Origin: Eledone cirrhosa
Lineage: Eukaryota
DNA: 64,000 nucleotides
NCBI GenBank assembly: GCA_964016885.1
Contig: OZ024741.1
Coordinates: 288,362,001 to 288,426,000, forward strand
Direction: 5' to 3'
Shown in pieces: positions 1-64,000 of this stretch. A model generated the notes under the pieces. It did no database searches, was not told the DNA's origin, and saw only the letters and a list, made by a program, of their open reading frames with translations. The translations under genes were made by a program, and so were the position numbers. Position 1 is the stretch's first letter; each line of letters starts with the position of its first letter.

Positions 1-307
1 TATACACAACTTGAGACACATACATACTGCCAAATGAACATAGTTAGACACATTATATATATCTAATATATATTTGTGAAATGGGTGGTGGTGGAAATTC
101 AGATGTGCACGGTTAAATGGTAGTAGACGCGGTCGGACTGACATGAAAATTTACACACCTATGTAAAAAGTGCCAAGGAAGCAAATAGACGAGGTTTCAA
201 ATCTCTAACTTGAAAAATGTGGTCTCTGGGGCCCCAAAACTATCGCGTTCGGTGAGTTATTTCCCCCTGTTCTAATACTTTTGTCTTATTTACAATTTCA
301 TACAAAT
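1..307. repeat. Near-identical direct copy of 1341-1647 (interspersed repeat, possibly part of a non-autonomous Helitron)
   Basis: Matches 1341-1647 at offset 1340 with few substitutions; the second copy continues toward a Helitron-type 3' end at 2189. Confidence 0.85.
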
Positions 308-310
308 AAA

Positions 311-356
311 GCAGTAAATAAAGGATTATGAGTTCATGCAATTGACTTATGTTTCG

Positions 357-360
<4 letters not shown>
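311..360 (+). mobile_element. Inserted copy of the 3' cleavage-product tail of the 11984-12039 hammerhead element
   Basis: 50/50 identity to the reverse complement of 11939-11988; both copies are followed by (TA)n. Confidence 0.8.
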
Positions 361-387
<27 letters not shown>

Positions 388-515
388 GATATGAAAACGC
401 TTTAATAAAAAAAAATATCAACTGTAATGTATGTATGCATGTATTTATGTGTTTATATGAGCGGAGATGTGCAAGTAAATCTTATTTTGTGAACAGCTTA
501 TCCTTAGCGTAATAT

Positions 516-703
516 TCATGCTAGAACAGCATATATTTGAAAATTTTCAGGGAGTTGAATTACTGATTTTGGATCGGCAGCTTTAGCTTTGAAAAAATGA
601 AATGTGCAGTGTAAACATTTTTTATTATTCCTCCGGGGATGAATCTTCTCTGCCTTTTTCCATCTCTTTCTTTCTCTCTGGAAGAAATCAGCCGTAGTAA
701 GAC
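516..703 (-). CDS. Candidate host-gene exon, product unknown
   Basis: Minus strand CTAAC branch point plus CATTTTTTTAG acceptor at 704-705; two frames open for 48-62 codons; unique sequence; no recognisable domain. Confidence 0.22.
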
Positions 704-827
704 CTAAAAAAATGGTTAGATACACCATGACGCACCGTGCATCACGGTGGAGTTAAAAAGCAGACTCAGAACATGGCGTTGTGTGGGGGTGGCTCGCAGC
801 CCAATGCTCCAGGGGGAGCAGAAGAAG

Positions 828-858
<31 letters not shown>

Positions 859-867
859 TATTTCGAG

Positions 868-1046
868 AAACGTTGCAACCGTACGAAAACAGGAAGACGA
901 TATTTTGGTTCGTTGAGACGTTCCCTGGCAATGAACGGGAAAAAAGCGAGGATAATACATCGTTATGTGGTGCGTAAAGAACAATTTCATGCAAAGACAA
1001 GACCAAGTTTATGGTATAAATGGCGTCGTTAGACTAATATTCTATT
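868..1046 (-). mobile_element. Diverged fragment of the Naiad-like PLE 3' non-coding region
   Basis: Similar to 35498-35676 and to the reverse complement of 31283-31460. Confidence 0.7.
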
Positions 1047-2158
1047 TAAAATAACAGAATGATTTCCAGCCCCGGAGTTTAAGAATGATGTAAATAAAAT
1101 TGAAAACGAAAATGACAGAGGTTATTAAAATAGTAAAAGTAAATAGTGAAGATTTAGGCTAGTACATACGTATGCCCCGACGGACATACACATACATACG
1201 CACACACATATACATACCCCCCCCCCCCGCACACACACATACAAACACACTGCACACCTGTATAGAGAAAACACGAATGAAAGGAGATACACATTATCAG
1301 AGACAAATAGAAATTTGAGGAACTCACAGATAAACTTCAATATACACAACTTGAGACACATACATACTGCTAAATGAACATAGTTAGACACATTATATAT
1401 ATCTAATATATATTTGTGAAATGGGTGGTGGTTGAAATTCAGATGTGCACGGTTAAATGGTAGTAGACGCGGTCGGACTGACATGAAAATTTACACACCT
1501 ATGTAAAAAGTGCCAAGGAAGCAAATAGACGAGGTTTCAAATCTCTAACTTGAAAAATGTGGTCCCTGGGGCCCCAAAGCTATCGCGTTCGGTGAGTTAT
1601 TTCCCCCTGTTCTAATACTTTTGTTTTATTTACAATTTCATACAAATTTTTAAATTCATCAACGTTCTTTCGCTGTTAACATACAAATAATTTGAAAAAT
1701 ATTATTGAAAGTTTATTATAAAGAAGCAGTTTCAGGAAAAAGTGTAAACTATCATACAAACCTTCATAATATGCATTTTTAAACTTGCATATCATCAACA
1801 TTGCTATTTCGCTGTTAATAAACTATCATCCTTCTACATTTAACGATCATACAGTACCGTTTTATGAAATCGATTCTGCAGTACGGTCACTGTTTTCCAT
1901 CAAAAGAAATAAAACCCTTAAATTGCGAAGAAGGGACGCGTGTTTTTATTTTAATTCTAATACATGTTAACCACCACTAACAATAAGTAGTATTTTTCAA
2001 ATTGCATATCATCGACATTGCTATTTCGCTGTTAATAAACAACGCTTTTCACGTCGCTCCACTTCTCATTGTACGCCATCCAGCCCGAAGTGCATATTTC
2101 TATTTTTTTATAATAAACTTTCAATAATATTTTTCAAATTATTAACTTAATAAAAAGT

Positions 2159-2188
2159 GGCCCCGGGTGCAACCGGGCTCAGCTGCTA

Positions 2189-2189
<1 letters not shown>
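2159..2189 (+). mobile_element. Helitron-type 3' terminus
   Basis: GC-rich hairpin CCCGG-GTGCAA-CCGGG followed 8 nt later by CTAG then T; left boundary of the element not determined. Confidence 0.65.
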
Positions 2190-2251
<62 letters not shown>

Positions 2252-2391
2252 TGGTTACACAACAGTTAGTTCACCATACCGAGGACAATTGTTTCACCTT
2301 AGCGGATCCTTAGTGTAACCACTTCTACCTAACTCGTCCCATGGACTGAGTGATCTACCACTACGGATATTATCTTCCAGTGTTCTACCAC

Positions 2392-2498
<107 letters not shown>

Positions 2499-2620
2499 CA
2501 CATGCACACCCATATATACGTAGATACATACACATACTCACATACGTCTATCTATCTATCTCTCTCTCTATATATATATATATGGATGCATGTGTGTGTA
2601 TATATGTATGTATATGTATG

Positions 2621-2682
<62 letters not shown>

Positions 2683-3046
2683 TGTATATGTGTATGTACA
2701 TATGCATTATGTATTATGTATACATGTAACTATGTATATATGTATGTATTATGTATGTATGTATGTATGTATGTATGTATGTATGTATGTATGTATGTAT
2801 GTATGTATGTATGTATGTGTGTATGTATGAATGTATATATGTATATATGTATTATGTATGTATATATGTATGAATGTATATATGTCTATATATATGTAAT
2901 TATGTATGTATGTAGATATACGCATTATCGGGTTTCCAAATAAACAAACGTATTTTGTATTTGTATTGTATTCATCTTTGTGTATGTATACATTTGAATG
3001 TATGTATGTGAGTGTGTATAGGTATATATGTATGTATATATGTATG

Positions 3047-3797
3047 TTATCTCTTTCTCTTAATTTCGAGTATATTTTTTTTACCGGCCACCTTCCTGGT
3101 GGCAAGGTTGTAAAAGAAAAGAAATTGTCATCCCTTGAATCGGAAGAATGTTTTGCAAATTTTGAAGGTACCAGCTATCGCAGCCATTTGTAGACTATGA
3201 ATTAGGGAGCTGCGCGCTTTGTCCGCAAATCCAAGTTCAGCTATACATTGGTCCAAGCGGGTTGGTATATAACCCGTAGCTCCAATAATGATGGGTATGA
3301 AGCTAAAGGCGTATCTTGGATACTGGATGTGTAAACTCCTCATCAATGGTCTGTAGATGTCCTCCTTCTCCTGTATTTTTCTGACAACGTTTACACAAGT
3401 GGGCAGCTGATCTCTACAACAGAACACGTTTTCAATGTGTGGTCCCAAACAACAATATCAGGCAGGTTGTGCTTTAATTTGGTGGCAGTTTTTATTTTCA
3501 GGTTCCACCAGTATTCCTTAGTGCCATCTGTCTCAATATATTCTTCCTCGTTTGTTGTTAATTTTGTTTTCCGAAGTGCGTTCCAGATGGTTCTAGCTAT
3601 CCCATCGTGTCTCATGGGGAGGTAGTAGCGAGATGACATTCTTTCGCAGTTGGCAACAATGTGGCTTACATCCTCGATCTTTGTTTTACATAGCCTACAT
3701 TTATCGTCAGCTGCTGGCCCTCCTCTTTTGTGCAGCAGATATTTGGTAGGGAGTTCTTGTTCCTGTATTGCATAGAGATATCCCTCAAGGTGTGATG
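3047..3797 (-). mobile_element. 5'-truncated R4/Dong-clade non-LTR retrotransposon (CCHC knuckle plus restriction-like endonuclease)
   Basis: ORFs 3391-3972 and 3128-3448 give AIQEQEL, CRLC...H....C, RHD, LPDIVVWD, EISCP, IIIGATG; frameshifted; flanked by (ACAT)n. Confidence 0.88.
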
Positions 3798-3857
3798 TAT
3801 GTATGTATGTATGTATGTATGTATGTATGTATGTATGTATGTATGTATGTATGTATG

Positions 3858-3888
<31 letters not shown>

Positions 3889-4140
3889 GCATGTGCGCGC
3901 GTATGTTTGTGTGCGTGGGTGTATGTATGTATGTATGTATGTATGTATGTATGTATGTATGTATGTATGCATATGTGTGTGTGTGTGTATGTAAAAAGTG
4001 TGTGTGTATGTATGTATGTATGTATGTATGTATGTATACTGGTAGATATAACCTCGGAATGCTGATATTTCTTGTTAGATTAGATCGATAGGTGGTATGT
4101 TTTGACTAGAGATCGATTTTATTGCTAATGGATTGAGCTG

Positions 4141-4150
4141 ATGGTGATGG

Positions 4151-4186
<36 letters not shown>

Positions 4187-4759
4187 CAACGTCGACGACG
4201 ACGATGATGATGACAACGATGATGATGATGATGATGATGGTCATGGGTATAATTGTGATGATGATGATGATGACGACGACGACGATGATCATGATCATCA
4301 TCATCATGGGAATAATTGCAATGATGGTGATGATGATGATGAAGAAGATTGTTGTTGTTTAGTCACATGTCAGCCTTAATCAAACTCCCCTATTATTAAA
4401 ACATTCCAAACGTGACCATTCCATCTGTTTTATACGTGTAGGGAACTATACAACGCGTATTTATGTTAGGAAGGTAAGGTAGGTTTTGAAGGAAATTTGG
4501 CTGCTATTTTTAGCAGGTCGAGCAGACACATGGAGCCTCTCATTTTGACACATTAATGATGGTGGATTGGCAGTATCCGTAGAGGGTCGGAAGCCATGCT
4601 TTACAACATAGAGTTACGGCCCTTTACGACCTGAGTTCGAATCCCGCCGAGGTTGACTTTGCCTTTCATCCTTACGGGGTCGATAAAACAAAGTACCAGT
4701 AATGCACTGGGTAATTGCTGGCCTTGTGCCTAAAGTAGAAACAATTAATGACAAAGATA

Positions 4760-4794
<35 letters not shown>

Positions 4795-5460
4795 AGGAAT
4801 GGTAGATTACACTGGTAGGGCTGGTGATGGTTGTAACGGGAATAGTAGTGGTTTTGGTGGGAGTATGGTGGTGTTGATGGTTGTGATGATGGTGGTGATG
4901 GTGGTAACGATGATGGTGGTAGTAGTTGTGGTGACGGTAGTGGTGGTGATGATAGTGGTGTTGATGGTGGTGTTGGTAGTGGTGGTGTTGGAGGTGATGG
5001 TAGTGATAGTGATGGCGGTGGAGGTGATGGGTTGGTGGTGTTGATGGTCGTGATGATAGTGATGGTGGTAGTGATAGTGGTGGTGGTGGTAATGGACGTG
5101 AAGGTTTGGTTCGTGGTCGTAACGATGATGGTGGTGGTAATTGTGGTGATGATAATGGTGTTGATGGTGGTAATAGTGATGGTGGTGGTGGTGGTAGTGG
5201 TGGTGGTGGTGTTGGTGGTGATGGTAGTGATAGTGATGGCGGTGATGGTGGTGGTGGTGGTGGTGGTGGTGATGGTGTTGATGATGATGGTCATGATGAT
5301 GGTGTGGTAGTTGTAGCGGTGGTGTCACTGTGGATGGAACAATTTTACCGTGGTGGCTGTAGTAGTATAGTGTCATTAGTGACTTCATTAATGGTAGAGC
5401 AACAGTTGTAGTAGCGGTGGCATAACAGTGTGGTAGTGGTAAGAGTAGTATTATGTCGGT
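4141..5460. repeat. (GAT)n/(GGT)n low-complexity tracts interrupted by SINEs
   Basis: Direct inspection. Confidence 0.9.
4559..4747 (+). mobile_element. tRNA-derived SINE, family A
   Basis: A box TGGCAGTATCCGTAGAG, B box GAGTTCGAATCCC, core GCCTTTCATCCTTACGGGGTCGATAAA; more than 15 copies in the window. Confidence 0.85.
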
Positions 5461-5611
5461 GGGAACATTGCGAATATGTTGACCGTTGTAGTGGTAGCAG
5501 TAGTTTCCCCTGTCTTTTCTCACTTTGTGCTTTCTACCACTGCTAGAGTGGTATATGCTCAACAGACTGGATAGTTTCATGTCACCACTACCCTGTACCC
5601 CCAACACTGCT

Positions 5612-6830
5612 CCTCTTATCATCAATATTGTGTTGATAACTGAGCCCCACTCTAGCTACAAGAACCAGGACACCCTCTTATCATCAATATTGTGTTGATA
5701 ACTTAGCCCCACTCTAGCTACAAGAACCAGGACATCCCCTTATCATCAATATTGTGTTGATAACTGAGCCCCATTCTAGCTACAAGAACCGGGACACCCT
5801 CTTATCATCAATATTGTGTTGATAACTGAGCCCCACTCTAGCCACAAAAACCAGGACATCCTCTTATCAACAATATTGTGTTGACAACTAATCCCCACTC
5901 TAGCCACAAAAACCAGGACATCCTCTTATCAACAATATTGTGTTGATAACTTAGCCCCACTCTAGCCACAAAAACCAGGACATCCTCTTATCAACAATAT
6001 TGTGTTGATAACTTAGCCCCACTCTAGCCACAAAAACCAGGACATCCTCTTATCAACAATATTGTGTTGATAACTTAGCCCCACTCTAGCCACAAAAACC
6101 AGGACATCCTCTTATCAACAATATTGTGTTGATAACTGATCCCCACTCTAGCCACAAGAACCAGGACACCCTCTTATCATCAATATTGTGTTGATAACTT
6201 AGCCCCACTCTAGCCACAAGAACCAGGACATCCTCTTATCAACAATATTGTGTTGATAACTTAGGCCCACTCTAGCTACAAGAACCAGGACATCCTCTTA
6301 TCAACAATATTGTGTTGATAACTGATCCCCACTCTAGCCACAAGAACCAGGACATCTCTTATCATCAATATTGTGTTGATAACTAATCCCCACTCTAGCT
6401 ACAAGAACCAGGACATCTCTTATCATCAATATTGTGTTGATAACTAATCCCCACTCTAGCCACAAAAACCAGGACATCCTCTTATCAACAATATTGTGTT
6501 GATAACTTAGCCCCACTCTAGCCACAAAAACCAGGACATCCTCTTATCAACAATATTGTGTTGATAACTAATCCCCACTCTAGCTACAAGAACCAGGACA
6601 TCCTCTTATCATCAATATTGTGTTGATAACTGAGCCCCACTCTAGCCACAAGAACCAGGACACCCTCTTATCATCAATATTGTGTTGATAACTGAGCCCC
6701 ACTCTAGCCACAAGAACCAGGACATCATTGTGTTGATAACTGGGCCCCAAACGAGATACTAGGCCCAGTACATCCTCTTATCAACAATGTTGTATTTATG
6801 ACTGATACCCACATGAGACACTAGGCCCAC
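5612..6830. repeat. 62-bp minisatellite, about 18 units plus a degenerate end
   Basis: Unit CCTCTTATCAACAATATTGTGTTGATAACTTAGCCCCACTCTAGCCACAAAAACCAGGACAT; internal inverted repeat TTATCAACA/TGTTGATAA. Confidence 0.95.
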
Positions 6831-6942
6831 TTTATTCTCTTCAGAGAGTCAGCATTCTGGAACTCCTTCTTCATCCATATATTTTCCTGAAGCTGTTGTA
6901 CAGGAACCGTAAACAAATCCTGCAGGTTGGTCTCCGAGGACT
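6831..6942 (-). CDS. Candidate host-gene exon, product unknown
   Basis: Pyrimidine-rich acceptor TTTTCAAG and donor AA|GTGGGC; open frame SSETNLQDLFTVPVQQLQENIWMKKEFQNADSLKRI; unique sequence. Confidence 0.3.
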
Positions 6943-7388
6943 CTTGAAAAGCATGCATACAGAAAAAAACCATTAATAATAAAAAAAATAATCAATTTGT
7001 GCATCCTGATTTTATCCTTGTAGCAATGAGAAAGTAAGTGAGAGAGAGAGGACCAAGGGAGAGAGAGATGGGGAGAGAGCGAGCGAGGGAGATTTAACTC
7101 TATTTCTCTATTTCATTAATGTCACACTTTATCTGTAGATTAAATATAATTAACTTAACAGCACAGTATATTAAAAAAAAAAAGTAAAAAAAAGTAAACA
7201 ACAAAAACAATGTCAACTATTCCAAGTATTGTTTCGGTAGCTTAGCAATTATTCCCCTTGAAATATCAGCACGAAAATTATTTCCCCTGACAATGTTATA
7301 TTAGTTACCTCCCTTGCAATTAATTTTGATTTTATTTCTCATTCTTGAGTTTTGAGTTAAGGTTGAATTGTAATCATGTGTGTGTGTT

Positions 7389-7463
<75 letters not shown>

Positions 7464-7551
7464 CGAAGGAAAGGTGGTAAGGAACCAGGTGGACCAAAAC
7501 GCACCAAAGTACTCAATACTTGGGGTAGTAGAGTGGGTAATATATGGAATT

Positions 7552-7645
7552 ACCCCTTGAGAAGATCGGTTATTTAAATACCTGGATAAATTTTCATTTA
7601 GTCCAGAATTAGCCGTCGAAACGGCTTGAGCTCAGCCGTCGGGGT
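7552..7645 (+). ncRNA. Type I hammerhead ribozyme, U3-A8 core variant
   Basis: ACCCC TTGAGAA [long stem II GATCGGTTA...TAGCCGTC] GAAA CGGCT tgagctc AGCCG TC GGGGT. Confidence 0.75.
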
Positions 7646-7695
7646 CTTACTGGTTCATATATATATATATATACCAACACACATATATATATATA

Positions 7696-7819
7696 TAACG
7701 AAGGAATTGTGGTAAGGAACCAGATGGACCATAACGCACCAGAGTACTCAATACTTAGGGTAGTAGAGTGGATAATAGGAGAAAGTATGACCCCGACTGC
7801 CGTCAGGGTCATACTTTCT

Positions 7820-7825
<6 letters not shown>
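7696..7825 (-). mobile_element. Tail of the 7552 HHR family with a terminal fold-back
   Basis: Repeats 7461-7545; hairpin ATAGGAGAAAGTATGACCC...GGGTCATACTTTCTCCTAT. Confidence 0.7.
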
Positions 7826-7868
<43 letters not shown>

Positions 7869-8312
7869 ATACAAAGAAAATCTAGCAGTTTGAATATGGT
7901 AAATGGGAAGAAAAACTTTAATTAACCGATACTCGTAATTTGAAGACCTACGGTTATTGCGATATACAGTGGCAGACTGGCCACGTTGCCAGGTTGCCCA
8001 ATGGCAAGTGGGATCCAGGAGGTCCGCGCTTGCATTGCAGGGGCCCACAGTAGCATTGCAGGTCCCACTGTAGTATTTTAGGGGCCAATGGCTTTGGTTA
8101 AAAAAAATACCTGAAGTAAAAAAAAATAAAAAATAAAAAATAAAAGTAAAACATTTGGTCAACCAATTTCCCAGGGAATTAATAGAAACCAAAATATATG
8201 ATAGTGCAAATAGCTGGAATCAGTGGTTGTACATTCTACAAAATCTAAAGCCTAGAGTATTCATTCATGCAGGCAAACATATACATATAGACACACACAC
8301 ACACACACAAGA

Positions 8313-8340
<28 letters not shown>

Positions 8341-8343
<3 letters not shown>

Positions 8344-9640
8344 AATGAGATACCTGACAGAATAGAAAAAAGCTTCATCACCGAGGGATTAAAATTCATC
8401 TTACGGAACAACTTGTTTGATTTCGATGGCAATACTTACAAGCAAATATCGGGGACTGCGATGGGTACAAAAGCCGCTCCAACTTATGCCAACTTAGGCA
8501 TACTTAGAAGTCCAGATATATCAACAGTCCAAATCAAAATACGGATTGAACTTCCACAAATATTTATCAGAGAATTGGAAACGCTACTTGGATGATTGTC
8601 TCATTCTTTGGTCCCACACACTCGACCAACTGAAGGATTTCAAAAACTTAATAAACGGCATCAATAACCACATCCAATTCACAATGGAATACAGCCAAGA
8701 TCAACTCCCATTTCTGGACATATTAATCTTAAAAAAAGACACAAATATTGAAACTAACATACACTACAAACCAACAGATTCCAAACAATACCTGCTATTC
8801 ACCTCCAACCATCCAAAGCACACGAAGACGAACTTTCGTTTTAACCTAGCAAGAAGAATTTGCACAATTGTCTCCAATTATGAAACGCGAAATAAAAGAC
8901 TTCAAGAATTACATGAAATTCTATTCGAAAGAGAGTACCCTCTATTACTAATAAATAATGTAATAGAAAGGGCTAAAGCAATAGGCATTGATGAATTACG
9001 AAAACAGAAACAAATTCAAGGTACGTCCAATATTCTATCATATATCTCAACACACAACCCAAGAAATGCGGAAACTTACAACACTATTCACAAGAACATC
9101 CCACTACTAAAACAAAACCCAAGAATGAAAAAAAGCCCTTGAAACACACAAAATAATCAAAAGCAAAAGACAACCGAAATCACTGAAAACATTACTCACC
9201 AATGCCAAATTACCTACCACAAACCCACAACCAAGTATCAAAAAATGTGGTCGCTCTAATTGTGGAACCTGCACTCACCTCATTGAAGGCAACACGTATA
9301 CATTTAAATCAGGACAAAATTTTACTGTAAAAAATCACTTCACTTGCTCATCAAAAATCTAATTTATGCCATTAAATGTAAAGGATGCAATGAAGATTAT
9401 ATAGGACAAACTAAACTCACACTCAGAAACAGAATGACAGTTCATCGCCAACAATTACGAGATCCAACCACGAGACATATACCACTAAGCGCACATCTAG
9501 ACATATGCGCAAGTAATAAGACACCCAACTTCCAAGTCTTCCCATTTTACCTTTGCGCTAAAAATACAACAGAACAAATACGAATAAATAAGGAAAATAT
9601 GTTTATTCAAAAATATAGACCAGCATTAAATATGGTTTAA
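8341..9640 (+). pseudogene. PLE (Neptune-like) reverse transcriptase plus GIY-YIG endonuclease, 5'-truncated and frameshifted
   Basis: YKQISGTAMGTKAAPTYANL, WKRYLDD, HYKPTDS, SNHPKH, KCGRSNCGTC, NLIYAIKC..C...YIGQT, R...H, E..FI....P.LN; non-coding tail to about 10840. Confidence 0.92.
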
Positions 9641-10671
9641 TATACATTATGTCAACACCATAACATGCTAACCATCCAAACAGACACATACGCACACACA
9701 TAACACCTTCTACTTTAGAAAATAAAAACCCGAACTAAATAAACCTTAACATACGTTTGCACTGACAATACAACAGAACAAATACGAATAAGTAAGGAAA
9801 ATATGTTCATTCAAAAATATTCCTACTAAAGGAATCATTTTCCTACACACACGCACACACACAATATATATATTCTCTTCATCTTAACATGCTAACCATA
9901 CTCCCACACACATAGCACCCATACGCACACATAACAACCCCCACACCCACACCTCCCTCCCCCATTTCTACTAATAGAATCACTTTCCTACACACATATA
10001 TACACACACACAAAATATATATTCTCTCCATCTTAATATACTCCCACACACACACACATAACACCCATATACACACACACACAACTCCCTCCCCCATTTC
10101 TACTAATAGAATCATCTTCCAATACACACACACACACACACACGCACACAAATAAACATACATATCTTTACTTTCTTTATTCAATAGAAAATCTGAATTC
10201 TGACACCCCAGCGAACTAACCAAATTCACTGAACCAGAACAATTCTCCCATCCCATTTCTCTTGACCATTATCTTTTACTTATCATAAAATTCTCTAAAA
10301 AGGCTACAGAATGGATTTCCAAATAAGGGTGCGAAAATTTAATGAAAACTTGTTCACGTGACAGTCATAATTTCATTTATAACCAATCAAATTACGTTTA
10401 TTAAAAAAAAAAGCCTTCGTGAGCCCCCCCCCCCCTTTTTTAAGTAAAAAGAAATTCAAACACTCATATATGAAAAAACAACCTGTGACCCCCCCCCCCC
10501 TTGTTTGAAGAACTTTGTAACGCGAACTGGCGCGAAATTTATTATAATTATTGACAAACCAATCAAATTACTTCTCGAAAAACCTGGCATTTCGAGCCAC
10601 TTTTTCCATATAAAACAAGTAACATTCAGAGACCAACCAGATGTGAGAAAAACCACAGACCCTCAACTCTA

Positions 10672-10705
10672 CTTTTGAAAAGCAGAACTGCGAAACCGGT
10701 AAAGG
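10672..10705 (+). ncRNA. Minimal hammerhead ribozyme (U3-A8 variant) in the PLE 3' region
   Basis: CTT TTGAAAA GCAG aa CTGC GAAA CCGG TA AAG; stem I only 3 bp. Confidence 0.55.
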
Positions 10706-10835
10706 AACCAAATAAATATATATATTTTTAAAAAAATAAGACTCCAGTCGCATTTTCGATTTCATTTTTTTTTCTTTATACTTTCACTCGTGTAGGACAC
10801 CTCGGTTATTTTTCATTTTGTAAAAAAAACCTCAC

Positions 10836-10886
<51 letters not shown>

Positions 10887-11002
10887 CTTCCAAACGAACT
10901 ATATATATATATATTTATATACTTCCACACGAACTACTGACCAAATAATGTTTGGTATCAATGGGTTAGACATCTGTCAAATCAATTAGTGGTGAAGGTG
11001 GT

Positions 11003-11054
<52 letters not shown>

Positions 11055-11091
11055 GGATTCTGTCGATCGATTGGTTATTGATTAGGCGATA

Positions 11092-11201
11092 TCCGCTGAT
11101 GAAGCCGCATAAGCCGATTGTGCATTGTTGCATAATAAATGCAGATAGATGGTGCAGTGCACCTTACTGCTGCATTAGTGCGGCAGAAACTCGAGTCAGG
11201 G
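11092..11201 (+). ncRNA. Hammerhead ribozyme with a long stem II
   Basis: CTGATGA a GCCGCA...TGCGGC a GAAA CTCGAG TC AGGG; stem I TCCG/AGGG has a core-proximal mismatch. Confidence 0.65.
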
Positions 11202-11377
11202 AACCTTATAGGCACCCGTTTTACGTGTGTTGTGTTCAGGCAAATAACTATGTGTATACTCTGGTAATCTATCTTACATTCCCCATTGAGTGCATTGAAA
11301 TACAACCGGTCCTGGCATTGATAAATATGCTGGGTCCATCAACCCTTATTATATATATATATATATACATACATACA

Positions 11378-11412
<35 letters not shown>

Positions 11413-11678
11413 GTATATATGTATACAGTGTGAAAGAAAAAAGGTCATTATTGAAAGTCTCTGGATTTCGCGAAATACATAATATTTTTTATTGGAGAAG
11501 GTAAGATATTTTTCCACAAAAATTTGATTGTACTGTTTTGTTTCCATTTATGAATTTTTTGAAAATGTTATTTATTCATTATAAAAATTAAATGATAGTA
11601 TTCTATATGTAGATGGGTTCCCTTCATCTCCTGGAAACCAATATTTTTAGACCCAGTCCGCCACTGTATATATATATA

Positions 11679-11853
11679 GGATCGATCGACTTTCGTCAAA
11701 TCGGAATGAGGAAACAATGTTTTCGTCGGTCTTTCCAGTTGTTAATACTATCGGTCACAAATCCAGGTAGAAGGAGCAACGCGAAATAAAGTGTCTTGCT
11801 CAAGGACATAACGCATCGTGCGGTCCAGTTAGATTCAAACTTACAATGATTGG

Positions 11854-11858
<5 letters not shown>
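11679..11858 (-). mobile_element. tRNA-derived SINE, family B fragment
   Basis: Minus strand GTCCTTGAGCAAGACACTTTATTTC; similar to 45410-45617. Confidence 0.75.
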
Positions 11859-11942
<84 letters not shown>

Positions 11943-11983
11943 CGAAACATAAGTCAATTGCATGAACTCATAATCCTTTATTT

Positions 11984-12039
11984 ACTGCTATATATATTTC
12001 GATAATAGCCATTGAATGGCTATGACCTCATCAGGCAGT
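11984..12039 (-). ncRNA. Type I hammerhead ribozyme
   Basis: ACTGC CTGATGA ggtc ATAGCCAT tca ATGGCTAT tatc GAAA TATATA TA GCAGT. Confidence 0.88.
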
Positions 12040-12125
12040 TAGTCAGTTCTTAGATATGCCAGCTCTGTGTTTATGGTGTTGATTGTATCAGCTCTGTGTT
12101 TATGGTGTTTATGGTGTTTCATCAC

Positions 12126-12169
<44 letters not shown>

Positions 12170-12171
12170 TA

Positions 12172-12240
<69 letters not shown>

Positions 12241-12444
12241 CCAATCATTGTAAGTTTGAATCTAACTGACATGCAAAAGCATATATATATGAATAAGGTA
12301 AGCCCAGATCATAGTAGATTCAAATATCACAGAGAGAAAAAGAGAGGGGGGGGGGGTGGAGAAAGAAAGAGAGAGATGGAGGGGGAGAAATGAGGTGTAA
12401 CAGAAATGAAACATGGATTACAGGTTAAAATATGGTCTAGATAG

Positions 12445-12980
12445 ATAAGAAACAAAACGAGGATGTAGTTTATGGAACACCCAAATGATCTAGAAGTCGA
12501 CCTAAGGTAGAGACTAACATTAAGAAAGACATGAAGGGCACCACAACACTTTGTTTTGAACATTTTGAAAGTAGGTTTATAAGTATGAATCTTCATAATG
12601 AAGTTGTCTCTGTGGCCTAACGATAGGTACTAGAGACGGTGGAGATCCTGTCCTTGGGTTCAATCCTGAACAAGAGGCGCATGTAATCTTTTTCAATTTT
12701 TGTTTTACATCCCATAAAAAAAAAACTGAAAAAGTTTACCGGAACCCTACTACCGACCAGGTTCGAACTTCAGACCAGAATCACCACCGTTGATGATTCC
12801 ATCAACCAGGGCGCTGAGACAGTTACAAACGTATAATGAAAATTAATAATTATAAACCTACTTTAAAATCAATGTTAAAAGTTGTGGTGTGTACATGGCT
12901 TTCGTAGAACAATTAGTCATATTTAGGGTCGTCTTGTCAATCTTCTGACTCTTTGATAACAACCTTATTATTCCTATGTG
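12445..12980. repeat. Old, diverged fold-back (MITE-like) element
   Basis: Arms share AAAGTAGGTTTATAA/TTATAAACCTACTTT, CACCACAAC/GTTGTGGTG, GAAAGACATG/CATGGCTTTC; boundaries approximate. Confidence 0.55.
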
Positions 12981-13016
12981 TGTTTAACTGTTGAATTAAT
13001 TTAATTTGATTATTGT

Positions 13017-13185
13017 TGGGAGCCCCTACATGGACACACTAGAAGTGGAAGACCAAGGTTAACGTATGTTGATGCCCTAATGACAGACACTGGTCTGTTG
13101 GAGACGCAGGACATGGCAGCGATAATGAGGGACAGAGACCGCTGGAGAGAACTCGTCCATGGATCTCGGGAATTTTACACGCCTT

Positions 13186-13186
<1 letters not shown>
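13017..13186 (+). mobile_element. 3' end of an RTE-clade LINE
   Basis: Near-identical to 55658-55823; followed by (TA)n. Confidence 0.85.
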
Positions 13187-13235
<49 letters not shown>

Positions 13236-13439
13236 CCAGTGGCACACTGGCCAGGTTGCCAGGTTGCACAAAGGCAAGTTGGCCCCAGGAGACACATGGT
13301 AGCATTGCAGGGCCCACTGTAATATTTTAGGGGTCAACGCCTAGCTTTCAAAAAATAAGTCTAAGAGAAAGAATAACATTTACATATATTTATATCTAAG
13401 AATAACACATATTTATATAAATATATATATATACATACT

Positions 13440-13504
<65 letters not shown>

Positions 13505-13644
13505 CACACATACATACATACCCCCCCCCCCGCCACACACACACTCTCTTTGTCTGATTTACTCGTTTTATTTACAATCCTTTAAAATTTATAATGGTAT
13601 TAGAATGAAATAGTATGGTAGAATATTAAATGTTAAGTGTTAAT

Positions 13645-13683
13645 TGAACAAGTACTTTCATGCTTTCGCAATCTTCAGGTTCA
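13645..13683 (-). ncRNA. Minimal hammerhead ribozyme (left arm)
   Basis: Reverse complement of 13757-13795. Confidence 0.85.
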
Positions 13684-13756
13684 TATTGTGTGGTGACAGT
13701 CAAGTTTGCAATTTTCAATAGTTGAAAATTGCAAACTTGACTGTCACCACAGAATA

Positions 13757-13795
13757 TGAACCTGAAGATTGCGAAAGCATGAAAGTACTTGTTCA
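13757..13795 (+). ncRNA. Minimal hammerhead ribozyme (right arm)
   Basis: TGAAC CTGAAGA t TGC gaaa GCA t GAAA GTAC TT GTTCA. Confidence 0.85.
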
Positions 13796-14033
13796 ATTAA
13801 CACTTAACATTTAATATTCTACCATACTATTTCATTCTAATACCATTAAAAAATGTTAAAGGATTGTAAATAAAACGAGTAAATCAGACAAAGTTGGAAT
13901 TCCTTTTATTAATATAATCTTCTATACATAATCATACACAGCCGTGTATATTTATCTCTATATATATATAAATCTATATATACACATGTACATGTACACA
14001 TATACACGTACATGCACACATATACACACACTC

Positions 14034-14176
<143 letters not shown>

Positions 14177-14442
14177 TATATATATATACAAGCAAATTAT
14201 AAACGTAAACATCTAAGTATGTTTTTGAAACGGTGCGCGAGTTTGAAATTAGAAATTAGAAATTATAAGCTTTCACCGTATTTTAGACTAAAGAAATTTC
14301 TAGCCTGATAGTGGGGTTTATAACCCTCGGAGAAATGGAAAAAGATGAGTGTTGCCGTACATGTATCTGATGATTGAAACCAGTAGTACAATGATTGAAT
14401 AAAAGAAAATGTATATATATATATAAAAGCTTATAATTTCTA

Positions 14443-14563
<121 letters not shown>

Positions 14564-14716
14564 TCTCTCTCTCTATATCTCTATATCTCTCTTTATATAT
14601 ATATCTCTATATATATCTATCTCTATATATATATATCTCTATATATATATATCTCTATATATATATATCTCTATATATATCTATCTATCTATCTATCTCT
14701 ATATATATATATATAC

Positions 14717-14880
14717 GTTATTCCGGGTTGAATCGGAGGTAACCACAGTAAGTAAGGTACTCAATACATAGCAGAGTATAACAGTTTTAATATAGATGAG
14801 ATTCTACAGGACTAGAACTGTTTCATTCATTAGCTGATGATTTCTAATGAATGAAACAGTTCTAGTCCTGTAGAATCTCA

Positions 14881-14889
<9 letters not shown>
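14717..14889. mobile_element. Short fold-back HHR element (related copies at 24937-25080, 32835-32900, 50307-50410, 56250-56443)
   Basis: 45-bp inverted arms around CTGATGATTT; flanked by (TA)n. Confidence 0.8.
14831..14870 (+). ncRNA. Hammerhead ribozyme
   Basis: TAG CTGATGA t TTC taat GAA t GAAAC agttcta GTC CTG. Confidence 0.7.
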
Positions 14890-14948
<59 letters not shown>

Positions 14949-15010
14949 ATATATATAGTGAAAGAGTGAAGAATAACATGGTCCACAGTACAAAAAGGGT
15001 TTTATTTACA

Positions 15011-15112
15011 ATATTAACAATTGTTTCATTGGTTATAAGTTGTCTTAAAATTGCTAATCACTTGAAGTTGTGTCACTCAATTTTAAATATATTAACCAAA
15101 TCATCGGAAAAA
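15011..15112 (-). ncRNA. Hammerhead-like motif (CCGATGA core) inside the inverted repeat 14956-15193
   Basis: CCGATGA t TTGGTTA...TAACCAA t GAAA CAATTG TT; stem I weak. Confidence 0.5.
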
Positions 15113-15647
15113 CTATTAACTATTAACAATTGTTAATATTGTAAATAAAACCCTTTTTGTACTATGGACCATGTTATTTTTCACTCTTACACTATTATTA
15201 CTCCAAGATTAACTTACATAGGAACTCCCGAGAACTTATATACTCGATACCTAAGTAAGCCTCTTGTTGAGTCAAACAACGCCGTACGCTAAGACTATCC
15301 ACAATTACCTATAACGATAACTTGTTATCCCTTATATATATATATTGAGTAAATGTGAAAGGCCAAAGGTCATTATTGAAAGTCTCTGGATTTCGCAAAA
15401 TATATAATTTTTTTTATAGGAGAAGGTAAGATATTTTTCTGCAAAAATTTGATTGCACTGTTCTGTTTCCACTTATGTATTTTTTCAAAATGTTATTTGT
15501 TCGTTATAAAAATTAAATGATAGCATTCTATATGTATGTGGGCCCCCTTTACCTCCTGACAACCAATACTTTAAAACCCAGTCCGCCACCGTATATATAT
15601 ATATATGTATACACACACACATACACCGTTCATCAATTACCTTGGGA

Positions 15648-15701
<54 letters not shown>

Positions 15702-15739
15702 TCCCAAGGTAATTGATGAATAGTGTGGTTTCGGCCCCT

Positions 15740-16315
15740 AATTGCAGAACAGCCAACCAAATATTCACTCTGCGGTAAGTATATGCTTATTTCATGGAAC
15801 CTGAAAAGGCATATGACCGCGTTTCTTAAATAGTTCATGAAACCAGGAAGTGACTTACATGCTATAGCTTTAGTGTACAAGTAAGTTTTCTGCCTGCTTG
15901 AGTTTGATTGACGTGGCATGCTTTATGCTGCTGTATTAGCCCACCTGCAGAGTAACACACTTTGGTACAGATGCCACATGCAAAATTATGGTGCATGTAG
16001 GACTCAAAGGTGTTATTTTCATGAGTATGATGTCTGCTATGGTGAAGTAGCCCAGCGTTGGACATGCATACACGTCTGCACCTCTCATGGGTAAGAATCA
16101 TTTTCGATCCCCGTTCTGCCAGCCGATCAATAGCCGGTATATATTTAATTGCTCACTTCACTTCAGTATAGGGTTTCTACTTCTGTTTAAATTACTTAAC
16201 ACGGTGGCAATCATATTTCGCCACTGGGCTCTCTCTCTCTGTTGCCATATTTCCCCAAATGTTGGTGTTGATGTTGGCTTTCTTTAGAGTATTTTCAGGC
16301 AGTCTTTGAATACGG
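15740..16315 (-). mobile_element. Decayed 3' end of an RTE LINE with C2H2 zinc fingers
   Basis: CERC RRVCMSNAGLLHH-like and FACGICTKVCYSAGGLIQQHKAC motifs; related to 33430-33860 and 60930-61400. Confidence 0.7.
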
Positions 16316-16384
16316 GTTTGTCAGAGATGTTACTATATTGATCATAAAGTTGCTGGATAAGCAACAACAACAGCAATAATAACG

Positions 16385-16600
16385 ATTTCTAGTATAGGCA
16401 CAATGCCAGTAATTTGGGGGAGGGGACAGTCGATTAAATCGAGATCAGTACGTTACTGGTGCTTTATTTTATCGATTCCATAAGGATGAAAGGCAGAGTT
16501 AACCTTAGCGGGATTTGAAATCAGACCGTAAAGGACCATAACTTTATGCTGCAAAGCATGGTGTCCGACGCTCTACCGATACTGCCACCCACTGCCCTAA
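16385..16600 (-). mobile_element. SINE family A
   Basis: Reverse-complement match to 4559-4747. Confidence 0.85.
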
Positions 16601-17430
16601 CAATAGCAATAATGACAACAACAAGAACAGCAGCAATAGCCGCAACAAAAACGACACGATCAACAACAACAACAACAACTCCTCCTCCTCCTCCTACTAC
16701 TCCTACTACTACTACTACTACTAGAGAAGACAAGGATTCCTTCACGAAATTACCATTCTAGAATGCGGTGTAAACTTCTGTAAAAAAGAAATATCCTGTG
16801 ATCTTAAAAAAGTAAAGAACAGTTCTTCAATAGATTGTGTGTGTGCATCCCCGTCCCTGTAAGGGGACACTGGATAACACTGCTCCCCTCCATTTCTATG
16901 GTGCCCCCTGAGATGTAGATAACTTTAAGGTGATATGCTTATTCCAAACTTTCCCATAGAATTAGATTGCTCACTTAGAATATTCCAAAGGACAACTGAA
17001 ATGCCAAAGTTTGGTGACGGACCTGCTTAGCATTTTGACAAATACATATTGGGATCAATATGATCGGCTAACTTCGTTCAAAGCAGTGGCCGAGCATGGC
17101 GGTAATCTGATGATTGAAACCAGTAGTACAATGATTGAATAAAAGAAAATGTATATATATATTAGTTGAGGTTTGTAAGTTATTTTTTTCTTCTTTTTCT
17201 TTGCCCATTTATTTCTGAGAGGGTCGTGGGGGAAAGGGTACTGAAACATTCCTTCCAGAGGGTCCTATCAGAAACAACCGTCTCCAATTGATCCGGACAA
17301 GTTTAAAAGTTATCTCCCTTAATTTAAAAGTTGCGTCTCTTGTCTATCGTATTTAGATTATGTCCCTTTAACCTATCATTCCTATGTTACTAACCATACA
17401 TTTCTTTTCAGCCCTCCACCCACAGTCTTT

Positions 17431-17560
<130 letters not shown>

Positions 17561-18049
17561 TCACATATTAATATACACATTCATGAGCAAACGTGCTAAC
17601 CTCTATTTGGTTGTCCGACGTGTTAGGAATAACATGGATGTATCCTTTAAACAACACTCTACAATTTTATAAGAACTGGACAACGGGATCCCTGATATAC
17701 AAAGTCGATGGACAGATATTAGGTATAATAATTAATTGGTATAATTTTATTACACTAGAATTTTTTCAACACGCTGACGCGTATGTGTATATGTGCGTGC
17801 GTGTGTGTATGTGCATATGCATACATTTATATGTATGAGTATATAAATATAAATGCGCAAACAGACACACTTACAAACATACTCACATACATACATTCAC
17901 ACAAATACACATGCATTCACACAAACACACACATACACAAACATACACACACACAGCGTAGCAAATGAAACGTCAGTCGCTGTTTTGCTATAGTTTTTTC
18001 AGCATCTCCTTCCTTCCTTTTACACACACATACATTCACACACACGCAT

Positions 18050-18084
<35 letters not shown>

Positions 18085-18099
18085 TTCACACACACGCAT

Positions 18100-18217
<118 letters not shown>

Positions 18218-19169
18218 TGTGTGACGGACGGAAGTCGCTAAAATGTGAGACTAAACAGTAATAACATACAATATACAAGTATATGGTCACATCATGGATA
18301 GATCCAGGAAGGTTTTAATAGGAATATTTAAAGAGCTTTGCTGAAACATTCGTTTCACTAATCTAATGATATCCAACTTCCTGGGTCTAACATCAGACTT
18401 ACAGTAAGGCAAACACTATTCTTCCATAAAATTGAATCAGGACACCATTATATCTAAAAAATTTCTACCCCCACTCCTTTCCACGCCGGCCATAATTAGG
18501 AAACGTGAGGCTGGAATAAGTAGAATTCCCTATCTATCCTCATATATGGTTATCTTCAATAGGGCAGCCTTCCATTACAACGGTAAATTAAATAAAGGCG
18601 ACTTCACCGAAAAATAGTTACTCACCACATAACAATAAAACTATGAAAAGGAATGTAATTCAGTCAACAACCTAGAAGCTACTACTAACAGAATATCATT
18701 TCTGTCCATACACAAATAACAGAAGCTCTTTAATTCATACAATGTTAAAGTCAACCACTCATGTGTGGAAAACATAGCTTCCCAGATCAAATATTACACC
18801 GGCAAACATCCACAGTCTCAGCAACCAATATGTAACAGCCGAGACTTCGTGATTATTCAAGGGTTCCTGCCTATCTTAGGCCCATAAAAAGGAATGTTAT
18901 GGGCCTAATAGCAGATTGTTTCAAGGAGCTTCAACAGGTGCACTCATTCAGATCAAGGACCCAGAAAATTCTTCTTTTTACGATACATAGTTTTCCACGG
19001 GCAGTTGTTCTGCAGGTTGCAACAAATTAGATCCCGTGACCAACCTTAACTAATAAATAACTGGTCTTACAAGAGCACCTACAATCTTTCACGACCCCTT
19101 ATAATTCTCTAACATCGCGTGAAGTATATAGCCTGTAACTATGCTCACAGTCATGTGTGTATATGTTAT

Positions 19170-19455
19170 ACATCCGTCGGCTCCAACGACGAAGGTACTA
19201 GTTACTTGATCCAGGAATAAATCATGTGTAAGTGGCTGAGCATTCCACAGACCAATGTATCCTTGACGTAGTTTTCATGGGGATTCGGGATAACAAGGCT
19301 AGTCTTTTGAAATACAGGCATAACTCATTTTTACTAGCTGAGAGTACCGTAGCAACTTGAATAAAGTATCTTGCTCAAGGACATAGCACACTTCTTGGAA
19401 TTGAACTCATGACCTTACAATCGTTAGTCCATCACCCTAACCACTAAGCCACGGG
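19170..19455 (-). mobile_element. tRNA-derived SINE (family B-like head)
   Basis: Minus strand GTGGCTTAGTGGTTAGGG (A box), GAGTTCAATTCC (B box), GTCCTTGAGCAAGATAC. Confidence 0.75.
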
Positions 19456-19759
19456 CCATCCCATGTAAATACATCCTGCGGCTGAACCACATTGCGTTCA
19501 CTGAAGGACGATCCCGCGGATGACTGGTCTAGTCTTCCTTGGTACTGCCGTGTTGTATGTGTCTACTATTTTTCATGCTTGCATAGGTTGAAGGGGCTGT
19601 CACGTTCTGAGGCTTGACCGTCCGGGTGAATATGGTTTTGATCATACATTCGATTTTTGGCAAAGTTTCTACAGCTGTATGCCCTTTCTAACGCCAACCA
19701 CTTTACAGCATATGTTGGAAGCACTTTATTGTTGCCTTAACATTGCCGCCTAACAGAGA

Positions 19760-20628
19760 AAGTTGTGCATGGGTACCTGGGACGTAAAACATAGAGGGGA
19801 TAAAACATTAAAAAAGCTTGGCATGGAGTTCCGACAAGTTTATGACATCCCACCTTGAAGGATACATACATACATACATACATTACACCTTGAGGGATAT
19901 CTCTATGCAATACAGGAGCAAGAAATCCCTACCAAATATCTGCTACACAAAAGAGGAGGGCCATCAGTCGACAATAAATGTAGGCTTTGTAAAACAAAGA
20001 TGTTAGCCACATTGTTGCCAACTGCGAAATAATGTCGTCTCGTTACTACCTCCCTATGAGACACGACGTGATAGCTAGAACCATCTGGAACGCACTTAGA
20101 AAAATAAAATTAAAAACAAATGAGGAGGAATTTGTTGAGATAGATGGCACTAAAGAATGGTGGTGGAATCTGAAAATAAAAACTGCCATCAAATTAAAGC
20201 ACAAACGGCCTGATATTGTTGTTTGGGACCATTCATTGAAAACGTGCTCTGTTGTAGAGACAACTGTCCACTTGATGACAACGTTGTAAGAAAAAACAAG
20301 AGAAAGAGGACATCTAACATCTATGGATCATTAATGAGGAGTTTGCAGATCCAGTATCCAAGATACACCTTCAGCTTCATAGCCATCATTATTGGAGCTA
20401 CAGGTTGTATACCAACCCGCTTAGACCAAAGTATAACTGAACTTGGATTTGTGGACAAAGAGCGCAGCTCCTTACCTCATAGACTACAAATGGCTGCGAT
20501 AGCTGGCACCTTCAAAATTTGCAAAACATTCTTGCGATTCAAGGGATGACAATTTCTTTTCTTTTACAACCTTGCCACCAGGAAAGTTGCAGGTCAGGAA
20601 TGTACTCGAAATTAAGAGAAAGAGAAAA
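19760..20628 (+). mobile_element. R4/Dong-clade LINE 3' fragment
   Basis: SHLEGY, CRLC, RHDVIAR, RPDIVVWD, IIIGATG; same family as 3047-3797. Confidence 0.88.
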
Positions 20629-20809
20629 GAAACACACACACACACGCACCCCCCCCCCCACATCATTATATATACCATTGAGAGATAATGTAGTGAAACT
20701 GGTAGAATCCAGTTGTAAAAATGTTAAACTTATTAATAGTGTTAGCAGACGTTGTGGTGTAGGTGTTGGCGGTGTTGTGGCTGAGGGTGTTGTTGGTGTT
20801 TATAGTGTT

Positions 20810-21520
20810 GTTGTTGTTGGTGGTGCTGGCGATGAGATTGGTGTTATTAGTGGTATTGTTGGTGCTGGCGATGAGATTGGTGTTGTTAGTGGTATTGTAG
20901 TTGGTGGTGCTGCTGGCGATGAGATTGGTGTTATTAGTGGTATTGTTGGTGCTGGCGATGAGATTGGTGTTGTTAGTGGTATTGTTGTTGGTGGTGGTGC
21001 TGGCGATGAGATTGGTGTTGGTGCTGGCGATGAGATTGGTGTTATTAGTGGTATTGTTGTTGGTGGTGCTGGCGATGGGATTAGTGTTGTTAGTGGTATT
21101 GTTGGTGGTGGTGGCGATGAGATTGGTATTGTTAGTGGTATTGTTGTTGTTGTTGGTGCTGGCGATGAGATTGGTATTGTTAGTGGTATTGTTGTTGTTG
21201 TTGGTGCTGGCGATGAGATTGGTATTGTTAGTGGTATTGTTATTGTTGGTGGTGCTGACGATGAGATTGGTATTGTTAGTGGTATTGTTGTTGTTGTTGG
21301 TGGTGGTAGCGATGATATTGGTATTGTTAGTAGTATTGTTGTTGTTGTTAGGGGTGTTGGCGATGAGATTGGTGTTGTTAGTGGTATTGCTGTTGTTGTT
21401 GTTGGTGCTAGCGATGAGATTGGTGATGTTAGTGGTGCTGGCGATGAGATCGGTGTTGTTAGTGATATTGTTGTTGTTGGCGGTGCTGGCGATGAGATTG
21501 GTGTTGTTAGTGGTGTTGGT
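20810..21520. repeat. Variable-length minisatellite (GGTGCTGGCGATGAGATTGGTGTTGTTAGTGGTATTGTT)
   Basis: Direct inspection. Confidence 0.9.
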
Positions 21521-21527
21521 GGTGACG

Positions 21528-21588
<61 letters not shown>

Positions 21589-21730
21589 CGGTGTTATTGT
21601 TGTTGTTGTTTCTAGTGGTGGTGATGGTGGTGTTATTGGTGTTGTTGTTGGTAGTATTGGTGGTGTTGGTGTTGTTATTGGTGGTGACGTCGTCGTCGTC
21701 GTCATCGTCATCGTCGTCGTCGTCGTCGTC

Positions 21731-21773
<43 letters not shown>

Positions 21774-21914
21774 TAGTAGTAGTTGTTGTTGTTGTTAGTG
21801 GTGGTGGTGGTGGTGAGTGGTGGTGGTGGTGGTGGTGGGAGTACTGTTGCTGATGGTGGTCACGGTGCTGCTCTCATTTGTTACATTTGCTAGAATGGAT
21901 TATGATGGCTGATT

Positions 21915-22970
21915 GGGGTGGTGGTGGTGGTGGTGGTGGTTATGGTGGTGGTGGTAGCTGCTGGTGTTGGTGGTGGTGGTGGTAGCTGCTGGTGTTGGTG
22001 GTTGTGATGGTGGTGGTGGTTATGGTGGTGGTGGTAGCTGCTGGTGTTGGTGGCGCTGGTGGTGGTGGTTATGGTGGTGGTGGTAGCTGCTGGTGTTGGT
22101 GGTGGTTATGGTGGTGGTTATGGTGGTGGTGGTATCTGCTGGTGTTGGTGGTGGTGGTGGAAGTTGCTGGTGTTGGTGGTGATGGTGGTGGTGGTTATGT
22201 GGTGGTGGTAACTGCTGGTGTTGGTGGTGGTTATGGTGATGGTGGTAGCTGATGGTGTTGGTGGTGTTGGTGGTGGTGGTGGTGGTTATGGTGGTGGTGG
22301 TAGCTGCTGGTGTTGGTGGTGGGGATGGTGGTGGTGGTGGTGGTTATGGTGGTGGTGGTAGCTGCTGGTGTTGGTGGTGGTGGTGGTGGTGGTTATGGTG
22401 GTGGTGGTGGTGGTGGTTATGGTGGTGGTGGTGGTGGTGGTTATGGTGGTGGTGGTAGCTGCTGGTGTTGGTGGTGGTTATGGTGGTGGTGGTAGCTGCT
22501 GGTGTTGGTGGTGGTGGTGGTGGTGGTTATGGTGGTGGTGGTGGTGGTGGTTATGGTGGTGGTGGTAGCTGCTGGTGTTGGTGGTGGTTATGGTGGTGGT
22601 GGTAGCTGCTGGTGTTGGTGGTGGTGGTGGTGGTGGTTATGGTGGTGGTGGTGGTGGTGGTTATGGTGGTGGTGGTTACTGCTGGTGTTGGTGGTGGTGG
22701 TGGTGGTGGTTATGGTGGTGGTGGTGGTGGTGGTTATGGTGGTGGTGGTGGTGGTTATGGTGGTGGTGGTAGCTGCTGGTGTTGGTGGTGGTTATGGTGG
22801 TGGTGGTAGCTGCTGGTGTTGGTGGTGGTGGTGGTGGTGGTTATGGTGGTGGTGGTAGCTGCTGGTATTAGTGGTGGTGGTTATGGTGGTGGTGGTAGCT
22901 GCTGGTGTTGGTGGTGGTGGTTATGGTGGTGGTGGTAGCTGCTGGTGTTGGTGTTGGTGGTGGTGGTGGT
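21915..22970. repeat. (GGT)n-based minisatellite (GGTTATGGTGGTGGTGGTAGCTGCTGGTGTTGGT)
   Basis: Direct inspection; the reading frame shifts between units. Confidence 0.9.
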
Positions 22971-23670
22971 CGTGGCGTTGAGATTTTCATACAAACTGAA
23001 CATCGTTCTTTACTTAAATTAACCATTTTAGATTTGACAACTTCCGATGTACAGAAGCAGCAGCAGCAGCAGCAGCAACAACAACAACAACAGTAACAAC
23101 TTCCGATGTACAGAAGCAACAACAACGACGACGACGACGACAACAACAAAAACAACAACAACAAAATAAAATAAAAGTAATAAAGATATAAAAAGATGAA
23201 ATAAAGAGTCTTTAATCTAATTGTGGTGATAAAATATACTGCTGGGCACTATAATCATGTAATCTCTCTCTCTCTCTTACTCCCTCTTGCCCCTTTCTCT
23301 CTCCCCCTCTCTCCCTTTCTCTTCCTCTCTCTCTCTAACTCTCTCTCCCTCTTTCTCTGACTCTCTCTCTATCTAACTCTCCCGCTCTCTCTCTCTCTAT
23401 TACGCACTCTCACTCTCTCGCTCAACACCGACACACACACACATACATACATACATACATACATACACACACACATGCATACATACATACATACGTACAT
23501 GAATACATACATACATACGTACATGCATGCATACATACATACATACATACATACATACATGCATACATACTTGCATACATACACATACATACATACACTC
23601 ATGCACAAACACACACATACACAAACACATACACACACATATATATATGTACACACACATATTTATTATA

Positions 23671-23734
<64 letters not shown>

Positions 23735-24013
23735 GTGTGTGTGTGTGTATGCATGTGTGTATTATGAGTTTGCGAGTGTGTATGCGAGAAAGATAGAGAT
23801 AGAGTGTGTGTAAAACTCTATCTGACTCATTCTCTTCTCAGTCTCTCTTCCTTTCTCTCTCATACACATCCTCTGTCCCATCATACTTCTTTCTTTTTCC
23901 GCCATTCCTTCTTCCTGTCCTTCATTTTGTTTTCATTATATCTTTTTCTTTCTACAGCCCCCACACATATATATATATAGAGATTTACATATGTATATAT
24001 ATAAGTATATACA

Positions 24014-24072
<59 letters not shown>

Positions 24073-24077
24073 GTATG

Positions 24078-24234
<157 letters not shown>

Positions 24235-24237
24235 GTT

Positions 24238-24290
<53 letters not shown>

Positions 24291-24293
24291 GTT

Positions 24294-24330
<37 letters not shown>

Positions 24331-24342
24331 GTTTATATATAC

Positions 24343-24380
<38 letters not shown>

Positions 24381-24786
24381 CTATTTACACATATATACAC
24401 ACGTATAGATAAACTTATCTCTGTCGAACAAATGTTATATAAAGATATCCCGATATACCGATATTATGTTTTATCCAAAATGGCCGACCACCCAGCTTCA
24501 TTGTTGATATCAGCAACACAAAGTTTAACGGTTTTAAGACATCGTCACGTCTGCCTTAATAGTGTTGAATTTATATCTGATAGAAACTTTCCACTTCTGT
24601 CACATAAACCTTTTCGCTTGAATGACAACGGAGTGTCGGGTTGTAATTTGGAATATAAATAATGTAAATCAATTTTAAAATTATCAAGTCGAGGAGTTGC
24701 GAAACGTCTCTCTCTCTCTACATACATACATACATACATACATACATACATACATACATACATACAAGAATACATACATACATACA

Positions 24787-24819
<33 letters not shown>

Positions 24820-24864
24820 GCATACATGCACACACACATACATACGTACATACATACACACACA

Positions 24865-24934
<70 letters not shown>

Positions 24935-25018
24935 TTATCTCAGGTTCAATCGGGGGTAACCACAGTAAGTAAGGTATTCAATACATAGCAGAGTATTCAT
25001 TCGGGAGAAATCATCAGG

Positions 25019-25059
25019 AAGCTGATGATTTTATTCCAAATGAAACAGTTCTAGTCCTG
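25019..25059 (+). ncRNA. Hammerhead ribozyme (14831 family, diverged)
   Basis: AAG CTGATGA ttttattccaaat GAAAC agttcta GTC CTG. Confidence 0.55.
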
Positions 25060-25794
25060 TAGACGTCATTTCTATATTAAATATATATATATATATACAT
25101 GTGTGTGTGTGGGTGTGTGTGTTGTAAAGACTAGCTTCATAGCATTAATAATATAAGCATCTATAGAAGAAATGGTACAATGTGACAGGAGTTTCGACTG
25201 TAAAGAGTATAAGAAAGATGAAAGAATTAAAAAAGTCAACAACAGTTTAACGTAGATGAAGAATCTTCTGCTCTTTACGAAAGGTCAATTCCAATATTTA
25301 GTCTTAGTTTACTATTTAGAGATTCTACTTACATTGATAACCACAACAAAATTATTTGAATGTCTGGACATACACATATTCATGATATAGAATCTACAAT
25401 TATGAACACATGCCACAGCTCAGTCATAGCTGTGACAACAAAACAAAATAAAGAAGTTATAGAACATACACCGACAAATACACTCGTATATGTATAAACA
25501 CACACACAGATACACACACGCGCGCACACACACAGACACTCACCCACACACGTTCGCATACACACGCACTCACACACCTATACACACTCGCACACAAATA
25601 GACACATTTGCATACACACTCTTCTCACACGTATGTGTCAGAAGTAAACATCACATACATACATATATATATATAAGCAGAAGGGATATTCAATTTGTTG
25701 GTAATTCAACAAATATAAATTGACTATCCAAGGAAAACTTGAACCGTTAAGGTATATTCTCCTTGCTTATGTCAAAATTTATAAAACACACTCG

Positions 25795-25855
25795 TATTTT
25801 ATCTGATGATAGCGTACCAACATTTTGGTACCCTTGAAATATATATAATAGAATA
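25795..25855 (+). ncRNA. Type I hammerhead ribozyme
   Basis: TATTTTAT CTGATGA t ag c GTACCA acattt TGGTAC c ct t GAAA TATATA TA ATAGAATA. Confidence 0.85.
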
Positions 25856-26035
25856 AATATGGTTTTATAAATATAGTTTCCATTTATTTAATATCATTGT
25901 ATATATATATATATATATCAAGATAAGCAGAACAAGTAAAATTCAACCAATTTTTCAAAATAAATCAAAATTAATATACAATTAAAATTAATCAAAATTA
26001 AAAAATATAATATAAATATTTACCTATTCAAATGG

Positions 26036-26113
26036 CCCTAACTGTACAGTTTCACGGTGCAAAACATTAAATATCACCAGGATATTAATGGAAAAGCAAC
26101 GATCATCAGAGAA
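26036..26113 (-). ncRNA. Hammerhead ribozyme (repeat 1)
   Basis: CTCT CTGATGA tcgttgc...gcaccgt GAAA CTGTACAG TT AGGG. Confidence 0.8.
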
Positions 26114-26561
26114 GCATTTTCCTGTCCTAGGGTTAAAAACCCCAGGAACGACAAAATATATGACCTCACTCCAACTAATACAGGTCTAAAAGGTCGTGAA
26201 AGTGACCCGTAAATACATTGGTGTATAGTGAAGGCGGGAAATCGTAGACTCGCCGTCTATAGCTCGCCACTAAAAAAAGATTTTTAGTAACTAAATATAA
26301 CGACAAATTTGTATCTCTACATATGGAGATTATTGAAAAAGGTTAATATATATCTGAGGGTACAATGTACCCCCGGAAATATATAGTGTGTCTATGATTT
26401 AAGGTGGTTCTATGGTAATAATTTGATATACCAGAACATAATATCAAGATAAGCAGAACAAGTAAAATTCAACCAATTTTTCAAAATAAATCAAAATTAA
26501 TATACAATTAAAATTAATCAAAATTAAAAAATATAATATAAATATTTACCTATTCAAATGG

Positions 26562-26639
26562 CCCTAACTGTACAGTTTCACGGTGCAAAACATTAAATAT
26601 CACCAGGATATTAATGGAAAAGCAACGATCATCAGAGAA
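26562..26639 (-). ncRNA. Hammerhead ribozyme (repeat 2)
   Basis: Identical to 26036-26113. Confidence 0.8.
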
Positions 26640-26658
26640 GCATTTTCCTGTCCTAGGG

Positions 26659-26713
<55 letters not shown>

Positions 26714-26718
<5 letters not shown>

Positions 26719-27459
26719 GTTGAAAAGGTAACACACCAGAGAGAGATATACAGTGCACTATCAATAAAACAGGGAAAAAACCCACCAGTGTATGGAATCT
26801 ATAATCTATGAAAGGCAGACTATAGACACGATAATTAAAAATATAAATTAAAGCGTAAATAAATACCTCTATAACCATATAACACACGTACAAATCCAAA
26901 GAGATCTGTTTCGCCAGTAATTTGTTGACAGAAATGGAATAACCTCGGTTCCTCAGCGTGTGTAAGGCCATACATTTCAGACAACACTAAGAGAATTTTA
27001 AAAGTGACTGTCCAGCTACACCTGGGAGAGAGAAGTCACAGCGTGTTTAAGAGCAGTGAACCAGTGGCCTCTGAGGGACGAGCTGCTAGAAAGGGCAGCC
27101 CAAAACCACTCAGAGAAGTATGCTCAACCAAACAGAGAGATAGGAAAGACTGTTATAAGGAGCGAAATATCACGATAAAATAACGGAGCCATAGGCCCTC
27201 GCCATTCCCTGTAAATAATGTGCTCAAAGGAGAAGAAATCCTGAGCTCTTTAAAATACAATATTTTGAAAAGGTAACACACATACAGTGCGCTATCAATA
27301 AAACAGGTTTTTCCCCCTGTTTTATTGATAGCGCACTGTATATCTCTCTCTGGTGTGTTACCTTTTCAACATATTGTATTTTAAAGAGCTCAGGATTTCC
27401 TCTCCTTTGAGCACATTATTTACAGGGAATGGCGAGGGCCTATGGCTCCGTTAATTTAT

Positions 27460-27467
<8 letters not shown>
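26714..27467 (-). mobile_element. Retrozyme-like element: about 545-bp unit with terminal redundancy and an inverted arm
   Basis: 26714-26772 recurs at 27259-27307; 27167-27307 is inverted at 27316-27467. Confidence 0.75.
26883..26962 (-). ncRNA. Type I hammerhead ribozyme with a full stem III
   Basis: CACACG CTGAGGA acc...ggc GAAA CAGATC tctttg GATTTG TA CGTGTG. Confidence 0.8.
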
Positions 27468-27543
<76 letters not shown>

Positions 27544-27576
27544 TCTTCTTGCATGTGTCAGAAGTAAACATCACAT

Positions 27577-27625
<49 letters not shown>

Positions 27626-27899
27626 TTTCAACAACGTCATTATTCCGTGTCATAATTCTCGATTATCATTGGTTCATAGGTTTCAAACGACTCCGCCCAC
27701 CTCAATGACGCAAAACATAAATTAATATGCATAATACCAATGAGGGAGTGAGAGGGGAGAGTAAGAAACAGAGAGGCAAAGTGAACGCTGTAACTATTAC
27801 CATGTGTGCGTGTGTATGTACGTGCTCGTATGTTTATGTGTGTGTGCGTGTAGCGTTCCACAGAAAGTAAAAGCAATTCCATTTTATCAAGCAGTGAAC

Positions 27900-28088
27900 T
27901 ACAGCAGCGACGGCGTGCAGCCAGGAATGAAGAAAAACGGGCCGAACAGCGCCATCGGAACGCCGAATTTCAGAGGCGAAGACGTGCCGTCATGAATGAA
28001 GAGGAGCTGGGTGAACAACGTCAACGAAACACTGGAGCCAAGCAGCGACGGCGTGCTGCGATGGTTGAAGACGAACTGGCTGAGCATC
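27900..28088 (+). pseudogene. STPR-like 23-aa repeat fragment, probably from a Helitron RepHel N-terminus
   Basis: QRRRAARNEEKRAEQRHRNAEFQ / RRRRAVMNEEELGEQRQRNTGAK / QRRRAAMVEDELAEH. Confidence 0.55.
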
Positions 28089-28105
28089 ATCTTTTATATT
28101 AATTA

Positions 28106-28464
28106 TCTATATCTATATCTACATATAATATAAAAGATTGGAACTTCCATCATTCTTTTGAGAAACGTGGAACAACCACGTCTATGCAATGATACACGTT
28201 TTACAGTCAGGCAGAAGATGAACCATCTCCTAGAGGTCACTATTCTAGTTGGGAGTACCTAGAATTGTTCATATACTATGCACAAACGGTACAACGAAGA
28301 ATCTGGTATATCTGGAAGATTTTTTTTACTGTCTTTTGTATCACACAGACACCACGGACTCGCCTCATACTGTAACCAGACAAACATCCAATACAGTCAT
28401 TTTCTCTTTTACCTGTCTTCTCTTATCATCTGTTTACCCGGGCGAAGCTGGGTACGTCAGCTAG
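28106..28464 (+). mobile_element. Internally deleted Helitron with PIF1-helicase C-terminal remnants
   Basis: 5' TCTAT...; KIGTSIILLRNVEQPRLCNDTRF...HLLEVTILVG; GTTKNLVYLE; 3' hairpin TACCCGG...CTGGGTA then CTAG|T. Confidence 0.85.
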
Positions 28465-28620
28465 TATATATATATATATACACTCTTCTTACATGTGTCA
28501 GAAGTAAACGTCACATACAGACACACAGGCAAAGACAATTTCTACACGTCACTGTAGTTTACTTCAATTTAGTTAACAAGTTTAGCAAGATAAGGAAGAT
28601 TAACTGCTTGTATGTGTGAG

Positions 28621-28665
<45 letters not shown>

Positions 28666-28831
28666 AATTTATATCTAGTAACATATATATACATACAAAT
28701 GCATATTGATGCTAGCAAATATATAGGTTTTGTGTTAATAACATTGTGGTTCAGTGCATGGGGTTGCAGAACAATAATATAAGAGACGTAAGATAAGAAC
28801 ATTATAAAATTAACTTACTTACTAAAATATC

Positions 28832-28913
28832 ACTTCCAACTAATTAGTTTCTGGAATGGAGTAGATACACCTTCCGAGGAAGGTGTGGAGAAACATCCCG
28901 TCATCAGGAAAGT
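28832..28913 (-). ncRNA. Hammerhead ribozyme
   Basis: Reverse-complement counterpart of 29608-29689. Confidence 0.85.
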
Positions 28914-29607
28914 CTATTCTCATATATGTTTCCAGGCAAAGCGAGGACTCTGGAAGCTTATTAAAAATAAATCAGTGAATAGGAAATAGCAAAGCGTGGA
29001 CTTACTTCCTAGCCATTGAGAAAATCGCTGCCTCTGTGTCTGTGGCAAATTCAAAAAGAATCGAACACGTGACATCGAGGTCAATCGGTGGAAAGTGGGT
29101 TGTTAATAAGACAGCGGCCAGCCTACTACCGTAGCAGCAGTCATGGCCAGTATTGCTCGACAAATATCTTGGAGATAATTATAAAGAATTTATATCTAGT
29201 AACATATATATACATACAAATGCATATCGATGCTAGCAAATATATAGGTTTTGTCTTAATAACAGTGTGGTTCAATGCATGGGGCTGCAGAACAATAATA
29301 TAAGAGACGTAAGATAAGAAAATTATAAAATTAACTTACTAATTATCTCCAAAATATTTGTCGAGCAATACTGGCCATGACTGCTGCTACGGTAGTAGGC
29401 TGGCCGCTGTCTTATTAACAACCCACTTTCCACCGATTGACCTCGATGTCACGTGTTCGATTCTTTTTGAATTTGCCACAGACACAGAGGCAGCGATTTT
29501 CTCAATGGCTAGGAAGTAAGTCCACGCTTTGCTATTTCCTATTCACTGATTTATTTTTAATAAGCTTCCAGAGTCCTCGCTTTGCCTGGAAACTTATATG
29601 AGAATAG

Positions 29608-29689
29608 ACTTTCCTGATGACGGGATGTTTCTCCACACCTTCTTTGGAAGGTGTATCTACTCCATTCCAGAAACTAATTAGTTGGAAGT
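29608..29689 (+). ncRNA. Hammerhead ribozyme
   Basis: ACTTTC CTGATGA c GGGATG...ACACCTTC tttg GAAGGTGT...CATTCC a GAAA CTAATTAG TT GGAAGT. Confidence 0.85.
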
Positions 29690-29737
29690 GATATTTTAGT
29701 AAGTAAGTTAATTTTATAATTTTCTTATCTTACGTCT

Positions 29738-29807
<70 letters not shown>

Positions 29808-29841
29808 TAAATATATAAATATATGTATAACCGACTCTTTG

Positions 29842-29938
<97 letters not shown>

Positions 29939-30064
29939 AGGGCTTAAGCCCGACAAGTCTAAATTTCTTTCCTCTTTCTAATATAAAGCGTAAAACTAAT
30001 AAGACTTTTGTACCTCTGTTTGTTGTCTCTTTGAACTATATATGGCTCTCTAGTAACATTGTCT

Positions 30065-30836
30065 AAAAATGTAAGGTTGAAACACCCACGTCCCGTAGGG
30101 CCTACATAGGGTTAACCGCCAATAGATTCAAGCAGCGACTTTACATGCATATCCATTCTTTTCGTTACCGTCTAAGAAGGAATATGACGTCACTTTCAGC
30201 CTATATCTGGAGTCTAAAAGACAACCACACCCAATATAAGTTACACTGGGAGATCCTGGCTAAGGCTAGATCGTATAACGGAAATAAAAGACCATGTAAC
30301 CTCTGCGCCGCTGAGGCCCTGGAAATACTCTACGCCAAAGACCACATCTTAAACAAAAAAATCTGAGGCAATTTCGGCTTGTAAACATAAATTGCACAAC
30401 ACTTTCCTGTATTACAGCCCCACATTATACCCTAACGGATAGTACGAACTATACGCGGATATTTTACGTCTTGATGTGGTAGCTAAGTATATGTTATGTT
30501 TATACCATTACTTATTTGTATAGGTAAGTATATATTACCTGTATGTTTTGGGAAGGTACGTATACTTTCTCTTACGTATATTTGATTGTATATGTTATGG
30601 CGTATATATTATATATTCTGGTACATATGCATTTGGTTATGTGTATAAGCGAGTTTTGCGTCTGTGTGAGTATGCGGGTTCGTACGTATCTAGGATGTGT
30701 GTATATGTGTACTTTGTGTTTTGGTTGACATCGTCTCCGAACATATCTGTATTTTCATGTAGGTATGTGTGCGCGCGCGTTATATACGTATTTATTTATT
30801 TATTTATATACGTTTATTTAGTTATATGTATACACG

Positions 30837-30867
<31 letters not shown>

Positions 30868-31556
30868 TTTTTTAATATATATTTTTATGTGTATTTGGTG
30901 TATACATTTGTATATGTGGGTACAGGCGTTGCGTACATTCAGTATGTGCGTGCGGGGTTTTTTTGTTTGTTTTTTTTTTCGTGTACGTGCTTGTATTTGT
31001 ATACCTATGGCGAGTGTTTTCGCGTATGCTTGTGTATGTACGTATATGGATGCGTGTATGTATTTATTTAATTTCAGTTACCTCTGTATTTTATTTACTT
31101 TATTCTTAACTCTGAAGCCGAGAATCATTCGGTTTCCTAGTTAGAATTTTAGTCTACGACTTCAGTTATACCATTTACGTGGTTTTTTCTTTGCGTGCAA
31201 TTGTTCTCCCCGCTTCACATATGACGTATTATCTTCGTTTTTTCCATTCATTGCCATAGAACGTCTCCATGAACCACCTAATAGAATATTAGTCTACGAC
31301 TTCTTTTATACCATAAACGTGGTTTTGTCTTTGCGTGTAATTGTTTTTCACCGCTCCAAATGATGACGTATTATCTTCGTTTTTTCCCGTTCTTTGCCAG
31401 GGAACGTTTCCACGAACCAAAGTATCGTCTTCCTGTCTTCCTCCGGTTGCAACGTTTTATGAAATATCCACTTCTGCGTTCACAGATTGACTTTTTTAAT
31501 TTCAGAAGATCCCGTTAAGGTTGAAATCAGCGATTCTTTGCTTAAACTTTAATCTG

Positions 31557-31560
<4 letters not shown>
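30065..31560 (+). mobile_element. Naiad-like PLE 3' part: GIY-YIG endonuclease remnant (to about 30400) plus non-coding terminal region
   Basis: AYIGLTANRFKQRLYMH..SF, TSLSAYIWSLK, WEIL, CNLCAAE, LNKK-SE..SACKH (frameshift near 30360); 140-bp internal duplication 31143-31418. Confidence 0.8.
31498..31548 (+). ncRNA. Hammerhead-like motif, U4A core (diverged copy)
   Basis: AATTT CAGAAGA t CCC gttaa GG tt GAAA tcagcgattctttgc TT AAACT. Confidence 0.5.
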
Positions 31561-31596
<36 letters not shown>

Positions 31597-31599
<3 letters not shown>

Positions 31600-32620
31600 G
31601 GGCCCTTCCAAAGGAAACATCAATAACCAGCAGTATGCCCCAGGAAACCGTCTTGGAACCAGTACTATTTGTAGTGGCTCTCTCAGACATGCCCTCTGTA
31701 ATACGGACAGCCTCCCTCACAAGCTATGCTGATGACAATCAAGAAAGCTTCTGATGCTACTCTCTTACAATAAGTTTTAGGTGTCATGTACGAATGGGAT
31801 GAAGACAACGCTATGCAATTTAATGCAGGCATGTTTCAAGCCCTCCGCTATCAACCCACAAACATAGGACTACCCAAACACAGGTACACTGGACCAGGAG
31901 GAATCGAAATCCCCGAACCAAAATCAATACGGGACCTGGGTATTGACATGGGTATTGACAATGATGTATTGTTTCATGCGCACATCACCAAAATGAGGGC
32001 AATGTGCAGACGACTGGCGGTTTGGATTTTGAGAACTTCCAGGACAAGAGACTCGGAAACCATGTTAGTCGACTGGACTATTGTTCTCAGCTGTGGTCAC
32101 CCCACAGTGTCAAACTGACTGCAGAACTTGAAGCAATCCAACGAAGCTACACCAAGAGGATTGCCTCAATGAAAGAGATGAGCTACTGGGAGAGGCTGAA
32201 AGTACTAAAGATTTACTCCCTGGAACGAAGACAGGAAAGATACGCAGTAATATATGTATGGAAGATCTTGGAAGGGTTAACACCAAACTTTAGCATTGAA
32301 GGCAAGATCAGCCCGTCAATGTGTAGGGCAAAAGTTCCCATTCATCGCATCAAGAATAAGGACCACATACTGGGTTCAAGGGACCCCAGCCTTTTATAAG
32401 CTGCAAAAAGATCTGAGAGAGCTACACTGTGTACGTGTAGATGTTTTCAAGAGAAATTTTGATATCCTGCTGACCAAAATCCCGGATGAACCCTCAGCAC
32501 AAGGCGAAGCGCAAATGAGGGCGGCAGAGGGAAGGCTGGCTATAGAAAGTATAGGATCAATGGTGGTGCCCCAGCATGGCCTCAGCCTGTCGGCTGGGAC
32601 ATGTAATAAAGTAACAGAGT
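31597..32620 (+). mobile_element. Decayed CR1-group LINE, RT and C-terminus
   Basis: MPQETVLEPVLF, YADD, W...NAMQFN, RDLGI, SRLDYCSQLWSP, SYWERLK.L..YSLERR; frameshifts. Confidence 0.85.
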
Positions 32621-32709
32621 AATGCACACAAACTTACATACATAAATACACACACACACACACATACACATGTATATATATATTTATAAACACACACACA
32701 GATATATAG

Positions 32710-32757
<48 letters not shown>

Positions 32758-32903
32758 TCACACACTCACCACATATCTGATTAAGAATGATTTTTCTAAA
32801 GAGGAATGGCAGAAACAATTAGTTTGACTTTTCTGGACTAGAGGTGTTTCATTGGTCTGAAACAAGAAACAGTTCTAGTTCGGTAGAATACATTTTTATA
32901 TGA

Positions 32904-33046
<143 letters not shown>

Positions 33047-33239
33047 AGAGAGAGGAGAGAGAGAGAGAGAGTCTGTGGTACTGAGACCAGGGAGGTCACT
33101 AATCATGGGAGTACTCGATACATGGGGAGATACAGAGTGAGTATAGAAATATGTAAAATCCCAACGGCGGTAAAAGTGGTTTCGGCTTGTGTGTCACACA
33201 AATCGAAATCACTTGGCGTCGGAGTCGCAATTTTACATT

Positions 33240-33400
33240 TATCCATAATTCATAGACTACAAATGGTTGGGATAGCTGGTACCTTCAAAATTTGCAAAAC
33301 ATTCTTGCGAGTCAAGGGATGACAATTTCTTTTCTTTTACAACCTTGCCACCAGGAAGGTGGCCGGTCAAAAATATACTCGAAATTAAGAGAAAAGGAAA
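33240..33400 (+). mobile_element. R4/Dong LINE 3' tip
   Basis: IHRLQMVGIAGTFKICKTFL plus the shared 3' UTR; followed by ACATACAT. Confidence 0.85.
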
Positions 33401-33429
33401 CATACATACATATATATCTGCATATCTTT

Positions 33430-33860
33430 ATATAATAAAAACTGCCTGAAAAATTCCCTGAAGATGAACATCAACATTGAAACATAGGAAAATATTGCAA
33501 CCGGGAGTCCTGTGGCGAAATCTGATTGCTACGGTGTTAATGAATTTGAAGAGAAGATGAGTGTCTATGCTGAAGTAAAGCAAGCATCTCCGCTCCCAGA
33601 ACGGGATTAGAAAGAGACTCATACATGTGAGATATGTGGACGTATATGTATGTCAAAGGCTGGGATATTAAGTTATAGCTGACGTTATACTGATGGAAAT
33701 ATCACTTTTAAGTAACCTTGATTTTGCATGTGGCATCTGTACCAAAACGTATCACTCTACAAGTGAGCTAACATGGCACCACAAAGCATACCGTACGAAT
33801 CAAACTCAAACAGGTGGAAGACGTATCTTTACACTTCCTGGTTTGAAGAACCAACTAAGG
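33430..33860 (+). mobile_element. Decayed RTE LINE 3' end with zinc fingers
   Basis: CEICGRICMSKAG, FACGICTK; related to 15740-16315. Confidence 0.7.
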
Positions 33861-33988
33861 TGACATCAACGACAGCAACATCAATAACACGTTTCTGCCA
33901 ATGTCTGTTTTTTGTTTTTTTTATTTATAAAAAGTGATCGTACTAGGACATGAGTTGCTTCCACTATGCGCGCGCGCGCGCGCGTGTA

Positions 33989-34064
<76 letters not shown>

Positions 34065-34173
34065 TTTATATATATATAGTTATTATCTTTCGATTTATTT
34101 CTCTACCAATCTTTATACGTATGTTTATCAATTTAAGTTTTTTAGATAGACATATGTGGATACATACATACAT

Positions 34174-34559
34174 GGTGGCTGCCAACTCGTTTTCGAGTAC
34201 GGCCACTACTTTATATCCATGTAGGAGAACCCCTACCGATGCGCTGAACGAGTGTGACTTTTTAGTCCAGCCAGCGACTTGAAAACTCTGGTACAAACAC
34301 TACACTTGTGACAATTATTGACACATAGTGCTGGGCCCATGGTACCATGTGACGACAAGTGCAGAGAGATCTCCAGATATAAAGCAATGCCTGTGCCGTG
34401 AAGCTTTTATAGTGAGCAAAGGCACTGCACAAAGCCAGTCCCACTCTCTTAACCAAGATGATATTTACCAAAAAGAAGAACAAGTCAACATCATTGGATA
34501 CCATCAGGGTTGCAGGTGTTATATCAGAGTTTTCCTTCTCCTAGAATTCTGCCTTGACA
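34174..34559 (-). mobile_element. 5'-truncated copy of the non-coding RTE-related element at 61570-62173
   Basis: Reverse-complement near-identity to 61790-62173; (ACAT)n flanks. Confidence 0.85.
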
Positions 34560-34561
34560 GA

Positions 34562-34592
<31 letters not shown>

Positions 34593-34627
34593 TATATAGT
34601 ATATATATATATATATATATATATATA

Positions 34628-34827
34628 NNNNNNNNNNNNNNNNNNNNNNNNNNNNNNNNNNNNNNNNNNNNNNNNNNNNNNNNNNNNNNNNNNNNNNNNN
34701 NNNNNNNNNNNNNNNNNNNNNNNNNNNNNNNNNNNNNNNNNNNNNNNNNNNNNNNNNNNNNNNNNNNNNNNNNNNNNNNNNNNNNNNNNNNNNNNNNNNN
34801 NNNNNNNNNNNNNNNNNNNNNNNNNNN
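34628..34827. other. Assembly gap (200 N)
   Basis: Run of N. Confidence 1.
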
Positions 34828-35136
34828 TTTTGTTGTTATTGTTGATGTTGTTGTTTATGTTTTGTTGCTGTTGATGTTGTTGTTGATGGTGTTGGTGCTG
34901 TTGTTGTTATTGTTATTGCTATTGTTGTTCATGGTGATGATGTTGTTATTGCTGTTGTTCGCAAATCCCCTTTCTGCGTCGAAATCACTAGACGTATCTG
35001 AGGAACTTGCGAATCCAGACTTGCGAATCCAGAGTCAGGTTCGATCCACAAACAGATCGCACCTCGAGCTGTTCGCTGGAGAAACATTTGTAATGCGAAA
35101 TAAATTTGTGTTCCGATACATCATGTATCATTTTAT

Positions 35137-35198
35137 TTTATCTGATGAGGACGTACTGCTGAACCTGATTCACGTACCTCTGAAATATGTATAATCAA
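35137..35198 (+). ncRNA. Hammerhead ribozyme
   Basis: TTTAT CTGATGA ggacGTAC...GTACctct GAAA TATGTA TA ATCAA; one stem I mismatch. Confidence 0.65.
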
Positions 35199-35344
35199 AT
35201 TTAATTGATCACAAGAACATCTATTTTATTAATATTTGAATTTAATATTATATTAATAACTCTGGAAAATATTTTCTTGTAGAGTGCTTCCAATCTACTG
35301 TAAAACTCATTCTCTTGATATACTCATTGAATCTTGTTTAACTC

Positions 35345-35387
<43 letters not shown>

Positions 35388-35390
<3 letters not shown>

Positions 35391-36045
35391 TAAAATAACA
35401 GATTAAAGTTTAAGCAAAGAATCGCTGCTTTCACCCTTAACGCGATCTTCTGAAACTAACAAAGTCAATCTGTGAACGCAGAAGTGAATATTTAAAAAAA
35501 CGTTGCAACTGGAGGAAGACAGGAAGACGATACTTGGTTCGTGGAAACGTTCCCTGGCAAAGAACGGGAAAAAAACGAATATAATACGTCATTATTTGGA
35601 GCGGTGAACAACAATTACACGCAAAGACAAAACCACGTTTATTGTATAAAAGATGTCGTAGACTAATATTCTATTAGGTGATCGAATGGCTTGCCACTAC
35701 CCGTATAGAAAGCCGAATGATACGCTTAATTACATAAGTAAGCATTCTAACCATCCCTGCCAGCATAACCAAGAACCTGGTAAGAAACGTTTCTTTGAGG
35801 CTTTCCCGTCTATCTACTAACGAGCATATTTCAACGACCATTCCACACATTACGATGAAGCTCTTGCTCGGAGTGGATTTGTCGATGAGGTAGTTTATAC
35901 AGAGTACGAGAATAGACCTAGAAGAAATAGATCCCGACGCATTATATGGTATAACCCACCATATAATATGGAGGTGGCCACACCATTAGCTAAGATCTTT
36001 CTCTCCCTTATTACGAAGCATTTTCCCCCTACACATAAATATAGT
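35388..36045. mobile_element. Naiad-like PLE fragment: inverted terminal region (35388-35680) joined to a + strand RT thumb remnant
   Basis: YPYRKPNDTLNYISKHSNHP, ALARSGF, RRIIWYNPPYNMEV, FLSLITKHFPPTHKY. Confidence 0.85.
35407..35457 (-). ncRNA. Hammerhead-like motif, U4A core
   Basis: AGTTT CAGAAGA t CGC gttaa GGG t GAAA GCAG cgattct TTGC TT AAACT. Confidence 0.6.
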
Positions 36046-36113
<68 letters not shown>

Positions 36114-36114
<1 letters not shown>

Positions 36115-36156
36115 CGCTGTACTAGTTTCAAGCTTGTTAGCTATCGTCAGCAACGT
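36114..36156 (-). ncRNA. Minimal hammerhead ribozyme
   Basis: ACGTTG CTGACGA t AGCT aaca AGCT t GAAA CTAG TA CAGCGT. Confidence 0.88.
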
Positions 36157-36608
36157 ATACCTTCCTGCCAGATTGTTTGAACGTCCGAAAGTATATACTT
36201 TCCTTATGCATATTAACGGCTGAGTAGCCCAATTTGCATATCGAGTGGGTTAATCGCGCGGGTGCACCGAAAACGATAAACGGAAAAATGAAACGAAATT
36301 TCATTTTCCACTCTTAGTACGTCTGTATACATATTATGTATGTACGTGTACATACTTATATTTAAGTAACAACCGTGAAACTGCTAACAAGCTTGAAACT
36401 GGTACAGCGTTTCCTTTGTCAGCGTTGAACAAACGAGCAATGGTGGTTGCTAGACACTGCGGCTTAATACGGGATGTTTGTTTACAAACACACCCAGCAT
36501 TATAATAATGTTGATGAATCCATACGTACATATATATATGTGAACGTATGTATATATATATACATACTACTGTACGTCTGTATACATATATGTATGTACG
36601 TATACATA

Positions 36609-36610
<2 letters not shown>
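36114..36610. mobile_element. Rearranged copy of the 436-bp HHR element (see 49241-49915)
   Basis: 36114-36320 matches 49515-49693 then 49241-49288; 36382-36610 is the inverted remainder. Confidence 0.75.
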
Positions 36611-36647
<37 letters not shown>

Positions 36648-37057
36648 TGTGTGTGTGCACGTGCGTGTATGTGTGCGTATATATATTTATACATGCCCGG
36701 AGAATGTAGGAGTAGGCCATCTGGCCTGCAGAACTCCAAGCGCAAGCCACCATCTCGTTGTTCCGCGGAAAGGATAGTGAAGGCTTCACCCAGGAGGATA
36801 GGGAAGGAGGCACATTGGAATAACCATTTGAACTCACGGGATTCACTCTTGCGGGGATGCCTTATTCCATCTGAATAACATGAGTAGGGAGGTGGTTCGG
36901 AGACCAAAAACGCCAAACCTCCCCACCATCATAGGTCAAACTCATCGGAAAACTGCCATACTTCAATATCTTGCGATTTTCAACTTGTGAGCAACGAAAC
37001 CTGGGTCTTCCCCCGAACGCATCCTGTTTCCTCTGGAGGAGGTTATTATTATCATCA

Positions 37058-37408
37058 TATGCTCGAAGCTAAATCCTAATTCTATTCTATTATAAGTGAG
37101 TCAACTTATACAGCTTCATATGCAAATGAGATTAATCACCTCATTTACACTGACGAGAAAACTATATATTCTCGCCTGTTTGCAAGAGTGGGAGGGATCG
37201 TCCTGACGACAACCAGTTCAGTTCGAAATACGCATCGACGATTGTCCCCGTTGCTTCTGTTGGACACCGTCAGCTGGCGATAGCCGCTGGTGTTTTTGCA
37301 TAGCTACGGCTTTCTAAATGTTTATTTATAAACATACCGTATTTCTTTAGAATGCGAAATTCCAATACATATCTGTATACAGCTATGATCGAAGCTGAAT
37401 CCTAATTC

Positions 37409-37414
<6 letters not shown>
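37058..37414 (+). mobile_element. Retrozyme-like 326-bp unit with 31-bp terminal redundancy
   Basis: TATGCTCGAAGCTAAATCCTAATTCTATTCT at 37058 recurs at 37384. Confidence 0.65.
37197..37242 (+). ncRNA. Hammerhead ribozyme
   Basis: ATCGTC CTGACGA c AAC cagttca GTT c GAAA TACGCA TC GACGAT. Confidence 0.8.
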
Positions 37415-37463
<49 letters not shown>

Positions 37464-37474
37464 CTCCATCCCCC

Positions 37475-37509
<35 letters not shown>

Positions 37510-38864
37510 GTGAAAAATGGAACGGGAACAAAACAGAGGCAGTACGAACAAAGGATATATATGTATAAGTCGGGACCCGACGGCTCAGCTCTTACCGTTT
37601 CAACAGTTAGTTCCAGACTGGAACTAACACATTCAATACAAATATCGCACGAAGAAAATTGTTCTAAAATCAATAAAGTATCCTACTGTATAGATTATAT
37701 TGGATAGCTATTGATATAAAAGGAGCTGTGAATTAAATTTGATTGACGGATGAAGGAGAATTCAATAGGTTTAAATTGAAACAGAAAATACCTTTATTTA
37801 GTTGAATATAAGTTGAATATACACACACAAAACACAAGATATTCACAGGCGCGCACACAAAACTCTCTCTCTCACACACACACACGAACACTCATACATG
37901 CTCACTCCCGCATACTCATATACGCAGACTCATAAACACATACACAACACACGCGCACGCAAATTCAAATACGTACACTCAAACACACGCGCATACACAC
38001 ACACACACTCACACACACATGCACACTCACACACACACGCACACTCACACACGCATTCACACACACACACACTCATACAGACACTCACACACATACACAA
38101 CGATATATATTCGTTATATTGGATGTATAAATTTAGAATTGACTAAATGTAGTACACACACAACGCACAGATATACTTACATCCACACACATATATTTCT
38201 ATACACTTACATCCACACACACATCTTTTTATAAGGCGGCTGGCGGGTTAGAAATAGAGTTATCTGTTCGTCTTACATAACTGTTTTTATCTATGTATTT
38301 TCTGCTGATACTATGTATGTATGTATGTATGTATGTATGTATGTATGTATGTATGTATGTATGTACACATGCATGCATATATGTATGCCTTTATGTAAAA
38401 ATGTGTAAATATGTATATATATGTATGCATGTGTACATATGTATATGCATGTATGCATGTGTATGTATATGCGCGAGGACATAGAAATAATCGGGCTGGA
38501 TACCGGATCGCGCAGTTAGACCTCTGGGAGTGAAGGACCCCTAGCCTTTGTCAGGGAATTCTTCTGTGAGAAGGCAACTCAGGAAACTGGGATAACTCCG
38601 ACATAAAACCTGCGTCACAGTAGTTACCGATGATGTTGATTGTTTCTTCATTTCATATTACAGCTACTGTCGCTCAGAGAGTGGGGTTGGCTCAGTGCAA
38701 AGTCTTTCCTCACTTTAAAAAAAATCTTCACGCACAGGTATTACTCGTTAGCATTAATTAGTAATTATTAATAATGTTATATCGTGCAATGGCCATACTC
38801 GATAACGAGGGGCAGCCAACATGTATATATGTACACATATATGTATGTATATATACGTATCCAA

Positions 38865-39020
38865 TAGGCGGCGAATTGACTGAGTCGATAGAACGTCGGA
38901 TAGAATTCTTTGCGGTATTCGTTTCGGCTCTCTGCACTTCCAGTTCAAATCTCGCCGTGGTCAACTTAGCTTTTCATCCCTTTAAGGTCGATAAAAAAAG
39001 TACCAATCTAATACTGGGGT
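38865..39020 (+). mobile_element. SINE family A, diverged
   Basis: AGTTCAAATCTCGCC and GCTTTTCATCCCTTTAAGGTCGATAAA. Confidence 0.7.
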
Positions 39021-39906
39021 AGATTCTTCCTATGTGTCTCTTTCTCACTTCCATTTTCTCCTTCTCTATCCGTCTCTGAAAGAAACCTGAGAATTCAGAT
39101 CTGATGAGGATATGTGCTCCGCCAGGTTTTAAAATACTCTAGAAACGCTGTAGCACCCCTAGGACTCGATCAGAATTTATGGGATCACATTTTAAATATG
39201 ACGCTAGTGCCCAGTGCCAGATATCTCCCACTTCACATTCAGAGTGACCGAACAGATGCAGCAATAGCTGTGTGTGACAGCTCACACCTATGCAGGTTTA
39301 GCTGGCCTCCTCTAAGGTATATGTCGTTGGAGGTGTCTTGGGTAATTTTAATGGAGCAACGTAAAATAAAGTGTCTTGCTTAGGCAGGTTTAGCTGGCCT
39401 CCTCCAATAGCTAGGGGTTAAACAAAAAGACAACTCTTTAATATGTTTGTCCCCAAAAGCCAAAGAGAGTTACATAGGGTGGATGTAAATTTTTCAAGAA
39501 GCATCACAACATTCTGTTGCTTCAGATACAAAATAAGTCTACAGCGCGACAAGAAAAGGAAACTGCCTCGTTCTTGAATGGCAAACCCAGGAAAGACGGA
39601 TATAGAAAATGTAGCCACAAATGGTGCCACAGCATGGTTTGACTCTTCAGGTAGAAGAAGTAAAAGAGTAAATATATCTGTAGATGAAACGACCAGCCTG
39701 AAACTTCTAACTCTTTGTCAATTGTTTACACTCCAGTCACTATTAATGACATTTCATTCAGTTGATATATGAATGTTTTAAATCTAATGGTATTTTTAAA
39801 CACACACACACACACACACATGTATATATATATATATATATACATAGAGAGAGAGATACAATCCCGACCGACCGCAGTGTCGAGCATATATATATATATA
39901 TGTATA

Positions 39907-39980
<74 letters not shown>

Positions 39981-40060
39981 TATATATATATATTTATATA
40001 TATATGTATGTATACATATATATATGTATACATATATACATATGTATGCGTATATATGTA

Positions 40061-40100
<40 letters not shown>

Positions 40101-40243
40101 GGAGGTGAGTTTTATTGTAGTACAATAAAGCAATGCAGATATCGGATAAGAAGCACTCTATATATATATATATAGTACAAGGATCGGAATTAAGAGTATT
40201 CCGCAGTTCACAGTAATAATAATAATATTAGCTCAAAGAAGAA

Positions 40244-40330
<87 letters not shown>

Positions 40331-40638
40331 ATATATATAAACATACATACATATCACTTCCTAACTAGTATCTGCAATCGTTAAACCAATCGCAATTCCA
40401 CTCCCTAGCACCAACGCAAATAACCCAGTTGCCTCATCTATGCCATCTATATAAACTCCTCCCCCTTCCACCCTTCCATCCTGCCTTCTCTTCGTCTTCC
40501 TTCTCATCACATATACCACCTCACCACCACACACACCTCTGCCACTGTAATCTCACCGTTTCCCTAGCCATCAAAAATTACATATCTGTCTGCCGGTCTG
40601 TTTGTATGCACGTATATCTGTGTGTGTGTGTGTATATA

Positions 40639-40802
<164 letters not shown>

Positions 40803-40862
40803 CATACATACATGTATGTATGTATGTATGTATGTATGTATGTATGTATGTATGTATGTATG

Positions 40863-40916
<54 letters not shown>

Positions 40917-40922
40917 CATATA

Positions 40923-40955
<33 letters not shown>

Positions 40956-40980
40956 ATATGTATGTATATATATATATATG

Positions 40981-41065
<85 letters not shown>

Positions 41066-41096
41066 ATATATATATATGTATGTATATATATATATG

Positions 41097-41175
<79 letters not shown>

Positions 41176-41251
41176 CATACATATATACATACATACATAC
41201 ATACATATATATATATGTATATATATATATATGTATGTATATATATATATG

Positions 41252-41292
<41 letters not shown>

Positions 41293-41549
41293 ATATATAT
41301 ATATGTATATATAAATATATATATATACTCTTTGTAAGGTAGCGGGAGATGTTTAACAAGACGACATCTGAGGAACCTGCTTATTTAGGGAATCCGTTGT
41401 AGAACATCTGTAAGTACTCTGGCTGACCTTATAACAAGCAACGGGAGGGCGAAGGTCTCGTGTTGGCACTGGAGTGAGAGCTGCAGAGAGAGGGAGAGAG
41501 AGGGAGAGAGAGGAGGAGAGGGAGAAGGAGAGAGAGAGAGAGATTGAGT

Positions 41550-42265
41550 AAATAATTGTTTCTACTTTAGGCACAAGGACAGCAATTTGAAGCGGCGGGG
41601 AAAGTCGATTAAATCGACCCCAGCGCATTACTGGTGCTTTATTTTATCGACACCGTAAGGCTGAAAGGCAAAGCTAATCTCGGTGGGATTTGAACTCAGA
41701 ACTTAAAGGGCTGTAACTCTATGCCACCAAGCATGTTGTTCGACGCTCTACCGGTTCTGCCAATCTAAGAGTAAATAATTGTTTCTTCTCTTGGCACAAG
41801 GCCAGCAATTACCCCAGTGCATCACTGGTACTTTATTTTATCGACCGCGTAAGGATGAAAGGCAAAGTTAACCTCGGCGGGATTTGAACTCAGACCGTAA
41901 AGGGCCGTAAACTCTATGCTGTAAAACATGGCGTCCGACCTTCTACAGATACTGCCACATAAGCAAAAAACAAACAAAAACAAAACAAAAAGCAAACGAA
42001 GTGGAACAATTTAACCTTGAACAATGATTTGTTTGTTTTTGACTTTTTTATCAGAGTGTGCAGAGGGTGGAGGATCAGGGGATGCAGTGGGAGGATGCCT
42101 TTTAATATTTACATATTTACTGCACTCGTTCTTCGATAACTCTGTAATGAATGTATGGATGTGTAACTCCCGATTGGGTCGTAGGAGCAACGTAGTGACA
42201 TACCTTAAACCTGGCCAAGCCCACCCCTTCACCATCTAGGTCTGAAAACAACTGACTTCTTCGAG

Positions 42266-42313
<48 letters not shown>

Positions 42314-43560
42314 GAAAATCGAACTCAGTACTGAACTGGTACGTTTTTTTATCGACCTTGAATTAAAGTTTTCTAATTTAGACACAAGGCGAACAATTTT
42401 TTGGGGGAGAGGAAAGTCGATTAATCGACCCTAGTATGTTACTGGTATTTTATTTTATCGACCCCGTCAGGATGAAACGCAGAGCTAACATCAGTGGGAT
42501 TTGAAATCAGAAAGTAAATGGCCGTAACTCTATGCCATTAAATATGATGCCCGACGCTCTATCGATACTGCTAATCCCCCACCCTATCGACCCCGAAAGG
42601 CAAATTTGACCTCGGCAGGACTTGATCTCAGAGAGCTGCATAGAGCCAGAACGAATACCTGAAAGCATTCTATACGACGTTTTAACGACTCTGTCAATTC
42701 GTCGCTTAATCCTTTAATATACTCACATTTGGCAGTATCGGTAGAGCGTCAGACACCATGCTTTGCAGCATAGAGTTATGGCCCTTGATGTTCTGAGATC
42801 AAATCCCGCCGTGGTTAACTTTGCCTTTCATCATTACGGGGGTCGATAAAATAAAGTACCAATAATATACTGGAATAATTGCTGGCCTTGTGCCAAAAGT
42901 AGAAACAATTGTTTTTAGAACTAATCTCTGCTCCACATTTTTCTCTCTTCTCATTCCCATTTTATCACACTCTCTCTCTCTTTCCTCCACATTCTCTTTC
43001 CCCCTTTCCCTCTCTATTTCTCTATATGTTTCTCTCCCCCCCCCCCCCTCTCTCCTTAGTCTTAGTTTTACATTTCAAATGCTTTTACTACTCGTTTGGT
43101 TTTTCTCCCCCCTTCTCTCCCTCATCACAATGATAATATATGAAGTGGCCTGCAGAATCATTAGAGCGTCGGACAAAATGTTTTTCGGCATTTAGCTACG
43201 GCTTTTAACGTTTTGAGTTCAAATCTCGCTGGGGGTCAGATATGCCATTCTTCTTTTCGGTGTGGATAAAATAAAGTACCAGTCAAGTACGGGGTCGATA
43301 TGATCGACTTTCCCCTCTAACAAATTACTGGACTTGGGCCTTGTTTTAAAGCGCAGATTCGTTAGACCATCGGACAAAATGATTGGCGGCATATAGTGAC
43401 GGCTTTTTACTTTCTGAGTTCATATCCCGCTGAGGTTAGCTTTGCCTTTCATGCTTACGGTGTCGATAACATAAAAGTACCAGTAACGCACTGGGGCTGA
43501 TTTAATCGGCTTACCCCTCCACCCCAAATTGTTGGCTTTGTGCTTAAATCAGAAACCATT
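41550..43560. mobile_element. Cluster of about 7-8 SINE family A copies in both orientations
   Basis: Repeated GGATGAAAGGCAAAGTTAACCTCGGCGGGATTTGAACTCAG and its reverse complement. Confidence 0.85.
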
Positions 43561-44219
43561 ATTATCATTGTGTTTTAAGGTAAACGGATGTGATTTCAGA
43601 CTACTCCGAGAAAATTGATTATCAGATTTTGCTGGGTGAATAATATATTTTTGCCAGTTATTTAGATAACACAGGACTTCGGGAAGTACGAATGTTAGGC
43701 TAAATACTTCGGTTCAAACAAAGAACTATTGTTTACACAGTATTTGTTTTTTTTCTGAAAAGATTTTTTTGATTTACATATAGTTAATTATGACTTCTTC
43801 TAATGGAGGAACGGGAAGAGGTGTTAACAACAAAGAGAGTAGCATTGGTTATGTTGCCAAAAAGGAAATAAAATTTGAATACAGAATAAGTCTAACGGTC
43901 AAACGTCAAGCTCCAAATTCCGGTAATAATGCCAAACACAAATGTTGGCGAAGAAGGAAATTCATAAAATTTCATAAAGTACATTTGCTTACAATAAATT
44001 AGGTTGTAGAAATAGGCCAACAACATTCAACAATCCGACGATGAGAGTGTGAAAGTCTAGAAACGTTGATTAGATTATGGATTAAGGAACATAGTTGTAC
44101 CAAAGGAGTTGCAAAGGACCTAGAAGAAAACATGAGAAAAATTTGATAAAAGAAAACCTTTATATATGTATATAAACATGCACGTAAATAAACTCACCCT
44201 GTCCCTGTATATATATATG

Positions 44220-44349
<130 letters not shown>

Positions 44350-44977
44350 GTATAATAATAAGGGCGCTGCGGAGTTGCAAATGGGTTACATATGAAAAAA
44401 GTTTGTCCTTCATCAGTAATCTTCCAACCATCATAGGCATTTCATCGCTTTAAAGACCATATACCTCCGGTTGGTGCGAGCAACGGCTAAAAAAAGTCGT
44501 TGGGACACGTAAATAAAGGGGACGCGAGTGTAAACAAACAAAATGGTGAAGCAACAGAAAGTGAGGAAGAAGTCCCAAATTTCTATGAATTTAAATTCGG
44601 TGAAATCGTGAACGAGAGAATAAAGACCATCAAACCTGGTTGAAATGTGAGCAAGGAAGGAATTTCGCACAGGTCTAACGGGAGGAAGAAGGGGTCTGGT
44701 CTGCGAATTCGGTAAACATAAGTTCTGTGAAATCGTAGACGAGAGAGAGAAAAAATTCCGACCAGCTTGGCCGAGAGTGCGAGAGAAAAGAATTACGCAC
44801 AGGTCAAACGGGAAGAAAGAGGAGGAGGAAAGGTAGTGACAGAGAATGAGTGAGTGAAAGGTGAGGAAGAGGCTAACAGAGAGAGAGAGACTGCTAGAAA
44901 GGGTAAAGATACATAGAACGAAAAAAAACGGTGTAGCAGCAGAGGAAAAAATATGTGTAAATATGATAATAAGGGCG

Positions 44978-45013
<36 letters not shown>

Positions 45014-45409
45014 ATGTATGTATGTAAAAGGTAAACAGAAATAACAACACAATGAGTACAGTATATGGAAGGTATATATTAGATTAACGCTTGATATAGC
45101 AGGAAGAGGGTTTCGGACGCTAGTCCTTCATCAGAAGAAAGAATGAGAAATAAAATAGATTGAGGGGACGGGTGGGATGGAATTGGAAACAATGTCTTTA
45201 GATAAAAATAACAGGTCCATTCATGTTGACGAGACTGCACCAATGTATATAAATATATACACATATCTAATATGCAGACATGTAAACATGCCAAAAAAGA
45301 AGAATTTCCCTATAAATTGCAAAAAATTATAAACAGCTTTAATCAATTTCCGGATCTAATTGGACCCTCATCAGGAGACGTGTACATCATCCAATCAGCC
45401 TCAAGGAAA

Positions 45410-45925
45410 CATGTGGCCGAGTTGTGAGAGAATTGGATTCGCAATCGTGAGGTTGTGAGTTCGATTTCTGGACCGGGCGATGCATTATGTCCTTGAAAAA
45501 GATACTTTATTTCACGTTGTTCCTTCTACCTGTAGTTGCGACCGGTAGATATTATTAGTAATTTGAAAGACCAATGGAAACATTGTTTCCTCGGTCCGAT
45601 TTGACGAAAGTCGATATAGTCCTTCGCTCGTAGTATTATTTTGAAATGGATATACTAATTTGGATATAATTAGCGTTCGTGTTGATAATTAATTAGGTGT
45701 GTGTATATATATATGTATGTATATATCGACAAGATCACATTCACTTAACGATTGGGTTGGATCTCGTCATATTGGACCGAGGAAACAATGTTTCCATTGG
45801 TCTTTCTAATTGCTAATACTATTTTCCTGTCGCAAATTCTGGCAGCAACGTGAAAAAAGTGTTTTGCACAAGGATATAACGCATCGCCCGGGATTCTAAC
45901 TCACAACCTCTCGATAGCCACGCGC
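45410..45925. mobile_element. Two SINE family B copies in inverted orientation
   Basis: 45410-45617 (+) and 45770-45925 (-) share GAAAGACCAATGGAAACATTGTTTCCTCGGTCC. Confidence 0.75.
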
Positions 45926-46138
45926 CTTCATTCATATATATATATATAGAGAGAGAGAGAGAGGGGGAGATCAGATTGAGGGTGGTAAAAAGCTGTTAGA
46001 CCATTACTCACCAGAATACTCGATACTTGGGAGAGTAGAGTGGGTAATATGAAAAGAATTCAGGACCCCGACGGCTGAGATCTGGCCGTTTCAACAGCTA
46101 GATCCTAACTCAAATTTTTTCATATATATATGTGTGTG

Positions 46139-46182
<44 letters not shown>

Positions 46183-46234
46183 AATGTGTGTGCATAAATG
46201 TATATATACATACATATGCATACACACACACACA

Positions 46235-46293
<59 letters not shown>

Positions 46294-46417
46294 GGTTGAA
46301 AAAAATAACATAAACACCAATGCAAAAAGTCTTATTAAGATCACTCTTTGGAAGAGGAGTGTTAGGCGCTTCGTCAGGAAATAAAGAGAGGGAAAAGGCA
46401 GGCACATCAGACTTTCG

Positions 46418-46539
<122 letters not shown>

Positions 46540-46849
46540 CATACACACATATATACATACATGTACAACCATTGACTTTAGCATATCTTTTTGTATATAT
46601 TTATATTACGGAGAATGAAAAATAACTACATAAATTATGGTTGCTGCAGCAGGAACTTTTGTGACGTATGACTTATGACATGCATTGTATGCAATAACAA
46701 TAAGCAGTGTCTCTTGAACACGTATTGAAGATGTATTGCGTAATTGTGTGGAATATCTTATATATATCTGTTAGGAAATCTTCTAAACAGACTAGCAACA
46801 ATAACACCGTAGCAAGTATAAAACACAGAGACACAGACACACACACACA

Positions 46850-46918
<69 letters not shown>

Positions 46919-47125
46919 TGAGAGAGAGAGACATACATATATGTATATACATATACATACATATATATATAAACATATATAAATACATATATATATATAC
47001 ATACATACATCTATATATATATGTATACATACATATATATATGTATATAAATATACATACACACACAGACAGACATATATATATATGTGTATATGCATAT
47101 ATATATATATGTATATATATATATG

Positions 47126-47159
<34 letters not shown>

Positions 47160-47281
47160 ACATATTTATATATATATATATAAGTATATGTATGTTATAT
47201 ATTATATATGTATATATATATATATAACATACATCTACTTATATATATATATATAAATATGTTATGTTACTCTCTCTCTCC

Positions 47282-47312
<31 letters not shown>

Positions 47313-47356
47313 TATATTTATACACCCACACACACACGCATATAAATATATATATT

Positions 47357-47453
<97 letters not shown>

Positions 47454-47606
47454 GTATGTATATATATTTCAAGTGAAACCAATGTTTACTGCAAGTAAGG
47501 TTCTGTCTTCTTAAAGCATCTGACAATTCTCTGACATATCAATACTATCTTTCTGCTTGATAAAATGGTATAAAACATGGAGGGAAGGGAACCCTATATA
47601 TATACC

Positions 47607-47695
<89 letters not shown>

Positions 47696-47759
47696 ATATA
47701 CACACACGCACACACACACACGCACACACACACACACACACACATACACACACACACAC

Positions 47760-47842
<83 letters not shown>

Positions 47843-48254
47843 TATATATGTATACACATATACAGACAAGACACTTAGACACATACAGATGTACAAATAC
47901 ACAGATATATATATGTGGATAGATGTTTTGCTGATGCATCGAGAATACAATCTTATTGCATTAACATTTGCACAGAAATAACCGTGTCAGTAACAATCTA
48001 TCTATCTATCTATCTTTCTATCTATCTATCTATCTTTCTATCTATCTATCTATCTATCTAGAAATATATCTATCTATCTATCTATATGTATATATCTACC
48101 TATCTACCTACCCATCTCTCTCTTACTCTCTGTCTGTCTCTCTCTCCATTTCTCTCTCTATCTATATATATATATTTGTATACATTATGAAGAGAGAAGA
48201 AACATTTAGATATAATTAGTAATAAAATGTATCATACCTAAACTGCTCCTAGAT

Positions 48255-48344
48255 TCCTCGACTACGTAGTTTCGTGGCATAAACAAAAACAATACATCAT
48301 AAAGATATAGAGTCCTTGTGAGGTCTGCCGACTTATCAAGAGGA
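48255..48344 (-). ncRNA. Hammerhead ribozyme, U3-A8 core variant
   Basis: TCCTC TTGATAA gt c GGCA...TGCC ac GAAA CTACGTAG TC GAGGA. Confidence 0.75.
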
Positions 48345-48502
48345 TACCTCATTTTACTAGCTTCAAGAACGCGTCTACACGACGTGAGAAAGAATCCCAA
48401 AAGGCGAGAAACAGAGCTAAGCCTCTTATAACCCCGAAGAAAATACCACGGAGGCGGAGGGGGTATTTATATCGAAGCCGTATGTATATATATATGTATA
48501 TA

Positions 48503-48604
<102 letters not shown>

Positions 48605-48610
48605 ATATAT

Positions 48611-48673
<63 letters not shown>

Positions 48674-48705
48674 GTATACATATATACATGTATATATATA
48701 TATAT

Positions 48706-48788
<83 letters not shown>

Positions 48789-48789
48789 A

Positions 48790-48928
<139 letters not shown>

Positions 48929-48982
48929 CATGTATATATATATATACATGTATATATATATACATGTATATATATATATATA

Positions 48983-49175
48983 TGAGAAAATGTTTAACCC
49001 CGCCGGCAGAACTCAAGCCATTTTGACGGCTGTTTCTGGTCCAGAAATAGCCGTCGAAACGGCTTGAACTCTGCCTTCGGGGTCAAACATTTTCCTATTA
49101 CCCACTCTACTACCCTAAGTATTGAGTACTCTAGTGCGTTATGGTCCATCTGGCTCCTTACCACAATTCCTTTGT

Positions 49176-49178
<3 letters not shown>
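48983..49178 (+). mobile_element. Fold-back copy of the 7552 HHR family (3' half of the ribozyme plus tail)
   Basis: Imperfect palindrome centred on TCTGGTCCAGA (about 49040); tail is the reverse complement of 7696-7780; relatives at 37570-37628 and 45970-46105. Confidence 0.75.
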
Positions 49179-49240
<62 letters not shown>

Positions 49241-49246
<6 letters not shown>

Positions 49247-49915
49247 GGAATAGAATGAAACGAAATTTCATTTCTCACTCTTACTACGGCATTTACTTTA
49301 ATGTAAGTATGTATGTATACGTAGATACATATATGTATACAGACGTACAGTAGTATGTATATAAATACATACATGCACATATATATATGCACGTATGGGT
49401 TTACCGAACATTTATTATAATGCTCGGTTTGTTTGTAAACAAACAAACAGTCCGAATTACGCCGTACAGTGTTTAGGCATCCACGTCATCTTTTTGTTCA
49501 ACACTGACACAGGAACGATGTACTAGTTTCAAGCTTATTAGCTATCGTCAGCATCGTATACCTTCCTGCCAGATGGTTAAACGTCTGAAAGTATATACTT
49601 TTCTTATGCATATTAATAGCTGAGCAGCCTAATTTGCATATCGAGTGAGTTCAGTCGGCCGGGCGCACCGAAAACGATAAATGGAATAGAATGTTTCAGT
49701 GTTGAACAAAAAGGTGACGTGGTTGCCTAAACACTGTACGGTGTAATTCGGGCTGTTTGTTTGTTTACAAACAAACAAACCGAGCATTTTAATAAATGTT
49801 CGGTAAACCGATACGTGCATATATATATGTGTGCATGTATGAGTATATATATATATACATACTACTGTACGTCTGTATACATATATGTATGTACGTGTAC
49901 ATACATACATACTTA
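49241..49915. mobile_element. Retrozyme-like element: 436-bp unit plus about 210-bp inverted arm
   Basis: ATAAATGGAATAGAATG at 49241 and 49677; 49303-49507 is inverted at 49696-49913. Confidence 0.75.
49515..49557 (-). ncRNA. Minimal hammerhead ribozyme
   Basis: ACGATG CTGACGA t AGCT aata AGCT t GAAA CTAG TA CATCGT. Confidence 0.88.
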
Positions 49916-49950
49916 TATATATATATATATTTATAAAAATAACAGATTAA

Positions 49951-50001
49951 AGTTTAAGCAAAGAATCGCTGCTTTCACCCTTAACGAGATCTTCTGAAAC
50001 T
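49951..50001 (-). ncRNA. Hammerhead-like motif, U4A core, in a short fold-back insertion (49928-50030)
   Basis: AGTTT CAGAAGA t CTC gttaa GGG t GAAA GCAG cgattct TTGC TT AAACT. Confidence 0.6.
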
Positions 50002-50204
50002 AAACTTTAATCTGTTATTTTTATAAATATTTGCTCTACGGGTCTTATATGTCTGATATATATTTATCCTTATCGAGCCATCTTTGGATTTTAGTCTTCA
50101 ACCCGCCGAGGTTGACTTTGCCTTTCATCCTTACGGGGTCGATATAATAAAGTACCAGTAATGCACTGGGTAATTGATGGCCTTGTGCCTAAAGTAGAAA
50201 CAAT

Positions 50205-50291
<87 letters not shown>

Positions 50292-50478
50292 TATATACAT
50301 ATATAAATGAAACAGTTCTATTCGTGTAGAAGCCATTTCTATATTAAATATTTATACTCTACTATGTATCAAGTACCTTACTTACCGTGGTCACCCCCGA
50401 TTGGACCCGACACACACACACACACTGACGCTCCATAATAATTTGACCGCACACACACACACACACACAGACATACAA

Positions 50479-50517
<39 letters not shown>

Positions 50518-51625
50518 CACTTAGTACAACACAAATATGCATACATATTCCATAACAAAAGGTACACATGCATAAACACACACACGCTCTCCCTCATACA
50601 CATACAGACACCCCGTCAAAAAAGCCTCGGACTTATGTTCAGTAGCTGTTTTTGACCCTCGACCCCTCTCTCTCTCTCTCTCTCCCTCCCCCCTCTCTCT
50701 CTCTCTCTCTCTTCTCTCTCTCCTGGTTACTTATATACAGACATGTTCTTCTCGTATTCCTCTCTCTTTCAGTATTCTCTACGTTTTTTTTCCTTTTTTC
50801 CTTTCTGTTTGTTTTTTTTCTCTCCCCCGTCCCCCAATAACTTCCACCTTTATTGACGCACTGGAGTTTGACATATTGTCTTTAATACATTGAAATGTCC
50901 GTGATCTCCGGCAGACAACTGAAGAGGGGATTGTCCCGCGCTTGTGCTTTCCTTTTATTTTTAAATACACTTTATCAAGTAACCACATAGCTCCCTGTTT
51001 CTTCCTAATTTTTATTAATATCTCATATGGTTATAAAAACAAAAGTATCTACATCTATTCTCTACCATAGTACACATATATAGATATATTTACACAACAT
51101 CACTGAATGGTGAAGAAATTTGCTTGGCAACCATTAAGACCCGAGTTCGATCTCTCTGTACTGCATTTTAGGTGTCATTTATCATAGCATCCGGTCGTTG
51201 TATGGTTTCTGGTTGGAATTGGATAGACAGAATCAGTTTGGAAGCTTGGTGGATGGACTGCACATATAATACAAAGGGAGAGCTGTATGACACAATATGT
51301 CACGCTGAATCTCCCTGAGTTTTACGCTCAGAGTACATTATCTTCCAGTTGAGTGTTCACCAACTTACTGGCAGTTTTGTTTATCTGGAACATTCCTCGC
51401 TAAAACCAAGAGGGTTCCGTCCGTTTATATTCCATTCCAGTTACACAGGAAAAACCACACACACACACATGTACACACACACACGTACACACACACACGT
51501 ACACACACACACGCACACAGAAACTCACACACATACACACGCACACAAACACACACGCACGTACACACCCACTGGCATGCATCAATAAGCACACACACAC
51601 ACATACACAGACACACACACACAGA

Positions 51626-51721
<96 letters not shown>

Positions 51722-52285
51722 CGCACATACACACGTATTCGTCAAAGAATACACACATATACATACATTCACTTACATTCGGTGTTTAACTATTTCAGGA
51801 TACTTATTAGTCATGAAGCCAAACAACAACAACAACAACAACAATAACAACAACGATAATAATACATAAAAATTACCAAATGAAAAAAACAACAGCAACA
51901 CTAACTAAAAATAACTTCCTCAATATCACTATCACTACCACCGCCACGACCACCACCACAAACGCCATCACTACCACCACCACCACCACCACCACCACCA
52001 CCACCACCACCAACTACCACCCCTACTACGATAAACTCCCCCACCATCACCAGCACCACTACCACAACCATCAGCACCATTACCAACATCACCACCATCC
52101 CCATCATCACCATCACCACCACCACCACCATGACCACTAACACCATCATAACCACCACCACCACCACCACCAGCAACAACAACAACAACACTAAATACCA
52201 GGAAGCATGGTACCCCGGAAAAAAGAACGACTACAAGACCAACAACAACATCTGCAGCAATAACAATAACAAAAATAACTAAAGA

Positions 52286-52320
<35 letters not shown>

Positions 52321-52458
52321 TAACAACGACAACAACAACACAAAAACAACACCAATTCTATAACCAGTAAGCCAATCAACAATAATAAATGCAATACTGC
52401 CAATATAATCGTGGATTGAATAAATAATGAAATACGGAACACCATCGAAAGATATGGG

Positions 52459-52586
<128 letters not shown>

Positions 52587-52748
52587 CATATATATATATA
52601 TACATATATATACATAAACATACTTATATATAAGTGTGTATGTCTGTAAGGATATATTAATATTCATTTATATACGTATACACACACACACATATATATG
52701 TATATATCTATTTATGTAGCTATGTATTATATTTGTACATACACACAC

Positions 52749-52819
<71 letters not shown>

Positions 52820-53160
52820 TATAATACATAGCTACATAAATACATATATACATACATTTATACATACATAAATGCAGTCATACATATTTAGTTATGTACA
52901 TATAAAAACCCAAATATAAAATATGTTTAAAAAGAAAGCAGCAAAGTGAATGTTTTTCATTTTTCATCTCTTCTAAGCGGAGAGGTGATGCAAGGGAGAT
53001 AATATGATAGTTAATGTAAAAGAAACTGTATAGCTTCAATAATTCTCATAATTCGTACTATATCAGGAATGTATCGATTTAGGAATTTGATGGTATATAT
53101 ATATATATATATATATACACTCACACACACACACACACTATATGTATATATATATATTTG

Positions 53161-53194
<34 letters not shown>

Positions 53195-53438
53195 TATATA
53201 TTATTTATACATATATACACACACGCACATTCTCACTCATATATATGTCTGTGTGTGTGTGTATATATATATATAAATATAAATATATATACATATACAC
53301 ACACAAACATTCTCACTCATTTATATGTCTGTGTGGGTAAATATACGTTTGTTTTTATAAATATATAAAATATATATTGATGGATGAAATATACGTATAT
53401 ATACATTATATACGAATTCATATATACGTTACATATAC

Positions 53439-53537
<99 letters not shown>

Positions 53538-53553
53538 CGTATATATATATATG

Positions 53554-53599
<46 letters not shown>

Positions 53600-53820
53600 T
53601 TTGTATAAGCATATATGGCCATACATACACACAGACACGCACACACCCACACAGCACACACACATACACACACACGTATATGTAGATTTATATGTAGTCA
53701 TACACATGAAAAAAAAACTATATATATATATATTCTTTTTTATTTGTATGACTACATATAAATCTACATACACACACGCATATATATATATATATATATA
53801 TATATGTATAAATAGAGAGG

Positions 53821-53876
<56 letters not shown>

Positions 53877-54496
53877 GAGAGAGCGAGCGAGAGCGAGGGA
53901 GTGAGAGAGCAAGAGAGAGCGAGAGAAAGAAAGAAAGAAAAGAGGAAGAGAGAGAGAGAGAGAGAGCGCCCGAATGTGAGAGAGTAACACATTGATAGCC
54001 CATACGTCAGTCACTCAACCCTCTACCAATCTGCCTGCAATCGTCAAGACAGGCAGCCAGTCTGACAGACAGACGGATGGGTTAAGTATTAGATCTGATC
54101 GTCGTTGTTTGATTCATTTCATTAAAGATGTGACTGGAATAACTAACTAACTGGCGATTTGTCTTTTTATTGAGAATCCAATGAAGGATTCACTCCCTTC
54201 TACTTTTTAAAGCATTTAACGATTCTATCTTGATGAGCGATTGATATTTGAAGCGTGGTTGACATATGAAATGTCTTGTAGAGTGTTTAACACCGTTCAC
54301 ACGTTACATATACAGCTAGAATGTTTCAATATAAATATAGGTATGTATGTATGTATGTATGTATGTATGTATGTATGTATGTATGTATGTATGTATGTAT
54401 GTATATCTGTGTATGAATGTATCTATCTCTCTACATGTACTATATATATATGTATATATATATTAATATGTACTATATATATGTATATATATATTA

Positions 54497-54543
<47 letters not shown>

Positions 54544-54594
54544 CATATATATATACATATATATAATACATGTAGAGAGATATATGTTATTTTA

Positions 54595-54662
<68 letters not shown>

Positions 54663-54667
<5 letters not shown>

Positions 54668-54727
54668 TAACAGATTAAAGTTTAAGCAAAGAATCGCTGC
54701 TTTCACCCTTAACGGGATCTTCTGAAA
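54663..54727 (-). mobile_element. 65-bp Naiad-like terminal fragment made up almost entirely of the U4A hammerhead
   Basis: TTT CAGAAGA t CCC gttaa GGG t GAAA GCAG...TTGC TT AAACT between (TA)n tracts. Confidence 0.7.
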
Positions 54728-54870
54728 TATATATATAAAGATAGATAGATCGATACATTTATATATATATATAAAGATAGATAGATCTATACATTTATAC
54801 AATACACACACATACACACACACACTTATATACATACATACATACATACATACACACACTCGCACACACT

Positions 54871-54924
<54 letters not shown>

Positions 54925-54930
54925 GATACA

Positions 54931-55823
54931 TTGGCTCCCTACCTTTTTATCATCGTAGTGGACTATTGTATGCGCCTTGCACTGGAGAAACACCAGGACT
55001 CTGGCTTTACTGTAGCACCGGCTCAGAGCAGGAGAGTTAAGGCGAAAAAGGTATCGGATGCTGAATTTGCCGACGACATAGTTTTGGTGACAAATACAGT
55101 GAAGGAGGCAGAGGATTTGATGCAGGCGGTTGAGACTGTGTCGATGAGTGTGGGGCTGAGAATGAATGAGACTAAAACAAAATATCTGGTAGAGAATGTT
55201 GAGAAGCCAGAGGGGATCACTAATGTACGCGGGAAGCCGCTAGAATTGGTTGAGGACTTCCTGTATTTTGGAGCAAAGATTGGGAATACGGAAGATGATG
55301 TGGTTGAGAGGAAGAGCAAAGCAAAGCCTGGGCGGCGTGCCACAGCTTGAGTTCGGTGTGGAAGTCAGAGCTTCGTAAAGACCTGAAAATCCGCCTCTTC
55401 ATTGCTGTAGTGGAGTCTGTGCCTGTACGGGTCTGAGACTTGGACACTGACCAAGAAACTCAGTCAGATGGTGGATGGGTGCTACACGAGAATGCTGATG
55501 ATGGCTCTGAACATTAATCAGTATACACTGAGGATGAAAACCTCAGAGCTGTATGGGAGCCTCCCAAAAGTCAGCTCAAAGGTGACACAGAGGAGACTGA
55601 GGTTAGCTGGACATGCTCACCGACATCCAGAGTTGACATTGCACTCAGTGCTCCCGTGGGAGCCCCTACATGGACACACTGGAAGAGGACGACCAAGGTT
55701 AATGTATGTTGATGCCTTAAGGACAGACACTGGTGTGTTGGAGACGCAGGACATGGCAGCGATAATGAGGGACAGCGACCGCTGGAGAGAACTCGTCCAC
55801 GGATGTCGGGAATTTTACCCGCC
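54931..55823 (+). mobile_element. 5'-truncated RTE-clade LINE
   Basis: LAPYLFIIVVD, EFADDIVL, VGLRMNETKT, DFLYFG, YGSETW, RRLRLAGH, GRGRP; frameshifts. Confidence 0.9.
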
Positions 55824-56112
55824 CTATATATATATATACATATACATATATATATATACATATACATATGTATAGACATATATATATATACACAAAAATA
55901 CACTCACACACACATATCTATATATATATATTAGAGATGGTGGCTTGAATTGACATGTTATTTTTCTCTAAAAGAAATATTTTCGTATCCTCAAACTTTC
56001 ATTTCTAGCGTCCGAAACGTTAAGACACTTTCCCTACTATATCAAGCATAAAACTAATAATATATCTCTTCATTGTACTGTGTCATTGCTTTGTTATTTC
56101 TATTTGCCTTTT

Positions 56113-56190
<78 letters not shown>

Positions 56191-56249
56191 GAATATATAA
56201 TATATGTATCTCTTTTCATATATATATATTTATCAAGAGAGAGAGACAT

Positions 56250-56443
56250 CCCGGGTAAAATCGAAGGTAGAGGTAACCACAGTTTAAAAAAAAGCACTTT
56301 ATACATCAGTAGAGTGTAAGCAACAGTATTTAATATAGAATCTGATTCTACAGCACCAGAACTGTATAATTAGTATGAAATCATCCTGACGATTTTTATC
56401 GAATGAAACGGCTCCAGTCCTGTAGAAGCCATATCTATATTAA
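56250..56443. mobile_element. Fold-back HHR element of the 14717 family (core at 56386-56422)
   Basis: CTGACGA tttttatcgaat GAAAC ggctcca GTC CTG; the 5' strand of stem I is lost. Confidence 0.6.
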
Positions 56444-59410
56444 ATAATTGTTTTTACTAAAGGCACAAGGCCATCAATTTGAAGGGGGAAGGGAAAGTCG
56501 ATTAAATCGATCTCAGTGCAGAACTGATGATTTACTTATCGATCCCGTTATGATGAAAGGCAAAGCTAACCTCGGCGGGATTTGAACTCAGAACGCAAAG
56601 GGCCGTAAATCTATGCTGCAAAACATGTTGTCCGGCGCTCTACCGATTCTTCCAATCCACCGCCCTCATTTTTATATTAAATAATTGTTTCTACTTTAGG
56701 CACAAGGCCAGCAATTACCCAGTGCATTACTGGTACTTTATTTTATCGACCCCATAAGGATGAAAGGCAAAGTCAATCTCGGCGGGATTTGAACTCAGAT
56801 CGTAAAGGGACGTAACTATGCTGGAAAGCATGGCGTTCGACCCTCTATATTAAATAATGATACACAAACAAACAAACACACACACATGCACACGTATATG
56901 ATATTTATTTACTACTAAGGAAATATTGGGTCGTCAAATATGAAATTTGTAAAAATTTGTAAAAAAAAAACAAACATCTACAAATTTCATACTTGATGAT
57001 CCAATACAATGTAAAGTAGTTCGTATTTACAGTTCTCAGAGAAAAGAAACCTACACGAGATTTATAATTTTCAGACATTTAAAATTTCTACTCTTGTGGT
57101 GAGAATTCATGTAATATTTCGTGATTAATTGAGCAGGACCCTAACTCTTTCGGTGTATAAGTATGTAATAGAAGTTAGAGTTATATTTAGAAGTATGTAA
57201 GTGTTTGTCTGAACGTGATGTCAACTAAATGATGAACAACGGCCAGAAAGTCTCATTATTTTAAACTTTCAATAGCCTCTCAAGGAATCATATTGACTAG
57301 TTTAATAAAATCTTAATATCTTGAAATTCAATAATAATTGTTTCTACTTTTGGGACAAGGGCAGCAATTATCCCAGTACATTGCTGGTACTTTATTTTAT
57401 CGATCCCGTAGGGAGAAAAGAAAGGTAAAGTTAACCTCGGCGGGATTTGAACTCATACTTTAAAGGGACGTAACTCTATGCTGCAAAGCATGGCGTCCGA
57501 TCCTCTACCGATACTGCTAATCCACCGCCAGAAATTCAATAATAATAAAAAAGAGGAAGAGTTTAAGACACAAGTCTCTTCAGAGAAAAGAGAAGCAGTA
57601 GTTGGATAGACATTGCATGGCCAATTTAAACAATAAACGTCTGAATTAAACTGGAAGGTGATCTAAATAGGGAGATTAAAGCATTACTGTTCTCAGTCTA
57701 AGATCAAACTTTGAGTACTATGTCGAGGATTTAAGGGATATATTATCTTGGTGAAAATGGAAAGTACCGTCTGTGGGTAGTTAATATGTCCCCAACATTG
57801 TGAGTGCTTGCAAAATGTTAGCTGAAGAAGATTAAGAAAGAGGACATGACATGTTCTGTATATACCTTGACTGGTCAATGGGCTATAGATATAGATATCA
57901 GGTGTACAATAAGTGATACCAGCATTTCCCAGAAAGTATTCTAGGTAATTGACAAACCCAAAATATTTGGGGACTTCACTAACCAAACAGACCGCAGATT
58001 TGAACACAACAGACCCGATATTATGGTTATGCACAGATATAGCCTTGAGTGCCAGATTGTTGTTGCTACTATCCCAGGTGACTAAAAGTTAGCCTTAAAA
58101 CAAATTGAAAAAAAATAACAAAATATGTTGACATAAAGATCAAAATACAGAAATTTGGTCAAAACCATATAACGGCATCAAGATAATTCTAGTTTTCATC
58201 GGAGCATTCGGTATATCTAAAGCTGAGAAGGCATCTTATGTAAATAGACATCGAATCACAAATTTCTCTCTTACAAAAGACTGAACCTATCTAAAGTATT
58301 TCTTGAAACCCGACTGGCAGAAGAGCCAGTAAGTATCGTATTCTCTGTGCAAAATGAGGTAATGGTTTCTGATTTAGGCACAAGGCAAACAATTTTGAGG
58401 GGAAAGGAAAGTCGATTAAATCGACCCCAGTGCGTTACAGGTACTATATGTTATCGACCCCGTAATGATGAAAAGCATGTTGTCCGACGTCCTACTGTTA
58501 CCACCAATCCACAATAATAATAATAATAATTGTTTCTACTTTTGGCACAAGGCCAGCAATTACCCAGTGTATTACTGGTACGTTATTTTATCGACCCCGT
58601 AAGGCAAAGTTAACCTCGGCGGGATTTGAACTCAGAATGGCAAGGGCCGTAACTCAATGCGTCAAAGCATGGCGTCCGACCCTTACCGATACTGCCATGA
58701 TTTCTAGTATAGGCACAAGGTCAGTAATTTGGGGGAGAGGAAACTCGATTAAATCAACCTCAGTGCATGACTGGTAATTAATTTTATCAACCCCGTAAGG
58801 ATGAAAGGCAAAGCTAACCTCGACGGGATTTGAACTCAGAATGTAAAGGGCCATAACTCTATGCTGCAACAACAATAATAATAATATTGAAATCAATTTT
58901 CAAACATTGATTCTCTAGTTTGTTCCTTACACCGATTTCTAGATAATTTATTTAAGTTTTTTTTTCCATTTGTATTATTGATATTTTATTTCTTTTTTAA
59001 ATTCCAATTTTTGATATTGTTGTTGTTGTTCTGTGTCAGTAAAACAAACTGAGAACCCAACGACGGAAAATAACAAAACACAAACAAAACAAGAACAAAA
59101 CAAAGAAAAACAGCATAAAAAAACTGTTACGAATTTTTTTTTAATGGCAATGGTGAAGTCATTATTTTACAAACTCAACGCTAAAGTCCATATGGAATAT
59201 AAATATGAAGTACAAACAACATTCTGCCCTTCCCATGTTTGGTTTGTTTGGTGACCACCTGTAGAACCTGGTCTTATTTCCGCAGAAATCTCAATTATTT
59301 ATTTGTTTTGTCATTTTTCAATTTTCAAAAGGTTAACGACATTGTCCGATATATTATATTAAACAAAAAAAAAAAAAGAAAACAGGATTTTGCTACTTCC
59401 GGTATGAAAG

Positions 59411-59507
<97 letters not shown>

Positions 59508-59541
59508 ATATATATATATAAATGTATAATTTTAATACGCA

Positions 59542-59583
<42 letters not shown>

Positions 59584-59765
59584 TATATATATATATATAG
59601 TAGTAATAATTGTTTCTACTTTTGGCACAAGGCCACCAATTACCCAGTACATTACTGGTACTTTATTTTATCGACCCCGTAAGTTAACCCGTAAGTTAAC
59701 CTCGGCGGGATTTGAACTCAGACCGTAAACGGCCGTAACTCCATGCTGAAAAGCATGGCGTCCGA
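56443..59765 (-). mobile_element. Dispersed SINE family A copies (about 56443-56845, 57333-57530, 58362-58868, 59604-59765)
   Basis: Same diagnostic motifs as 4559-4747, reverse strand. Confidence 0.8.
57560..58350 (+). pseudogene. Highly decayed older R4-type LINE C-terminus
   Basis: Patchy translation: LHGQF, GDLNREI, DQTLST, IVSACKMLAEED..RGHD, DFTNQTDRRFEHNRPDI, FIGAFG. Confidence 0.7.
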
Positions 59766-59934
59766 TATATAGTAGTAATAATAAATACAAGAAAAAAAAA
59801 ATTCCAGAGATGACTCCATAAGGATTGTATATGTATAAGTATATATAAGCCCGTAGAGCAAATATCATTAGCACAAATTAAAAGTTTAAGCAAACAATTT
59901 CTGCTTTTACCCTAATAGGTGTATGTATGTATTA

Positions 59935-61469
59935 GGTTTTTGTTGTTTTTGTTGATTTGACAAGGGCCTTTGATACTGTGAACAGAGATGTGCTGTGGAA
60001 AATACTATGGAAAATAGGGTGCCCACCAAAATTTATTGATATGTTCGTCGACTGCTCAGAGATATGAAGGCTCGGGTTGTCTTGAATGGAGAATTGTCCA
60101 ATGAAATCCAAGTAAGCAGGGACATATTTTGGCTCCCACACTGTTTTCAGTATTTTTTGCAGTGATGCTGACATGTATTCCAGGGCTGTGTAAAAGGTGT
60201 TTTATTGCAAGTTAGAACTAGGGGAAGAATCTTTGACCTAAGAAGGTTCAATTTAAAGCCCAAGGTGTTCCAAATACTAATTAGAGAACTCCTGTATGCA
60301 GACTATGTTGACTCTCTGGCTCACTCTCAAGATGACATGCAATACATTATGTGTTTTACATCTTCTTGTAATGCCTTTGGTCTGAAAATTAATCTGAAAA
60401 AGACTAAGGTAATGTTCAGCTCATTACCAGGAGAAGCATATATTCAGCCAAATATAATGGTGCATAGACCTAGGTTGGGTGTAGTTGACACTTTTTATTT
60501 ACTTGGGCAATGTATTGTCGACGGATGGTTCGCTGGATGCAGAAATACTCCTGCGCATTTAGAGGGCCTCTGTAGCCTTCGGAAAACTTGAAAACAGAAT
60601 GTGGGTGGATCATGGTTTCAATATCAAGACCAATATCAGTGTGTACAAGGCCTGCATACTGAGTGCTCTCTTGTACTTTTCGGAAACGTGGACCTTACAT
60701 CGTAGACACCAACAAATGGCAAACAAAAAAAACAAAAAAAAATTACCTGACACACAAATCTGTATAGATGTTGGTTGCACGAGCATTGAATCTGCCATTA
60801 TACCCTCTCAAATGCGTTGGGTAGGTCAAGTTGTGCGCATGAATGAGAAAAGACTCTCAAAACAACTATTTTACAGTCAATTGAACACTGGGAAACGGCC
60901 TCAGCATAAACCAAGAAAAAGATATGAAGATTGTATAAAAAACAACTTTAAGGATCTAAAGTTTGAAGTTCAGAACTGGGAAGTAGTTGCTTTAAAGAGG
61001 GTCGAATGGAGAGCTCATGTGAAGGAAGGCTGCAGAATGTTTGAAGAGAGACGTCTTGACCATGAAAAACTTAAACGTCAGCTTCGAAAAAGCCACAGTA
61101 TGAATCTCAATAAGAACATAGGCAGCTGGAGTTGTGAGGTGTGTGGTCGATTATTGCTCTCTAAATCTGGGTACATCACTCATTTAAAATCACATGAAAA
61201 GCCAATACTAGGTGAGACAACATGTGTGGTCTGCAAAAATCTGCAAATCAATTTCTGGTCTTAAAAGGCATATGAGGATACATAAGGATAAGATTTCACA
61301 AACTGATCCAATCAACCCATTAGTGGGCACATCTTTTGTCTGTCTCATTTGCTACAGACCGTGCAAATAGGCAGCTGGATTTAAAAGCCTCACGGACGTC
61401 TGGAGTTGGTGACGGCTGATGGGGGTGAATAGAAAGACGGCAATCATCTGCAAAGATGAAGCAATCACC
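59935..61469 (+). mobile_element. 5'-truncated RTE (BovB-like) LINE with C-terminal C2H2 zinc fingers
   Basis: FVDLTRAFDTVNR, LAPTLF, ELLYAD, FGLKINLKKTKVM, LLYFSETW, MRWVGQVVRM, CEVCGRLLLSKSGYITHLKSH; ends in (ATGT)n. Confidence 0.92.
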
Positions 61470-61484
61470 ATGTATGTATGTATG

Positions 61485-61518
<34 letters not shown>

Positions 61519-61569
61519 TGTATGTATGTATGTATGTATGTATGTATGTATGTATGTATGTATGTATGT

Positions 61570-62173
61570 CAGGTCACCAGTTGGTGCTACTGGTAACATG
61601 TATCCCAGTACAACCTGTCCCATGGTCGGGTCGTTGGCGACTAAACTGGCAACCCACAAAAGATTTCTTGGTGAGGAGGGTGACTTTGGACATCCTGCAG
61701 GACTAAAAACAAAACCTGTCAAAGGGCAAAGGAGCTCTTAAGAGTTAATGGCCATCTAAAATCACCGGGAGAGATGACCCCTTAGCCTTTGTCAAGGCAG
61801 AATTCTAGGAGAAGAAAAACTCTGATATAACACCTGCAACCCTGATGGTATCCAATGATGTTGACTTGTTCTTCTTTTTGGTAAATATCATCTTGGTTAA
61901 GAGAGTGGGACTGGCTTTGTGCAGTGCCTTTGCTCACTATAAAAGCTTCACGGCACAGGCATTGCTTTGTATCTCGAGATCTCTCTGCACTTGTCGTCAC
62001 GTGGTACCATGGGCCCAGCACTGTGTCAATAATTGTCACAGGTGTAGTGTTTGCACCAGAGTTTTCAACTCGCTGGCTGGACTAAAAAGTTACACTCGTT
62101 CAGCGCATCGGTAGGGGTTCTCCTACATGGATGTGGGGTAGTGGCCGTACTCGAAAACGAGTTGGCAGCCACC
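61570..62173 (+). mobile_element. Non-coding RTE-related retroelement (SINE-like)
   Basis: Bounded by (ATGT)n; second copy at 34174-34559; 3' end GCAGCCACC resembles the RTE end GCAATCACC. Confidence 0.7.
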
Positions 62174-62197
62174 ATGTATGTATGTATGTATGTATGT

Positions 62198-62510
62198 TTT
62201 CTCTTTCTCTTAATTTCGAGTATATTTTTTTGACCGGCCACCTTCCTGGTGGCAAGGTTGTAAAAGAAAAGAAATTGTCATCCCTTGAATCGCAAGAATG
62301 TTTTGCAAATTTTGAAGGTGCCAGCTATCGCAGCCATTTGTAGACTATGAATTAGGGAGCTGCGCTTTTTGTCCGCAAATCCAAGTTCAGTCATACTTTG
62401 GTCCAAGCGGGTTGGTATATAACCCGTAGCACCAATAATGATGGGTATGAAGCTAAAGGTGTATCTTGGATACTGGATTTGTAAACTCCTCATCAATGGT
62501 CCGTAGATGT
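62198..62510 (-). mobile_element. R4/Dong LINE 3' fragment
   Basis: Near-identical to 3050-3360; (ATGT)n on both sides. Confidence 0.88.
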
Positions 62511-62599
62511 ATGTATGTATGTATGTATGTATGTATGTATGTATGTATGTATGTATGTATGTATGTATGCATATATGTATGCATATATGTATGTTTTAT

Positions 62600-62683
<84 letters not shown>

Positions 62684-62797
62684 CCCTTCCATATACTGTA
62701 TCGTCTGTGTTGTTATTTCTGTTTACCTTTTACATACATATATATATATATATATATAATATATAAGAACAAAAGATGGTTAAAAGAGTTCCATGTA

Positions 62798-62864
62798 TTT
62801 TATTATGCGCATTTCAAAAACAAATATCATCATGCAATAATATTTGTGTTTTCATCAGATAAAA
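62798..62864 (-). ncRNA. Type I hammerhead ribozyme
   Basis: TTTTAT CTGATGA aaac ACAAATATTAT tgcatg ATGATATTTGT tttt GAAA TGCGCA TA ATAAAA. Confidence 0.85.
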
Positions 62865-63063
62865 CATGAAGACATGATATGAAGGTTAAAAAACACTTGT
62901 GGATAGTTCAGTTTTAAATCAACATATGAGAAGTAGTTTTAGATTGATGTGTGATATTGGGAAAAATATTTTATTTAGAGGGGGGAGGGGGGGTTGGAAA
63001 GGATGAAAAAAAAAGGAGATATCTGCATTGCTTTATTGTACTACAATAAAACTCACCTCCTAC

Positions 63064-63133
<70 letters not shown>

Positions 63134-64000
63134 GTGTGTGTGTGTGTGCGCGTGTGTGTGTGTGTGCGCGTGTGTGTGTGTGTGCGTGTGTGTGTGTAGG
63201 ATATAATCAAGTTTGAGAGCCCCCATTTTCAATCATCCTTGAAAAGAACGGATGACTATATACGTGACGAGCCATTCTCTGTTAATAAAAGAAAACCATC
63301 ATATCGAATTATTCTCCATTTGGTATCTTAGTTGAATTGATATTTTCTACAAAAGTATAGGAAGGATTACCGATAGGACTAGTCACCTAAAGACAACGGC
63401 TGGCTTAAGAGTGAGCCCCGTAAATTGGGGTGGCTGTTGCATGCTAGAAAGAGCAGCCAAATCTCTTTTCCAATGACATCCTTTCTATTTAATAGTTTGA
63501 TAACTACCAACATGTCTTGACCATTCTCTGCGGTAATGCATTTGCCGTTTTATCAGCGGCGTGGTTGAACCACTCCTCAGACTGGGGTGTAGTGTAGTGT
63601 CTGCCCCATCTCCGTTTCTTTCGTTGCTTGATCCCTTTTTTTTACTTTATTTCTTTTTCTTTCCTTTTTTCCTCCTCCTGCTTTGTTTTTATTAGATACT
63701 GCTAAATAATTTCATTAATTCCCAAGTCAAATGTATAACCTTATAAGTATACGCAAATGTAAACAACATTTGTTGTCCTTATTTGACCCCACAAGACAGC
63801 TCTGATTGAACTGGCCTATAATCCCGGATGTTCCAAGTGTGACCACCCAGTTTTTTTCAATTTCTTGTCCGATGTATCAGCTTCAAGGTTGCAGGTTTTT
63901 TTCAGTCGAGGTAGATTTAGCTGCTTGTTCGTCTTGTGGTTTCGGCACTGGTTATGACACTGAAGATAATGTAGTTTTTGCTGTTAAGTTCCAGGTCAAA

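Follow-up and report, generated by a model that had tools for sequence, protein, structure and literature searches.

A Penelope-like element (PLE) protein cleaves and extends both target strands, with reverse transcription starting at two internal sites. Unprocessed RNA is its main substrate, and RNA cleavage is dispensable in vitro (Frangieh 2024, PMC11167929). Mobilization of retrozymes by PLEs has been proposed by Cervera and de la Pena 2020 (PMC7229834) and by Li et al. 2026 (10.64898/2026.07.22.740005). For the movement of animal retrozymes, the case still rests on co-occurrence and sequence similarity. A circular template for PLEs was reportedly put forward in 2014.

Five ORF-less repeat families

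We analyzed a 64,000-nt stretch of an animal genome (the window), in which the 25676–29744 region contains four insertions in (TA)n. Self-BLAST and copy mapping gave repeat units of 526 (F1, at 25915), 545 (F2, at 26714), 521 (F3, at 28661), 436 (F4, at 49243) and 326 bp (F5, at 37059), bearing out the unit sizes (526, ∼545, 521, 436 and 326 bp) and the terminal redundancy of an earlier, sequence-only reading. The redundancy measures 222 bp in F1 and 161 bp in F3. The insertions (F0–F3) and the window copies of F4 and F5 are as follows.

25676..25720, minus: short inverted arm of F0, whose outer end is the distal start site in the 3' end of a Hydra-type PLE
25719..25905, plus: F0 sense part, a 5'-truncated Hydra-type PLE 3' end; stops at the proximal start site before (TA)n
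25795..25855, plus: type I hammerhead motif of F0 with a palindromic stem III; core 25803, cleavage predicted after 25847
25915..26662, minus: F1 element, 1.42 units of the 526-bp ORF-less repeat; 3' end 25915, no inverted arm
26034..26116, minus: 3' copy of the F1 hammerhead motif; core 26109, cleavage predicted after 26040
26560..26642, minus: 5' copy of the F1 hammerhead motif; core 26635, cleavage predicted after 26566
26710..27307, minus: F2 sense arm, 1.1 units of the 545-bp repeat; 3' end at the proximal site
26882..26963, minus: hammerhead motif of F2; core 26956, cleavage predicted after 26889
27306..27467, plus: inverted arm of F2 with the distal site at its outer end; 9-nt junction offset, among the few hairpin-like cases
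28659..29340, minus: F3 sense arm, 1.31 units of the 521-bp repeat, with the 161-bp redundancy; 3' end at the distal site
28832..28914, minus: hammerhead motif of F3; core 28907, cleavage predicted after 28838
29328..29744, plus: 417-bp inverted arm of F3 with the proximal site at its outer end; 13-nt junction overlap
37058..37414, plus: F5 element, 1.1 units of 326 bp; degenerate short hammerhead at 37203, no arm
49243..49915, minus: F4 element, 436-bp unit; core 49551, inverted arm ∼49692–49915

F1–F3 are multi-copy, short head-to-tail repeats without coding capacity (GC 32–40%, below 50%), each with a minus-strand type I hammerhead motif. Since minus is the ribozyme strand, the inverted copy sits 5' in the element. 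The redundancy of the F1 copy is 100% identical, and its two same-strand hammerheads bracket one full unit. The longest stop-free frames of F1–F3 span 60–102 aa, and the RT plus GIY-YIG ORF of an autonomous PLE is absent from F1–F5. As first read, the units show no obvious similarity to one another: no blastn match among F1–F5 reached E<=0.01. It was also right that three elements end in an inverted copy, these being the window copies of F2, F3 and F4; those of F1 and F5 have none.

Copies are spread across many contigs and end in TA runs rather than poly(A). Most are 1–1.5 units long, with some tandem arrays of 3 to ∼5 units, among the copies studied, which are the top BLAST matches and favor long and young ones. 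Candidate counts from the genome search (1,472–3,437) and contig depths do not equal copy numbers. By their sequence features, F1–F3 are non-LTR retrozymes, that is, ORF-less repeat families with predicted hammerheads. Their motifs are type I and their units lie head-to-tail, unlike LTR retrozymes, which have type III hammerheads in LTRs together with a primer-binding site, a polypurine tract and a 4-bp duplication. In the literature searched, we found neither the F1–F3 families nor a PLE end signature in ORF-less repeats; some of the families may already be catalogued, for example in Repbase or Dfam.

Comparison with retrozymes and PLEs

Like animal non-LTR retrozymes (PMC7229834; 10.64898/2026.07.22.740005), these families have ORF-less, low-GC units with a single type I hammerhead motif in each, occur in tandem, are predicted to yield highly folded RNA and coexist with PLEs. 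They differ in that most copies are dispersed inserts of 1.1–1.5 units that show an inverted arm on the 5' side and use two mapped start sites, and in that F1–F3 have stems II of 37–50 nt and no Rfam match. F1–F3 units exceed the 170–400 nt of PMC7229834 but lie within the 51–972 bp of the preprint (10.64898/2026.07.22.740005). Homology to PLE ends is seen in 24 of 57 Xenopus retrozyme families versus none of F1–F3, for the two PLE ends tested.

With Neptune- and Hydra-clade PLEs (Craig et al. 2021, PMC8557442; PMC11167929), F1–F5 share the partial tandem, the inverted 5'-truncated copy, the tail at one end, (TA)n targets and two internal RT starts downstream of the hammerhead. Unlike these PLEs, they encode nothing, and their tails are longer (61–120 nt, at one element end only, versus a published 30–40 bp). 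The anole PLE starts at non-homologous sites (PMC11167929), whereas six start sites here end in 3–5 nt matching the TA target; at the F1 distal site a single nt matches. Non-autonomous Chlamys PLEs, MRC1 for one (PMC8557442), resemble F1–F5 in their pseudo-LTRs and multicopy head-to-tail inserts. However, their 3' ends resemble those of autonomous partners, a likeness that F1–F5 do not have to the two tested PLEs, and the clade has no canonical hammerheads, whereas F1–F5 carry hammerhead motifs.

Hammerhead motifs

The region contains four distinct type I motifs within 4 kb (cores 25803+, 26109–/26635–, 26956– and 28907–/29614+, the last lying in the F3 inverted arm), matching the four families first noted here. 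The strict scan gave nine matches in the window versus none in each of 10 shuffles; the motifs of F2 and F5 escaped it and were identified by eye, and the window's F5 copy is degenerate. Rfam scans gave no hammerhead match (in one listing, none among 150 of 211 rows), and a large hammerhead repertoire goes unseen by Rfam here. The F2 motif has a 7-bp stem I, a long stem III and an A-C mismatch at the base of stem II. Indeed, the stem II base is mismatched in these hammerheads. In diverged F3 relatives, stem II carries changes on both sides. Units fold better than shuffles (z of –5.4, –4.3 and –3.2). Scoring deletions only, we found none at the predicted cut (F1, 0/480; F3, 0/855; F4, 0/332). 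Two same-strand hammerheads occur at 16/28 F1, 13/44 F3 and 3/29 F2 loci, and in the window only in the F1 copy; at such loci the predicted ribozymes could free a monomer. Two plus-strand strings resemble hammerheads, one in F1 (26354) and one in F2 (27070), but both were rejected for want of a core base, and an ambisense reading was dropped.

Copy ends and inverted arms

Within each family, 3' ends fall at two fixed internal sites (40/44 copies for F3, 27/28 for F1, 26/29 for F2, 20/24 for F4 and 22/25 for F5), the sites having been chosen from the same copies as were counted, except for the F1 distal site. The two start sites lie 60–280 nt downstream of the predicted cut, and only 5' ends vary. 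The scattered permutation of copy ends, for which mapping had been suggested as a check, is therefore not what the copies show. Inverted arms, which lie head-to-head with the sense arm, are present in 27/44 copies of F3, 20/29 of F2, 12/24 of F4, 6/25 of F5 and, in two sets of F1, 2/28 and 9/20. The outer end of the arm also lies on a fixed start site (F3, 24/27; F2, 16/20; F4, 11/12).

The two ends of an armed copy seldom use the same site. Among 59 two-armed copies of F2–F4, 45 have different sites, two have the same site and 12 have one end off-site; use of different sites (45/47) departs from an expectation of 0.5 (p=1.6e-11). For F1, a second site was forecast near unit position 90–100 and then found at ∼102, and all nine two-armed copies have different sites, with distal ends binned widely (86–130). 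In F5, five of six arms end at unit positions 311–321, and sense ends lie near 30. Two autonomous PLE families of this genome behave alike: different sites were used in 9/9 two-armed copies of the Neptune type, among 20 loci, and in 25/25 Hydra-type copies with both ends at sites, among 46 loci. F1–F5 thus show the partial tandem, the inverted 5'-truncated copy and the two-site tail of PLE-type insertion. Their shared architecture is the published PLE insertion pattern. A pile-up of F3 5' ends just after the predicted cut (12/44 within 25 nt) was set aside because it overlaps TA-like homology and query bias; it is absent from F2, F4 and F5. Target duplications are unreadable inside (TA)n.

Autonomous PLEs of the same genome

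Judged from its sequence, F0 comes from an autonomous Hydra-type PLE, of which it is the 3' end, and is not a unit-plus-redundancy element. The unit-plus-redundancy architecture stands for F1–F5 but not for the motif at 25803, which comes from a PLE end of less than one unit. At 13 of 15 loci with a PLE endonuclease-type frame, the F0 hammerhead lies 0.9–1.4 kb downstream on the same strand. Extension of copies into RT-coding sequence, named beforehand as evidence against the sequence-only reading, was found for this hammerhead. The Hydra-type RT plus endonuclease frames contain DKT, CxCX5C, CxxC and CxH motifs, read against PMC8557442, and the target is (TA)n. RT similarity was found at E=1e-6, and atlas neighbors bear RVT_1 or GIY-YIG; Pfam gave no match to these frames, and Pfam and NCBIfam together nothing useful. 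The window also holds part of a young PLE.

8137..9142, plus: young Neptune-type PLE fragment, RT part

Neptune-type copies with 775-aa open frames elsewhere in the genome are candidate helpers. Apart from one 32-nt match (E=0.006), F1–F5 have no sequence in common with the two tested PLE ends, so the helper is only a candidate.

Circular or linear template

Non-majority bases are shared within elements above expectation (F3 tandem, 54 versus 8.4; F3 arm, 77 versus 12.9; F1, 50 versus 14.7), although long arrays inflate these pairwise counts. When just the last two units are compared, private shared variants occur in 12/38 F1, 8/37 F3, 1/18 F2 and 2/18 F4 elements. In the older F2 and F4, discordance within elements is no lower than between them (189 versus 173; 183 versus 151). 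No variants specific to the 5' or 3' unit were seen (75/77, 28/30). Copying of more than one unit from a single-unit template fits these data.

One sequencing run (X4) is RNA-derived, as seen from a spliced GT-AG joint (depth 3072) in a ribosomal protein gene. Its assembled contigs match all four families, although assembled contigs cannot show circles. A 554-nt F1 contig is neutral on circles. It is listed over ∼385 nt only, and its joint, which goes back 525, reflects the redundancy of the window copy itself.

Discussion

F1–F3 are TA-microsatellite inserts with a PLE-like end pattern, and hence were likely copied by a Penelope enzyme. We put at about 80% the probability that a PLE RT/GIY-YIG protein copied them in trans, probably from a ribozyme-made circle. 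Several other origins were weighed. The sequence-only reading had RT starting anywhere on a circle, crossing the junction and folding back on its own cDNA to make the arm. Arm and sense arm do have variants in common, and in the window's F2 copy the arm junction is no more than 9 nt from a mirror point, but hairpin-like junctions number 6/67, against 5.7 expected by chance. With 3' ends fixed and outer arm ends on start sites, fold-back is very improbable. What survives of that reading is the retrozyme assignment itself, with its ORF-less hammerhead families and single-unit template. Marginally less remote is that F1–F3, like F0, are the ends that 5' truncation left of autonomous PLEs, in their case PLEs outside the sample. 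Their hammerheads are of PLE type, with palindromic stem III and long stem II (PMC4209133). Yet units close head-to-tail on themselves, up to ∼5 times, their frames are short, and only 3/171 elements have a same-strand PLE coding match within 1.3 kb upstream, with no shared distance. Descent of F1–F3 from a PLE end long ago is nonetheless likely. Satellite-type amplification by unequal crossover, or mobilization by a LINE, is the least credible origin: a few long tandem arrays and LINE-like fragments in the window would suit it, but not dispersed copies of mostly 1–1.5 units, TA-run ends or arms obeying the two-site rule.

A weightier rival is a PLE template without any circle: an uncleaved, linear transcript reading through a tandem source locus, its hammerheads weak or inactive. 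Insertion is normal with ribozyme mutants, and RNA-seq reads ending at the cut site were absent (Frangieh 2024, PMC11167929); eight of nine tested dimers stayed uncleaved (Li 2026, 10.64898/2026.07.22.740005). Arrays of 3 to ∼5 units could be sources, and the mismatched stem II base fits poor ribozymes. Linear copying, however, can only shorten copies, and it accounts poorly for private variants in both tandem copies of F1 and F3 and for the lack of a recurrent 5'-versus-3' unit difference marking a linear master. Young homogeneous arrays or gene conversion could still yield shared-variant patterns. On balance we regard a linear template as unlikely, and we lean toward the predicted circular one.

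For copying by a PLE in trans, the steps would be as follows. The PLE protein would nick both target strands, and reverse transcription would start at two fixed positions within the repeat RNA, probably with one cDNA primed per target strand. One arm may pass its own start, giving 1.1–1.5 units and up to ∼5. Short-homology repair would then join the two cDNAs to each other, or one of them to the far flank. The next monomer would come from copies carrying a same-strand hammerhead pair, the window's F1 copy being one. The fullest version is tentative, and we rate it slightly below even: a PLE dimer would take a ∼525-nt ribozyme-made circle in trans and prime both nicked TA strands on that one circle at the two sites, one strand rolling past its start to leave the tandem hammerhead pair and the other making the inverted arm.

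The architecture is known PLE behavior. Here, a PLE-specific end signature is counted copy by copy in ORF-less hammerhead repeats, beside young long-frame PLEs in the same genome. With enzyme, RNA, start sites and target to hand, these families would allow trans-mobilization and the circular template to be tested in vitro. If true, the full model would provide genomic evidence for rolling-circle reverse transcription, and would explain retrozyme spread and the tandem/inverted structure of PLEs in one step, for many unrelated RNA families in one genome.

Hammerhead repeats of the window

Self-BLAST of the window (G000:C2:288362001-288426000 of a 3.0-Gb animal genome, with abundant TA microsatellites) confirmed the unit lengths and redundancies that a sequence-only reading had given, and by blastn the units of families F1-F5 are unrelated, as that reading had held.

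Hammerhead-motif repeats of the window (F1-F5, repeat families; unit lengths from self-BLAST; strand, where given, is that of the motif)
25803: F0, hammerhead motif
25915, minus strand: F1, unit 526 bp
26714, minus strand: F2, unit 545 bp
28661, minus strand: F3, unit 521 bp
37059: F5, unit 326 bp
49243, minus strand: F4, unit 436 bp

Because the motif strand is minus in F1-F4, their inverted arms lie at the 5' side. A strict scan gave 9 type I motifs in the window versus 0 in 10 shuffles, and 254 matches in 30 groups versus 0 in one shuffle across 1.13 Mb of fetched loci, which had been chosen for containing repeats of this kind. The F2 and F5 motifs, outside this strict scan, were read by eye, and an Rfam scan returned no hammerhead among the matches listed. 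Both stem II helices were kept through two-sided changes in diverged F3 relatives (three sequences, by eye). Units of F1, F2 and F3 folded better than shuffles, and the longest stop-free frame in F1-F5 was at most 102 aa.

The first stem II pair is a mismatch in F0-F4. Many of the 30 groups (from fetched loci L001-L294) come from families never used as a query, and type I motifs of other families lie in the window at 11989-12034, 13548-13893 (a palindromic two-armed copy), 36114-36150 and 62804-62858. Other repeats include a minisatellite (5611-6812; 62 bp, 18 copies), a long low-complexity array in which both strands have open frames (20483-22975) and a SINE that we take to be cephalopod-like. 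Between F2 and F3, a multi-copy repeat (27647-28464) gave no hammerhead in the motif scan; it terminates in a GC-rich hairpin and CTAG followed by (TA)n, presumably resembling a Helitron 3' end.

Copy ends

Copy sets comprised the best-scoring loci per family, minus entries that duplicated a locus or segment already included (28 of 30 loci kept for F1, 29 of 30 for F2, 44 of 60 for F3, 24 of 25 for F4 and 25 of 25 for F5). The 3' ends fell at one or two family sites in 27/28, 26/29, 40/44, 20/24 and 22/25 copies, respectively, and a TA run followed in 28, 27, 40, 18 and 15; 5' ends were variable. As a control for permutation bias, an F3 query spanning the unit junction was used, and it returned the same two 3' sites. 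Copy-end mapping therefore gives fixed 3' starts, not the scattered permutation that the sequence-only reading had named as support for circular templates. A same-strand hammerhead pair was present in 16/28 F1 and 13/44 F3 copies.

Candidate source loci are the tandem arrays, 3 to >5 units long, at L272/L283 (G000:C3:352.31 Mb), L057, L280, L089 and L119. Beside the TA tracts holding the insertions, a 50-60-nt motif is found three times (25612, 27536 and 28476).

Two sites, two arms

Outer ends of the inverted arms coincide with sense 3'-end sites. Among 59 two-armed copies of F2-F4, the two arms used different sites in 45 and the same site in 2, with one end unplaced in 12. The first F1 set showed one site only; a second, predicted beforehand near position 90-100, was found at ~102, and different sites were seen in 9/9 two-armed copies among 20 new F1 loci (30, minus 9 repeats and 1 cut locus; distal bin 86-130). 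The arms did not arise by the proposed fold-back, with 6 of 67 arm junctions at most 20 nt from the mirror point versus 5.7 expected. By rough BLAST ends, these junctions had overlaps of at least 2 nt in 38 cases, 0-1 nt in 14 and inserted bases in 15.

Every start site is preceded by a pyrimidine-rich stretch, and a 10-nt word is common to the F1 unit end (25915-25935) and the F0 distal site (25673-25690). Word and context together may offer a weak lead to the helper serving F1.

Autonomous PLEs of the same genome

Starting from a fragment of a Penelope-like element (PLE) at 8137-9142, we reached a young family that has 775-aa frames, in which GIY-YIG scored over the Pfam cut-off and RVT_1 slightly under. 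Of its 20 copies (L141-L160), 18 have the Neptune-type cysteine linker and 19 a minimal hammerhead variant with U3-A8 as a core pair. Two 3' sites, separated by 65 nt, mark this family, with TA after 19/20 ends and upstream partial tandems in 7 copies; the arms used different sites in 9/9 two-armed copies.

A second PLE has F0 as its 3' end. Extension into RT-coding sequence, which the sequence-only reading had counted against its proposal, is absent for F1-F5 (same-strand coding match at ≤1.3 kb in 3/171) and present for F0, found 0.9-1.4 kb downstream of a PLE endonuclease-type frame at 13/15 loci (one being the seed locus and one an 84% partial match only). A 637-aa frame of this PLE carries YRDD, DKT, CxCX5C and CxxC, gave no Pfam match, and has the hammerhead downstream of it and an inverted copy on the upstream side. 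These features fit the Hydra clade as set out by Craig 2021 (PMC8557442). The two sites, 96 nt apart, differed in 25/25 two-armed copies with both ends placed (46 loci).

Template

Repeats inside one element have non-majority bases in common ~2-6 times above the between-element expectation, and derived bases are spread evenly over 5' and 3' units; these patterns favour re-reading of one unit and an origin of both arms from a single source. Pair counts of common bases are inflated by long arrays, and a similar signal could arise from gene conversion or from arrays that are homogeneous. Within-element discordance did not drop in F2 and F4, which counts against re-reading. Deletions at the predicted cut site were absent from F1, F3 and F4 and present in F2 (2/400) and F5 (6/290). 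Circular templates have been proposed for more-than-unit copying (Cervera 2014), and we consider one somewhat probable here.

Proposed mobilisation by PLEs

The PLE protein of Frangieh 2024 (PMC11167929), predicted to be dimeric, cuts both strands and extends each of them, and its two internal starts define the tail. Partial tandems, inverted arms, one-sided tails and TA targeting are already in print for PLEs, as is the hypothesis that retrozymes are non-autonomous PLEs. The main text of an octopus repeat annotation (PMC13282606) mentions neither ribozymes nor retrozymes. In literature outside most subscription journals and Repbase, we found no published account of F1-F5, nor one of ORF-less hammerhead repeats that bear the two-site signature.

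We suggest that F1-F5 RNAs are copied in trans by a PLE enzyme: each target strand would prime at one of two sites, short-homology repair would join the cDNAs, and read-past would restore two hammerheads. Structure, targets, fixed sites and the two-site rule were observed directly, as was the counterpart of this rule in autonomous PLEs of the same genome. Genomic support for PLE-driven mobilisation of F1-F5 is unusually direct.
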